Shown in pieces: positions 1 to 64,000 of a DNA stretch of 64,000 nt (positions are counted from its first letter, which is position 1; every line of letters begins with the position of its first letter). The DNA is from Klebsormidium nitens (lineage: Eukaryota > Plantae > Klebsormidiophyceae): contig DF236950.1 of assembly GCA_000708835.1 (NCBI GenBank), positions 101,355 to 165,354 of the forward strand. The letters are read 5' to 3'. The notes under the pieces were generated by a model, which was not told the DNA's origin, made no database searches, and was given only the letters and a program-made list of their open reading frames with translations. The position numbers and the translations under genes are program-made.

Positions 1-848
1 TAGGCCGCCGGCCGGCCGCCTATAACAAAATGGCATTTTGAGTCACCTGCCCGCCGTTGCATAAGATTACGTACGTACAGGCTCACCATCATTCGCACTG
101 ATGCTTTTACTCAATGGTAAACAGGTTGGACTGCAGGCGCAAGATCATGCATGACACCAGGGCATATTCGAGATATGGAAACAGTGTCATGCAACCGTAC
201 GTCGACTGGAATTGAGTTCCAAAATCCATGGAGAAATATAGTTGTGATTTTAGTAGCTTAGCATGACGGTGCATACGGCGAGGGCCTAGCCGCCAGATCC
301 TACCATAAAATTAGACGTCGGAAGTTGTCGATTCAATGATTGCGACCCAGCCGCACTATGCCACCTGGCACCAAAAAGCCAGGACGATTGCTGTAAACAC
401 TCCTGCCAGAATGACGAGATGTGGCTGCCGTTGTGCATTGTGCAGGGCCGCCGGGCCCGGCAGGTCGACTACATACATGTACCTATGTGCTTATCTTAGT
501 TCAACTTATACTTGGCTGCGAATTGACTTCCTTATGGTGTGGCAGAGACAGTTCTTCTTTTGCGTGCAAACTGTGCAAGCACAGCAATGGTGCGGTCTTG
601 CATCAAGACGGCAATACCGGATCTCACTCGGCTGGTTCGCTGTCAGCCGAATTGCCATGACCTTGTAATAGCGAGACCTTTAGTTGGAGTTCAAGCGTGC
701 CATGCTCAGCTTCATAGACTTCGGCGCCATGTTTTCAACGTGCCCGAAAGCGAGGGCCCCGTTCACAGATCCGTCGCTGGTTGGATCTTGGTAATTCGAA
801 AACTTTTATGCCTAACCGTCCACAAGGCCTCTCTCGTACAGTATGTCC

Positions 849-3800
849 TTAAGTGGCCGGGCTTGCAAGAGGCAAGTACCACTCTTCGTCGAAGCCCGCC
901 TGGGCACGTGCCCAGTGATTGAACGGGGGCTGTACGGAAAAAGGGCAAGAGACTTTAAAATCAAGGGCAGCAAGGTTGCGACATTTATGTTTCCAAAGCA
1001 CTTGAGAGAGGGTCCCCGCTGGATCAGAGTGCAACATCGAGGCGTGTGCACTTCGTTGGGAACAACTCTACCCCTGACGTATTCCGCAACACTCGCAATC
1101 GCTGATTTTGGGAAGGCGACTGTCCTAGGGTGAGCAATTCAAAAGCTGCTCAGTCGAGCAACGGGTATGCCGAGCTTCTTCGTCAACGTTTACCCAGTCT
1201 CAGAAAGAACCTGAGGGGGGGACTGTTTCTCACCTTTAGTGGCCCCCTGAAGTGCCTCCGCACCACTTCGTGGAACTTGGAGACAACAAAGCGCCTCAGC
1301 TCCGCCTCGCTCGGGACGTCCGCCGAGCCCCCGGACACCGCTCCGTCACCAGACCCCTTTGCGACTTGCGAAGTCTCGTCACCCAGAATCCTTGTCTGCA
1401 ATGTGCTGCCTTTACCATCGACGTTTTTCTCGGCTCGCACTGAGCCCGTCTCACCAGCTTGGGACTCCCTAGACGAATTACTATCTCCCGTAGGTGCCAG
1501 AGGAGCTTGCGGCCTTCCAGACGTGTCGGGCCCCAAAGAACTTGCTTTCTCAGCTTGACACGTGTCAGCACATTTATGCCGCTCCGTCAGCGTGCAAGCT
1601 TCCAATCCTCGTGCCACGGACTCGCCGTCTGGGCTGACCTCCGGCACAAAACCCCCCCCGGACTTCGTCAGTCCTTCTCGAGAAGTAGCATGATTTCCAA
1701 CCAATTCCTCTCTACCGGCTGCTGCAATTCCCGCTGGTCCCGTTGCCGAAACTTCCCCCGCGCTAGTTGTTTCTCGACAGACGGACCGATTGTTCCCTCG
1801 ATACGCTTCGTTAGTGTGCCCTGACTCGAGGTCGCGCTTGCACAGGTACGTGAACCACTTCACACCCACCGCGCAGTGCGTGATCTCCTCCTGCAATGCA
1901 TCCACATGGACGAAGTTTTGCGATCAAGGCGCAAAGAGGCAGCAAAGCGCCTCTCGACAAGCTTTAACGGAAGGCCAAGTCCTCCAAATGCGATGGTATC
2001 TGTGGCGAAGAAGTGTCTCATTGGTTTTCGGAGGTGGAGGAACTGGCGAACAGAGAAGCGACAGAGAAGCGAACACCTCTCAAGAGCTTTGGCAGAGGAG
2101 ATTGTCTCCTTACCGAAAACCGAAACTCTCACGAGAACCCCAGAGTCGAACCCCAAGAATGAGGAGGGGCTAGGATGGCCGCACCGCTCGAAATGCACGA
2201 GTGAGCAGATATCGCAGGCGTCATCCTCTTATATGAAGGCAGACCGGCTGCAAAAGGCTTGCTCCCAAAAAGCGCTGTTGATATGACCGTTGAACCAGGC
2301 TCACGTGAGCTTTCCGACGAACGTCCCCCGGTCGACGAACGAGTAGCGGGACACGCAGAAGCGCAAAGATGCGGAAATGTGAAAGTTCAGGGACTGTGCA
2401 AAAGCAAACGCACCGGGTAGATTGTCTTCTCCAGCAGGTCCGCTGTCTCCGGATCGCCGCCAGACCGAAAGCGGGCAATCGTCTGAGGGACCACGTCTAG
2501 GCCGCGGGCCTGCAGGAGCGAGACAGTGCTTTGATCAGATACAAATCTACAGGATTGCAAATGAGCTCTTTGCTTATCTACCAAGCACGTTCAACGAGAA
2601 TGTACACGAACGATTCTCTGAACAATGGCATACTTGGACACGCGGACCCAACGGACAAAAGTGCACCTCTCAGCATTTTTCGTTAACTATTCTCGGATCA
2701 ATCGACTCATCGGCCCACTGAGACGGCCGAGACATGAGTGATCCGTTTTTAAGCTGCCCACTTCTTTGGACATGCTTAAGATGCAAGGTCATACAACCAA
2801 CCCTTGCAGCATCTCAAGGTGCTGTACCAGGCAGAAACTGAAATCAACTTGACGATTCGCAGAGTCAATTGTCAGCACGTTGAGTAGACTCGTCACAGTG
2901 GCACTTTCGATTGATGTCCGCCTAAAAAGAGGTATTTGGAGAACAGGCTTCATGTTTGTCAGGCTGACCTCGTGAACGCAGTGCTCGACCGCCAGCCTGG
3001 CCAGCAGGTCGCCCGCCGTTCCTGACGCCGACTCCCACAGCCCATCATGCGCTGGGAACTGCCTGCCAAGATATGGACTGAGTGAATTGTTGAGGCCAGG
3101 AGGGGTTCAACAGAATGCAGACGAAGCAGCCTGTGCGGTCTTTTTAGTGTCTGATGCCCTCTGTCCACCACAACAGGGGGCAAACGGGGCCTGATGAAGC
3201 GGGCTAGAAGATAACCACAGTATCACAAGGAGCCCAAATAAAGATGTCTCAGTGTTGCTGAGTGCCGAAGTTAGCAGAAGGCCACTACAACGCCAAGCTC
3301 TGGCTCTGACTGAGAAAACTTAACTCAATATGATGGGCAGGTAGGAAATATTGCTCTTTTCAATTAGCAAGACTCACAGCACCGTAGGATGACCCAATGT
3401 CTCGCAGCCGCCTTTCTAGCGCCTGGAAGTGACGGCCCTCATCGTCGGCCACCTTGACAAACTCGTCGAAGAACTCGCGGGGCATTGCGCAAGCGGGCCC
3501 GAAGCGGGCAATGATGTCCCAGGACAGGTCCACCGCCCAGCTCTGTACATGGAGGCACACAACCCTCAGGTCTTATAAGTGGTTCCAGGTTACAATAGTG
3601 TGCTCTGTAACGTCTTGTCCAAGCATCGGATAAAGAGCAGTCTAGTGTCTTGCTCTAGTCAAAGTGCAATGAGATCCTCGTCAGAATTTGAAAGCTCCCA
3701 TGATTGTCGTCAACCCGGGTGCGACGCGCGCGAACGATTGGTGCAATATCGGTGGATATGGTTACCTCGATGTGGACCAGGCTGTGCAGGAGGGCCTGCC

Positions 3801-4463
3801 GGCTGCTCAGGCTGCCCCCCCTGCCGCGTTTGGGGCCTTCCCCCGGAGCCAGAATCCGTACCTGGAAGAATGCGAGTTGTGATCTGTGATATCAGCAATC
3901 TGTGGCGCAAAACTTGAAAGTGAAAGATGGACCAGTGGTTAACCTGCAAGAAAAATCGATTCCCCACAGGAATGCAGTCTCAGTGGCGGTCAGACAGTGA
4001 TCAGGAGTGATCCAGTTGGAAGAGGGTGCACGCGGGCATCACTCCCTTGCAGCTAAATGGTTCAGGTCGCTCTGTGCAAACTAATCGCGGGACAGCACAG
4101 GTCGACAAAGCTTGCAAGCAATGGCACTCCACGGCAGTGGCCGCAACAGGAGCTCTATCTGAGATTAGAGAAGATGCTCTCCACGAGTGCAAAGTCAGCT
4201 CAACATGGAACTTCCAATCAGCATGGTCCTCGATACGCTCTCAAACCCACTATGGTCCTCACGGTGGTATCTCTTGCAGGTTTGTCCGGCACGTTGGAGG
4301 CCACATTATGAGCATCGTACGGGACAACGATTGCACCAGACCGCCAAAGATGTACCAGATTGGCTCCCCGCTGCGCCTTTAAATGAGGATCTTCAGTGCA
4401 AAGGATTTTGACTGCCCCAGTCACAAGAGTGTCTCCTGGGACAGGGTCGCCAGGACAGAACAT
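849..4463 (-). CDS. DUF455-family ferritin-like protein (7 exons)
   Basis: Exons 4463-4263, 3861-3766, 3542-3378, 3058-2969, 2509-2414, 1890-1234, 929-849, all GT-AG and in frame. The spliced product has the DUF455 motifs ALLHSLVHIESWAVDLSWD, DEGRHF, HDGLW, ARLAVEHCVHEARGLD, EEITHCAVGVKWF and PPFN. Start codon choice (4463) is less certain. Confidence 0.9.
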
Positions 4464-4599
4464 TCTGGCGCTGCCGCCACTGCACGGACCTCTGCATGAA
4501 TCATTCAATGATGAAGCAAGTCAGCAGCCCTTCATAAGTTCATTGGGCTATTGCAATCCTCCTGAGGCTAGTACCTACGCCGACGGTAGGTATCCTGAT

Positions 4600-7300
4600 T
4601 CCTGTCCCATGCATGTATCGTAGTATTCCTTTAATACCCCAATTCGGAATTCCCCGACCCATCAACCGGCTAGGTTGACAGGTCGGGGTTGGAAGGAAGG
4701 CGCCCGGGGGATGGGTAGTTTTAGGGGTTAGGGTGGTGATACGGTTGCCGAGCGTGTCAATTCCGGGTTTAGGATGTTGGTTATCTTTTTGTCCCCCCGA
4801 GCACTGTCCTTAGTCGAGGAGATGTATCTATTACCACCGGTATATAGCGGTCCGTGGACTACGGTTTGACATTTCTAGAGAGAGTTCAAACTTCAATGGA
4901 GACTCGGAATGATTGGGCTGCGCTCAGCGCTGCGCTTTGCAGTGTCAGTGTGCTGAGTATGCAGTGTGGCCTCGCTACCATCACACTCCCGAGACTGCGA
5001 GTTCTGAGGTTCAACCGGGCCGAGCATCCGGGATTTTGGGCACGCACTTATTTAAAAGTTAATTGAAATTTACCTTCAGCTTCTGAGGACCGGTCACCGG
5101 ACCCATTATAAATCAGTCACACGTGTAAGAACGTAACCGTCAATTATAGGTACCGGTAATACCTAAACGATTATCGGACCCCGGGGCCCGGTATACAGGG
5201 TAAATCCATTATCCCGATATTACTTATCATACCGTGGTCCGTACATCTCTCAAGAGTGCACGGAATCTCAAGGTAGGTACCTACGGTAGGTACGGGTACG
5301 AGGCTCGAGCTTGCCATTTCATTTCAACCTAGCTACTGTTTGTGAATGGAATTGACGTAGGTACCCAGGTACCGTGGTGGCACCCCGGCACCCCGGCACC
5401 CCGGGACAAATAGTATTGAGCAATGAGGCCCTAGGGACTTGGTCAACCGGGACGCAACCCCCTTGAGGCAACCCGGCACCCGCCGGCCCCGCGGGCCCCC
5501 ACCTGGCCCTTCAACCAAGTTCCCGGCCGGCCCGGGCCTGTTGACATTCGCATCAGGTTTATTCAAACCGCTGAGTCCTGACGATTCTCGATGATCTGGA
5601 TTCTGATCCGCGGCACAAAAGGCTGATCGATGCTCATGATTTACATGTGTCAGATCTTCCACGTAGGAGATCTCCGGAAAGCGGTACCTGTACCTAGCAT
5701 ACCGGTAATCCGTTAAAACCCAGGCGGGTACCGTACCGTAGTTGGACGAACTCAGCGAGGTACCTACCATGAACGACGGTACCCTGACACCCATGGGTAC
5801 CATTTGACATCGGTACCGTTTGCATCATTCACGGGGTCGGTTGGGCCAGTGGCAGGGGTGTCGGGGAAAATCCATTATAATCTTGCCGCAGGATGCATGA
5901 TAGCACGCCGCAGGAAACGTACAGCTAGTAGGTAGACCGTAGGTCTACAGTAACTTGGCTCAGAAGATTCACAGAGGTGTCTGTTGTTGACACTGTTGAA
6001 AGCATTATACCGTAATATACGCTCTTCCACTGCCAGTAAACACGGATCAGTGTTGAATCTCAAGGATCGATTTATCGAACGGGTCACACACAATGGCGTT
6101 AACCGGGGTCGAGACTTGATAGTCGAGAGTCGAGACTGGACAGTGGGGACTCGCAGTCGGCAAGCTCCATATCGATCCGAGTCCCGACTGACGTTTGCCG
6201 GGCCCCGGGGGGCAGCTGCACTCTGTCGATATTCTGTACCACCGGTCCTCAGCTAGCTGTAGCAACTCCAGGCTCCCAGTTGAAACTTGAAACAAGGTAC
6301 CGGTACCCAGTCAAACAACTCGGAGTGGTGGACAGTGTTCCTGCTCGCGGTTGTCAGAATGCGTGGAAGGAGAACGTGGACCAAATTCGCACGTTTTGGA
6401 CCCTCCCAAGCTTTAGTACCCTGTCGACCGCGCGCGGGGCCCGGGTCGGTGAGTCCGGGGTCCTGAACTTGCTAAAGTTCGTACCCGGTACAGTGTACCT
6501 GAACCGCTAACCGCTGTGGTCTGTGGGAGGCACCGGGGAGCGAGTGCTGGTCCCCTGCTGGCCCCAGTACAGCCGGGAGGAGCTACATACTTTGCGCGGT
6601 CCTGGGTACAAACCGGTGGGGGTCTCAAAAAGTCCGAATTTGGTACACGTTCTCCTTCCGCGGGTTCTGTCAAAGTCACGGTCGCCAATCTTCAACCATG
6701 AGCTCTGACCATGAGATCCATTTTGACGAGTAGAATTGTCAACATCCAACGGTTGATACGTAGCCAGGCTACAAGAGCAGTCTCGGCCGGTCACAATCTA
6801 CCGTAACAAACCGTGCAGGCAAACCAACTCTGAAACCCGGTCCAGGTTCCGGGGACATGATCGCGATTCGCATACCTACTGCGTCCGAAATCCGTTTGCT
6901 AAACATCGATGGTGAACACAGAAAGCTTCGAACCCAACTGATGGACCGTCTGTCGTCGATGTCAGTGGAGTCATGTGGCCAGGTACAGCGCTTCGAAGTT
7001 CGGACAGACATGCCATGAGTTTCTGCTCCGGAGCGATTCTCTGGGCTAAATCCGATAATTAACGTGCAGCTTAACCTGGGCCTTGCGTGAGCAGGTGTCT
7101 TTTAACTTTTCTTGCGGGACCCGCAACGAATTTTAAAACCAATCTGAGCCGTGAGATGCTCTAATTGGACGTTTTTGAAGCGCGTGGGCCGTAGCCCGTA
7201 CCGAATCTACTTTGCAAGAGCCTGCAGATGGCCCGGCGACGGGTCCCCGGTCCACTTATCGAAGCCTATTCACATGTCTTCCGAGGTCCGGTTTTCCGGT
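4600..7300. repeat. GGTACC- and palindrome-rich non-coding block, probably decayed or nested transposon-derived DNA
   Basis: 12 GGTACC hexamers between 5149 and 6307 (hand count), a GGCACCCC tandem near 5379-5404, hairpins at 4572-4592 and 4652-4688, and no recognisable ORF. Boundaries are approximate and no TIR/TSD pair was found. Confidence 0.45.
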
Positions 7301-9018
7301 ACCCAGCACGAGGACATCATGTAATGATTCATGATGATGATACCTGTCGTTCACATGCACGTACCGTACATGGTGCCTCGCGCCTGGCACGGTTTTGACA
7401 AAACTTTTGTCAAAAGCAAGGCCGTGGCGAATGTGACAAGGCGTCCTCCTCCACCTGGGTCCATGCCAGTCGTTGGACCACATCATTTCATTCAAAAGGT
7501 TCACCATTCAGTTCTGCGCACCATGATGTCGGTGGTCTGGCAAAAGTGGCATGAACTTTCTGACCTACCATCGACTCCCAGAATGGTTGTCATTCTCCCG
7601 AGATGCCAAGCCAGATGATTGGCGGGTGATGGCGCAGTGTGGTTGCTTCTTGCGGCCACTACGGTGGATCTATCTTTAGTTGATCTTTATGGCCCCGCTG
7701 CGTGTTGCAAAGCAGCTGAGATAGTCCGAAGCACCGCGGATGCGGTCGCCGAACCGTAAGAGCCCTTTGACCGGGCCCATGCCATTCTTGCAAATCAAGT
7801 AAGTGTAGTTCAAGAGTGGAAGGTTTCAGGGTGAGCACAGGAAAGTTTGACCCTGAGCTCTGCTTTTTCTGAGGCACGCACCGATTATGGAGGAGGTTGT
7901 TGTGGAATGTCAGCAAGGAGGGATGGGTGAGCAGCCCTCCTTTATGCCCCACTTTTAGGAAATTGCCTGTTTGAACAGATTGGCTCAGAGGGAGCTTCCT
8001 CAGAACCAGGTCATACTGCTAACCAGTGGATTTAACGAGCATCAAGAATGTTTTCCACTTCTTCTCATTCTCCATCACCTCACTGTGACCCGACGAATGG
8101 CGCAGCTGACGAACAATCTTTTGCCGCCCCAGAGGGGTGGTAATCACCTGGTTCGTTCAAGAAGAATTTGCCGAGTGGCTGAGAATCATGGCTCGATGGA
8201 GGAGGCTTGTCATCGTAGAGTGTCATTACCATTGGAGTGTCCCTGGAATCGCACAGCTCCAGTTTGAATCCTCACAGGAATTGAAATGCAGGTGGTTCAG
8301 CTTCTCTTGTATCTCGCAATACCTAGCTTACAAGGGCTTCTTTGTCGAGAGTTTAGACATCTCCGTATGATGGAGAGAATGGAAGGAGCTAGTCGGTGCA
8401 ATGCATCACATCGTTCAGTCCCAAATTTGATGTGGAAATCAAGCAGGAGAGCTGAATGGACATGGCCGCATATGCCGTCAATGTGGGGTTTCCACTATAA
8501 GTCTTGCTCAGTAGGCTGGCTAGTTCAGGCAGTCCGTCTCCTTGATTGCTTACTCAAGAGAGGTGTTGTCAAAACATGAGAGGCGCTGCAGGATGGAGGC
8601 GGATTTATTTCGCTTGTGGCTGTCTTCATTGGTCAACTCTAAAGGAAGAACTGGCAGCCACGTCTTTCTTGCAACGAGGGCGACGGAGCCGCACCTTAAT
8701 CAGCAATTTCTTGAGAGTTTGCTGTTTCTGATAAAGGTTTTGATTCTGGCGCTCAAGGATGGAAACAGAGAGTCTGGTCTGGTTTGCCTAGCTGGGTGAT
8801 CGGAGTGCAAGCACCTGCGATTAGGAGCTACCTTGCACCTAGTACGGGCAGATGATTGGCCTAGTCAACAATGTTGAGCAACTTGTAGCAGCTTTTGCTC
8901 CATCGTGAAAGCCTCCTAGCATCACGATTTTCGGGCTTGATCGATTCGTTTTCGCATTCTGGGGTCAAAAGCCTCTGCACCACCCTGTCTTGCAGACTCC
9001 TCTGCTGGTGATGTCGGC

Positions 9019-12000
9019 ATGACCTCCAGCAAGAAGCGGAAACCAGAGGAGAGTGATCCTGGCGAGCAACCCAGCCTGAAGCGGGCTGAGATAAGTGACA
9101 AGGACGAAAGTGCCCTGCCTGGCAGCAGTGGTGGCCAGATTAAGTCGGTCGGTTCCAATGGGAATCTCCTTGAAGGAGGGGGGCAGACAGCGGAGGAAGC
9201 AGACGCAGTAGAACCTGCTGATATTCTCAAGATGAATGGACAGCTGCTTGAGCTGGTGCACGAGCTGGAGGCTCACCTGTTTGATAGCGGCAAGCCAGTG
9301 CAAAAAACAAAGTTTTCTGAGTCTGTGGAGGCCAGCCAGCAGCGGTTGAATCGGTATAAGAAAAAGAAGCACAGGATTGCGACACCGGCTTCTATCCCCC
9401 CTGTTGAGGTGCGCCGGAAGCAGGGTGGGATCCCAGCGGCGGGTTCCATGCCCGCGAGCACAGCCAGCACTTTTGGCCACGGCATCGTGTCACCATCAGT
9501 GTGGAGTCAGGGGGTGTTCTCCAATGTAGTAGCTCCGGGGGGTGCTGCCGGAGGACAGGGGCTCGCTTCTTTGTTGCAAACAGGGGAGGAGACGCCGGTG
9601 AGTGAGTATAAGCAGGCCGGCCAGGAAAGCCAGAAGCCTGTAGAGGGCGCAAGCGCCCCAGGGGCCAAGGATGACAAACCGGCCAGCAGCGGGAGCGGGC
9701 AAGGGAGTAAAGAGAAGGGAGAGGAGGTCGACGGCGCGGCGGAGGGCGTGGCCGCTCGAGGGGACGAGGCGCTTGCCAAGCTGGTGAGCAGTGCTTCCAC
9801 TCCAGAGATACTGGGAGCTGCTGAGAGGGACCCTCACTAAGTGTATGTGCAGACAATGTCCATCGTTTGCAGCTTATGTACATCCTGTTGGAATCTGCGC
9901 CGGGGAAGACCTTTCTGAATTTTGTGTTGAAAAAGACTTGCTAATTGATGAAATCCGAGTGGGTCTGCATTCTCATGCTGCTAAGGAGAATCTGGCCGCA
10001 TATCGCGCCCCTTTCTCCTATCTTGGCCAGTGCGTTCTGTTGCGGGCAGTGGCACCCGCTTCCCCATCCTCACAGAACCTGGCTGCCGCAGACACCTTGA
10101 TAGTCTGCAGTCCTAGCACTTGACCACTTTCCGGATCTGTGCTTTCCTGTCCAGGTCATCCAAAAGGAGGAGGAGATCGGAAAGCTGCGCACAGAATTGC
10201 AAGCCATCCAGCAGCAGACTGGGGCGACAGCGAGACCTGATGCAACCCAGGCTTTGCCACCGAGGACCCCGATGCCTGATGCAGCTCAGGCTTTGCCACC
10301 AATGACCCCGAGAGGCCCGTCAGGGTGAGGAACCTTGTCAAGCAGGAAGTTTATGTCTGCCTGGGAGCTGCAAGCACCAAAGTGGTTTGGATGCTGATTT
10401 GGTGAAGAATGCAATCAGAAGCTCTGCTACAATGCCACGCAGATCACCAGATTGAGGTGGTCACTTTTGCAGATAATCTGGACAGCTTAAGTGAGATTGC
10501 CCCCTTGATCTAGACCTTCTGCCACGCTTCCGGAACGGTTCGCTTTTTGAGCACGCTTTGGCCTGTCTGTGAAGCAATAGTCTGCAGCCAATGTTTCCTG
10601 ATTGCAGATTTAGACGCTAGAGAACACGAATGATTAGTGTCACCATGCGATCTCCGATGTTAACTTTGTTGAGATGGACTTGGCCCCAGCCAGCCCTGTC
10701 ATTTTACAGAGGCTCTTAAGCCCCTTAGACCTACAATTTAGAACTTGTCTTTAGAAGCGAGTCTACAGTATGTGGTGCTGCAGTGTCCATGTACTTGCAG
10801 CTTGGTTTGCATTGCTGGCTTTGCAAAGCTTCTTGCAGCATGCACACTGTTTGTGTGTCTTTCTGCCTGGTTCTCCACTTTTGACCATCCTTTGACGGGT
10901 AGAATCTGGTTTATTCCTCTGGTTTGGAGCTTTGCCAGGCATGGTGTTGCACACTGACTAGGGGCCATAGATTCAGTTCAAAAGGCATGTCAGACAGACA
11001 TTGTGGATGTGGAGGCCCTTCTTCCCTGCTGGAAGCCCTGCGGTTAGACGGCATCCTCTGTTCAAACTTCATTAAGCCTTCTGAGGCCTGAAGATGCTCC
11101 TCGAGACTCATCCGCTGGGAGGTGCTGCATCAACACCCTGCCACCGTTTCCCTTTGGCTCCAACTGGGAACCCAAATTCTGCTTCTTTGCAGTCATGCTG
11201 TCCCGTTCCGCTCATCTAAGACCAGCGATCTCGATCGCAGGACAACGGCGGTCAGCCAATCACGTAATCTCCCATTGTGTGCGCGCAATTATTCAAGGGC
11301 TGAAAAGCAGCTGTCTGACAGCCTGCCTGACTTCCACTTTCAAGACTCACAGTGGCAACAACTCACCAGATCAATGCATCTTTGAGCAGCTTCTCAGTTG
11401 TATATCATTCCTCAACCCTGAAGGGACAAATTTTTGGCGTCTGAAGCCTCTCAAATTGTTGCAGGAATGCCCCCCCAGCCGCTCTGGCGGCCACGGTCGC
11501 AGAACTGGAAAAGAAGCTAGCAGAGGTGACTGCCGAAAACACAGCGCTCCAGACGACAGTCAAGGCTGCGCGCGCAGATGCTGAGAAACAAGAAGTGCGC
11601 ATTGCCACCCTGGAGAGTATCATTAGCAAAAAGGACGCAGCACACACAGAGCTGGCGGCGCAACTAGAGGCAGCTCGGAAAGGCACAGAGGGGGAGGGAT
11701 CCCACAGCGACAGCGAGCTGAAAAACGAGGTGCGGCAGCTAAGGGAAGCGCTGGAGGTGGTGCACGCAGTGGAAGGCGAGCTGCGGCGGCAAAGTGCAGA
11801 GAAGGACTCGCGCATCACTGCGGCGGCGAGCATTGTCGAGCAGCTGAAGCAGGCAACGGAGCACCTGCAAGTAGGTGTCTGATCCTATGATCTGCATTCG
11901 GCAGCATCGTGCAGAGCTTTAGAGTATCTATGGATTCGTGTGAGATGCAAGATGTTGGGGTTGGGGAAAGTGATCGTTTTAGCTCACCCCGGAAGCCAGA

Positions 12001-15000
12001 GATGACAACCAGTGTAACAAGGTGCCCCCATGCTCTGACAAGACCAAGGTTGATTGCTGCTTTTGACTGTCCCTGTTATTGGACTTGCGAGAAAGCGGGC
12101 CATCAATCTAAGTAGGTTGGAAAACAATCTAAGTAGGTTGGAAAATGATTTGTGTAGACTATGATGCAAAGACGTAGTGTTAGCCGGGACTGCAGTTCTT
12201 GCTATCAGAGGCCAAGAGCTGCTGAGTTGCAACATGTTGTTGCTTTCAAGGAGACTATCAGAGCAAGACCAGCTAGTAGAGGAGCCAGTGTGCATCGGAT
12301 GGTGACATCAACGCATCACTTTCGACTCTGCAGGAGGAGAAGAAGCTGAAGGAGGCGGAGACGGTGCAATTGCGGCGGGAGAATGGGGAGCTGCATGCGC
12401 AGGTGGCGGAGGCAATGCGGCTGCTGAATGCACAGGAGGAGTCCATTGCGGCTCTGCAGAAGCAGCTACAGACAGCAGCTGATCCAGTGTCGCCCCCGGT
12501 GATCGAGGCTGCAGAGGCGCAGGCAAGTGGAAGACTCGTGTTACTCTTTCGAGGCTTCTTTAGGTGACAGCCGTTGAGTACTCAACAATAGGCGACGGAG
12601 CTGTGATCAATCCCAGGGCATCTACTTGACCGTCTGTCCAAGGGCGGTAAACTCGAGCTCTGCAAGTAGACTCTGGTCTTCGAAGTGGGGCTTTTCTTGT
12701 CTAAATGGAGTATGCGAGTATTTGCTGCCAAGGTCGTCTAGATGCGGGCATGGCCCCGCTCAGTTGAGCTTCTTTTGCTAAGTCCTCTCCTCTCCACAAC
12801 CTCAAGTCAAAGCTGATCAAATACCCTATGTTGCTTGTTACCCTTGTTGTGCCTCTTCACCTCGGAAGCGATAGAGGCATGCTGGCAGACTCGACTACAT
12901 AAGAAGGGTACGCGCAATCCCCCCCCTGTCCTTCTCTGTAATGGCTGGATCCCGACCGACCCCCGCGTTCCCATCGCAGGCGGCCCGGTCCATCCTGGAG
13001 GTCGCCAAAGAGTTCAACGTGAAGACGATCGACAAGCTCAAGGTGGAGCTGCAGAAGGCGCGCCTGGTGGAGAGCCTCGAAGCCGCGCTGCAGCAGAGCA
13101 TCAAGGAGCTAGCTCACCAACGCAGCGGGCAGCACCCGGGAGAGGCCCCGAGCAAGGCGCATGACACGGGGCTGCTGCGCTTGCGCGAGCTGGAGGCCGT
13201 GCTGGCCAATCTGGAGCGGGAAAATGCGGGGCTCAGGCACGAGGTGAGGCAGAGCACAAACCCGGGTTTGGTTTGAAACCATCACGGGTCTTTCTGCGTC
13301 TGCGTCGCTCGTGCGCAGTTTCTGTGGCTGGTTCGAGCGAAAGACTGGATAATGGACAGAGTGGCAAAACATCTTCGAAGTGCGGCATTAGAGAGATTGT
13401 TTTCAAGCTGCATCACTGCAGTACAGAGCTACCACCAGAGTGGGATGTTAGGTCTGCAAGTTGCTCTTTGGTGAAACCTGACACAAGGTTCTTACACAAG
13501 ACGCAGTCGAGCCGCGCAACTCTCAGTGCTGGACTTTCTTCGTCTGTTCTTTTTTCCTTGTACAAGGTCTTTGTAAAGCCAATTCTTCTGTGCGAAGGAT
13601 GGAGAATATTGATAATGATCGAACAAGTGGTTGCAAATGCCTCATGCCCTCTTCTTGTGCCTGACTGTCGTTGCTGGCGTTGTGCCCTCCAGCTGGCGGA
13701 CGCCGTGAAGGACAAGCGTAAGGGCAAGGACTGGGAGGAGGAGAAGCTGCAGAAGCAGCTGGACAACAAGACGCGCGAGGTGGAGGACTTGAGCAAGGAC
13801 CTGCAGGCCAGCTACGTGCAGCACTCCAAGGTGCAGCGCATGCTCGAGCTCCTGCGCGAAGCCAACATTGGCTCTGTCGAGAAGGTGAGAGTGCGGTACT
13901 GGTTCCAATGTGAGGTAGGCACACCCGTTCGCAGGATTGGTTGGGCTCGGCTGGGTCGATAGGGCTGCTCGCTTTGACACTTTTAGACTAGGTAGAGTTT
14001 GGTATTGCAGGCTTTCCTACACATTCAAGCATCATTGCAACCCGCTGTTTCGCTCCTGCTGGCTCCTGACACTAGGAGAGGCGCGAGTTTCGGTTGTTTT
14101 TGTGCTTTGATTCCCTTTCTCCTGGCCACCTCGAAGTACGCACTTGGACATGTCACGGATTTGACGGGCTGCCAATCGATCGTGTTTTATGGCTGCTGCT
14201 GGGCTCTGCAAGAGAAGCGCTGGCTTGCACATTTCAGCGGGCTTGTCGCCCTCTTGGTTCTTATGATTGGATTGTACGATCCCAACACTTGTGCATCAGC
14301 GACGAAGGTGGTTGTTCCTCGGTCGTTGACACACTTCCAGCTATGCCAGTTATCAGCAACTCATCACTTGCAGTGTCTCACTTGCCACCTCAGCTAAAGG
14401 CTTCTCCTTGTCAAGCACACCTTGAATCAAGGTAGCGACTTCTTGCACCTCCTCCAGGTGCGCATCATGATCAAGCGGCATCAACAGTTCGACTCCCTTG
14501 AGGGGAAAGTGCGCACCCTGGAGGCCGAGAACGCCTCCCTACAGCGCAAGCTCAAGCGCCTCCAGGGCGCCCCGCCCGACGTGGGCTCCCCCGCCGCGGA
14601 TCCCCAGAAACCGTGGGTACGGCCGGAGGGAGCCCCCGGCAAGCCGGCCGAGACCGACGACAACTCCCGGGAAGACGTCCCGATCGCCAACCGGAAGCTG
14701 GGCAAAACGAATAGCGTGGACGGGGACAGAGTGGATCGAAATAAAGGTCCCGAGGGGGAGAAAACGAGCGGGGAGGGGAAGGGGGCGGAAGGAGAGGGCG
14801 CGCTGGCATTAGGGGCTCCGGATTTAGAGGCGCTGGTGAGCCGAGTTGGGGGGGAGCTGGGGGGGCCTAGGGACGAGGAGCGGCTGCGGGACCTGCTCAA
14901 GGCGGCGGAGAGGGTCGGCGAGCTGGAACAGGCTATCGCGGAGCAGAAGCACCGCGCGGACAAGTGAGCAGGCATCGAGCGCTCTCGGACTGACCGGATC

Positions 15001-16883
15001 TTGATTCGCGGCTCTGGTCTGGTCCTAGATCTCAGAGATTGCGAAGCCCCCACAATGGACCGGAGTGGTGGGATTCCCGGTGCCGTGGTGATTCCTGCTT
15101 GTTTTCTTGTGCAAGGAACATTTATTCCAAAAGATCCGGTAAGATGATAGAGATCAGCTGTGAGCACCGCTGTTGCTTTTCTGAATCTCTATCACATCTA
15201 TTTATCAGCTAAGGGACAGTCTCTTGCAAGCGCTGTCGCTTTTATCAGGCACAGCGGAAGATCCTTGCCCTAGAGCCTCCTTCCTGACGCCCGCGTAACG
15301 CTTCCACAGGGCTGAAGCGCGGCTGAAGAAGTCGAATGCGGACGACAAGACGAGCGCGAGCGAGAGCCAGGCGCTGTCCGCCATGGTGCGCGTGCTGGGC
15401 CTGGAGCGGGGCGGGAACGAGTCGGGCGTCGTCGCGATCGAGAAGGCGCTCCAGGCGGCCGCCTCGGAGCGCGAGGCGATGAAGAAGGAGCTGGAGCAGA
15501 AGCGGGAGGAGGTGGACGTCATGGCGCGCCGGCTCCGCGACATCTCGCACAAGAACGCCAAGGTAAGAGTCCTGGAGAAACAGAACGGCGGCATGATGGT
15601 GGTGTCCAGATCCCTCCCGGAAGCCATTTTCTGTCCGTCTCCGGCTCCGACTTCGCATCCATTTGAAAAGTACGAGGACTAAGAGGTGGTTTCGCACAAA
15701 GCGCTCGCTGTTCCAGCTTTGCCGGAAAGTGACGTCCAAGATCCGGGGCTTTCCGCAGCCAGTCCTGATGTAGGGCGTGGTGATCACAGCGCAGTGCAGA
15801 TCTTGAATGCACATTGTTTCTCAAAGTGAACACGGAGAGTTTGTTTGCTGTCCGTCTTGTTTGGGTGAAAGTCCCACCCTTGTGTTGTAGGATGCAAGCA
15901 GTAGGAGGCGCCCTTTTTAAAGGATTCATCGCAACAAGCTTTTAACTCCGTCCTCCTCACGCCGCAACTCATTTCATGACCACTCAGTCGTCGTTTGCTG
16001 GTGCATTATGCGTTCGGTCTTTCTTAGTCGAGGGCGAATTATCATCTCAAAGACAGCTCGAGGTAGTTCTCAAGAATCCGGCGTTGCTGCCCCGTTTTCG
16101 CTTTCGTTTGAACGTTGTTACTTGCTCTTATCTGGGTGCCTCACGCTACTGTTGTTGCTCCCCGTGCAGATGGAGGAGCTTCACCAGGCCTCGGCTGAGG
16201 CGGCTGGCGAGGCGGCGGGCCTCCAGATGCAGCTCATCACGAGCCAGTCCATGCTGCAACAACTGCAGCGCCGCAACCGCAGCCTGCTCATGGACGCAGC
16301 GGCTGCGCAGGCCGTCCTCGAACTTCTCCGCGGCCCTTATGTGAGTCCCCTCATCGGGCGGATGTTGTCGGGAGTGTCCCTAATCTCGCAGCCAGTTCAG
16401 TGTCTTTGGCGGTCTCTCCTACTCTGCCTCTGCGACGCCTGCTCTGTGTGCAAGCTTGTGTCCGCGACAAAGAGCTGTAAGGCTTGGTTGCCAGTACATC
16501 ATAAGCTGATGTGGAATTTTGTAAGGTTGCGTACTCAAGACGGGTTTTGCTGACCCTCGAGAGTGTGTGTTTGGGAAGCCCAAAAGAAGCGGTTCATCTT
16601 GGCCTGTTCCCCTGCTTTGAGAACGGCTTGGAGTAAGCCAACGGGAAGCAGACTCTTCTTACACGTTCTTTGCTGACTTACGGACAGCAGGTTTTCTTTT
16701 GCGTGCGTGCAAAAGCTATTATGTCTTGAATATACTGAGACTCGTCGGAAATATCGTTTCATTCAAAGAGAGCAGTTAGCATGTGTTCCTGATGTTACCC
16801 TGTGAATGCAGATAAGAGACGTGGGCCAGCTGCAGCTTCTGCTCGAGCGAGCAATAGAGCTCAGCATTAGTGAACAGCGATGA
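9019..16883 (+). CDS. Large coiled-coil protein of unknown function (10 exons, possibly more upstream)
   Basis: Phase-consistent exons 9019-9783, 10155-10324, 11465-11870, 12334-12522, 12980-13243, 13693-13884, 14458-14963, 15310-15562, 16170-16340, 16812-16883. The product is E/K/L/Q/A-rich with heptad character (e.g. ELEKKLAEVTAENTALQ). An acceptor-like TGCAG at 8991-8995 suggests the true start may be upstream (about 7887). Confidence 0.7.
10236..10313 (+). repeat. 39-bp in-frame tandem duplication inside exon 2 of the coiled-coil gene
   Basis: cctgatgcaacccaggctttgccaccgaggaccccgatg is followed by cctgatgcagctcaggctttgccaccaatgaccccgaga, encoding PDATQALPPRTPM / PDAAQALPPMTPR. Confidence 0.9.
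12104..12145. repeat. Perfect 21-bp intronic tandem duplication
   Basis: caatctaagtaggttggaaaa x2. Confidence 0.9.
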
Positions 16884-17927
16884 GCCGCTTACTCTTGAAG
16901 AGGGCGTCATCCACGCAACTGGTAGTGACTAGCAGATGGACGTTTAGTGTGAAAATGGCGGGACACGCAAGGGAGTGTAATGTTTGGGACTTGATCGACT
17001 GCTTCGATCTGTTAAAGCGAGCTGCTTCCAATACCAACCATGCTTTGTACCAAAGGGCACATCTGTTTGTGAATAGTGGTGGCTGCATCTTTGATGGCTC
17101 TATATCTTGACATACAGTAATCCTTAAGGCAGTGCTGGGAATGGCAGGCTGATCTAGGCATGAGGAGTAAGTAACTGCGTATTTCTATCTACATTTTGTG
17201 GCATAGGCACCGGGTTTCTAAATTTAAAGACCAGGTCTTTCAACCTCAGGACAGGTAAACCTTCTGCAGTTGTACACTTGTGGTGCAATCGTGCATGGTG
17301 CAGAGCTTCTAGATTTACCGAGCTGGTATACATAAGGGTTCCAGACATTTGATGACTCGCCAGAGCTTACAACAATGCTGGTGTGAAAGGGATTACGTCG
17401 CTGCGTATATCTAGTACTTGTCGCACCCGGCTAGGCTTGTGACAGGAGTCAGTACATTTATAGGAAAGAGTGTGAGTGCAAGCTAAGTGAACAATTACCT
17501 GGTTTTATTTTCGAGGCATTGTGGCATCGCATGATTCAATCTTGGATCGTCATTTGAGCGTAATATATTCACGGAGTCAGTGTCACTGTTCTTTCAATTG
17601 AATGCTATTGATGCGCTGTGGTGCAGCAGAACATGATCTATCCCCAAAGGCCGGCCGCTGATTGTTAAGCTGCACTGAGCGGTATGCATCATCGATATTA
17701 AGTTGTGATGACCTAAGTTCCGGGCCGCGCCCGTCGCATCATGTACGTAGGCCCAACCGTCTTCCATATCCTCAGTAGTACGGTAGGCTTTATCTATATA
17801 GGCTCTTACCGTGTACACTAATCCATTAGACCGTGACGGTTGCATGAGCTAGAATATGTAAGTGCATTCAATTATATATATAGACAATAGCTTTCTAGCG
17901 AGTCTGTGATTCGTGTAAAGACTATAA

Positions 17928-18398
17928 GGGTACCGTCACTTTGAAGTGGCACCCCCTTAATTAGGTATTCTGTTGGGGGGGGCTTGGTTCGGATCAGCCA
18001 AGCAAAGGTGGGGAGCTCCCCACCTTTGCTCCCCCCCGGCTAGCAGGGGGGGAGGCTTGAGCCTGAGGCCTTTTGCTTGGGGCAAAGCTCCAACCAGGTT
18101 TCAAGTGAGAAGCATGCTTTTTCATGCAGATTCCCCCTCATTTTGAATTCAATGTTCAGACTGTCCAGCACACGAACAAGACAGAAATATGTCCTTTTCA
18201 GCACCAAAATGGGGCTGAATTCATGTATATGATTGTGTTTTTTAACCATAGTTTTGCCCGGTTAGCATGGTCCACCGGACTGGGACCTTGACCTTGCCAA
18301 TGACGACAAGGCCGGGAGGGGGGGGGGGCTTGAGACCCTTACGCCAAAGTGCCTCCAAAATACCTGTAACCGGGTGCCACTACAAAGTGACGGTACCC
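17928..18398. mobile_element. Tourist-like (PIF/Harbinger) MITE, 471 bp
   Basis: 27-bp TIR GGGTACCGTCACTTTG(A/T)AGTGGCACCC at 17928-17954 and 18372-18398 (1 mismatch), flanked by TAA at 17925-17927 and 18399-18401. No coding capacity. Confidence 0.88.
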
Positions 18399-19192
18399 TA
18401 ATTGCATGAGACTAAGTTACTCTATATATACAGATGACTGAGTCACATATGCATGCGCCGCCTAAAAATTGTATATCCATACAAGGCAGCGCACGTACCT
18501 ATATACAGACATGACTTCAAGTTGTCGAGCCTGTCGCGATATACAAGCTAGGGCCTCACACATTCAAAGCTTTAGTAGTATACCAAATACATGTGGCATG
18601 CAGATATGGCACACATGTCAGTGAAGTAGTATGATCATGTTGCTGACGATCCAACATGGTTTATGATCCGACTCCCGCCTAATTAAGTAACCATGTGCTA
18701 ACGTTTCAGCAGTTTCAAATCAGTGTGGTAGCCACTGGACTGGGTTCACATGTTGCAATCTGGTCCGTCGAAATTATCCACGGGCCACGGAATGAATGCA
18801 GATTAATTGCTTGAGCGATAACTGAGTACTGTGTAGCCGGCCCAGCTTACGAGCGGTGGGAGTTCTAAGCTCATGGTTTATATAGGATGTATAACAGAGA
18901 CGGACTTTGACTTGCTAATTGAATGGCTAGTGTATGGTTTTGCAAGATCCTAAAAGTTAACGGCCACATGTCCAAATAAGTGATGAATGGTTTTGCTAAT
19001 ATGCACAGTTGTATAATTAAGGCTCACTGTCCTACAGCTTTTCAGAGTTATGATACATTTGACATTCACTCAAGTCAATCAATGGGAGTAAGGCAAGAAT
19101 CATATGTACACCGCTAGTGATAGTCCTTATCAGAGTTGCTTCCACGTCCCTGACCTAAGATCTTGTTAAAGATACACATGAGCCGTGTGGTA

Positions 19193-21183
19193 TCATTGTC
19201 GCCTAATCCATCTCATCAATCGGGCGCCCATGTTGGCAGCCGTCTCTGCCAGCTCCGCCAGAGGGTCAGGTGCATTGGCAGTGAAAGAGCGAAGTCCGCC
19301 AGCCTCAGACGAGCGGACCGACTGCTGAGTCCTTCTAGGTCTGATGATCAAGCAATCTAGGTCTAGGCCTACAAAACAAAGGGAAATATCGGTTCGCTTG
19401 TAGCATTCAAGCTCCGCAAGAGTACTACGGGGATCCTCTACAGCGCTTTCGAATCTCACATGAGGCGTCTTGGATAATTCTGTATTTCGAAGGTGTTGAG
19501 CAATGGTCTTCTTCGAGCTAGATGGTTGTTCTCAACAGTTAGTTAAAACAAACCGCCATTGGAGTCCATCATTAATGAGACCCGCCGAAGACATGGCCTT
19601 CAGCACTCTGTTGACATAAGTTCTCGTTCAAGCTTGAAACCAATCCCGAGTTTCATCTACTAGCAAAGAGACCAACACTTGCGACTCAATTCGACCAGGA
19701 AAATTCCAACCGATCTGCCGAATCTCAATCAGAAGCACATAAAGTTCACTTACCTGACTTCCAATGCCCGCCTTCGATCTCCCGAATGATGCAGTCCAGC
19801 TCGACTTCCACCCCTCTGCTTTGACTCCTCCCACTGCCCCCCCTTGGGTCCTCGTCGGCCAATTCCCCCTCTTGCCTCACAGAGATCACCCCCACTTCCA
19901 GCTCAGTCCACTGGTGGGTGTCCGCGGGCCTCACTGGATAGTCCCCATAAGCAAACGACTGGGGTTTGGTTAGTATGACACCGTCTCCGGTGGTCACAGA
20001 AAATTGCACTGGATGGACCCAGGGGCCGGGCTGGCGAATCGCCAGACGCCAAAGGACGGTGTAGTCTCCAGGAGGCAAGGTCAGGCGCCGCTGAAGACGC
20101 ACCTGGAGAAGGAGATTGGGGCTTGAAACAGCAAGTGGGTTTTGCAGGGGCAATGCTTGTCATTCGACAACGTCTTCTTCCAATGAGACCACGAAGAATG
20201 CAATTGACTTCCTGAGGGTCACACAATGAAACGAACCACATTCAATGAATAGCCCTGAGCTTTCATGTGTAACATAACCGGGGCATCGAAGCATGAGAGA
20301 ACACAGTGGTCCGGTGTTTTGTAATTTCGATCCTCTCATACAGTTCCAGATCTACTGGACTTCTCACGGACTGGATGGAATGCAACATGTTGAAAAACCT
20401 CACCTCCAGCCAGCACACACTTTTCAGAAACATCGACGCGCCGAAAAGAGAGCCATGCTCAGGGGCTCGTTGCCAGTACCGTGTGTCTGAGCCCCAGGTG
20501 ATATGTGCCCCCAGGACTGAGAACATCCTTTCGACCCCCCCGGAGCCGACGTCAGCCCTGAAACTTTCAAGGCCGCCCTCTCCAACTAACAGCCCTCTCG
20601 CAAGCCTCTGAAACATCTTCTTTGGGGTCTCTGGAGGACCGAGATCCGCCGTCGCTTCCTGCCATTCCTCCCCTTGTGACGCAGAGCCGGCAATTGTGCC
20701 TGGGCCAACCACATCGTGCTGGCCTGCACTAACCGTCTCATTGGCCAGACGGCTGTTTGGTGCGATGCTAGCATCTGCATCGCGCCGTCCGGCTGCTGAG
20801 AGAGGGTTGGGCACAAGAAGGAGGGGCCTGCCCCGGAACCTGCCCCTTCCCCCGGGCACCCCTCCCGGCTGCACCCCGGCAATCAGATGCCCCATAATTT
20901 GATGCACGGCCGGCTGCTGGAGAGGCTGGGAAGAAGCATGCGCTACATTAGTATCGTAAGGGGACAGCCTGTCCCACAGCGCGCGCTCAATTGCCTCCTC
21001 AGAGCCAGCTGGAAGCAGGGCTTGCCAAACAGCATTCGAGGCGGCGGCAGCAGCGAAAGTGGAGTTCACAGAGCTGGCACGCAGGACGTCCTGCGCAGAC
21101 TGCATGCAGCTCAGGATTGCCGAGATGCATGCTTCTGGAAGATCACCCAGCCCGGTGGCTCCCTCCCTGTCAGCGGAAGCCAT
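19193..21183 (-). CDS. F-box protein with C-terminal phloem protein 2 (PP2) domain (3 exons)
   Basis: Exons 21183-20404, 20102-19754, 19368-19193. F-box LGDLPEACISAILS...VWQALLP; PP2 motifs ITWGSDTRYWQ, LKSVCWLEV, LPPGDYTVLWRL, W-ELEVG and HWKSGLDLDCLIIRP. Confidence 0.9.
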
Positions 21184-21319
21184 AGCGCCTCACTAGACTT
21201 TGATGTATCGCCAACGTCGACTTTCGAGTTCTTCCGTCACTGTGAGGGACACTTGCCTCCGAATGATTCACAATTCAGCATAAGCTTCCGTCCTCAAAGT
21301 GCAAGACCACTGCAGTTGT

Positions 21320-21351
21320 ACGTACTGTTGGACGTACTGTTGGACGTACTG
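21320..21351. repeat. 12-bp tandem repeat upstream of the F-box gene
   Basis: acgtactgttgg x2 plus a partial acgtactg. Confidence 0.8.
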
Positions 21352-22735
21352 CGGCCAGCCCCCATCTCACAAGGGGTTATGACAAAGCAGTGTCAGGACA
21401 ATCAATCGCTTCTTCTATCAGTTCTGATGCTTCAATGGGTTCCAAGCGCTTCAACCTTTAGCCTTGGGCTCTGCTCGAAGGTTTGCCGCCCCTTCCCCTC
21501 AATTGGCTCAAGTCTTGAACCGCTTTCTTGATCAAGGCAATCCTTTCAATCCTGAGCAGAAAGCTGAAAACCCTACAAAATCCTGCCCCTTTTGGGTTTA
21601 GTTTAGGGTTTCAGAATCCACGGTGATGTCGCAGGGTAGGTTTGGATTTAGGCGCCCTGCCTCCCATCGGTCTTCAGAATTTGCCCTGATCATGCATTTC
21701 AAAGCACGTCCCGGCCACTTCAATTGAATCTGATATATCGCCCGATACCGCCCGGTTAACTGTTGGTCTTTCGAAGCCCCTAACGAGAGCCCTTATTCTA
21801 TTGTCAAAACAGTTCAGTGATGAGTCGTGACCTGGCAGCTTCTGTTCGGGTTCAATTTTAGAACTTTCCACGTGGCGTCCAATGGCTGCGCCAAACTTCG
21901 AAAAGATTCGGAAGGCAGGGCTCAACTTTCTGACAACCGATCTGAGAAACAACCTTCCAATCATCGACCCTTATCCACAAAAGAAAATCAAGCGGACCAG
22001 TCAACTGGCACTTGGGTCCAGGGTTCGCATCCACAGCCAATCAACGGTTGAGATAATCATTTTGAGGATCTAACGGTATACACAGCTTTACCGCTGCGCT
22101 TTTGAAACAGTCCTTATTTCTGCAGATATTCGCGGTTGCGTTGCGCGTATAGATTCTGGTTCCATGATTCCTCCCGCGCGTTTGAGACGCCCCTTCCTTC
22201 GCCAGTCAGAGTTTTGCGCGTTGCTTGTTGCCGAAACTTGCACACTTTTCAGGGCCTTTGAATTAGGCCAGCTGCAACTCCCAACGACTTGGAGGGAAGA
22301 TCCTCGAAAAGAGGAAGACGAGCTTCCAAGCTCCCCATGCAGCAATCTTCCGAAGCTGGCCCTCGTGGCGCTTGCTTTCAAGCTGGGAAGACGTTGGAGA
22401 GACATCCTTGCGGGGCGCAGGCGTTGCCATTTCCAAGAGCAGCGCTCACGTTGGAGGATTGCCTATCGCAAGTCTCTGCAAGGGGAACTTTCGGGCAAGC
22501 AAGCTGCAGTGGATCGAAAACTTGTGTGGGGAGCGGGCATTCGCGCCACATCTTTGCGCCCTTGAGAACAGTCTTTGCAGGATTGCCCAGTGCCCGCCCC
22601 GATACGGGCAACCATTCACAGCAGTCTCACTGAGAGCGCACAACTGTAGCGCACTGCGGAGTCTATCGTATACTTTTCAGGCTATGTGTTGAGCTTTACC
22701 CTCTTTGAGGTCTTTTCTGCAAGATCTCTGCCAAG

Positions 22736-25592
22736 ATGACAGTCCTAGCGCTCGCTCTTGACACAGCGTCCGCTTACCCTCTGAAGCATTCAGGAGTGCG
22801 AGTGGGCCTCGCATCGGTGGACGCGTTTCTCGACGCCCTCGTCTGGCTGCTCCCGGTTTGGACCTCCCTAGCTGCGGGTCTGGTTGTGGGTTGGAGCTGG
22901 AAACCTACCTGGGTTACTTCTAGCACCCTCTTCTCTGCTCTGCGCAGCAGGACTAGGCTAGTGTGGACGACGCCCCCTGGGTTTGGGGCAAGGAGGGTCT
23001 GGTTAGCCTTGACCGCCCTAGCAGCGTTTCCAGCCCTGAGGGCAGGATGGAATAAGTATTCCATGTGGATGTGGCCGCGGGCGGCGCATGAGGTGGAGGC
23101 TCAGCAGAGCGAAGCGGTTTCTCAGGCGGGGTTGGGCAGGTGGTTCCGATGGGTGCTGCCACAAGATGGAGGGGGTCACAGCACCCCAGCAGCGGAAGCA
23201 GATGTTGTGATTGACACCGCTAGTCAGAGGTAAGGAAGTCTGCAGGTTTGCCCTTATTGTGAATCCTGATGCAATTTTGGATGTGTTGGGCAGAAGCTTG
23301 CTGGTTGAATAGTCCTCCTGCTGCTGCTTCCTACTTTGACTGTCTAGTTTGCAAGTTTCTGTTTTGAAGGGAATGTCTAGGATCTGTCTTTCTCGGGCAA
23401 GTATTTTTCTAAGGTCCTCTGTGGTCGATCGCAAGGTGCTCTGAGCTTGTTGTGGATTTGATTATTTGGCAAATTTATCAGGGAGGGCATGATGGTTTGA
23501 CCAAATATGTTCCTGTTCTCTCTAGGGCCCGCCGGGAGCAGTGTGCTGTGACCGACGAAGATGTGGAGAATTTCCGGCAATTGATTGAGGGAGAGCACTT
23601 AGGGCCAGCCTGGCAGAAGATGATGGAGAAGGAGGCGGGAAAAATGACTTATGTCGCCTGGAGGCGCGACACGGAGGTAGGTCACAGTACTGCGCTTTGG
23701 TCTTCACAAGTTTTCAGAGGTCGGGTTGGCAACAATTGCATGCCCTTCCGTAGACTTGGGCTTGTTGCTGCTCTGGTTGACCTCATTCATCTTGATTGAG
23801 GGCCTGATTAGCCAGGCCAGAAGATCTTCTGCAGTTTGCATTGGGCAAGGGCAAGGAATATGGGCAAGGGCAATGCTGTGCTTGTTGATTCCCTTTCTTT
23901 TGTTCTAACAACATTCACAGTGCTGTCCTGCGAGTGAGCTGATCAGCATGTGCACTTTGAGCTTGCGGCCGAGAGGGCTGTCCAAGCTTAGCCTCCTTTT
24001 CCTTGCGCCAGTCAACCAAGTCTTGGGGCGGAGTTGTAGTGCCCAAATGTTCTGAAGATATGCTGCATCTTTCCTCATTCTGAGCAATCATTGTTTGATG
24101 CAGAACGGCCCAACACAGTACCGGAGTCGGACGGTCGTTGAGGACTGCACCCCGGAGCTGATGCGGGACTTCTTTTGGGATGACGAGTTCCGCATGCAGT
24201 CCCAATGGGATGACATGCTGGCTGATGCTTCCATTCTTGAGGATTGCCCGCAGACAGGGACGCAGGTCGTGCGCTGGGTGCGCAGAGTGAGTCTCAAAAT
24301 GTGCTGCCACCTCTCCCCTAGATTAGCATTGCTCTGGGGACCTCAATCCTGCCCCCATAGCTTCTGGCTCTTGCTGACTTTGTGTGGATTGCCCTTTCTT
24401 GTTTCCTGGGTGAAGCATAGGTTGGGTGCCACTGTATTGTTGCAAGCTTTTGACATCCAGGTTAGGAGAAAGTTGCGCCCCGCTTATGGACTGAGTTTTT
24501 CGCTGTATGGATTGAAGTTGTTCCCTTTACTTTTGAACTCCATGGAGTCTGGCCACTTAGAATGTATCCAGCAATGCAGTCCCAGCATGGCATCGTTGCA
24601 TCAGGTAGCTTCAGCAATGTGGGATCTGAGATAAATTTCTGACAGTCTCTTGCGTGTCTGCAGTTCCCCTTCTTCTGCAAGCCCCGGGAGTACGTCTTCG
24701 GGCGCAGGATATGGGAGGCAGAGAACAGCACCTACTACTGCATAACGAAGGTGAGAGTTGATCATGAGACCGGCCCCCCTCTTCAGGCCAGCTTTGCACA
24801 CTGTTTCTTTGGACTTGGCACCTCTTGTTGTGCATGTAACACACTTCGCTTGAGGGCTAGTGAGCAGTTTGCTTATTGAAACCATTGAGTTGACCCCCAA
24901 ATGTCCGAGACAGGTGTCCAAATCTCACTTGCAGCAACATTCCGGGTCTCAGTATCTTCAGTTGTTCCAGATTGAAGTGCACTCTGGAACACGCTGCCAA
25001 GCGATTTGAGAGCAAAAGGTTTCTCAAGGATTCAGTGCCTGACGTACATCCCCCATGTCTGCAGAGCATTGACGACTCGCGCGTCCCAAAAAAGAATAAG
25101 CCGCGGCGGGTGGACGATTTCTGGTCGTCCTGGCGCATCCGCCCCACGATGGCCAAGGACGGGAGCAGCATGACAGCGTGCGAGGTCATTCTGACGCATT
25201 GGGAGGAGATGGGCATTCAAAAGGACGTCGCCAAGCTGGGGATCAAGCAGGGCATGTGGAACGCCGTCAGAAAGATCGAGCCCGGCGTCAGCCAGTATGC
25301 GGGCGCGCGTGCTGCGGGGCAGCCCCTGTCGCGCGCCGCGTCGTTCGCAAACATCACCACAAAGATCCGGTCGGACAGTTCCCCGGAGGACAGTCCGAGG
25401 TCGGTGTTGCCCGGCACTTCCTCCGGGGGGGAGGCTTTTACTGAGGTACAACAAAAGGGGGGGAACAAGAAGCTGGGCCTGGCCTTGATCGCCGGGGGGG
25501 CGATGCTGGCGTTCGGAATGCCCGTTGTGGGGCAGGTGGCGGGAGCGGGCCTGGTAATGAAAACTGTGAAGAAGGTGCGGAACCGGGGTTAG
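22736..25592 (+). CDS. START-domain lipid-binding protein, plant PCTP-like membrane-anchored type (5 exons)
   Basis: Exons 22736-23229, 23526-23676, 24104-24286, 24664-24750, 25065-25592. Motifs LVVGWSWKP, GPTQYRSRTVVEDCTPELMRDFFWDDEFR, FPFFCKPREYVFGRRIW, SSWRIR and EEMGIQKDVAKLGIKQGMW, plus a hydrophobic C-terminal anchor. Confidence 0.92.
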
Positions 25593-26726
25593 ACCCAAGT
25601 AAGAAGTTCCGAGCGGGCAATTCGAAGGACCCCCAGGCGAGGACGTACAATGCAAGCGGAGCGCGACAAAACGCTGTAGCACTACGCACGACATCATGCA
25701 GACGTTACAGGTTGAGCCGGCTTTTAAATGGGAGCCTGGGCGAGGTGTTAGTTTTCTAGTAGGTTGAGGGTTTGGCGTCAGGACGACCGTGCACGGTGGG
25801 CAGTTTAGATCTCCCCTGGTGGTCTTGTGGAAAGGACTGGATTGACGCGTCATTTGAGTACTGATTGTAAACTAGGTTGAGGCTTATGGTTGAAAGCGGC
25901 AGCGCTTCTTGTGACTCCTGCAATAAGGGTAGTCAATGGCATCGTACAGAGAAAGCCGCACATTTAGGCAGGACTCGGAGTTTCACGCTTAACAGCTCCT
26001 GGAGTCGCCAGTTGTTCTATCGGGGGTTACGAAAGTAGTTGAATCGCACCTGCCTCCCTCAGTGAGTTGATTGATTAAGGTCAGCAGGTTTTGGAGTCTA
26101 GCATTCATTCAGTTGCTGATCATGCAGAAGTGAAGACAAGTTGGAACCAGGGTTGTTGTAACAAGATTTTGTCTAGCTGCCGTCAAATTGAGGTTGTTGA
26201 GAGGTCTTTGTTGAAGCCTTGCACTGTCAATGTCTGGAACACAAGCGACACTTCTCGATTGTTGTGGATTGGCTTCTGAAGGTCGATTCACGATCTTTCA
26301 GTTTGGAGCGTATTGCCAGTGGTGCGCTTGTCCTTGACCAAGATTTGGTATTACATGCACCATGCAGCTGTGAAGAGTTTTGGCGGCATAAGTAACCTGT
26401 TGTACGGATCCTATAGCATTTTAGAGGAGCTGGCCGCCAGCTAGATTGCATGAGGCTTTCTCTGTTCACGCTGTTGCGTATACGCTAGTATTGATCGATC
26501 CAACTGTAACGTGCGCGTCGGACGGTCGACTGCTTTTAGAGGTAGAGCTACGAGCCAGGCCACAATATACGGCATACTTCTCTATACAGCCTTTCAACAC
26601 TGCAACAGTGAATCTCACTCTATACTCTTAGCGGGCCCTTAGTGTTGCAAATGCAAGGACAGGCCTTAACTAAAACAGATACGCAATTGTCGAGTGCTAT
26701 TTTTACTAGACTCAGGCTGAGTCCTC

Positions 26727-27613
26727 NNNNNNNNNNNNNNNNNNNNNNNNNNNNNNNNNNNNNNNNNNNNNNNNNNNNNNNNNNNNNNNNNNNNNNNNNN
26801 NNNNNNNNNNNNNNNNNNNNNNNNNNNNNNNNNNNNNNNNNNNNNNNNNNNNNNNNNNNNNNNNNNNNNNNNNNNNNNNNNNNNNNNNNNNNNNNNNNNN
26901 NNNNNNNNNNNNNNNNNNNNNNNNNNNNNNNNNNNNNNNNNNNNNNNNNNNNNNNNNNNNNNNNNNNNNNNNNNNNNNNNNNNNNNNNNNNNNNNNNNNN
27001 NNNNNNNNNNNNNNNNNNNNNNNNNNNNNNNNNNNNNNNNNNNNNNNNNNNNNNNNNNNNNNNNNNNNNNNNNNNNNNNNNNNNNNNNNNNNNNNNNNNN
27101 NNNNNNNNNNNNNNNNNNNNNNNNNNNNNNNNNNNNNNNNNNNNNNNNNNNNNNNNNNNNNNNNNNNNNNNNNNNNNNNNNNNNNNNNNNNNNNNNNNNN
27201 NNNNNNNNNNNNNNNNNNNNNNNNNNNNNNNNNNNNNNNNNNNNNNNNNNNNNNNNNNNNNNNNNNNNNNNNNNNNNNNNNNNNNNNNNNNNNNNNNNNN
27301 NNNNNNNNNNNNNNNNNNNNNNNNNNNNNNNNNNNNNNNNNNNNNNNNNNNNNNNNNNNNNNNNNNNNNNNNNNNNNNNNNNNNNNNNNNNNNNNNNNNN
27401 NNNNNNNNNNNNNNNNNNNNNNNNNNNNNNNNNNNNNNNNNNNNNNNNNNNNNNNNNNNNNNNNNNNNNNNNNNNNNNNNNNNNNNNNNNNNNNNNNNNN
27501 NNNNNNNNNNNNNNNNNNNNNNNNNNNNNNNNNNNNNNNNNNNNNNNNNNNNNNNNNNNNNNNNNNNNNNNNNNNNNNNNNNNNNNNNNNNNNNNNNNNN
27601 NNNNNNNNNNNNN
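26727..27613. other. Assembly gap (887 N)
   Basis: Run of N in the sequence. Confidence 1.
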
Positions 27614-27848
27614 GAGGTCGTTCGTCTAGCGCAGAACTCACATGTCCTACCTCGAAATATTTGCTAGTCCCAAATCGGACTATCAAAATTGCAGATGCAC
27701 GTGAACACGGCCCCCGATGGCCCTCACATCATTCCCCGCTCAACGCTCAATGCTGAACTCGCATCCGACAACCTGTTACAGCTCGGAGCCTTTGAGAGTC
27801 GTGCTCCCGCCTGTGTTTTCAACACCACAATGCTCCAACGAATCAAGA

Positions 27849-30800
27849 CTACCTTAAGGCCTCGATCTCTTTCGCGAGCAACGAGCCCCGCGACTCGAGA
27901 TCGCCTGGCTGGCCCCGCCTCCGCAGGCTCTCCTGCAGACTTAACTGCCGCAATTCGTTGCCGCCTAGCATGTGATCCATAACCTGCTGGAACCGGTCGC
28001 TCGGTTCCACTTCGACGGCCTTGCCGCGGAACCCGAGCCGCAAGTCGCGCAACTCGTTCCCGCCACTCTCGGCAAGCTCGGTCTCAACGTAGTACGCATC
28101 GAAGACGAAGCCAATAAATACGTTCATGATGAAAATGGTCCTGCAAGGAAAGGCCGCTCAAGACGTCAAGGTGCAGGACTCAGAAATGTAGGCGCTTGTC
28201 GGGCGGAGGTTACACCATGCATGGCGATGGTTTCATCGATGCTGCGATTTGAGCTGAGATGGAAGTGAGCCTGCGAGAGGAGCAAGGAAAGGATGTCAAA
28301 AGAAACGTGAGCCAGAATTGCCAGGCTGCTGCGGGTGGAGGTGCAACCGAGCGAGCTGCCTCTGCCTTAAATCAATGAAGAGACTTGCAACCAGGTGGGC
28401 GGTTAATGGTGCGGACGACGGTGCACGGAGTAATACGGAAGGAACTAGAAGGGGGCCGGAGCTCACCCGAGGATCAGGAAGCTGATGAAGTAGACGCGGA
28501 TCCAGGCGGTGTCGTAGATGCGCCCCGCGATGGTGAGCCACACAGAGAACAGGCTGCTGTTGAGCCACTGCACACACGTGGGCAGGCTGCTGGTTGGGTT
28601 GGGCAACCGTCACGACAGTACACGGAGAGTGTTCGCAGCAAACCCCTACCGTTTCAATCTTACTCTACTTCTCGCAAGAAGAGAGGGTAGAATAAAACAG
28701 AAAACGGTACGAAGCGAGCGTACTCCAGCGAACTGCATCACAAGCTGCCACAGCCGTCTATGTGAGATGTCGTTCACGAAGACTTTCATTTGAGCGCAAA
28801 GGCCATTGCAAAAGGGTCTTGCGCTCTCTCTCACCTCAAAGATAAGCACCATCCCCGATGCGTAATCATTGAAATTGTTGGGGCCGTAGCCGGAGTCCTC
28901 ATAACCGGTGCCTGCGGAGTATGGCAGATTGTCTCAAGGATGCGCGAACGAACACAGCGACTTTGGCCACCGACATGCCCCTTACACGCGAGCGCATTAA
29001 GGTCTGAACCGGGACAAGAAAAGCGACTTCAGGCCTTCTTTTTAGGCCTCGAACCTTAAGTACACGCAAAGCACCCTCGAGAAGAATACTTCATTATGGA
29101 CGGTCTGGCAGAGAGTATTCTTATGACTTTCATGAGCAAGTGCCTCTCAGGCAGCATATTTGTTTCCAGAACCAGTCGACGACCCGTTCTTCATCGTACT
29201 TTCCCGGAGTCTAAAGCGGGCACACGTCCGAGCATTCTCCAAAATCTCAGCAAATCTTGAGCGGGGGACTGAATCTGCTGGCAGCCAGCAGCGACCAACT
29301 CGAGGATTCCGAACTGGAGAAAGGCGGTCCACTATGCCGTTTCCGACTAGGGAGGTATTGGCTCAACTTGCTCTAACAGTCAACCCGGCGTTGACTTGCG
29401 AGTCTTTTGATCCCAAACATGACCCATTCCACTTTCAGTGACAAAGCCTCGATCTCGGCATCCTCGAGCACGCGAAAGAGCTCGCCAACCGACCGCAAAT
29501 TTTACTGTTCTGGTGTTCCCGGCTCGAATTCTCTAAGGCCTTTTCGATCCCAAAGTATTAAGTCTGAGAGGGGATTGCGGCCGACCTTTGATGCAGGGCG
29601 CGCCGTCGTAGACCTCCCCCCCGAAGAGCTGGATGCCCATGCTGCAGAAGATTGAGCTGAAGCAGTACGTGACGCCCACCAGCGGCGTCACCACGCGCCA
29701 GAGGCTGAAGAACGACGTCATGATGACGGAGTAGCGCTTCACGGACGTCAGCACGCGCGCGAGGCGCAGGACGCACAGGATCAGCAGGTAGCGGATCCAC
29801 TCCGGCTGAACCAGGCCCGCCACGATCAGCACCTGGGAAGGGGGCGGGGTGTGTGTGGAAAGAGCAGGGAACAACCACACTATTGTCAGTTCCTGCTGGA
29901 GAAAGAGGGAACAACTACACCGGAACCGCGATGCGCAATTAGATTGATACAATTCGCGGGGGGAAGGCAGTTTGAAAAACTCTTCTGGTGCTAGAATGGG
30001 CAAAGGGCAAAGGGCAAAGGGCTGTCTGGCCTCCTGCGAGAAGGAGATGGACGAAGGGGTGGCTGAAGGGCCCTCCAAGGCACGCGGACCGAAAGTGCAT
30101 AACAGCTCCGGGTCGTGACAGCAGTCGTGACAGCTTGGAAGCAACAGCACAGCAGCTGCGCCCATTTGGGCTGAGAAAATAGCAGCCAACGCAGAGGAGG
30201 ACACTTCCAAGATGAGTAGACCTATGCTCTTTGCTGCGATCTGTGCATCGCGCCAGACGGGCTTGAAGAGATTCACGCAGCCTCTTCAACACCACCAATC
30301 GAATCTTGAATCGACGCTGTACGCAAGCAGAATTTTAAAACCATCAGTAGAGACAAGTAGTCATGCAACGCCTAGATTGCGCGGCTGGCTGGGCGCTACC
30401 TGCGTGACGACGATTCCGAGCGTGACGAGGCAGTCAAATTTGTTGGCGGCGGTGCGCCAGTAGTGGCGCGCGCCCTCGGCCATAATCTTTGCCAGCATCT
30501 CGGCGAGGTACAACAGCCCGAAGCCCATCTCGATGCGCAGCCATTGCGCCTGCAGCCTGCGGGGAAGACGGAACTGTTCCTTTGGGTGGATTCAGCAAAG
30601 CTCTTACTTTGGCATGTATTTCCAAGCTTTGCTATGGTGAGAAGAGGAGGCCTTTGTCCTCCCTTTCGGCGTCGCAGAGTGCGAAGAATGAATTCTTGCT
30701 CATGGACAGTTCCAAGAGTCTGATTTCGTTGGTATAGGAAAGGCCTTGCTTTCATTGATTTGCTTGATAACAAAGGACGTGACTTTAGCTGGGCGAAAAG

Positions 30801-33800
30801 CACGTACCCGTGAAGATCTCGGAAAGGCCCCCAAGTGATCCCCACAGACATGGTCTCGCCTGCTGTCACACAACGGACGCAACTTTTTACAGCGGGGCCA
30901 CACTGCATGAGATCTGAAACGAGCGCACTGCTTCCAGAAGGGCGCAGTTGACGTCACCTCTGGTCGCCCGTGACGTCAGCCGCGGACTCGATCATGATGA
31001 CGAGCGCCTGCAGGACGAGGACCGCGTGCACGATGTGCTGGAAGGCGCGGCTGCGGACGAAGTCCTTGAATGCGTCGTAGCGCGCGGAGGTGAAAACGTC
31101 TGCGAGAGAAAGAACAAGGTGAGACGCGCTGGAAGGCGATAACTGGTGTGAAACTTGGTTGCACACTTGCGCCAAATTTCACGTAAATCTTGATTCTGGG
31201 GAGTAATTCAAGAGCCCAGAAGGGGATCGAGACGGACTAGCGACAGCGGTTGGAGGGGTTACTCAGCTGTTGAGTGGATCACTTGCAAGCAGAAAACTCG
31301 CAGGAGCAAGTCGCGGAAGCAGAAGGTGGGCGAAAGGAACACCCATTAGCAGGTTTGCGTGCAGCAGGTGCTTTCGGGGCCGAACGAGCGGACGGATGGG
31401 TGTGTCATTGCGGCGCGGGGTAGCCAGTGGTCGACGCACGAGGATTCAGAACCGCTTTACACAGTTTTTAGAAAACAGATTTCTACGTTAGGCTGCTACG
31501 GTTCTCTTGGCTATCCTTAGCCAGAAACACAAAAGAAGCCAGGTCATACGAAGACGGGTTCCCGAAGCATGATTAAGCAAGAGGGTTAGCGAGGTGGAAG
31601 TATCATTAAGGAAGGCAACTCCCCAACCAAGTCAAGCACCCGCAACGGCGGTCCGGGAGCCGACAGTGGGTAAAGGAGGCGGTTAGGGGAAGCGAACCCA
31701 CCCGGAAAGAAGACTTCTAGTAAAGTGGGCTCGTCCAGCGGTACGAACCGGAGCCGCACCGCGACGCACATGTCCAGAAACTCTTCCTCGGTGATGCGGT
31801 TGTCACCCGAGTCGTCCAGCGCCAGAAAGATGTGCTCGATGTCCGCCTCGTCGAAGTGCGGGAAGTTGCGGTACTGGTTCAGGGCTATCAACAGCTTGCT
31901 AATCTGGCGGGAAAAGGGTCGAGGGGATGGGCTGGCAGATACGCGGCAGAAAAGATTGGTCGCTTCGGCGGACGAGGACCCTGCTCTCGCGCTTCACGTT
32001 CAATGGGTATGGAAGACTTGAAGTAGCGTTTGAAGCAGAAGGCTTCATCCAAGGTTTTAACATTTTCTTCTCCTGGCTTCTGCTTTGCAAATTCGCGAAG
32101 TCTCGACGGCGTCCCTTGAGCGAACCCTGAGAGAGAAGGGGATCCAGATGGTTTGGAGTTAAGTCCGAACCCCTGACATACAAGCGGATTCAGCGAACCA
32201 GAGTTGCGTCACGGGGGTAACACTCAAGTCATGAAACCTTGGAAACGCCGACATTATTCTCGAATTGAAAAGCGGCTCATGCGTTGAGTTCAAAACTCAA
32301 CCCTCTGGGGTGCTTTTCGACAGTCGGCGCTTGCTTTTCCCAACATCCTCGTCGATAAATCACTATGAAGGTCCTTCAATGCTTCATCAAGTCAAATAAT
32401 AAAAGCGCGCACAAAGCATCAGAAGTCATAGAAAAATACCTTGAATGAACTCGTGATCCTATCAAGCGAATGATGACCGACAGTATTCCAGAAAAGAAGG
32501 AAACGACGATCGTAGGTACAACCAAAGAAACTAGACCTAAAAGCATCGGGGAATTGACTATTCCAGTCGGTGCAAGCCCGGTACGGACTTGATGGCTGTC
32601 GAGGTAGCCCCGCTTGCGCTCGTCGAGCGTTTGGAAGGCCGCCTGCAGAATCTTGTTCCGCGCCAGGTACGCCTTCTTGTACTCCTTGGCCAGGCTGTTC
32701 TTGTACCCGTCGTACACCTGCGCGCGCGGGAGTGACGTCAGCGGACCCCCGCCCGGTGACCCGGCAGCCAGACCTTTGCATGTCACGACATTCGGTCGGT
32801 TTGAACAGGCAAGCCGGTGGCACAATTGCGAGCCGTGTTTGGTTTGTTGATTGGCAGGAAGGGAACTTGGGGAAGGACGTAGACCTTGCTAGGACCCTGG
32901 ATTTAGAGCCCGGATAGGAGGACAGGCGAGCTTAATCTCGACAAATCACGGCGCAGTCCTCGGTCGCACAGCGTGCAGACACGGGAGGTGATGAAAGTGC
33001 CCCACTCCTTACCACGGCGAATATCAGACTGAGGAAGAAGTTGCACGACACGAACTCGAACGCTGCAACGCAGAGAACGGTATGAGGCACTTTCGAGAAG
33101 AGCTCAAGGTTTCAATACTTCCATGAAGCCGCAGATGTGTGCTTTCCCGGGCTATAGGAACGACGCGTTTCCGCTGTGCGGCCTCACTTTTCCGGCCGTT
33201 TTGAAGTCGCTACAGGCAACCCGCTACAAGCCCTCACACAATTTCTAAGCATAGCAGGCTCGGCGTGGCTACGAAGCTAGCGCATTGGGAGAGTTCAGAC
33301 CCTGTTGCCGTCTGGATTAGCCAAACGAGACTTGACTTTGCATGCGGTCTGACTGTCCGAGACGCGCTTAGCGAACTGACGGCAAAGGAAGTGCATGTAC
33401 GAAAGCTTGGATTTCCTGGCACATCAAAGGAACACGGGCTTTCGAATTTACTCATGAAGATGAGCCCCGCGGCGCGATTGTCGTTGAAGGCGGGCATCCA
33501 GAAGTCGGGCAGGTTTTGCGCCGTGAACATGCCGATGATCAGCTCGTTCAACGTGGCGCGCCAGGACTTGAAGTACTTCTCGCCCTGCAGGGACCCATCA
33601 GCAGAGCCCTTGACAGTCAACGCCTCCAAATCGAAAGATAAGGTCAAAGTTCGTTCCATGTCGCGGATTGTCAGATCGTCCGTGTTAGATTGCGCGTCGA
33701 CCGAAAACCTACTTGGCTTCCAGTCTTGCCTTTGTCGTACCGACAGGTAGGGGATACGGTGCTTTTCAAGCCGTATTACTTCTAGGGTATGTACCTTAGA

Positions 33801-36743
33801 CTACCACGTGGATCTGAAAAGCCATCCGATTGGCTAAGAAATCTGGAAAGCCTTTTGCAACTTTTCGGTCGACGCCACCCTTACGTCGATTCGTAACCTG
33901 CTTTCATGCATTCACCCGACCGCTTTTCGATATCAGGGAATTCCTAGGAGAAGAGCACGGTGTGGACGGAAGCTTGCTCTTTTCATACACCGTTTATAAG
34001 GCCGAACTCCCCATACCATGCAAACTCTGTACCGGTTATAGGCTCCGGGGACTTTACTTGCGTGGTGTGCTCGAATAGGATGTAGAGCAGCCACGCCGAG
34101 AAGGCCAGCCAAAAGCCTATCAGCGTCATCATGTCCAGGAACGCCTGTGCCGGATGTCAGGACACGTGTCAGCCCGTGATCGAAATTCCTTCCTGAATCT
34201 ACATCCGGATCCTACCAGGGTTGAATCCATGAGGCATAAAAAGCTGCGAATGAGTCTTGAGGGGGAGGGGATCCGACATTAGACCATGTCTTCGCCCGCG
34301 CTGTTGAGATAAACATTCGAGTAGGAGAGGGCGTTTCGAAAGGAAGAACCTGGCAAGTGAAGTGGAGAGATAGGCAAAACAATTTGCGAACACCTATCAG
34401 CTAGGCTGAATCATCATATTACTCCCTGCTTCTCTATAGTCAACGTACTTCTGGAAGTATATCAAAAGCAATGGCGTTATTGGGGAGACCGCCTACCGGG
34501 ATGATTCCTATCAGAATGCGAAAGGCCTTTCGAGTCTCGCCGCCATTGGCCCCCACCACGAGAACCCTGACACGACGTCATAACGACAGAACTGTCAGCG
34601 ATTCTGAAACAAATCAGCAGCATTGCGAGAGAACCTCGGAGATGCCTTCCAACAACGTTTGCAGCACAAGTTCCAGAATATTTTCCCAGCGCCCTGCTTC
34701 TGATATTACTACCTGAGTCCGCGGGGATTGTCTTTTAACAGATTTGGCGAACATTGCAAGAGCGCAAGAATCCTGAAAGAGACCGTGTACCATACCTGAG
34801 GTACGGTGCCAGCCGGACAGCCACCAGCTTGTCGAGTATCCGGACGTCCGTGTAGAGCCATGCCGTGTTGACCAGGACGTCCGCAGCGAGCAGGGAGAAG
34901 AGCAGGATGAACAACTGGTTCAGGCGGTCCCGCCAAAAGTGACGGTGGCCCTCAAAAGATATGGGCAAGAAAACCTGCAAAATGGAAAAATGATAAGACG
35001 GCAGTTCAGGCGGCAAAAGAAGTCAACAGCCGCAGGGTGTCGCAGATCCTTTGTCAAAGGACCCCGTTTGAAGTCGATCGTCATTACTCAGTGGTTGTCA
35101 AAAGAAGGAAACGGACTGTTTGCAATAAATCTGACTGACATGACAAAGGCGATGTAGCCAATGCACGAAGCCAGTGGTGTCGGAAAGCAGTCAAAGTCAA
35201 TACATACAGCCTTGGCCGTTGGAATACCTCCAGCAACACTCTATCTTGGCTCCACAATCAGGACAAGGACAGCCTTCGAATGAAAAAGTTGAAACCATCA
35301 CTTGGAACAAAGACTCGTCCTGGCTGATGCTCAACTGTCAGGAGCACCTAGTCAAGAAACCCCGCTTCCGAGGATCAAATCGAGTTTGAACTACTGGATC
35401 CTCATGATCCCAACATCAGTAAATGGACGTATGAGTAGGGGCCAAGTCTCACTTGGAATGCCAGGACGCACAGCGAGACCAGCTCGAGCGCATTGAACGA
35501 CTTTGGCGGCAGGTATGGGAACCCCCCGAGCCAGTACTTTTTCGGGTCTCCGCAAGGGTGCGGAAACGGCTCCGCACACCAGCTTGGCACCTCCACGAAA
35601 TTGAGCCCTAGCAAGAGACAGAAGTTGGCGGTCCAGATGGGCGCGAGCGCGCCGCACCAGAAGTAGCGCTTTGCAGATCGGGAAAAGTGTGTGCTGTCGA
35701 GGAGCTCGATTGGAAGCCCGATGCCGTCCTCCGCTAGATCAACAAGGGCCGCAGCGCGCTCGACGCGGTCGGCAGAAGACAGCCCGCTCTTGCGCCGGCC
35801 TTTGGAAGCCTGGAAAAAGGCGATTGGCTTTCAGAAGTTGTTTGGTCTTGAAGAGGAAGCATCGCAGGACCTGAACCGTTCTATTGCTCTTTTGCGAGCA
35901 GATCTCAAAAGTCGTGAAAGTGAACGTGGATTTTCATCTCACAGTGTCCTGCTCTCCCCAAGCAATGGAGCCTTCAACTTCATATTTGCAGTGGGCATTG
36001 TGAGAAGGGCGAAAGGAATCAGTAGCTGTGAGGGTGGGTGGAAATCTAAGCATTTGAAGTATCTCTGCTTGGAACTACCGGGGCTACTTCACGATCTTGA
36101 AGAACGGTCTTCTTCTTCTTCACAAGCTGTTCAAACCTGATGTAGCAAGTTGAAAATAGTTGACACCCTTTCCAGACTAATTGCAGAAGGAACCGCTGTG
36201 GAGTCGGTTGTTAAGCAATCAGGAAGAAGCGGGGGGTCAGCTTCATGAGTATCCCAATAAACTGCTCAAAGGATTGCTAGGATGGAGGGGACCTTTCCAG
36301 TCAGTCCAGTGATGTTGCAGAATATTCGGGCCAACTTGGAAGTGCACAACTAGGTCCGCAGCTCAACACACAACAGTCCAAGTCGTGGATATGAAGCGTC
36401 CGGTCGCGTGTTTGAGCTGGAGGCTTCCTGATGCATGCAATTGGCTGCACAACCCATCAACGATCACGAGTAAGAAAGGCCTTCTTCTCAGTTCATTAAA
36501 TGACAAGCGTTGGCGCACCGTGATATAACTTTCTACCAGCTGGCGGCACGAACCTGTGCACCACCTCCACACAAGAACAACAGGACGAAGGATTCTCACC
36601 TGGGCGCGGCCAGCTGCATTGCGCATGCGAAACCCTCTCTTCTGTCCGTGACGAGCTGGTGCAGTGGGCCCTGCAGCAGAGATGCCTTCCGAGCTGGATG
36701 CAGGACGGGCATCTCCTAGGAGAGGCTCCTCAGACAATGCCAT
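27849..36743 (-). CDS. TPC1: Two-pore cation channel (TPC1 family), divergent pore type (15 exons)
   Basis: Exons 36743-36600, 35809-35453, 34974-34796, 34566-34497, 34144-34058, 33584-33451, 33062-33013, 32717-32589, 31903-31702, 31099-30958, 30556-30400, 29832-29586, 28911-28835, 28567-28467, 28140-27849. Plant TPC1 hallmarks: AAALVDLAEDGIGLP, RLAPYLR, EF-hand DDSGDNRITEEEF, EWIRYLL, GIQLFGG, NFNDY and MNVFIGFVFDAY. Confidence 0.93.
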
Positions 36744-37355
36744 GACAGCAGTATCAGGCAATGCTGCGCATGAGAACCCTTCACAGAATGCATGATGCAC
36801 AATGCGGCCCCGGGGCCACATTGGCATCGATCAGGATTCTAATTGGGTCTGCGTTCATTCGGTCGCCGCGAAATGCTCCAAAAGCTCGCCTTGCAGACCA
36901 GTGGAGCTTGAAAATCCATCTTGCACAACTATTTTGCAGTCCATCACTAGGGTCCAGGTGAAATCACCGGTGGCAACCTGATTATTCCCCCCCCGGGACC
37001 CTGGCGACAACCTGGACCAGGGCTCATCAATACATGTAAATTTTCAAGCACGGACTCGGACTCGGAGATATCGTGCTGGGTTGAGGAACGTGCTCTGGCT
37101 GCAGTGGCGCCTCATGACAGTAAAGCAGTTCTGCATGACGGAGAATGGTTCAAGCACACATTTCTGGGTGAACAGCAGTGCATGAGAAGATCTTCAGGGA
37201 TGCCTGCGGCGCCTGCAAGCCACAAGAAGCAGCGGTCAGTTGAAAGAACCCAGCCGCAATGAAAGATAGATTGTCAAGAAAGTTTTTGCAAGGTCAGCCT
37301 GGGGACAGTGCACCGCGCTCCAAATTCCACATGTAGGCTACCAGGATCGACCGGC

Positions 37356-38997
37356 ATGGCTGGTATCATAAGTTCCGCATTGAATGTAGATGTACGAGCT
37401 GCCCCGTGCAGCCCAATTCATATACAGCGGTGCTCGCCAGCAGCTGCCACCCTTTTTCCTTCTTTCTGCTCTGCTAACACTTGTGCAGCATATGGGCCTC
37501 TCCAAAGAAAAACTGGACCAGTGATTGAGCGGTGGCATGAAAGAAACAAACGTGTCGGATGGAGGCGACGGTCATTCGAAAGGAAAAGTAGAGGTGGCGC
37601 CACCCTCACGACGGCTGCACTGGATGATACACGGCTGGTGAGTATATTTGCCCTTTGTCTGTATGAGCAGAGCACCATAGCAGAAACTGGCATTGCTTTT
37701 GAGCAAGCGTATCAATTAAAATCACCGCAAGTCAGTGGAGTGCAGACGAGTACAACTTTTCCTAGATTCTTTTGTGCTCCTGAGTTCGCATTTCAGATTG
37801 TTGTGAGCTTGGCAAGGCTTTGCTGCTGCTTTTAGGACCACTTGATCAAGCGGCAATCACAGCGGCGGTTGGAACTCAATGTGACCCTTTGCAGATTGAC
37901 TTCCTGCGGACCATTCCTGACCGATCGAATGAGTACTTCAAACCGTTGTGGCGAAGGGGCATGTGAGTTTCTTGATATGTTCCAGATTGCGTGCCACATT
38001 CAAAGAACATCTACCACACAATCAATCATTTAGGCTCTTGTTTCAATTCTGCAGGGCGGTAGAAGTGCTCTTTGTCATGCTTCATAAGCTTCAGATTGGC
38101 CTGAGCTCATTAGACTGGGCTAGTGATTGAAAGCCACAACTCTCTTGAGCAGGTTGCAAACACCAAGATGTATCAAAAGGAGTAAGATGGGAAGACACTG
38201 ACAATCTCTGCCAAGTATATGGAGTCTTATGTTTCCTGCAGCTGGGGCGGCGTTTCGTTGTTTGGGGGTTTCTACATTGCAAACACCATCTCACTGTCCC
38301 TGGGGGCCAACAGTGTGAGTACATCCCATCTTAAGTGTCGCGACCCTTACGTGCTTTTGCGTCCACTTGATTAATGAGGTTCATAAGCACTAGTGGCAAC
38401 TATCTCCGCTGACAACATGTGGTGTCAGGCTTGTCCACTAACGACTCTGCATGCTCAAAAGGCATCAGGAGATTGGACACCTGTGTAGACAGATGACTCA
38501 CAGGGGTCAAGATGGATGCCCATCATGCGTCATTGAGCAAGTCTGGTTCTGGACTATGAATTGAAGAAAGCTTGTAACTGCAGGTGAATGATGTCATCGC
38601 TGCTGCAGTTTGCACATGGTTTACTGAGTACGTAACGAAGTATTACTACAGCAGGGAACGAGCGTAAGTTAGCTTGCCCTTCAGCCAACTGGGCCTCTCA
38701 AGTCCGCCAACCTTTCTTCCTCCTCGAAGCACTTCAACTCGTTTGGAAGTGTGTAGAAGATCTGCTGAAGTAATCTGAGGCTATCTCCAAAGTCTTTGAT
38801 TTCCCCTTGCTGCAAAAAGTACGTGTGGATCTCTATCAGCTGCTTTTTGATACGTGAGAATCTAAGCTCGTCTGTACACCACGGTTTATATCTGCTGTTT
38901 CTTCTGATGCAGGACGTTCCTTGACGCTTTGTTGAACGCATTCAAGATTGGTCTCCAGTATGGACTGTTTTGTGATGCCTTCAAGCTGGCAAGCTAG
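37356..38997 (+). CDS. ycf20: Ycf20/DUF565-family plastid-targeted membrane protein (5 exons)
   Basis: Exons 37356-37637, 37895-37962, 38242-38314, 38584-38663, 38913-38997. A transit-peptide-like N-terminus is followed by GGVSLFGGFYIANTISLSLG, VNDVIAAAVC..TEYVTK and the family C-terminus LLNAFKIGLQYGLFCDAFKLAS*. Confidence 0.88.
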
Positions 38998-39915
38998 CGG
39001 TTGATTGACCAGATTCTTGTTATGACCCCTCCAAGTGAGATCGCAAGATTTCTGCCGGCGGGTTGTAGATCAAAGGTAGACCATAAGTAGACCGCGGGGA
39101 GCTCGTAAACGCGGACAGGGATGTAACAAATTTCATATATATGTTCAAACTGGTCCGCGCAAGACTAAGATCTTATGCTTCGAATTCCAAGCCTGGACAC
39201 GGTGGTGACGTTTGATTGACACAAATCGCGAGTTTATCGTGCGGCCGTGGCTAGCCAGTGTAGTGGCACTCACTTGAACTTCGGAATGGTCTTCGAGTGC
39301 ATCTTGCATGACCAGCCAGAAAGCATGCACTCAGCTTTCAGGCTTGTGTTAGCCGTGACCTATTTTGGATTGACCATCATCAAATTGCCTTGTATAGTAT
39401 CGGGCATGCGACCGTCCGTAATTGTCTCATCGGTTTCCATATGCCAGTACAGGTATAAGTTCATGGCGGCCAGCATGCAATATGCTGGCATGCACACAAG
39501 CACTTGAAATACGGCTGGCCATACGGCTGGCCACTGCGTGTTTTGAGATTGATCGAAACTGACTCAGTAGGGCTTATAGTACATACGTACATATCTGCAG
39601 CCGCGTGTGGCTCCGCATTAGTGACTGGCGCCAAATTGTTATATATATATAGGATCGCATGCACCGTATCAATGACCGTATGCAAGCTTCTGAATCGCGT
39701 TGTGATCGTACCTGTTCACGTGCACTGCAGTGCACGTGATCATGCACATCATTGTCACTGATCGAGTCGATCGGATGTCACTGTGCTCATGCAGTCTCAC
39801 ATGTGGCTACCCAGGAGAACTGGCTGCGCGGCCTTGATTGGTGCCAATCCAGCATGCGCTTTCGCAAGGCCGCACGGCCAAGGACGACTAACGTTAATTG
39901 CGGGACTTCAGGTGA

Positions 39916-42777
39916 TCAATATCTTACTGTACAGATCCGTCCATCTGGACGAACAAGGCAAGCAGTGGCGAGCGAACTCTGTCGAAAGCCTCGATCCTCC
40001 AACTCCGTTGTCTTTAGGTCAACTGACCCGTGTAAAAGTCGACAACCATAGCCGCAGTCGCTGGCAGCCAGCTTCGGCCCGTATGGGACGGCCCAGACCT
40101 CAAGCACACCTCTCCGAGGAGCATAAATGGCCAAGCACAAGTCGACCTGCAGCCACGTAAGACATTGCGATCGGAAAGAGCTTGCGTTTGAAAGCAATTA
40201 CCGACTGTCAACAGTAACACAATCTTCGATTCGTGTTGGAAGCATCATTTCCGACAACGCAGAAGAATGTTCAAAGTTCTTCTTTGCTGTCTCGCAAAAC
40301 ACTTCATATCAAATTCAGCCCACCTTGGAGGATGAGAAACTTTGAAAGAAACGAAAATCCTCATCAGATCAATCAAATGATGGCCCCAACAACATCCTCC
40401 GACCGGTGCCCTCGTTCGAAGAGACCATGTGAAACGGCTTTTCACCATCCTCAAATCCAGGAGGACGGTTTTGCACCTCCTGCAAAAGAGCTCTTGGGTT
40501 TTGCACCAACTCCTTCAACGCTCAATAGAGTACGCTGAAACAACCCACCTGCTCTTGCCGCTCCTTCGCTGTCCACGCACATTGTGCGTCCCTGTAGCCT
40601 TTCCACACCCGCAGCACCACCTCCCCAAGGCCGTCTATCAGGCACACCCTCCCTAGACTGTCCACCACCGCGCCCAACGACCCCCGAGGAGCCATCCACA
40701 CTCTCAGCCCTTTCCGGGGGGGATCGTCCAGGCTCCCCGCAAGACTGGCCGGCACCCCCAGCATCCTTTCCGCCCGGTCCCTTTCCGCCAGAACCTCCGC
40801 CTGAATCTCGTTATGTTTCACCAATTCCGGTTGGTCATGAGCTGCCGGAGGCTCATCCTCTTGTCCTAAGTTTGCCTCACTCTCGAGGCTCTGAACCGTT
40901 TCCAGAGATCGTGAGGCTTTGATGCCCAGACTAGTTCTCAGCTTTTCCCGCAGGCCCAGGCCGGTGGTTAGCGACCCCAGACTCGCTGACCTCGCGCTGA
41001 CACTGGCCGCCAGCTGTCGCCCTAAGCCTGCCGGCCCTACGCTAACCATGTTTGCCGCCGCCGTGTTTACGCTGGCTGCCGCTGCACCCAGGTTATCAGC
41101 GACGGCCTTCTGCAGGCCTTGGAGGGGTATACTAGAAATAGTGGCAGTGATATTTACACCTGTTCCAGGCGCCGGACTAGCTTGCGGCCCCATGTCGCTA
41201 CCCGCCTCTCCGTCTGCCCTAACTGCCTGCCGGTTTCGCAGGTCGAAGAGCTTGGTCCCCATCTTTGGCTGGAGCGTCTTTCCCAGAGAGAGCACCGAAG
41301 ACGCCGAGGAATAGACGGCGCTTCCCACCTTCGTCGCAACGCCGGACGCTTTACTAAGCATGCTCTCCGCCTCCTCTTTTATCGGCGCGTCGTAGAAGGC
41401 GAGGGAGGGCTTTGCACCGACGACAACAACCGCATACACAGGCTCTTCAACAAACCCCCCCAGAAGGCTCCCCGGCCTGACCCCCATAATGACGGCATCG
41501 CTGACCGCATTCCATATCGCAAACTTCCACTTCAAGAACGGAAGGTATGCGCTTTTCCTCCGTTCGGAGACTGAAATGTCTGGGTTAGCCTCTGTGCTCT
41601 CACCACTGGGGGCTCCCGGTTGCGAGGACTGGCTTTCTGCGTTCGTGACAGTTGGCCGGCTTTGTTGCTCCCGAACAGGTGCGCCCTGACCCTTTCTCCG
41701 GCGAACGTGCGGCGCTTCTTGCTTCTTAGCGGGATCAAGAGAGCCCGTCCTCTCCATCGGGGCACCTTTCTGAATTTGCGAAGGGGAAGAGCCAGACGCG
41801 AGCTCTGGGGGTTCGTCCATCTTCAACACAGAGACCAAGTCGGACGCTTGCACGGCCACCAAAGCCCCAGGATAGACCACACTTAGTTCTTGCAGAGAGT
41901 CGCCGGCCGCCATTCCAGCAGTGGACGCCCGAAGGTGCAGGTTGACCACTGGAGCCCTGTGAAACCTCTGGCTGAGAATCAACGCAGTTTCTAGCCCCGA
42001 TGAGCTGGTTCTGACCTGAAAGAACCGGGCATAACCCAAAGAGGTCCCCAGGCAAAGCCAAGCCCGGAGAATGTTGATGTCGGAAGCCTCAGCCCCACTG
42101 TCGAGTCCTTCTGGAAGAGACAACCACTCCAAAGCAGTAACTGACTCGAGAGCCTCGCACTTGCTGTCGAGCGCCCAGATTTGACCCGATAAGTTGGGGC
42201 TATGTTTTGTCAGGTCCCGTGCCCCTTTGGATGTAATGCTGCCTGCAGAATCAGGGGTGGGCACCACAGCGAGACTGACAGTCCCTCCCTTTGCAAACGC
42301 AAGGATTGCAGGGCCCTGTTCCCTCTGAAGAAGGGATGCTTCCACCAATGGATCATCAAGCCAGCTTGCTAGCTTCCGATGTTTCCCTTGCCCATTAAGA
42401 TCTTCTGCCAATTGACCTTGGGAGGCTGCAATCCGGCCATCTTCCTCCCCCAAAAGATAAGTCCTTTCCGGTGGTCTATCAGTCCCTTCCGGTGTAATCC
42501 CCACCGTCTCTGTTCCCGAGGCCTCAAAACCCAGCCAACCGTCAGTGTCAGTTTCTGGTCTATTCTCCGCCTCAGCAGCAGCCTTCACATTCTGGTCGAA
42601 CGCTGCCCCACCACCCGCCCCTAGCTTTCTGTTCAAAAGGCCACTTGGGCCCACTACGTCAGAGGATGGGCCAGCCTTCTGATTGGAGGCCCTTCTATTC
42701 TCAAGCAGTTCCACGAGCAGTCCCGCATCAATCTTACCAGCTTCAGAGAGTGGGTCAGAGACGCCAGGCAAGGCCAT
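39916..42777 (-). CDS. Rab3 GTPase-activating protein non-catalytic subunit (RAB3GAP2 N-terminal domain protein), 2 exons
   Basis: Exons 42777-40549 and 40146-39916. Motifs LCLGTSLGY, LDDPPRKG, APRGSLGAVVDSLGRVCLID, VLRVWKGYRDAQCAW and LAIYAPRRGVLEVW. It ends after the N-terminal domain, as plant homologues do. Confidence 0.88.
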
Positions 42778-43298
42778 AGCGACAGCTAGCACCTGTTCTA
42801 AAAAGTGCTTCTCGTGATCAGCTGCCTTCAGCTAGTCACTCCTATTCAGGTACAAATTAAATAGAAGGCAGGACTCAGGACTCCCGCAGGAGACACAATT
42901 GGAGAGACACAATTGGCAATGCTGGCGCTGCATGTGCAACTTCAAGCAGAGAGATTGGTTTACAGCTGCAGGTCTGTTCCTTCGAGCCTCCAGGCTCTTC
43001 GACGGCAGCGGCTTGCTTGCGTCGGCCGTCGACCAAAGCTGCCCGTCTCGTCGAATACGGTACTCCTTTTCTGGGGTTTGCGCATGAGCGATTGGGTTAG
43101 CGTATTAGGGTTGCAATCGAACAAAGCCAGCTCCCTCACTCAGGCTCAAGTCTAAGATCAATGCGGACGGCCGCCTATCCTTTTCTCTCCCCTCCGTCGT
43201 CAGTTGTGTCTCCATCATTGTCAGTCCATTTTGCGCACGGAGTGTAGCAACTGCCTTCTGTAGGTGGAAATATCCCGTTTTCAATTGGAGCATTCAGC

Positions 43299-45577
43299 AT
43301 GGGTGGGACAGCAGCTGATGATATGGAGTGGGGAGACATCGAGGGGGACGACTCCAAAACCACCCTTGTATTGGTGAGCACTGTGGCCTTGACATTGTGT
43401 TGTTAAAGGGTGAAGGATGGATTGCCTTTTATTACAATTTTCCAGCAGGATGCGAGGTAGCGGATTGTTGGATTTATGCAACACTTTCACAAGCAGCCTC
43501 CTTTTATGTTGTTCGATGCTTTGTGGACATCCAGGGGCTTCAGTGTAAACTGTTGACTTGAACAGAAGGTGACGCCCAAGACAGCACAGAAGGTGTGAGC
43601 TCCGTACATCACAGCAACCTTTCCGAAGTTTATCAGTCCTAAAAGCTTGCAAATTATTCCTTACATCCAGAATTGAGTTTTTGCTTGGACTTGTCTTGAG
43701 AAACCCTCTCATTCCTGAGCCTGTTTTGAACAGATACAATTGTGTCTACAAGACTTCTGGGCTGGGCAGGAGCGTTTTCCTTAGTTCTTCAAACCCTTCC
43801 TCCTGAACCTTCTTCAGCGAGCATGCATTAAAGGGTTTCCCTTGTACCTTGCAACAGGTGGGGAGGACTGGCAATGGGAAGTCAGCCACAGGCAACTCCA
43901 TCCTTGGAATGTCTGCGTTCAAGTCTGCAAGGAAAGCTGCTGCCGTGACAAACACGTGCCAGCTCGAAACGATTGCTCGCGACGAAGGGGGCTATCTTGC
44001 AGTCATTGACACTCCAGGGCTCTTTGACTCATCTCTGCGGCCTGAAGAGTTGGAGTCCGAGATTAGCAACTGCATATCCCTCGCTCGTGAGGGCCTGCAC
44101 GGTAAGGTTTATACAGACCAGGTTGTACCGTGGCAAGTTACCAATCTTACATCGCTGGTTCTCCCAAAGCCTTTCAAACTCGTGAGAAAAGCATCAATGG
44201 AGGTATCAGGCTGCCAGGCTTCAACAGATAGTGCTTGAAGTGTCACAAATGTATGCTGGAGAGATAGGACAATAGGGTGGTACAGATTGAATGCTTTGTT
44301 TGGACTGGCTATCAACACATAAAATGTGAAACATTACAACTGATCTGCCTCGTGGCGGTAAGGAAGAGGATCCTGAGTTTGATCCATTTGATGCAGCGCT
44401 CATCATCGTTCTGTCGGTTAGGAACCGGTTCACCACAGAAGAGGTGGCGGCAATCACCAGCCTGGAGATGCTGTTTGGGCCGGAAGTCTTGAAGTACGCA
44501 ATTGTGCTGTTCACTGGGGGAGATGAACTGGAGGAAGATGAGACGACCCTCGAAGACTATCTGAACGGGGATGCAGGAGCGCAGCAGCTCAATGTGAGAG
44601 ACGCTGCCTGTACTTAGCCTGGGTTCTAGCCTCAAGCGGTATACAGAGACAGGCCTTCAAAGGAAACACGCATGAGGATGTAATTCAGCCATTGTTTTTC
44701 AGATGGTTTTCATTGCTGATATTGTAGTTGTAGAGATAGGAGGCCCTTGGGAAGTTTATGTTTGAGCAAATTGTTTTTGCTGCAGTCTTCAGCATTTCAG
44801 CCGATGTCATTAGGCCAAGCCTCTCTGTGTTTTTGGCTTGATGTCTATCCCATGTGCCAGAGCGTTCATTTGTTTGAGATAATATTCACCAAATCAGCGG
44901 GGTGTGTTGCCTCCAAAACAAAGCCAAACTGCTCCTCTCCTTCCGAACAGGACCTTCTTGTCAAGTGCGGCGGCCGCAAGGCCCTTTTCAACAACAAGAC
45001 CAAGGACCCGTCGAAACGTCAGCAGCAGAGGAACGCCCTACTGTCCCTGGTGGACAACGTTCTGGCGGAACACAGAGGCCAGCCATACACGCACGAGCTT
45101 TTCGCACGCGCTCAGGAGCTGGCGGCCGCTGCCAAGCGCGAGGCAGAGTTGAAACAGCAACTGACCGCGTCGCAGAGCGCGGAGATTGAGTCTGAGCGTT
45201 ACGTTGCATTGAAGGCCGAGTTTGAGGCGCTCAAGCTACAGCTCATCAAGGGGAATGAGGACCAAGTGCAAGTCATTTCGAGGATTGTGGAGGAGAATCT
45301 GAGGGCGACGGCACTGCTGGAGATGGAGGAGAAGATGGAGGAGCTGCGGCAGAGCTCGGCCAAGCGGGACCAAGAGGTGCTGAAGCTGAAGGAGGCGAAC
45401 GAGAAGGCGCAGCGCGAGCGGGACGAGATGGAGCAGCGGTGGCGCGAGGACCGGGAGAAGTTTGCGCGGGAGAAGCAGGCGTACGAGCGGGCGAAAGCGG
45501 AGGCGGAGCGGATGAAGAGAGAGTATGAGGAGGAGGTGCGGGCGCGGCGGGGCCGACTGGACTGCAGCATCTTGTGA
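43299..45577 (+). CDS. AIG1/IAN (GIMAP-type) GTPase with coiled-coil tail and C-terminal CaaX (4 exons)
   Basis: Exons 43299-43373, 43858-44101, 44397-44593, 44951-45577. G1 LVGRTGNGKSATGNSILG, G3 VIDTPGLFD, RNRFTTEE, G4 IVLFTGGDEL and FNNK; ends in CSIL*. Confidence 0.93.
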
Positions 45578-46235
45578 GGTTCAGACTGTGAGATTGGCAG
45601 TAGGTTCACTGTCAGCTGAAGGCACGTTTAGAAGCGGATGAGTGTACAGTACTTGTGGATAATTACAGTGATGCTTGTTTAGTTGGTCGGATGTTTGGCG
45701 CGCTGGGGCGTCCTCTTGCTTTGTATGCATATGTATAGTGGTTATAAAACTCAGAGATCACGCACTGATGGGTATATGTGGATCAATAGTAGTGCTTAGC
45801 GCATTGAGGAACTGTGGTAGTAACTCCCTTGGGTAGATTTTCTACTTTTAGGAGGCAGCCGCCCAGGGTTGCACGAAATTCAGGTTGTACATTCCTTCTG
45901 AGGCACGTTCCTCTTGATGCACATTCTTTTCAGTGCCTGATTGGCAACCGATCGTCCAAGAAGAATTTCGCAGGCCGCATTTACACGTTTTCGCATACTT
46001 ATTTTGCGCCTTACACGCAAGCTAACCGCGTCTTGCGGGGCAGCTACTATTAGCTATTCAATATATCCGATGCAGCTAAGTTTGTTTATAGGAATTCATG
46101 CATTTGAGTCACAGATGCTATGATGGCTGGGAGCCAGCCATGCGCGACCCGGTGCAACCATACCGTCTACCGTCGATCATGCATGCATTAGTATGCAGGA
46201 TTCTTAGATAATCATAACCTGCCATGTTTCACGTA

Positions 46236-46562
46236 CCGTACGACCAAGGTATGATTCCGAATGCTCCAAAAAAGCAATTATTTTAGCAAATGCGAGCCCA
46301 AATCATGTATTATTTTCTACTTTCCGGCTCTAAATCCGAATCGCCGAGAGATACTCCGGTACCCAGGTTTTGAGGGCCTTTAACGGTAAAAGGTACGTAC
46401 CGGCTACTCATAGGGGGCCTTAAAAATCACTTTCCGAATGAGATTTAGCAATTAATTTCGGTTTCCGAAAAAGCAGAATCCGACTGCTTATCGGCCAGAG
46501 TTTCCCACTTTCCGAATGCAAATAATTATTTATTTATTCGGAATCATACCTTGGTCGTACGG
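46236..46562. mobile_element. Tc1/mariner-type (pogo/Tc2-like termini) MITE, 327 bp
   Basis: Perfect 27-bp TIR CCGTACGACCAAGGTATGATTCCGAAT at 46236-46262 and inverted at 46536-46562, with TA at 46234-46235 and 46563-46564. Internal repeats of TTCCGAA, including CACTTTCCGAATG twice. Confidence 0.88.
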
Positions 46563-47135
46563 TATGATACCGTGTGCGCGCAATGATGGATGCATGGATG
46601 GATCGCGTTACATTCAACGTACGTCTATATGGAGCCTAGGCATGGCATGACGGTACTATAACCTTCAACATGTTTGCGGGGGCCCGGCGCATTAGTATAT
46701 ATGCAGGCCGCATGCCAAACGCAGATTGCATTTGGGAGTACACACATGCGGGGCGATGCATGGTAATCAATGTGTATAGGCGGCGATCAAGTACACCACC
46801 TTAGAGCGCTGCCGGTGGTTTGTCTGTGTCATAAGCTTTAAGTTGCATGCCAGGCCCGCATATGGAGGGAACGTATAATCGTTTACAGTAGATTTTACTG
46901 CCACAGCAATTAGAAAATGGTTTACAGTACAGAAGAATTTTCATCCGACTTCTAGAATCGATCTGGCAGCATGCCAGCGAGTGTTCTGCTCGGTGCATCA
47001 CCGCAACTTGCTTCCTCTGACTACAGGTTAAGGCAAAGTCCTGGCCACTGAGAATGGAAGCACAAAAGTAAAGCACGAGAAGTGTAGCAAATGTTCTTGC
47101 AAATCCCTGACAGAAGCGCCCCCAAAGCGTTCTGG

Positions 47136-50100
47136 TCAGATCCAGTCACCTTCTTGCAACTTCATGGGCAAGTAGACTTCCGTTAGGTACTGGAAACCGA
47201 AGGAACTCAGGGCCTCTGGGAACAAACCGGGAAAGAACCGTCAGATTCAGAATTGATACACGCCCGCGCCGCTCAGGGTGAGGAGTCGGAGAGGGGAAGA
47301 CCGCATTCACAGATAATGTTGGGAATGCATTATAATTACCTTCTGGGCAGTCCCGAAATTATATAAGCAGTGCGTTGCGCACTCAATGCAACCGGAAATG
47401 CGAATCATCGGGTGTTTTAGCGAGCGAAATGAGTCAAGCCGTTGAGGAACTTACGTATTTCGGCCTTCTCCTTCTTTTTGACCATCAGCTCCAGTTCCTG
47501 GAAAAGCAGAAGTGCGAGTCAGCGGCGGTAGAGACTGCACCTCTGTTCATGCTTGTCTCTTTGAGACGTTTAATATCTTCAATGCTCAGAAGCTGTGACA
47601 GTCTGATAACAGCACAATTCAGAGGGGTCAGGCTTTCAAACCAAACAGTACCGTATACGGCAAATCGAATAAGACCAGAGCGTCGCAAGCGGCTGATTAC
47701 CTACTCGCACATCATTGACAGCAAGCCGCGAGTTGCAAAATGAGGAGGCCAGATGGTTTTCAGCATACCGAAACCATTCGTTTTGGTTGAAGATATCGGC
47801 CATAGGGCAGCGGTCAGCTTACGGCATGCCACCGGGGGTCTTTCTTGATGAAGTCCTCTTCCAGCATCTCCTTTCCGGTCTTCATATCGGCGTCTGTCAT
47901 AGGCAGCCGGCACTGCTCCGGGATCTTGAACCTGCAGGTGTAATCGACTCTTTGTGACACCTTCCAAAGTCGGTTGTGTTCGGACAGTGCTTCGGCCCTC
48001 ACTAAACAACGTAATGCGATATGGGGTGATACAGTATGTCGTATGCTGCCGCCTTCCTCACTGATCTAACCGTCTGTTCGCAATCCAGCCTAAGACTGAC
48101 AGGATAGCACAGATCCGCTTCTTCTCCTGCCGAGAAAGGTATCTCCTTTTTAATCAGAAGGCCAGAGCTTTTGGGCACGGCTTTGCCAAAGAAACCGCTC
48201 ACCTATCTAAGTCGGACGGCCGCACGCCCAGCCACTTGATGTCTGGGGTCGTCAGGTTGGAGCTGTCGTAGGACATGTTTTTGGAGCCGCTCATGTACCT
48301 GGAAAACAAAGCGGCCGAGAGCGCCGTCAGCGGTGCTTCTTGTTTGGAGGATTCTATTTCCCCGACACATGTCATGAGCATACTCCGTTTGCTGCGTCCG
48401 AAGTGGACTTTGAACGAGGTTCTCACTGACTCCTCTGACAAACTCACAAAGCGCAGGTTCGAAGAACGGGACAGAGAAATCTTGAAGGAGCTCGAGCCCT
48501 GGCCGAAGTAAGATACGCAGCAGATAAGCAGAAAAACACAGCTCTGGAAGCGGGGCAGACCAGTGTGGGTGAAGAGCGGTCTTACACGGAGAGAATCTTG
48601 AGGCCGTAGGGATCGCTATCCACCAGGCCCAGGACGGGGATCTTTAGCTCGCTCTTCATCTTCTTGAGGAACAGCCGCGTCGCGACGTCAGGCTGACCCT
48701 TCGCCTGTCGGGACGAAACATGGTCAACAGGCTGCTTATAAAGTCCGATTGGTGCCTGCGCTGTACTCCCCCACTTTACATCCGATCGAACTTCCAGCTT
48801 CGCCTTGCATTGAGCGGATGAGAAGGTCGTCCGACTTGACAAGCTGCTGCATCCTCGCTACGAGTACGATAACGAGAAGCGCTCCATGTAATCTTGTTCC
48901 GCCAATCTGCGCAACGCTTCGTCAGCCGGCATCGTCAAGCAAGTTCTCCTAGAAGCTGGTTGTCTGTGCAAGTGGAAATTGTGTGAGCACTTACCGTGAT
49001 GATGACGCACGGAAAGCGATTGTAGAAGCGGTCCTCTGCCAGGCGCATGAAGGCGGCGTCCTTCTCGACCAGCAGGATGAATTTGGCGTCGCTCTGAAAC
49101 CCCGTCACCTTGTCGATGTTTGGCGGGATGGCCTGCGCACAAGAATGCCTCACAGGTCTCTTTCTGGTGGAACACAACCCGCAACTTCGACTTTCTCAGC
49201 GGCCCTCGCTCTCTCGTGCTGGGGGGCTCTACAGCTACTCGATGGTTTTGCGCAGTAGTGCGTTCTAGTGCACTAGATAATTTTCTCAAGCATGCGAAGT
49301 TGAAACATCAAGACGAGCTTTGAAGTGATGAAGATGCAGCAACAGCCTCAGTGCCGTATATTTAGCAGTCCACCCGAAACACGTGGTCCGAACAAATTCT
49401 CTCATCGTAACGCCGTTTGTTGCGGCTGAAAGCGGCTTGCTTGCAAGGGATCGCTTACCTTCCCACCAACGCCCATTTTTGTGCAGTCGATGACGTCACC
49501 TGCATGGTGTTCGAGGCCGACGTTTGGTAAAGTTCGTAAAACGGTCCATGTGAGATTACCGATCGTCGAAACACATTCGATCCAATCACAGGCGAATCGT
49601 CTTTTCCAAGTCGGGCGTAATCTCACTCAACATGGTCAGAAAATGGTCTCATTCTTCCAGATCGAGACAAAACGAAATCAGAGGTTTCCAATGGCAGCCG
49701 CATCCAGAAGAGTCCGTTGAAAGTAAAGAATTTCGCGCGCTGGGACATGGACATAAACGTCAGTAAGGGTACGCTGACATGCATAATGCGCCGAGGCAAA
49801 AGCTCAACGCCAAGACAAACCTTCAACGAACAAGCCTGTCCAAAATGTTGAAAGCAAAGACTTTTGGAAGGTCCTTCTCCACTTCGAGCCTCAAACGGTC
49901 CATCGCTCACCGTCTTCGACAAAAATCAAGCGGCCGACAACGACGCCTTTCTCGGAACCAACGACTACAAGCACGGAACGAATGCTGTCAGGTTGAGTGT
50001 CGTACTTCCGATCCGACATCCGAGGTTTAGAGACTGAGCGCGGGGTTCGATAGTCGGATACACTACAGCTGTTGGCGTGAAACCTGCCCTCTCGAACTTG

Positions 50101-52352
50101 ATCCGAAACTCGCTGGTCTGCGATCCCACAAGTTCGAGCGTCGTTACACGATCGATTGCGATGTAACCCCTCACTCATGACTCGGAGATCATCACAAGAG
50201 AATATACTAACATGCTGATGTCGTGCTACCTACTTCCGCATGGTCAAATAACCACCAAGTGGATGCTTTGCGAGCTTGTGTACTGCAAGGTGACGCTGTT
50301 TCACTTCGAGGGGTCTGATCGCAAGAGCGAAGGTCAAAACTCTGTGGTCGCGGACCGGCGAACTTCGACAACTTCATGGGTGGCGAGTTTCACGCAAAAG
50401 CCGTAAAAGCGCAAGGACACGAAGTTCTGACGATACGTGTTGTGCTTCATGCAACCGAAATCGTGATTTGGTTCGATCGAAGTGGACAACTTCTCACTCG
50501 TTGCTGCTTCTCAGCGTCTAAAACCAGATTCAGGGTACAGTTGGCCAAGCGCGCTCCTTATTGAAATACTGAGAGTGCGGTTCAAAGACTTGCCGTTCAG
50601 GCTCGACCTGGTGCAGCCCAGCATGCAGCTGACGTCATCCAGGATAGTGTCGGACTGCCCCTGCTCCTGGAACAGCTTCACGTCCGTGTAGAACAGGTCG
50701 CGCTTTGTCACGTGGATGCCTTTGTTGCACAGCTGGTGTATGAGTTGCAAGATGCGTGTGGTGATAGCCGTCTTTCTGTACACAAGTAGTCGAAGGGGAA
50801 GGGAATTTGAGAAGAAGGACAACTCCAAAGCGCTTCAGTGGTGCTTCTTTGATAGTCTCGCTTAAGGTATCGTGAACCTGATTTCACTACTCTGCCTCGA
50901 CAGAGAAGAACATCGTAGCTGATTCTGCTGATCGAAACTGTTCAAAGTCATTCTGTCACGGATTCTGCATCATGCAGATCTGGATGCAGAGGTTTTCAAG
51001 GGTCTTCTTACCTGACTGTCGACATGTTTCCATACTGACGGAAGGAAGATTTGTCCTTCAATACAACTGCAAGACAAAGTCACCTAGTTTCTCAGGAACC
51101 AATCAGAAGCCTTTTGTGTCTTGAAGTGCCCAGACTTCAACACAAACTTTTCCTGACAACAAGAATAAAGCAGAGCTTTACTTTTCATTCAGCAAGCTGA
51201 TCAAGGAATAGCAGAAGGCATGTCAGGATCTCGAAGGCAGTGCATTGGTTACAAGGACAACTTGACTCACTTCGATCAAGCTGTGGCACATACAGCTGGT
51301 TTGCAGATGTCCTTGTAGGTATAGTGTATCCAAAACCTGGAAAAAAGGCATGTATTGTAAAGACACTCATTACATCCCAGTGGGGAAATCCTGTGAACAG
51401 TGGGCTTTATCTAGTAACCTTCCCTGGAGTATTTAGTCATGCATGATTGCACACGAATCTGCCAAAGTCAGGAAGGATTTTTGTTAGGAAACAATCAATG
51501 TTATGCTATGCGTTACTTTGGAGGCAGACTGGCTACTGATGAAAATCATGTTGACTGTCATGCAAAAGTGATGAAAGTATCACCAAGGTTGTGCAATTCT
51601 TGGGATCATTTGGGCCCGTAAGGACTTGGGATTTGAAGTAACCAAGGAAGAGCTGTGGTGACGTTTTACTTTGAGGATATTGTGGTTGACACGCATGTGG
51701 ACTAAAGGTGCAATACGTTATTTGTCACAATCAAAACGGATTGCTTGGTATATCCACGTATTATTTTTTTGGTGAGAAAGTTCACATGGTTGGCCTGCTC
51801 ACCATGTCCATTCAAGATCGATGCCGCCACCGACAGCATTGTCTTCTCAATCTCTGAGATCACTTGGGGAGCCCCCAGATCAACCACTTCTTTGCTCACA
51901 TTTGGCAGGTTAAGGTCTTGCAAAGTTCTGCAGATTGAGGAGGGGGATCAGGGGTGCACTTTCAGCCACACCAAGGCCCACCACCTCAAATCGTCACAGA
52001 AGCTGAGTACCGCTCTACGACAGCCAATTCTACAGCTATCCTTGTAATACGTATTCATGGACCTAAAGGGCCAGAATGTACATTGAGGCCAAAAGGTTTG
52101 GCCCAACGCCAATTGCGCAAAATAAGCAACAAATTTCTCTTTTGTGAAACACAACTTTCTTCTTAAGAGGAGACCATCATCAAGCCGGCCAAAGGAAAAT
52201 ACTTACACACTTTCCTTCGGCTTCTTCTTCTCCGCTTCCGACAGCTTCGCAACTTTCGCCAGAATTTCATCATCGCTCTTCAGTTTCTTCTTGAATGCAA
52301 GTGCACCACCGTCGTTTGCTCCTGCAGCTCCCCGCTTCCTCCGGCTAGACAT
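47136..52352 (-). CDS. TOP6A: DNA topoisomerase VI subunit A (SPO11-3/BIN5/RHL2 orthologue), 13 exons
   Basis: The spliced product follows plant SPO11-3 closely: [33 protein letters not shown] (catalytic Tyr), [79 protein letters not shown] and [29 protein letters not shown]. Last exon 47220-47136 (approximate start). Confidence 0.96.
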
Positions 52353-52522
52353 GCTGTCAGCAACTGTAAAGCTCCACGTTGTTAGTGGTTGCCAAAGCAA
52401 GGCCAGCAGAGCAAGAAAAGAAGAATGAATCAAACAAAAGAGCGCATCAGAATGGTGGTGGCGTCTCTGACGATGCTCATGCAAGCTAAGAAATCGTGCA
52501 AGCCAAGAATTTCTCTTACTAA

Positions 52523-52599
52523 AAACCCTAAACAGCGAAGCAGAACCCTTTTGCATAGCGCTCTTGACTGCAAAACCCTAACCCTAATACCTAAGCCTA
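52523..52599. promoter_or_regulatory. Telo-box (AAACCCTA) cluster in the TOP6A / enoyl-CoA isomerase bidirectional promoter
   Basis: AAACCCTAA at 52523 and AAACCCTAACCCTAATACCTAAGCCTA at 52573-52599, within a 470-bp gap between divergent start codons. Confidence 0.55.
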
Positions 52600-52823
52600 T
52601 TACACCGCTTGATCTTGAAGAACGTCTGCAAAACCAACACTTTCTCTAGCTTCATTGTCCAGCATTTGGAAGATTATGGAAGGCCTGCGCTAGAACGTTG
52701 TAACTTTGTATCAAGGTAAACTCTCTCACAAACTTTCACTCCACCCCTCTGAGCTGTCTGAGTCTGTGAAGAACGTGAGGAGCAGCCAACTTCACCATTG
52801 GATGTTCAGTGGAGGGGGGCGGC

Positions 52824-55800
52824 ATGGCGCAGTATGAGAATGCTCGTGTAGACGACCTTGGGGGTGGCCTTGCTGCCATTGTCATTTCCAGGCCCCGACG
52901 GAAGAATGCAATGAACGATCAGGTCAGCACTGTCTGCGAATCACCCCCGTGCAACTATGCAGGGCACGTTCTCGAACAATCCGAGAGCAAGCACCTTATG
53001 CCCCTTGAAAAAGTTCCAACAAACGGTTGTTTCATGTCTACATTGCAGGGTAACATTGGGTACAGGGTCATCTATCTAGAATTTATGATGGCATTGCATT
53101 CTGCGAATCCTCAGCATCACTGAAAGAGGTCTTCAAGGCTGGGGCATCCTTTCAACAATAAGCAGCTTAAATCACTTCTTTGGGAGCTTTGTTGAGTAAC
53201 GATGTCATGGGAAAGCTCGGTGGATAGTGATTTGTCTTGAATCTGAGTCAGAGGGGAAGCAAACTGCACAAATACTTTGTCGAGCTGTCAACATGTTCTC
53301 TGCAGGTCTACATGGATCTATGTGCAGCATTCGACCACGTGCAGAGTGATCCCCATATACATGCTGTCATCCTTACAGGCAAGGATGTTTTCAGCACTCT
53401 TATTCACCAAGGCTAGTGCTACTGCGGAAACACACGGGGTGCACAGAGGCCCTTCATATTCAAGCTATCAGCAAAGCGATGGGGGAAGAGTCAAGCTTCT
53501 TCATGCTGCACCTTCTTCTGTGATGTGTAGGGGAGGGTTTCTAGGAAGAATTTGCTCCTTCGAAAAGGACAGATGGAAGAGAACCTAGATTATGCTTGAG
53601 CCTTTCACTCAATATTAACTTTCAACGTGCAAAGGGTATCGTAAAGTTCGTCGTCCCCAGGCTTTCAGGGGCACTTTTGAGAAGGCGTTCTTGGCGGCAT
53701 CGGAACTAAGCCTGGCTTCTGCCACTTTGCAGCTAGTCCAGTCAGCCATAAACCGACCAGATGAGAATGAACTCATTGCGTCTCACCATGTCTGCGAGTT
53801 TGTAAGGGTGCTTCTAGTCCATACTTACGCCAGACATGTTCACTTCAGGGGAAGGTGACTATTTCAGCTCCGGAGCCGACGTATCTGCGGCATCTGAACC
53901 AAAAGTGGATGCAGAAAGTGCTCCAGTTGGACAGTTCATGGTGAGACAGTGGCGGGCTGCGCATGTTTCTGCGTATGCTAAACCTGCAACCTGCCTTCTT
54001 TGGATGTTTACTATGACTAGTGCGGGTGTGTCATGGAGAAATTAGTGACTAATTTCAGTCGTCAACAAGTGAGGCTCAAGTCCAGAAAGGGGCATAGTGG
54101 AGTCCTTTCGGCTTTCCACTCGATCCTTGAGTTGTTGGTTCCGGTTGAGTAGCTGGTTCAGGAAGGGGTCTGGCCTTCTTTTGAACATTGTCAATCCCCC
54201 TTTGTGCAGCTTACTCTTCTGCGCTTTCCCAAGGTCGTGGTAGCTGCAGTAAACGGGCCTGCAGTAGGCATCGGCGTCACACTCCTACCACACTGCGATG
54301 TAAGTCTCTCTGCTTCTCGCGGCCCCTCCCGTGGACATTCGTTCCGAGGACCTTAGTATGGGTCGTAAGGCCACAAATCATACTGTCACTGCCCCCGAGA
54401 TGTCTCATTCAAGCAATCGCTGCGGTTCCTTTTTCAACCCACGGCACAATTTTGCATGAGAAACTGCCTGACGCTGTGTATTGTGCACAGATAGCTTATG
54501 CTTCGGAGCGAGCCACTTTCTGGACGCCATCTCTTCGCGTCGCGTGGGTACCGGAGTTCTGCTCGACCGTCACCTTCCCCCAAATCATGGTACGTCTTGC
54601 TTGGAACTGATAACATCGAATCTGAAAACATCGAAAGAGCTCGTCACAAGACGTCGCGAGAACGCTTGCTGCAACAATGAATGGAGTTTCTCAAGGAAGG
54701 GGTTCATCCCTTGCAAAACTCCTCAGGGCGCTGAAGGACGAGACACTTTCGGGTTGTCGAGACTGTACAGCTGTTAAGGACACCTTTCAGACAAACGAAG
54801 AATGGCACCCTAGAAAGCCTTTTGTATCTCGTGCAGCCGCAAGTCGACAGAGCTCTTGACGAAAAGTAGTGCCAACGTTTGCTTATCTCGTCAATTCTTC
54901 CATCATAGATCTCAATACGGGCAAACTCCAGAGGCTATTCTCACGAAGGATCACGAGACATTCGTGATGGCAGGCTTTTGGCATCCAGAGGCGTGGACAA
55001 GAAACCTGTTGTCTTCGAGCCGATCTCACCAATAGCATGTATCAAGCCTCTACCGAGCATCCTTTCGAATCCAGACCTGCTTCCCGGGGTTCAAAGTGAC
55101 GATCGTCTCAGAAGAGTTCCTTGTGCTTGTCTGCTGCAGGGCCCTTCCTTGGCCAACGAGATGCTGCTGATGAGCAGACAGCTGTCCGCTAAGGAAGCAC
55201 AGCAAGCGCGGCTCATCTCGGAAGTCTTCCCCGCCGAAACCTTCATGGCTGAGGTGCGTCGAGCACTCGCGACGCTCGCTATTTCGTTACTTTTGAAGTG
55301 TTTGGACGGTTCTGCACTGTTACCTAGTTATATTCTTGTATCGATCTCAATCGGCTCATTGATTTTGCTATCATGAACTTTTCCTTTCTTTCTTCCCTCC
55401 GGAAGGTTCGGCCAGAACTTTGAATACTCACTGTCTCCAAAGACTGTCGTTGAGCTGCAACCGGTTTTCATGCTCACAAGGAAGGGCGGTCTCTTGGTAA
55501 GAAGAAACCCCTTTCTTAGAGCATTGCGAAGAAGATTTAAAATTGCAGTTGACTGCGTGAAAGGAGAGCAAATCTGCCGAACGATGCAGGTCCAGAGTCG
55601 TGTCCGGCACATGCTGGCGCAGCCGCTGGCGGGCCAGTCGCTACCACTTTTCAAAAAGATGATCCGGCGGCCAAGGCTGGCAGAACTAGAGCGGGTTTTC
55701 AGGGAGGAAATGGCGGAGGTCAGGCTTTCTCCTTATCTGTCTGGTTGTTTACCATCGCCTTGAGACCATCTGCTTGCCCAGAATACGTGTAGTTTCCCCT

Positions 55801-56302
55801 GGCAACCAATACTCTGTTTCTCGACCATCAGAAACCGACAAAGATTCTAGTAGGTTACTTTTACGCAGAATCTCAGCGATTGCGCACTCGTGCCATTCTG
55901 GCGACATGCTCGAGCTGTATCATCATGATTGCTGGTCGGAAGGTTGCTCATGTTGCATGCCGAACTCCCTTCTGGTAAGCCAGAATTGACAGGTAACTGC
56001 AGACAGCCTAATACGAAGCCTACGTCCAGATTGGGAAACGTTAGAAGGTCGGAAGCAAGGTTGCAGTCGTTGATCGTGGGCGACCCGCTCTGTCCTCAAA
56101 TGTTCACACGCTTTTTGCCGCTCTCGGGCGAATGCAACGGCCTTGAGCAATGACTTGGGCAACGGAACCAATACTTGTGATTGAAAATCGTTTCCGCGTG
56201 TCTGATGTGCAGCTAGGTAAAAGGTCCGCTCAAGGTGACATCACGCAAGCGATTCAAGCGCTTTGGGAAGCGCGAAATAGGCGGCCAAACAGCCGTCTCT
56301 GA
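52824..56302 (+). CDS. Peroxisomal delta3,delta2-enoyl-CoA isomerase (crotonase family, ECI2-like), 8 exons, PTS1
   Basis: Spliced motifs ISRPRRKNAMN, VILTGEGDYFSSGAD, VAAVNGPAVGIGVTLLPHCD, ATFWTP...VPE and GPSLANEMLL. The last exon (56213-56302) ends PNSRL*, a canonical PTS1. Confidence 0.88.
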
Positions 56303-56887
56303 CCAATATTGTGTAAGTACGGAAGAAGGGCGGACCTGTTAAAAGGAATACTTTGTCTGCGCGTGTATGGTAGAAAGTGTCGTCGTATCATTTTTAGAAA
56401 GGAGCTAAGGATGTCAATTCTGTTCAAAAGCGAAATTGATTTGCTGATGCTTGGCTTCTGGTCCATCGCTAGAGTCTCTTATTCAGCTGAGAGCGCGGCA
56501 TCTTGGCCATAGCTGCAAAGAATTACATTCAGCCGGCAATGTCAAGCACAACTTGTATCCACTTCTGCAGCCTATTCTTACCATGTGGTGCGAAACAGCC
56601 GGGCCAAACCGCTGGTTCGGGGCGCGTTAGGTCGGTGGCAAGTATGCTTATCAATGTTCATAGGTGATGCAGACATGCGCACCGGCACTGTTAAGCCGGG
56701 CCCGCGGCCGCCGAGATTACCAATCACAGCAAATTAGCTCCACATGTACGCTGCAGCACATGCACTGACGCAAATCAAGTCACGTGCACCGAGTGCGGCA
56801 TTATATCGTCCGTACTTCAGTCCCGTCTGATCCCCAGACCTGGTGTACGAGATCGACGCGTTAACAGCTGCTTAATTAGAATTAGTC

Positions 56888-56953
56888 TATACACCAAGAC
56901 TCTACGTTAGCCAATTTATACACCAAGACTCTACGTTAACGGACGTACACCAA
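56888..56953. repeat. Short intergenic tandem repeat (period about 29 bp)
   Basis: tatacaccaagactctacgtta at 56888 and 56917, with a partial tacaccaa at 56946. Confidence 0.8.
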
Positions 56954-57360
56954 ACCGTGCGCTATATGATGGCGACCGTTCGAAGAAGCGTGATGCATGC
57001 CCAGTCGTCATGCATGATGTACTATAACAGACTTTGTAGACACCGTCTCATGGTAGAGTGCCGCCAAGCGCCGGAGCGGCACTGCAGCACGCCTGTCAGT
57101 GTGATCTGGCGGTCATTAATGTTGGGGATTGGACCTAGCTTTTGAAAGATCCATTTAAAGGAATGGGTTGTCGATATCGAATACACGGCCACAAAGTTGC
57201 TGCTCCATTCCTCCTCTCATGTGGTGATACTACACAAAGATCGGAATTGGAAAACCAGCTTTAGTGCTAATGCGCATCTAAGAGACTCGACATCAACTGC
57301 ATGATGCTGTTTCCATACCCAATGTTTTCGACCCTCACAGCATTCGTGTGGGGTCACTGC

Positions 57361-60300
57361 TCAACGGCTCTTGTCAAAGAGTTCTTCGTACAGTTTACCA
57401 GGAGTCAAAAGCGTCGTCCCACCAATGATAACCTCCGGTGCTTCCTGACCAGGAGGCGCTATGAGAGCCTCTCGAACGTCCTTGATCTGCAAACAGGGCG
57501 AGAGCAGAAATCATCCTAGTGCGGCATGTGACTAATCCTCGGGCTTCAATCGGCATCGAAGCACCAAGCTGGCACAGCAAGAATGCTGCTGATTGGAGGA
57601 GGGAAGATAAACGACTATGATCCGCACATGCATTTGAAGAAGAGGCGACCAGATACGTCACAAGACATCTTGTACGTGCTTTGTCAGAGACCGGAAGGTC
57701 CATCCGATGAGCACAATGACGACAAACCAGAATGCAACACAGGTCTTGAGTTCCAAAACATCAGCAAAGCGCCCGACGAAAGGAGAAACAGAAGGTTAGA
57801 CACTTCGGGTGGCGGAGACAGAAAGCGCACCTCTCCCAGCGTGAGCCCCCCCACAACGAACACGAGCACCACCTTACAGTCCCCCGGTTTCGGACCGCTC
57901 TGAAAGTTCTGGAACCCGAACCTCCCGAGCCCCGTCTGCAGCAGCTTCTTCACCACCGACGCGACGTGCTCCATCCCGGGGACCTCCTCCCGGGCACAGA
58001 TTCTGGCGACCAGCTGCTTCAAAAGCCCTGTGGTGGTCGCCCCGAGCGCCCCGGGACCCTGGTCCAGGTACCGGAACCCGTGCAGCCGTTCCCGCGCGGC
58101 CGCGACCAGGCGCAGTTTGCTGAACACCTCCTCAACCCGGTCCTTAACCTCGAGCCGTGACCGCACCTCGTCGTACGCTTCCTCGTCCGATGCCGGGCCA
58201 GGGGGATCATCCTCGTCGACGCCCCAGTCCGCATCCCAGCCGTCGTTCGTTTCCTCCCAGCCGCCCTCGCTTTCGTCTCCTTCGGTTTGCCTTCTTGACT
58301 CCCCCCCCTCGTCGGCGGGCTCTTTCAGCCCCCCCTCTTCCTGATTGGGCAACTCGCCTTCGCTCTCACGCCCCGATCCCCCGGCCTTTGTCTCTTCGTT
58401 TTCCTTCCGACGCTTCTCCCACATGGTTTCCAGGGACGCTTCTAGACCATTGATGAAGCCTAGGGGCATCGGCTGAGGCCCTGCCAGCACCGAGTCGACC
58501 ACTGCCTGCTGCAGCGCCAGCTCGTCCTCCCAGGGGAACGGGCTCTCAACAGGGCCTCCCGTGCTGCTGCGACGGTTTGAAGTTGAAAGGTCGCCCGCCA
58601 GCGAGTAGGCAACGACAGCCAGCGTCAGGATGTCCCTGCACAATCGCAAGATTTGTATTTATTCTGTATTATTTTCTGTATTTATTCCTGCAACTTTGAA
58701 ATCTGACATCCTGCTTTGGATTGTTGGACTTTTCTGACTTAACGGTTCGCCTCTTGCAGGTAGGAAGTGCTGAGACGTTGTGGACACAAGATTGTTTCAC
58801 CTGTTCCGCTCTGTCAAGGCATCCGCAGGTCGCGTAGCCCAGCTCGATTACATTGCTGACAACCACACAATTGCCGTTTCAAATGGACCAACAACGTATT
58901 ATATTAGAGCGAGTTTAAGAATATGATTTCTGTATCCATGGCCACCAAGCACGACTTCAGTATCTTCGGACTACAACCATTTTCCCCGGGCACAACTCGC
59001 AACATTGCCGCTCCTCACACAAACCTCGCCCCCTCACCTGAGGTTGATCACCGACGTCTCTCCCCCCTCCACCTCCATCTTGTTCTGCACCACCAGCTCC
59101 TTCAACTGCGCCACCAGACTGTTCATCTCCTCCGCCGCCGACAGCGCCATGATCTTCTCGGTGCTCGCGAGCGTTTCCCAGCGCGGCCCGTGCGGCGCGT
59201 CCAGTGCGTGCGCGCTCGCGCGCGCCAGTTGGATCAGCGCGCGGTGCTTGAGCGCGAGCCGGGGCTGAGCCTCGAGAGGAGAAAGAAGGGAGAGGATCTC
59301 GGACGGCCCGATCGCGCCCAGCTTCAAACGGGGAGCGGGGAGCTTTTCGGTGCGGACGGCTTCCTGCATGCGAGAAAGTATTTGGGGTGAAGACATGACG
59401 TCAACATTGTGGATGAGTCAAACTGAGGCCTCGGGAAATGACAAGCCTTGCGGCACGCTGTTGGCAGATCATGGGGAAGCTGAACAATCGAACGGCATAT
59501 CTTGGAGTTCAGAATGGTGACTACACGAAGGTCAGGGGGCTCGGGGACTTCGGACCGTCCCAATTAAGGGGTGGACTCCGTGACACACTAGTGCTAACAG
59601 TTGCTTGGAGCTAAGTCTTCCATAAAGGCACAGTTTTGTGTTTAAATCCTGTCGGCAAAGCACAATTCTTCGATGTTAAGGGTTAAGTGTGGGCAGCTTT
59701 TGTAGCTGGCCGTGGTTGGAAAAAGTGGCTGAATTTGCGATCAAAAGGCTTGAATTCGGCTTCACATCGAGGAATCATTCCATGAGACAGCATCTTACCT
59801 GGAAAAGCCCGAAGCATCAAGAAACCATTTGCGGAAAACTCATGCGCCGTCTGGGACCTCTTGACTGTATACTGGTGTCACCGAACTGAAACTCTGAAAG
59901 TGGAAGCACAAAGCCCCGTTTGACTCCCTCCGAACCGTGTCAGTGCTTGATAGTCGGTCCCTCACGAAGCGATTGGCAAACCTTAAAAAGAACCACAGAA
60001 CCACTTCTTAACCTTTTCAGCGTCGGCCAATGACCGGTCAATTGGAGCTCACCTGGAGAGCCCGCCGGAGCGCCATCAGCGCATCCTTGGAATTTCTTCT
60101 AGTCAGGAAGCTCTCCAACCGCTCTGTCGCTTGCGCGTCCGACGGTTGAAACAGCGCACCGCCAAGCCACGGCCCCCCGTTCCCCCCGAGCTTTTGCACA
60201 CCGTTCTGTGACGAGGTTAGAGTCCCACCGCCGGTCTCCCCTCCTCGGATGTTGCTCTCACTCTCCCTTCGTTGTGAGAACTTCGAACTTTCCGAAAAGT

Positions 60301-62552
60301 CGTCTTTCATCAGCAGAGCGGAAGGGAAGAGATGGCCTAGGGGGACCCGGAAGTCGAGCGGCTCCCGCCAAATGGGTGTGCTGGCAACCGTGGCAGGGAC
60401 GGCGGGTTGCGGGGGAGGACGACCAGAAGGCCGTTGGGGGAGAGCCGCGACGAGACGGTCCAGAAAGTTGTCGGCATGGGAAGCGGGCGTCAGCTGCGAG
60501 CGGTGCAAGAATGATTTGAAGCTTGTCTCCGTGGACACGTCCAAGCTTCAAGAACTTTCTAAAGGATAAAGACAAACATACGCGAACCTTTCTTCTTGCG
60601 CACGCTGTGCCCAAAAACGGCTGCCTCTGGAAGAAGCTATAGAGTTCCTATCTTAAGATTGCTTGCTAGGGCTCAGTGACCTGAAAACCGAGACGAGTCT
60701 ACTGACCAGATTCTCCGAACGGCCTCCTGAAGCCACGCAAGAACGCAACAAGCAATAAGCAATGAGCAATAATCAATAAGCAAAAAGCAATAAGCAAGAA
60801 CCATGCTCTCACCAAGTCAAGAGTCCTGTCCACCAGAACCACCCCCACGCCTGTCCGCGTTTCTACGGTCGGCAGCTCGGTCATCACTTTTGCGAATGCC
60901 CGCGATGTCGGTCCTAACGAGAAAAGCTCCGGCTTCAAGTCCAGCTGCGCCAGCATCTCCCCCAGCGCATGGGCCAATAGCGAAACGCCAGCTGGCAGCG
61001 CCTCGTCCCCTCCCAGCGGACCCCCTACCGACGGAAGCCCTCGACCCAGGCACTCCGCGACTGTTCCTTCTCCGTCCGGACTGTGTTCTAAACAAAGTGG
61101 CGCGTGCGTGACTGCCGCCGACGAAGGAAGGACGAAAGCCCCCGGGGCCAGAGAACAGAGTAACCCAGGGAAGAACCGCACCAAGATCTCAAGCTTTTTG
61201 CCACTTTCTTCCGCACCTCGTTCCTGCGCCCACTCATCACTTCCAGCATCCCACCTCTCCTCAGGCTCTTGGCTGCGCCGTGCCTCTCGAAGGACCCAGC
61301 TGAGCTCTCCAAAGCCTCCCCCCGTAGCATCTCGGCCGCTTGGCCCTGCTTCCGAGCCCTCACGCCGATCCTCATCGCTCCAGGCATCCCACCCGTCGCC
61401 ACTCTCATTAGAACCACCGCGATTGTCAGGAATCGATTCCCCGTTGGACCCTTCTCCCTGATTCTGCTCAGCGGTGTTGTGTCCTGACTTTTCGAGGTCC
61501 TCTTGCAGGAGTTGCGCGTACTGGGAGTAAGCGTCTAGGCTGAGCAGGCCCCCGGGGTAGTCAGCATGCGCAGCCTGGAATGACAGAAGTAACAGTTACT
61601 CAATCCACAGACCAGGCACATCCTGGACGAACACTCCTAAGGAGCAGTGACAGTCCGCTACAAACAGAGCGGAACAAATTTTGTCTCTCAGTCCGCCTCC
61701 ATCGACAGTTCTCAGGCATGGAGTCAAACGTGAACCTTTTCAGCCCCGCACTTTTCATGGCCTTTCAAGCACCACCACCTAGCTTGATCATCTGCTGAAT
61801 TAGAAAGTGAGCTGCAGAACATCATTGATCCCTCACCTCAGAAACTGCGCAGAAGATTGTGCACTTGCGAACGTCTTGGTGCGCTCGTATAGCCCTCAGG
61901 ATGTGGCGGTGCGAGTCATTCAGCAGCCGGCCTGTGAAGATTACAACACGTTCCAGCTTGGCAGAGCCACCACCAATGCTGGCAGCGACCTGTAAGAAAG
62001 AGGGGCACATGCCTTGACGGCGGAAGGTGGAAATGGAGTGGTGTCGGCTTGCAGAGAAGACAAATTCAGAGCTTTCCGGTGGCCCTGTGCAGGTGCCTTT
62101 CATCAAGCAAAAGGACAATGAACAATAACGAGATGCGCACAGACAGAGGGTTGTGGCAGCTCATTTTTTGGTGCCTAAAGCAATGGTTGGCGTCAGCAGA
62201 GGGCACGCCTTTCAACAAACACTTCCAGACACTCGGAGCGACAAACGGGAAGGAAGGCACTCGGTTTTGAGGTTAGAAGAGGAGCATAAAAGAGCTACAC
62301 AATCATCCCTCAAGTAAGCCAGCAGAGCAGCGGTTCCGGCCTCACCGCATCATTGACTGAAGCATCTTCCAAGGAACAGACAGCGGTGGCCCCAAGTCCA
62401 TACAGAAAGCTCAGACCTAAGTTGTAGTACGCCGCTTCCCCAAAAGGGGCGTCCAAGTAGATCAGAGCATCTGATATGTTATCAGCAACTTCCAAGAAGG
62501 GCTTGCGAGCCTCGTCAAGCAGGTTGATGCTGCGCGCAGAGGTGGCAGCCAT
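57361..62552 (-). CDS. MIP3: Sec1/Munc18-family protein MIP3 (SCFD2-like), 7 exons
   Basis: Exons 62552-62346, 61989-61837, 61574-60813, 60493-60053, 59363-59038, 58635-57831, 57486-57361. Motifs DALIYLDA..GLGATAVCSLE, GRLLNDSHRHILR, VLVDRTLDLLTP, VFVVGGLTLGE and C-terminal IIGGTTLLTP. Confidence 0.88.
60751..60799. repeat. 7-bp minisatellite (AGCAATA)n in a MIP3 intron
   Basis: agcaata agcaatg agcaata atcaata agcaaaa agcaata agcaaga. Confidence 0.85.
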
Positions 62553-63199
62553 CGCAATTGGGCAGCTCGTTAATCAAAGAAGGGCCAGTGTTGACAATCT
62601 ACCTGATGCACATTTTCCACAGAGCCAGGCGCCCCATGCTTCTGATCGAAGGGCAGGGGAGCTAGCGTTTGAGAAGAAAATATGAGAAGCGAATGCAAAG
62701 AAATGCAGCCAATGGATGCAAGCTATGAAGTGGCGCCCAAGGGGTTACTTGTACCGTGGTTTGGCTAACCCCGAATAAACAAAAAAAGCACGCAGTCGGG
62801 TACTGGCGAAACCCCAGCTGTAACCCAGATTGGAGTTCAGGGTTTCAGGTGGCCATAATGCAGCGCTCGGCTAAAGCAGATCAGCACGCAGGCGAAAGCA
62901 ATGCATGTGTGGCATTTCCTCTGATCTGCTGGCGAGCCAACTTGCGTAAGCTCACTGTGCTCTTCAGGATAATCCGTTCTCCATACAGCCATTTCTCGGC
63001 CTGTGGCCTTCTGTCAGCTGTCGCATTACGAGTACTTCAAGGGGTCAGAGGAGCGCGCAAGATGCTGAAAGAGCGGTGCCCTCAAAATGAGTGCCCCTGC
63101 ATCATGAAGGAGGAATGACGGTGGCGAAGTGCCCAAAACTCAGGGCTTGTTGGGTGTCCCTCTGACCACCGCCAGTCCTCCTGAAGAATTTGGGAGGCG

Positions 63200-63773
63200 A
63201 TGGCAGGTATGTAGAACCTTCGGGAGCAAGGTCCTCAGAAAGTACTGAAAAAGGAGTCAACAATGATCTTTCTACGATGCAAATGCCAGGAATGTGTCAG
63301 GAAGTGAGAAGATGTTTGATTGGTGATGCGTGAAGTCAAAATTAGTACTATTAGAAATTTCGGCTGGTGGTTTCTCATGTGCGGGGGTGAGGACTTCTTC
63401 ACCCCGTATTCAGACAACTTCTGTTCCCTGAAGTTGGAAAACTGATTTGCTTTTTAAGAAGCACGAAGAATGTGTCACGATGAAGGTGTCACATCCTCTC
63501 CAGTACCTGTCAAATGGTGTCCGCGTGCAAGATCTATCTGCTAATCCTCAAATGTCCTGACATCCTTCCTTGCAATTGATGTTCCATCTGTGGTGGTACC
63601 ATCAAATGTGGCAGTGTCAAGTCCCAAGGCGTAAACATATGCGGAAGAGAAAGATCTGTAAGTTTTTTGCACTGTTGTCAAATATCATCTTTTGGCCTCA
63701 CAGACGATGTACTCTCACGCGTCAGTCAGCTTGAGAAGGAGCTCGATATCTCAAAGAAAGAACTGGAGAAAAG
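63200..63773 (+). CDS. Probable 5-prime part of a gene running out of the window
   Basis: ATGGCAG|GTATG at 63200-63206 joins in phase to CAG|ACGAT...AAAAG|GTAAG at 63704-63773, giving MADDVLSRVSQLEKELDISKKELEK (coiled-coil-like). No family recognised. Confidence 0.45.
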
Positions 63774-64000
63774 GTAAGTTCCTGATTGCGATTGCAAACA
63801 AATTCTTCCTACTTTTCTGGATGTCCAATACTTGCTCGCAAAGATAGCTCCAGCACAGATACTGTGACTTTGTTGTCTTGACTAACCAAGGGTACTGAAT
63901 GTCAACACATTACTTCATCGGGGCGTAAATGATCGAAGCAGATATGGCTGCGTTCATCAAACTACCACTCTTCCAAAGAGGCATGTTTAAGACTTCGTGA

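Follow-up and report, generated by a model that had tools for sequence, protein, structure and literature searches.

Plant two-pore channels (TPCs) are non-selective and animal TPCs sodium-selective, a difference attributed to two or three filter II residues, and TPC selectivity is still a live question. The DNA analysed here, 64,000 nucleotides of Klebsormidium nitens contig DF236950.1 (hereafter the window), raises that question in a natural setting, given that an earlier note on its letters described a TPC gene with both selectivity filters rewritten. Is this an intact, expressed channel, and if so, would it pass ions as other TPCs do?

The gene lies on the minus strand, and its features are collected in Table 1. 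Compared exon by exon using tblastn, it lines up with full-length TPCs in the same order, starting at IS1 and ending at the C-terminus, and after splicing its frame is unbroken, encoding two Shaker-like domains of six helices each, in tandem on one polypeptide, as in the TPC family. Pfam Ion_trans matches the IIS2-3 and IIS4-5 exons, while the best PDB matches, for one exon of domain I and one of domain II, are chains of Arabidopsis TPC1 (AtTPC1). GC3 of the coding sequence is 0.82, against a GC of 0.51 in the introns, and an Rfam scan of the gene gave no match. The gene matches K. nitens kfl00001_0210, one of five TPC1-like genes of this alga in a published supplementary alignment (PMC8508871); the kfl00001_0210 row of supplementary Figure S2 in that paper, machine-read and noisy, agrees with the window residues after filter II. 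The presence of the gene in an alignment is already published; on its filters we found no remark in the literature covered (Dreyer et al. 2021 fell outside it).

Table 1. Features of the TPC gene, in positions of the window
Feature	Position	Strand	Basis
TPC gene, 15 exons, 797 aa	36743-27849	minus	homology and spliced RNA
Exon 1	36743-36600	minus	homology, GT-AG sites
Exon 2	35809-35453	minus	homology, GT-AG sites
Exon 3	34974-34796	minus	homology, GT-AG sites
Putative 64-nt intron before IS4 exon	34732-34795	minus	sole in-frame GT-AG solution; homology-based
Exon 4, IS4 exon	34731-34635	minus	homology, GT-AG sites
Exon 5	34144-34058	minus	homology, GT-AG sites
IS5 end, F-E-H	34075-34067	minus	alignment
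Exon 6, pore helix I and filter I, one-residue helix insertion	33584-33452	minus	AtTPC1 match, spliced RNA
Filter I codons T-A-Q-N-L, residues 309-313	33524-33510	minus	translation, alignment
Exon 7	33062-33013	minus	spliced RNA contigs
IS6 segment L-S-L-I-F-A-V	33033-33013	minus	alignment
Exon 8	32717-32589	minus	spliced RNA contigs
Intron 8, between two EF-hand exons	31904-32588	minus	retained in large share of transcripts
Exon 9	31903-31702	minus	spliced RNA contigs
EF-hand 2 loop D-D-S-G-D-N-R-I-T-E-E-E, canonical calcium-binding pattern	31816-31781	minus	Pfam, alignment
Exon 10	31099-30958	minus	spliced RNA contigs
Exon 11	30556-30400	minus	spliced RNA contigs
Exon 12	29832-29586	minus	spliced RNA contigs
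IIS4 voltage-sensor helix	29802-29755	minus	AtTPC1-numbered PDB alignment, multiple alignment
Exon 13, pore helix II (NFNDYASGMVLIFE stretch)	28911-28835	minus	RNA, tblastn
Exon 14, filter II and first part of IIS6	28567-28467	minus	junction in four RNA runs
Filter II codons N-S-S-L-F, residues 670-674	28561-28547	minus	translation, alignment
Exon 15	28140-27849	minus	spliced RNA contigs

Spliced RNA contigs from four runs, each of a different study, contain nine GT..AG junctions, accounting for all introns from 33584 downstream. The 28835/28567 junction, which the earlier note had proposed to confirm by RNA-seq, encloses a canonical GT..AG intron (28568-28834) and is present in all four runs at contig depths of 138, 128, 85 and 19; the remaining eight introns, from 28141 to 33451, are confirmed likewise. 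The gene is expressed, with correctly spliced transcripts in four studies, and a hidden exon that could supply a canonical filter in another splice form is absent throughout the window. The loose end of an RNA contig at 33588 continues into the S5 exon. The first five exons are modelled from homology and GT-AG sites, and the least secure element of the model is the putative intron before the IS4 exon, which measures 64 nt compared with 267-790 nt for the others. The acceptor that homology would lead us to expect, at 34713, is one base out of frame, so that its use would break the reading frame. About half of the transcript contigs still contain intron 8: an unspliced 745-nt contig spanning it (31874-32618) has depths of 72/54/29/16, against 76/54/60/18 for the spliced junction in the same four runs. 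Transcripts that retain it would encode domain I alone.

Both filters read exactly as described earlier, in residues and in coordinates: filter I is TAQNL within F-TAQNL-PD, and filter II is NSSLF within IFE/WL-NSSLF-SVW. Neither fits the family motif, filter I having T-A-Q-N-L-P where T-T-[SA]-N-[NF]-P is canonical (TTSNN in AtTPC1), and filter II having S-S-L-F in place of [VMQ]-[GN]-[NKD]-W (VMGNW in AtTPC1). The suspected insertion in pore helix I is seen as one extra residue by HMMER against AtTPC1 chains (5dqq, 5e1j and others), with the filter I exon matching AtTPC1 residues 247-285 at E = 1.6e-3 with one gap. In a MAFFT alignment of 26 TPCs, only three sequences have this insertion, the window protein and two relatives of the B-type (see below), and filter II aligns without gaps, as had been claimed. 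We found no motif of the TAQNL/NSSLF type among the 23 other aligned TPCs, and all of those that cover the filters have canonical ones, except Riccia P0073 (filter I, TAANDA) and P0005 (both filters). P0005, from Logan transcriptomes SRR8128902-4, is, like the window protein, a plant-type TPC whose filters are non-canonical (LLQSQNSPDE and LVTEGNATW), and it falls on the TPC1a side of the tree, but its motifs are unrelated to those of the window protein and it does not have the pore-helix insertion.

One reading of filter II needs to be amended. The earlier note had the constriction-forming Asn replaced by Leu; the Leu is indeed present, but the constriction aligns with the Ser that precedes it. 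In human TPC2 the constriction is formed by Asn653 (PMC6424560), which aligns with plant Gly630 and the window Ser, while the Leu replaces Asn654 of human TPC2 or Asn631 of Arabidopsis, a position occupied by N, D or K in all other aligned TPCs with clear register. The noisy published figure also shows S at the Asn631-equivalent position. The Trp that follows was correctly said to be Phe in the window protein, and is Phe or Tyr across the lineage that this protein forms with its B-type relatives. The N-x-S/T conserved in filter II was considered as a glycosylation site and dropped, a glycan inside the filter being sterically implausible, and glycosylation forms no part of our reading of the filter.

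Outside the filters, much of what characterises AtTPC1 (PDB 5E1J, 5DQQ) is retained: the two six-helix domains, the FE-x-T-x-QG end of IS5, the NFNDY motif of pore helix II and a DHMLGG-like motif at the C-terminus. As in TPC1a, two EF-hands lie between the domains, the second with a predicted calcium-binding loop of canonical pattern, although its Pfam EF-hand_7 match (E = 3.8e-5) is under the gathering score. IIS4 keeps the equivalents of E528, R540 and R543, while that of R537 is Cys in both the A-type (the window gene) and the B-type. Residues D240, D454 and E528 make up the luminal inhibitory calcium site of plant TPC1 (PMC8892357), and D269 and E637 lie at the pore entrance (both sites as defined in PMC8892357 and PMC8508871). 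The D454, E528 and D269 equivalents are present in the window protein, whereas E637 is replaced by Thr and D240, at the end of IS5, by His (Asp in the B-type). At one IS6 position, where nearly all the other TPCs compared have Asn (MpTPC2 has His), the window protein has Ser.

The closest relatives of the window gene were reached by a search with its 82-aa IIS4-S5 exon, whose 60 matches supplied the fragments that led to loci L001-L004, as well as full-length TPCs for the trees. L004 is a 1-kb contig. The B-type genes (K. nitens kfl00097_0180, with relatives on L002 and L003) show an identity of about 60% to the window gene. In common with it they have the remodelled filter pattern, the insertion in the pore helix, Ser in IS6 and Cys in IIS4, and their IIS6 begins identically. 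Their filter I is FTG[SA]N[VL]P (FTGANVPQ or FTGSNVPD on L002 and L003, FTGSNLPD in a K. nitens transcript fragment) and their filter II WLNGTLY, so that they differ from the window gene in having TG[SA]N[VL] for TAQNL and NGTLY for NSSLF. They also differ in that the intron near filter II sits five codons upstream and no intron splits IS4 and IS5. Given that the B-type VLIFQWLNGTLY is contained in a single exon, the reading of this filter is independent of the A-type splice site. Values of dN/dS are 0.14 for the window gene against A-type L001 (95 codons), 0.137 for L003 against L002 (B-type, 652 codons) and 0.18 on the pore exons of the B-type lineage; no A-type relative spanning the filter exons was found. 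Together with the intact frame, expression, GC3 and shared motifs, a dN/dS of about 0.14 overall indirectly supports the view that the gene is functional rather than decaying. Word searches with P0005, and with P0005 plus 13 window exons (the latter fragment alignment being of poor quality), yielded no K. nitens protein or new close relative among the matches listed, and the pattern matches from two metagenome scans, using alignments of the filter II exon and of IIS4, included none confirmed by tblastn.

The reading that we favour, and think somewhat better than evenly probable, is that this is an expressed, intact plant-type TPC whose pore was remodelled before the A-type and B-type split, with altered selectivity or conductance as a result. 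The protein, with its two Shaker-like domains and EF-hand linker, would most likely still dimerise and open on depolarisation and cytosolic calcium. We infer that gating is kept from the presence of two of the three domain II S4 arginines, the E528 and D454 equivalents and the canonical EF-hand 2. The permeation path, on the other hand, appears to have been rebuilt and then kept by selection, taking on a filter I of T-[AG]-x-N-[LV]-P with the extra pore-helix residue and a filter II of N-x-[ST]-L-[FY]. The residue at the centre of filter II carries a hydroxyl group (it is Ser or Thr), where non-selective plant channels have Gly and sodium-selective animal channels Asn, and the window protein lacks two luminal calcium ligands, those at E637 and D240. 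Judged by these residues, the window channel probably passes ions differently from other TPCs; we would expect a cation channel with a selectivity or conductance differing from that of the SV channel, and with weaker luminal calcium binding.

A bolder version of this reading, to which we give about one chance in four, is that the A/B channels form a naturally occurring lineage of TPCs that conduct ions by a mechanism of a qualitatively new kind, in which a constriction lined with hydroxyl groups, under a hydrophobic cap formed by a ring of Leu and aromatic residues, replaces the Asn/Trp arrangement of the other aligned TPCs. Were this so, we might see a selectivity not met with in the family, such as a strict monovalent or potassium preference without luminal calcium binding, or alternatively gating at the filter. 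Regulated retention of intron 8 could, in addition, yield a one-domain half-channel.

If the two Leu side chains are opposed across the pore, in the manner of the Asn631 pair of wild-type AtTPC1, they could also form a hydrophobic barrier. Together with the IS6 Ser-for-Asn change they might close the pore altogether, leaving a non-conducting or modulatory subunit that acts as a voltage and calcium sensor, or as heterodimer partner of one of the other four K. nitens TPCs. TPCs are dimeric, K. nitens has five paralogues, and A-type and B-type transcripts occur in the same RNA runs, all of which would suit such a role. However, we would expect the sequence of a dead pore to drift, whereas the filter pattern has been kept between paralogues as far apart as the A-type and B-type, and purifying selection acts on the pore exons. 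We therefore regard a non-conducting subunit as unlikely.

It had also been suggested that the gene might belong to the second TPC type of bryophytes (type 2, or TPC1b). According to published work, the origin of type 2 TPCs predates the plant colonisation of land, and TPC1b channels (MpTPC2, MpTPC3, Physcomitrium TPC1b) resemble the window gene in being streptophyte TPC1-like yet distinct from the SV channel. The phylogeny points elsewhere. In two maximum-likelihood trees, which leave out three other K. nitens TPC paralogues and in which the B-type rows are concatenated in-frame exon cores minus a few residues at exon ends, the window gene and the B-type form a 100/100 clade. This pair lies outside the land-plant SV-type TPC1 (TPC1a) clade but is sister to it (99/99 and 95/96), while MpTPC2 and Physcomitrium TPC1b form a separate clade (100/100 and 99/98) that excludes the window gene. 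The stem branch is long, at about 1.0 change per site. Forcing the window gene to join TPC1b gave AU p values of 0.056 for the first tree, which is no formal rejection, and 0.038 for the second, so that the AU case against this affinity is marginal. Identity is 36-37% to TPC1a, 25-26% to TPC1b and about 21% to animal TPC2/TPC1. In TPC1b, filter I reads TTANNP and filter II [VI]-N-[NK]-W, the latter animal-like (NNW or NKW), and a published figure (PMC8508871, machine-read) places the Klebsormidium genes apart from TPC1b. The TPC1b EF-hands are degenerate, with extra basic residues, and these channels have no known current (PMC9783492), whereas EF-hand 2 of the window protein is canonical. Membership of TPC1b is accordingly very doubtful, and by these comparisons the A/B lineage is sister to land-plant SV-type TPC1 and seen only in Klebsormidium-like algae. 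Animal TPC2/TPC1, sodium-selective and gated by PI(3,5)P2, share the two-domain fold but differ in their V-N-N filter II and in having no functional EF-hand calcium gating; their selectivity is set by filter II side chains (PMC6424560).

The atypical short intron, the out-of-frame acceptor and the frequent retention of intron 8 might be taken to mean that this is a pseudogene in decay, or that its odd filter is the artefact of a wrong splice model, but we consider this reading highly improbable in view of a filter II junction read directly in RNA from four studies, the same motif within a single B-type exon, the intact frame with strong codon bias and low dN/dS, and the lack of any alternative canonical exon.

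Under our favoured reading of a remodelled permeation path, K. nitens expresses and conserves a natural channel that has the key filter II residues and their filter I counterparts replaced and its gating apparatus, it appears, largely kept, and which would offer a ready-made test of the filter residues needed for conduction and calcium binding. As far as the noisily machine-read published figure allows, a canonical filter II seems to be missing from all five TPC1-like genes of K. nitens. In streptophytes that diverged early, TPCs may therefore have had a wider range of functions than we would suppose from vascular plants, with their single SV channel.

The window gene is real, expressed and conserved, and encodes a naturally occurring pore variant within a known channel family. 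The 15-exon coding sequence that we assembled on the minus strand encodes 797 residues and contains one stop, which is terminal; its introns are eukaryotic GT-AG introns, and its GC3 is 0.82 against an intron GC of 0.51. Individual exons matched the Pfam Ion_trans and EF-hand models, the top solved-structure matches of the IIS4-S5 and filter I exons were Arabidopsis TPC1 chains, and tblastn, run one exon at a time, was collinear with full-length two-pore channels (TPCs) from the N-terminal AALVDLAEDG to the C-terminal DHMLGG. Five "Klebsormidium TPC1" genes are given in supplementary Figure S2 of PMC8508871, a figure whose data originate in Dreyer et al. 2021. Machine-read and noisy as the rows of this figure are, kfl00001_0210 matches window residues 3′ of filter II, so the gene has already been catalogued, while kfl00097_0180 matches the paralogous B-type. 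We found no discussion of the window gene's filters in the literature text, Dreyer et al. 2021 being outside that search. An assembly gap of 887 N lies ∼240 bases 3′ of the stop codon.

Both filter sequences reported in the earlier note hold. Filter I is T-A-Q-N-L in the context F-TAQNL-PD, and filter II is N-S-S-L-F in the context IFE|WL-NSSLF-SVW; the latter does align with other TPCs without gaps, and HMMER and MAFFT agree on the placement of the one-residue insertion in pore helix I. RNA contigs from four public runs, each belonging to a different study, were placed on 28100-34000 only and contain the junction upstream of filter II at depths of 138, 128, 85 and 19. Nine contig joints in this interval skip precisely the predicted introns, all reading CT..AC on the plus strand, from which we conclude that the four runs are RNA and that the gene is transcribed and spliced. 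A contig's loose end at 33588 runs into the S5 exon and fits a canonical CAA|GGC junction. As to whether a different splice form might restore a canonical filter, searching the window with the filter regions of five TPC types revealed no alternative exon encoding one.

Relatives were obtained by a representatives search with the IIS4-S5 exon, which returned short fragments, and then from the contigs of those fragments. L001 (Logan SRR23617210) carries an A-type relative with 87% identity across 82 residues; in all, 96 codons are available (82 of IIS4-S5 and 14 of pore helix II). L002 (an 85-kb JGI metagenome contig) and L003 (Logan SRR23617307) each carry a complete B-type gene with ∼60% identity to the window protein. 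A fragment of a K. nitens B-type transcript, present in two RNA runs, reads FTGS-NLPD and includes 33 bases identical to the window. In the B-type genes, filter I is FTGANVPQ or FTGSNVPD, filter II is WLNGTLY, and the pore-helix insertion is present too. IS4 and IS5, which an intron separates in the window gene, are not split in the B-type, where additional introns interrupt the exons for IIS4-S5 and EF-hand 2 and the last exon. In these genes, the intron separating pore helix II from filter II lies five codons further upstream than in the A-type, so that VLIFQWLNGTLY falls inside a single B-type exon, and the filter reading is therefore independent of the A-type splice site. In L002, the TPC gene is followed directly downstream by a Ty3/gypsy-type retroelement with capsid, protease and reverse transcriptase.

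Coordinates of features in the window and in the B-type loci
Locus	Feature	Position	Strand
Window	Coding sequence	36743-27849	minus
Window	Putative intron ahead of IS4	34732-34795	
Window	Acceptor predicted by B-type homology	34713 (exon start 34712)	
Window	Filter I codons	33524-33510	
Window	Intron 8	31904-32588	minus
Window	Unspliced RNA contig	31874-32618	
Window	TGACGTCA palindromes in TPC gene	30949, 30971, 32733	
Window	Junction upstream of filter II	28835/28567	
Window	Filter II codons	28561-28547	
Window	Assembly gap	26727-27613	
L002	Region of pore helix II/filter II intron	10815-11125	
L002	Retroelement	15301-18818	
L003	Region of pore helix II/filter II intron	8960-9370	

Common to both types is the pattern T-[AG]-x-N-[LV]-P in filter I and N-x-[ST]-L-[FY] in filter II, which is older than the A/B split and has been maintained since. 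Between the window gene and L001 (95 codons), dS is 0.38 and dN 0.053, giving an omega of 0.14; between L003 and L002, omega is 0.137 over all exon cores (652 codons) and 0.18 over the three pore exons.

For comparison we used 23 other TPCs, comprising land-plant SV-type TPC1 (TPC1a), the bryophyte type 2 (TPC1b, including MpTPC2), animal TPC2 and two protist-like sequences. Of the sequences that extend over filter I, all except P0005 and Riccia P0073 (TAANDA) read T-T-[SA]-N-[NF]-P there; of those that extend over filter II, all read [VMQ]-[GN]-[NKD]-W except P0005. This protein, a full-length, transcript-derived plant-type TPC that the tree places on the TPC1a side (loci L005-L007, Logan SRR8128902-4), has the non-canonical filters LLQSQNSPDE and LVTEGNATW, which are unlike the A/B deviation. 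Both A- and B-types also replace the IS6 Asn with Ser, and have Cys at the equivalent of R537 and Thr or Ser at that of E637 (AtTPC1 numbering throughout); His at the D240 position is confined to the A-type.

The earlier note had suggested that the gene might belong to the second, bryophyte TPC type, and this our trees do not support. In a maximum likelihood tree with 26 rows and animal TPC2 as the root, A and B form a clade (100/100) on a long stem of ∼1.0 change per site, joined to TPC1a plus P0005 (99/99), with TPC1b separate (100/100). In a second tree, omitting the long-branch rows P0005, P0024, P0047, P0067 and P0076, TPC1a is the sister of A+B (95/96). Both trees were built without the three other K. 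nitens TPC paralogues, kfl00312_0080, kfl00110_0290 and kfl00012_0290. Constraining A+B to group with TPC1b lowers the log-likelihood by 14.6 units in the first tree (AU p 0.056) and by 7.4 in the second (AU p 0.038), and the window protein is 36-37% identical to TPC1a but 25-26% to TPC1b.

Exons 1-5 and the 34796|34731 junction are predicted, lying outside the RNA coverage of 28100-34000. The putative intron at this junction is 64 nt long, compared with 267-790 nt for the gene's other introns, and as the sole in-frame GT-AG solution it inserts Q-S-P-R-T-Q ahead of IS4. The acceptor predicted by B-type homology is one base out of frame, which could reflect either an error in the assembly or a genuine alternative acceptor. 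Intron 8 is retained in an unspliced RNA contig of 745 nt at depths of 72, 54, 29 and 16, against 76, 54, 60 and 18 for its spliced junction in the same four runs, while the unspliced depth of other introns is only ∼3-10% of the spliced depth. Read-through is predicted to stop after ∼70 hydrophobic residues, yielding domain I plus EF-hand 1; intron 8 has no Rfam match. Half of the six TGACGTCA palindromes in the window are inside the TPC gene, and one overlaps the intron 10 donor site.

In human TPC2, the pore is lined at filter I by the backbone carbonyls of Thr271-Ala272 and at filter II by the side chains of Val652-Asn653-Asn654, of which Asn653 forms the constriction and sets sodium selectivity; its plant equivalent is Gly, and the plant channel is non-selective as a result (PMC6424560). 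In AtTPC1, sodium selectivity is lost through M629 and G630; the inhibitory luminal calcium site of this channel comprises D240, D454 and E528 (PMC8892357), and D269 and E637 serve as calcium ligands at the luminal mouth of the pore (PMC8508871). The window protein retains D269, D454, E528, R540, R543 and a canonical EF-hand 2, but has Ser-Ser-Leu at 629-631 (Gly-Thr-Leu in B-type), Phe for Trp632, Thr at 637 and His at 240. Mapping these residues onto human TPC2 and AtTPC1, we infer a voltage- and calcium-gated cation channel. Its filter II constriction would be lined by hydroxyls, with a hydrophobic residue where all other register-clear sequences have a polar one, and luminal calcium binding would be weakened. 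Position 267 in repeat I, the putative counterpart of 631 by repeat alignment, also becomes Leu or Val in A and B. In the noisy, machine-read Figure S2 (PMC8508871), the Gly630-Asn631 positions apparently deviate in all five K. nitens TPC1-like genes (A-D, A-S, T-L, S-L and S-S), and thus, judging from these sequences, the whole K. nitens TPC family may have a non-canonical filter II.
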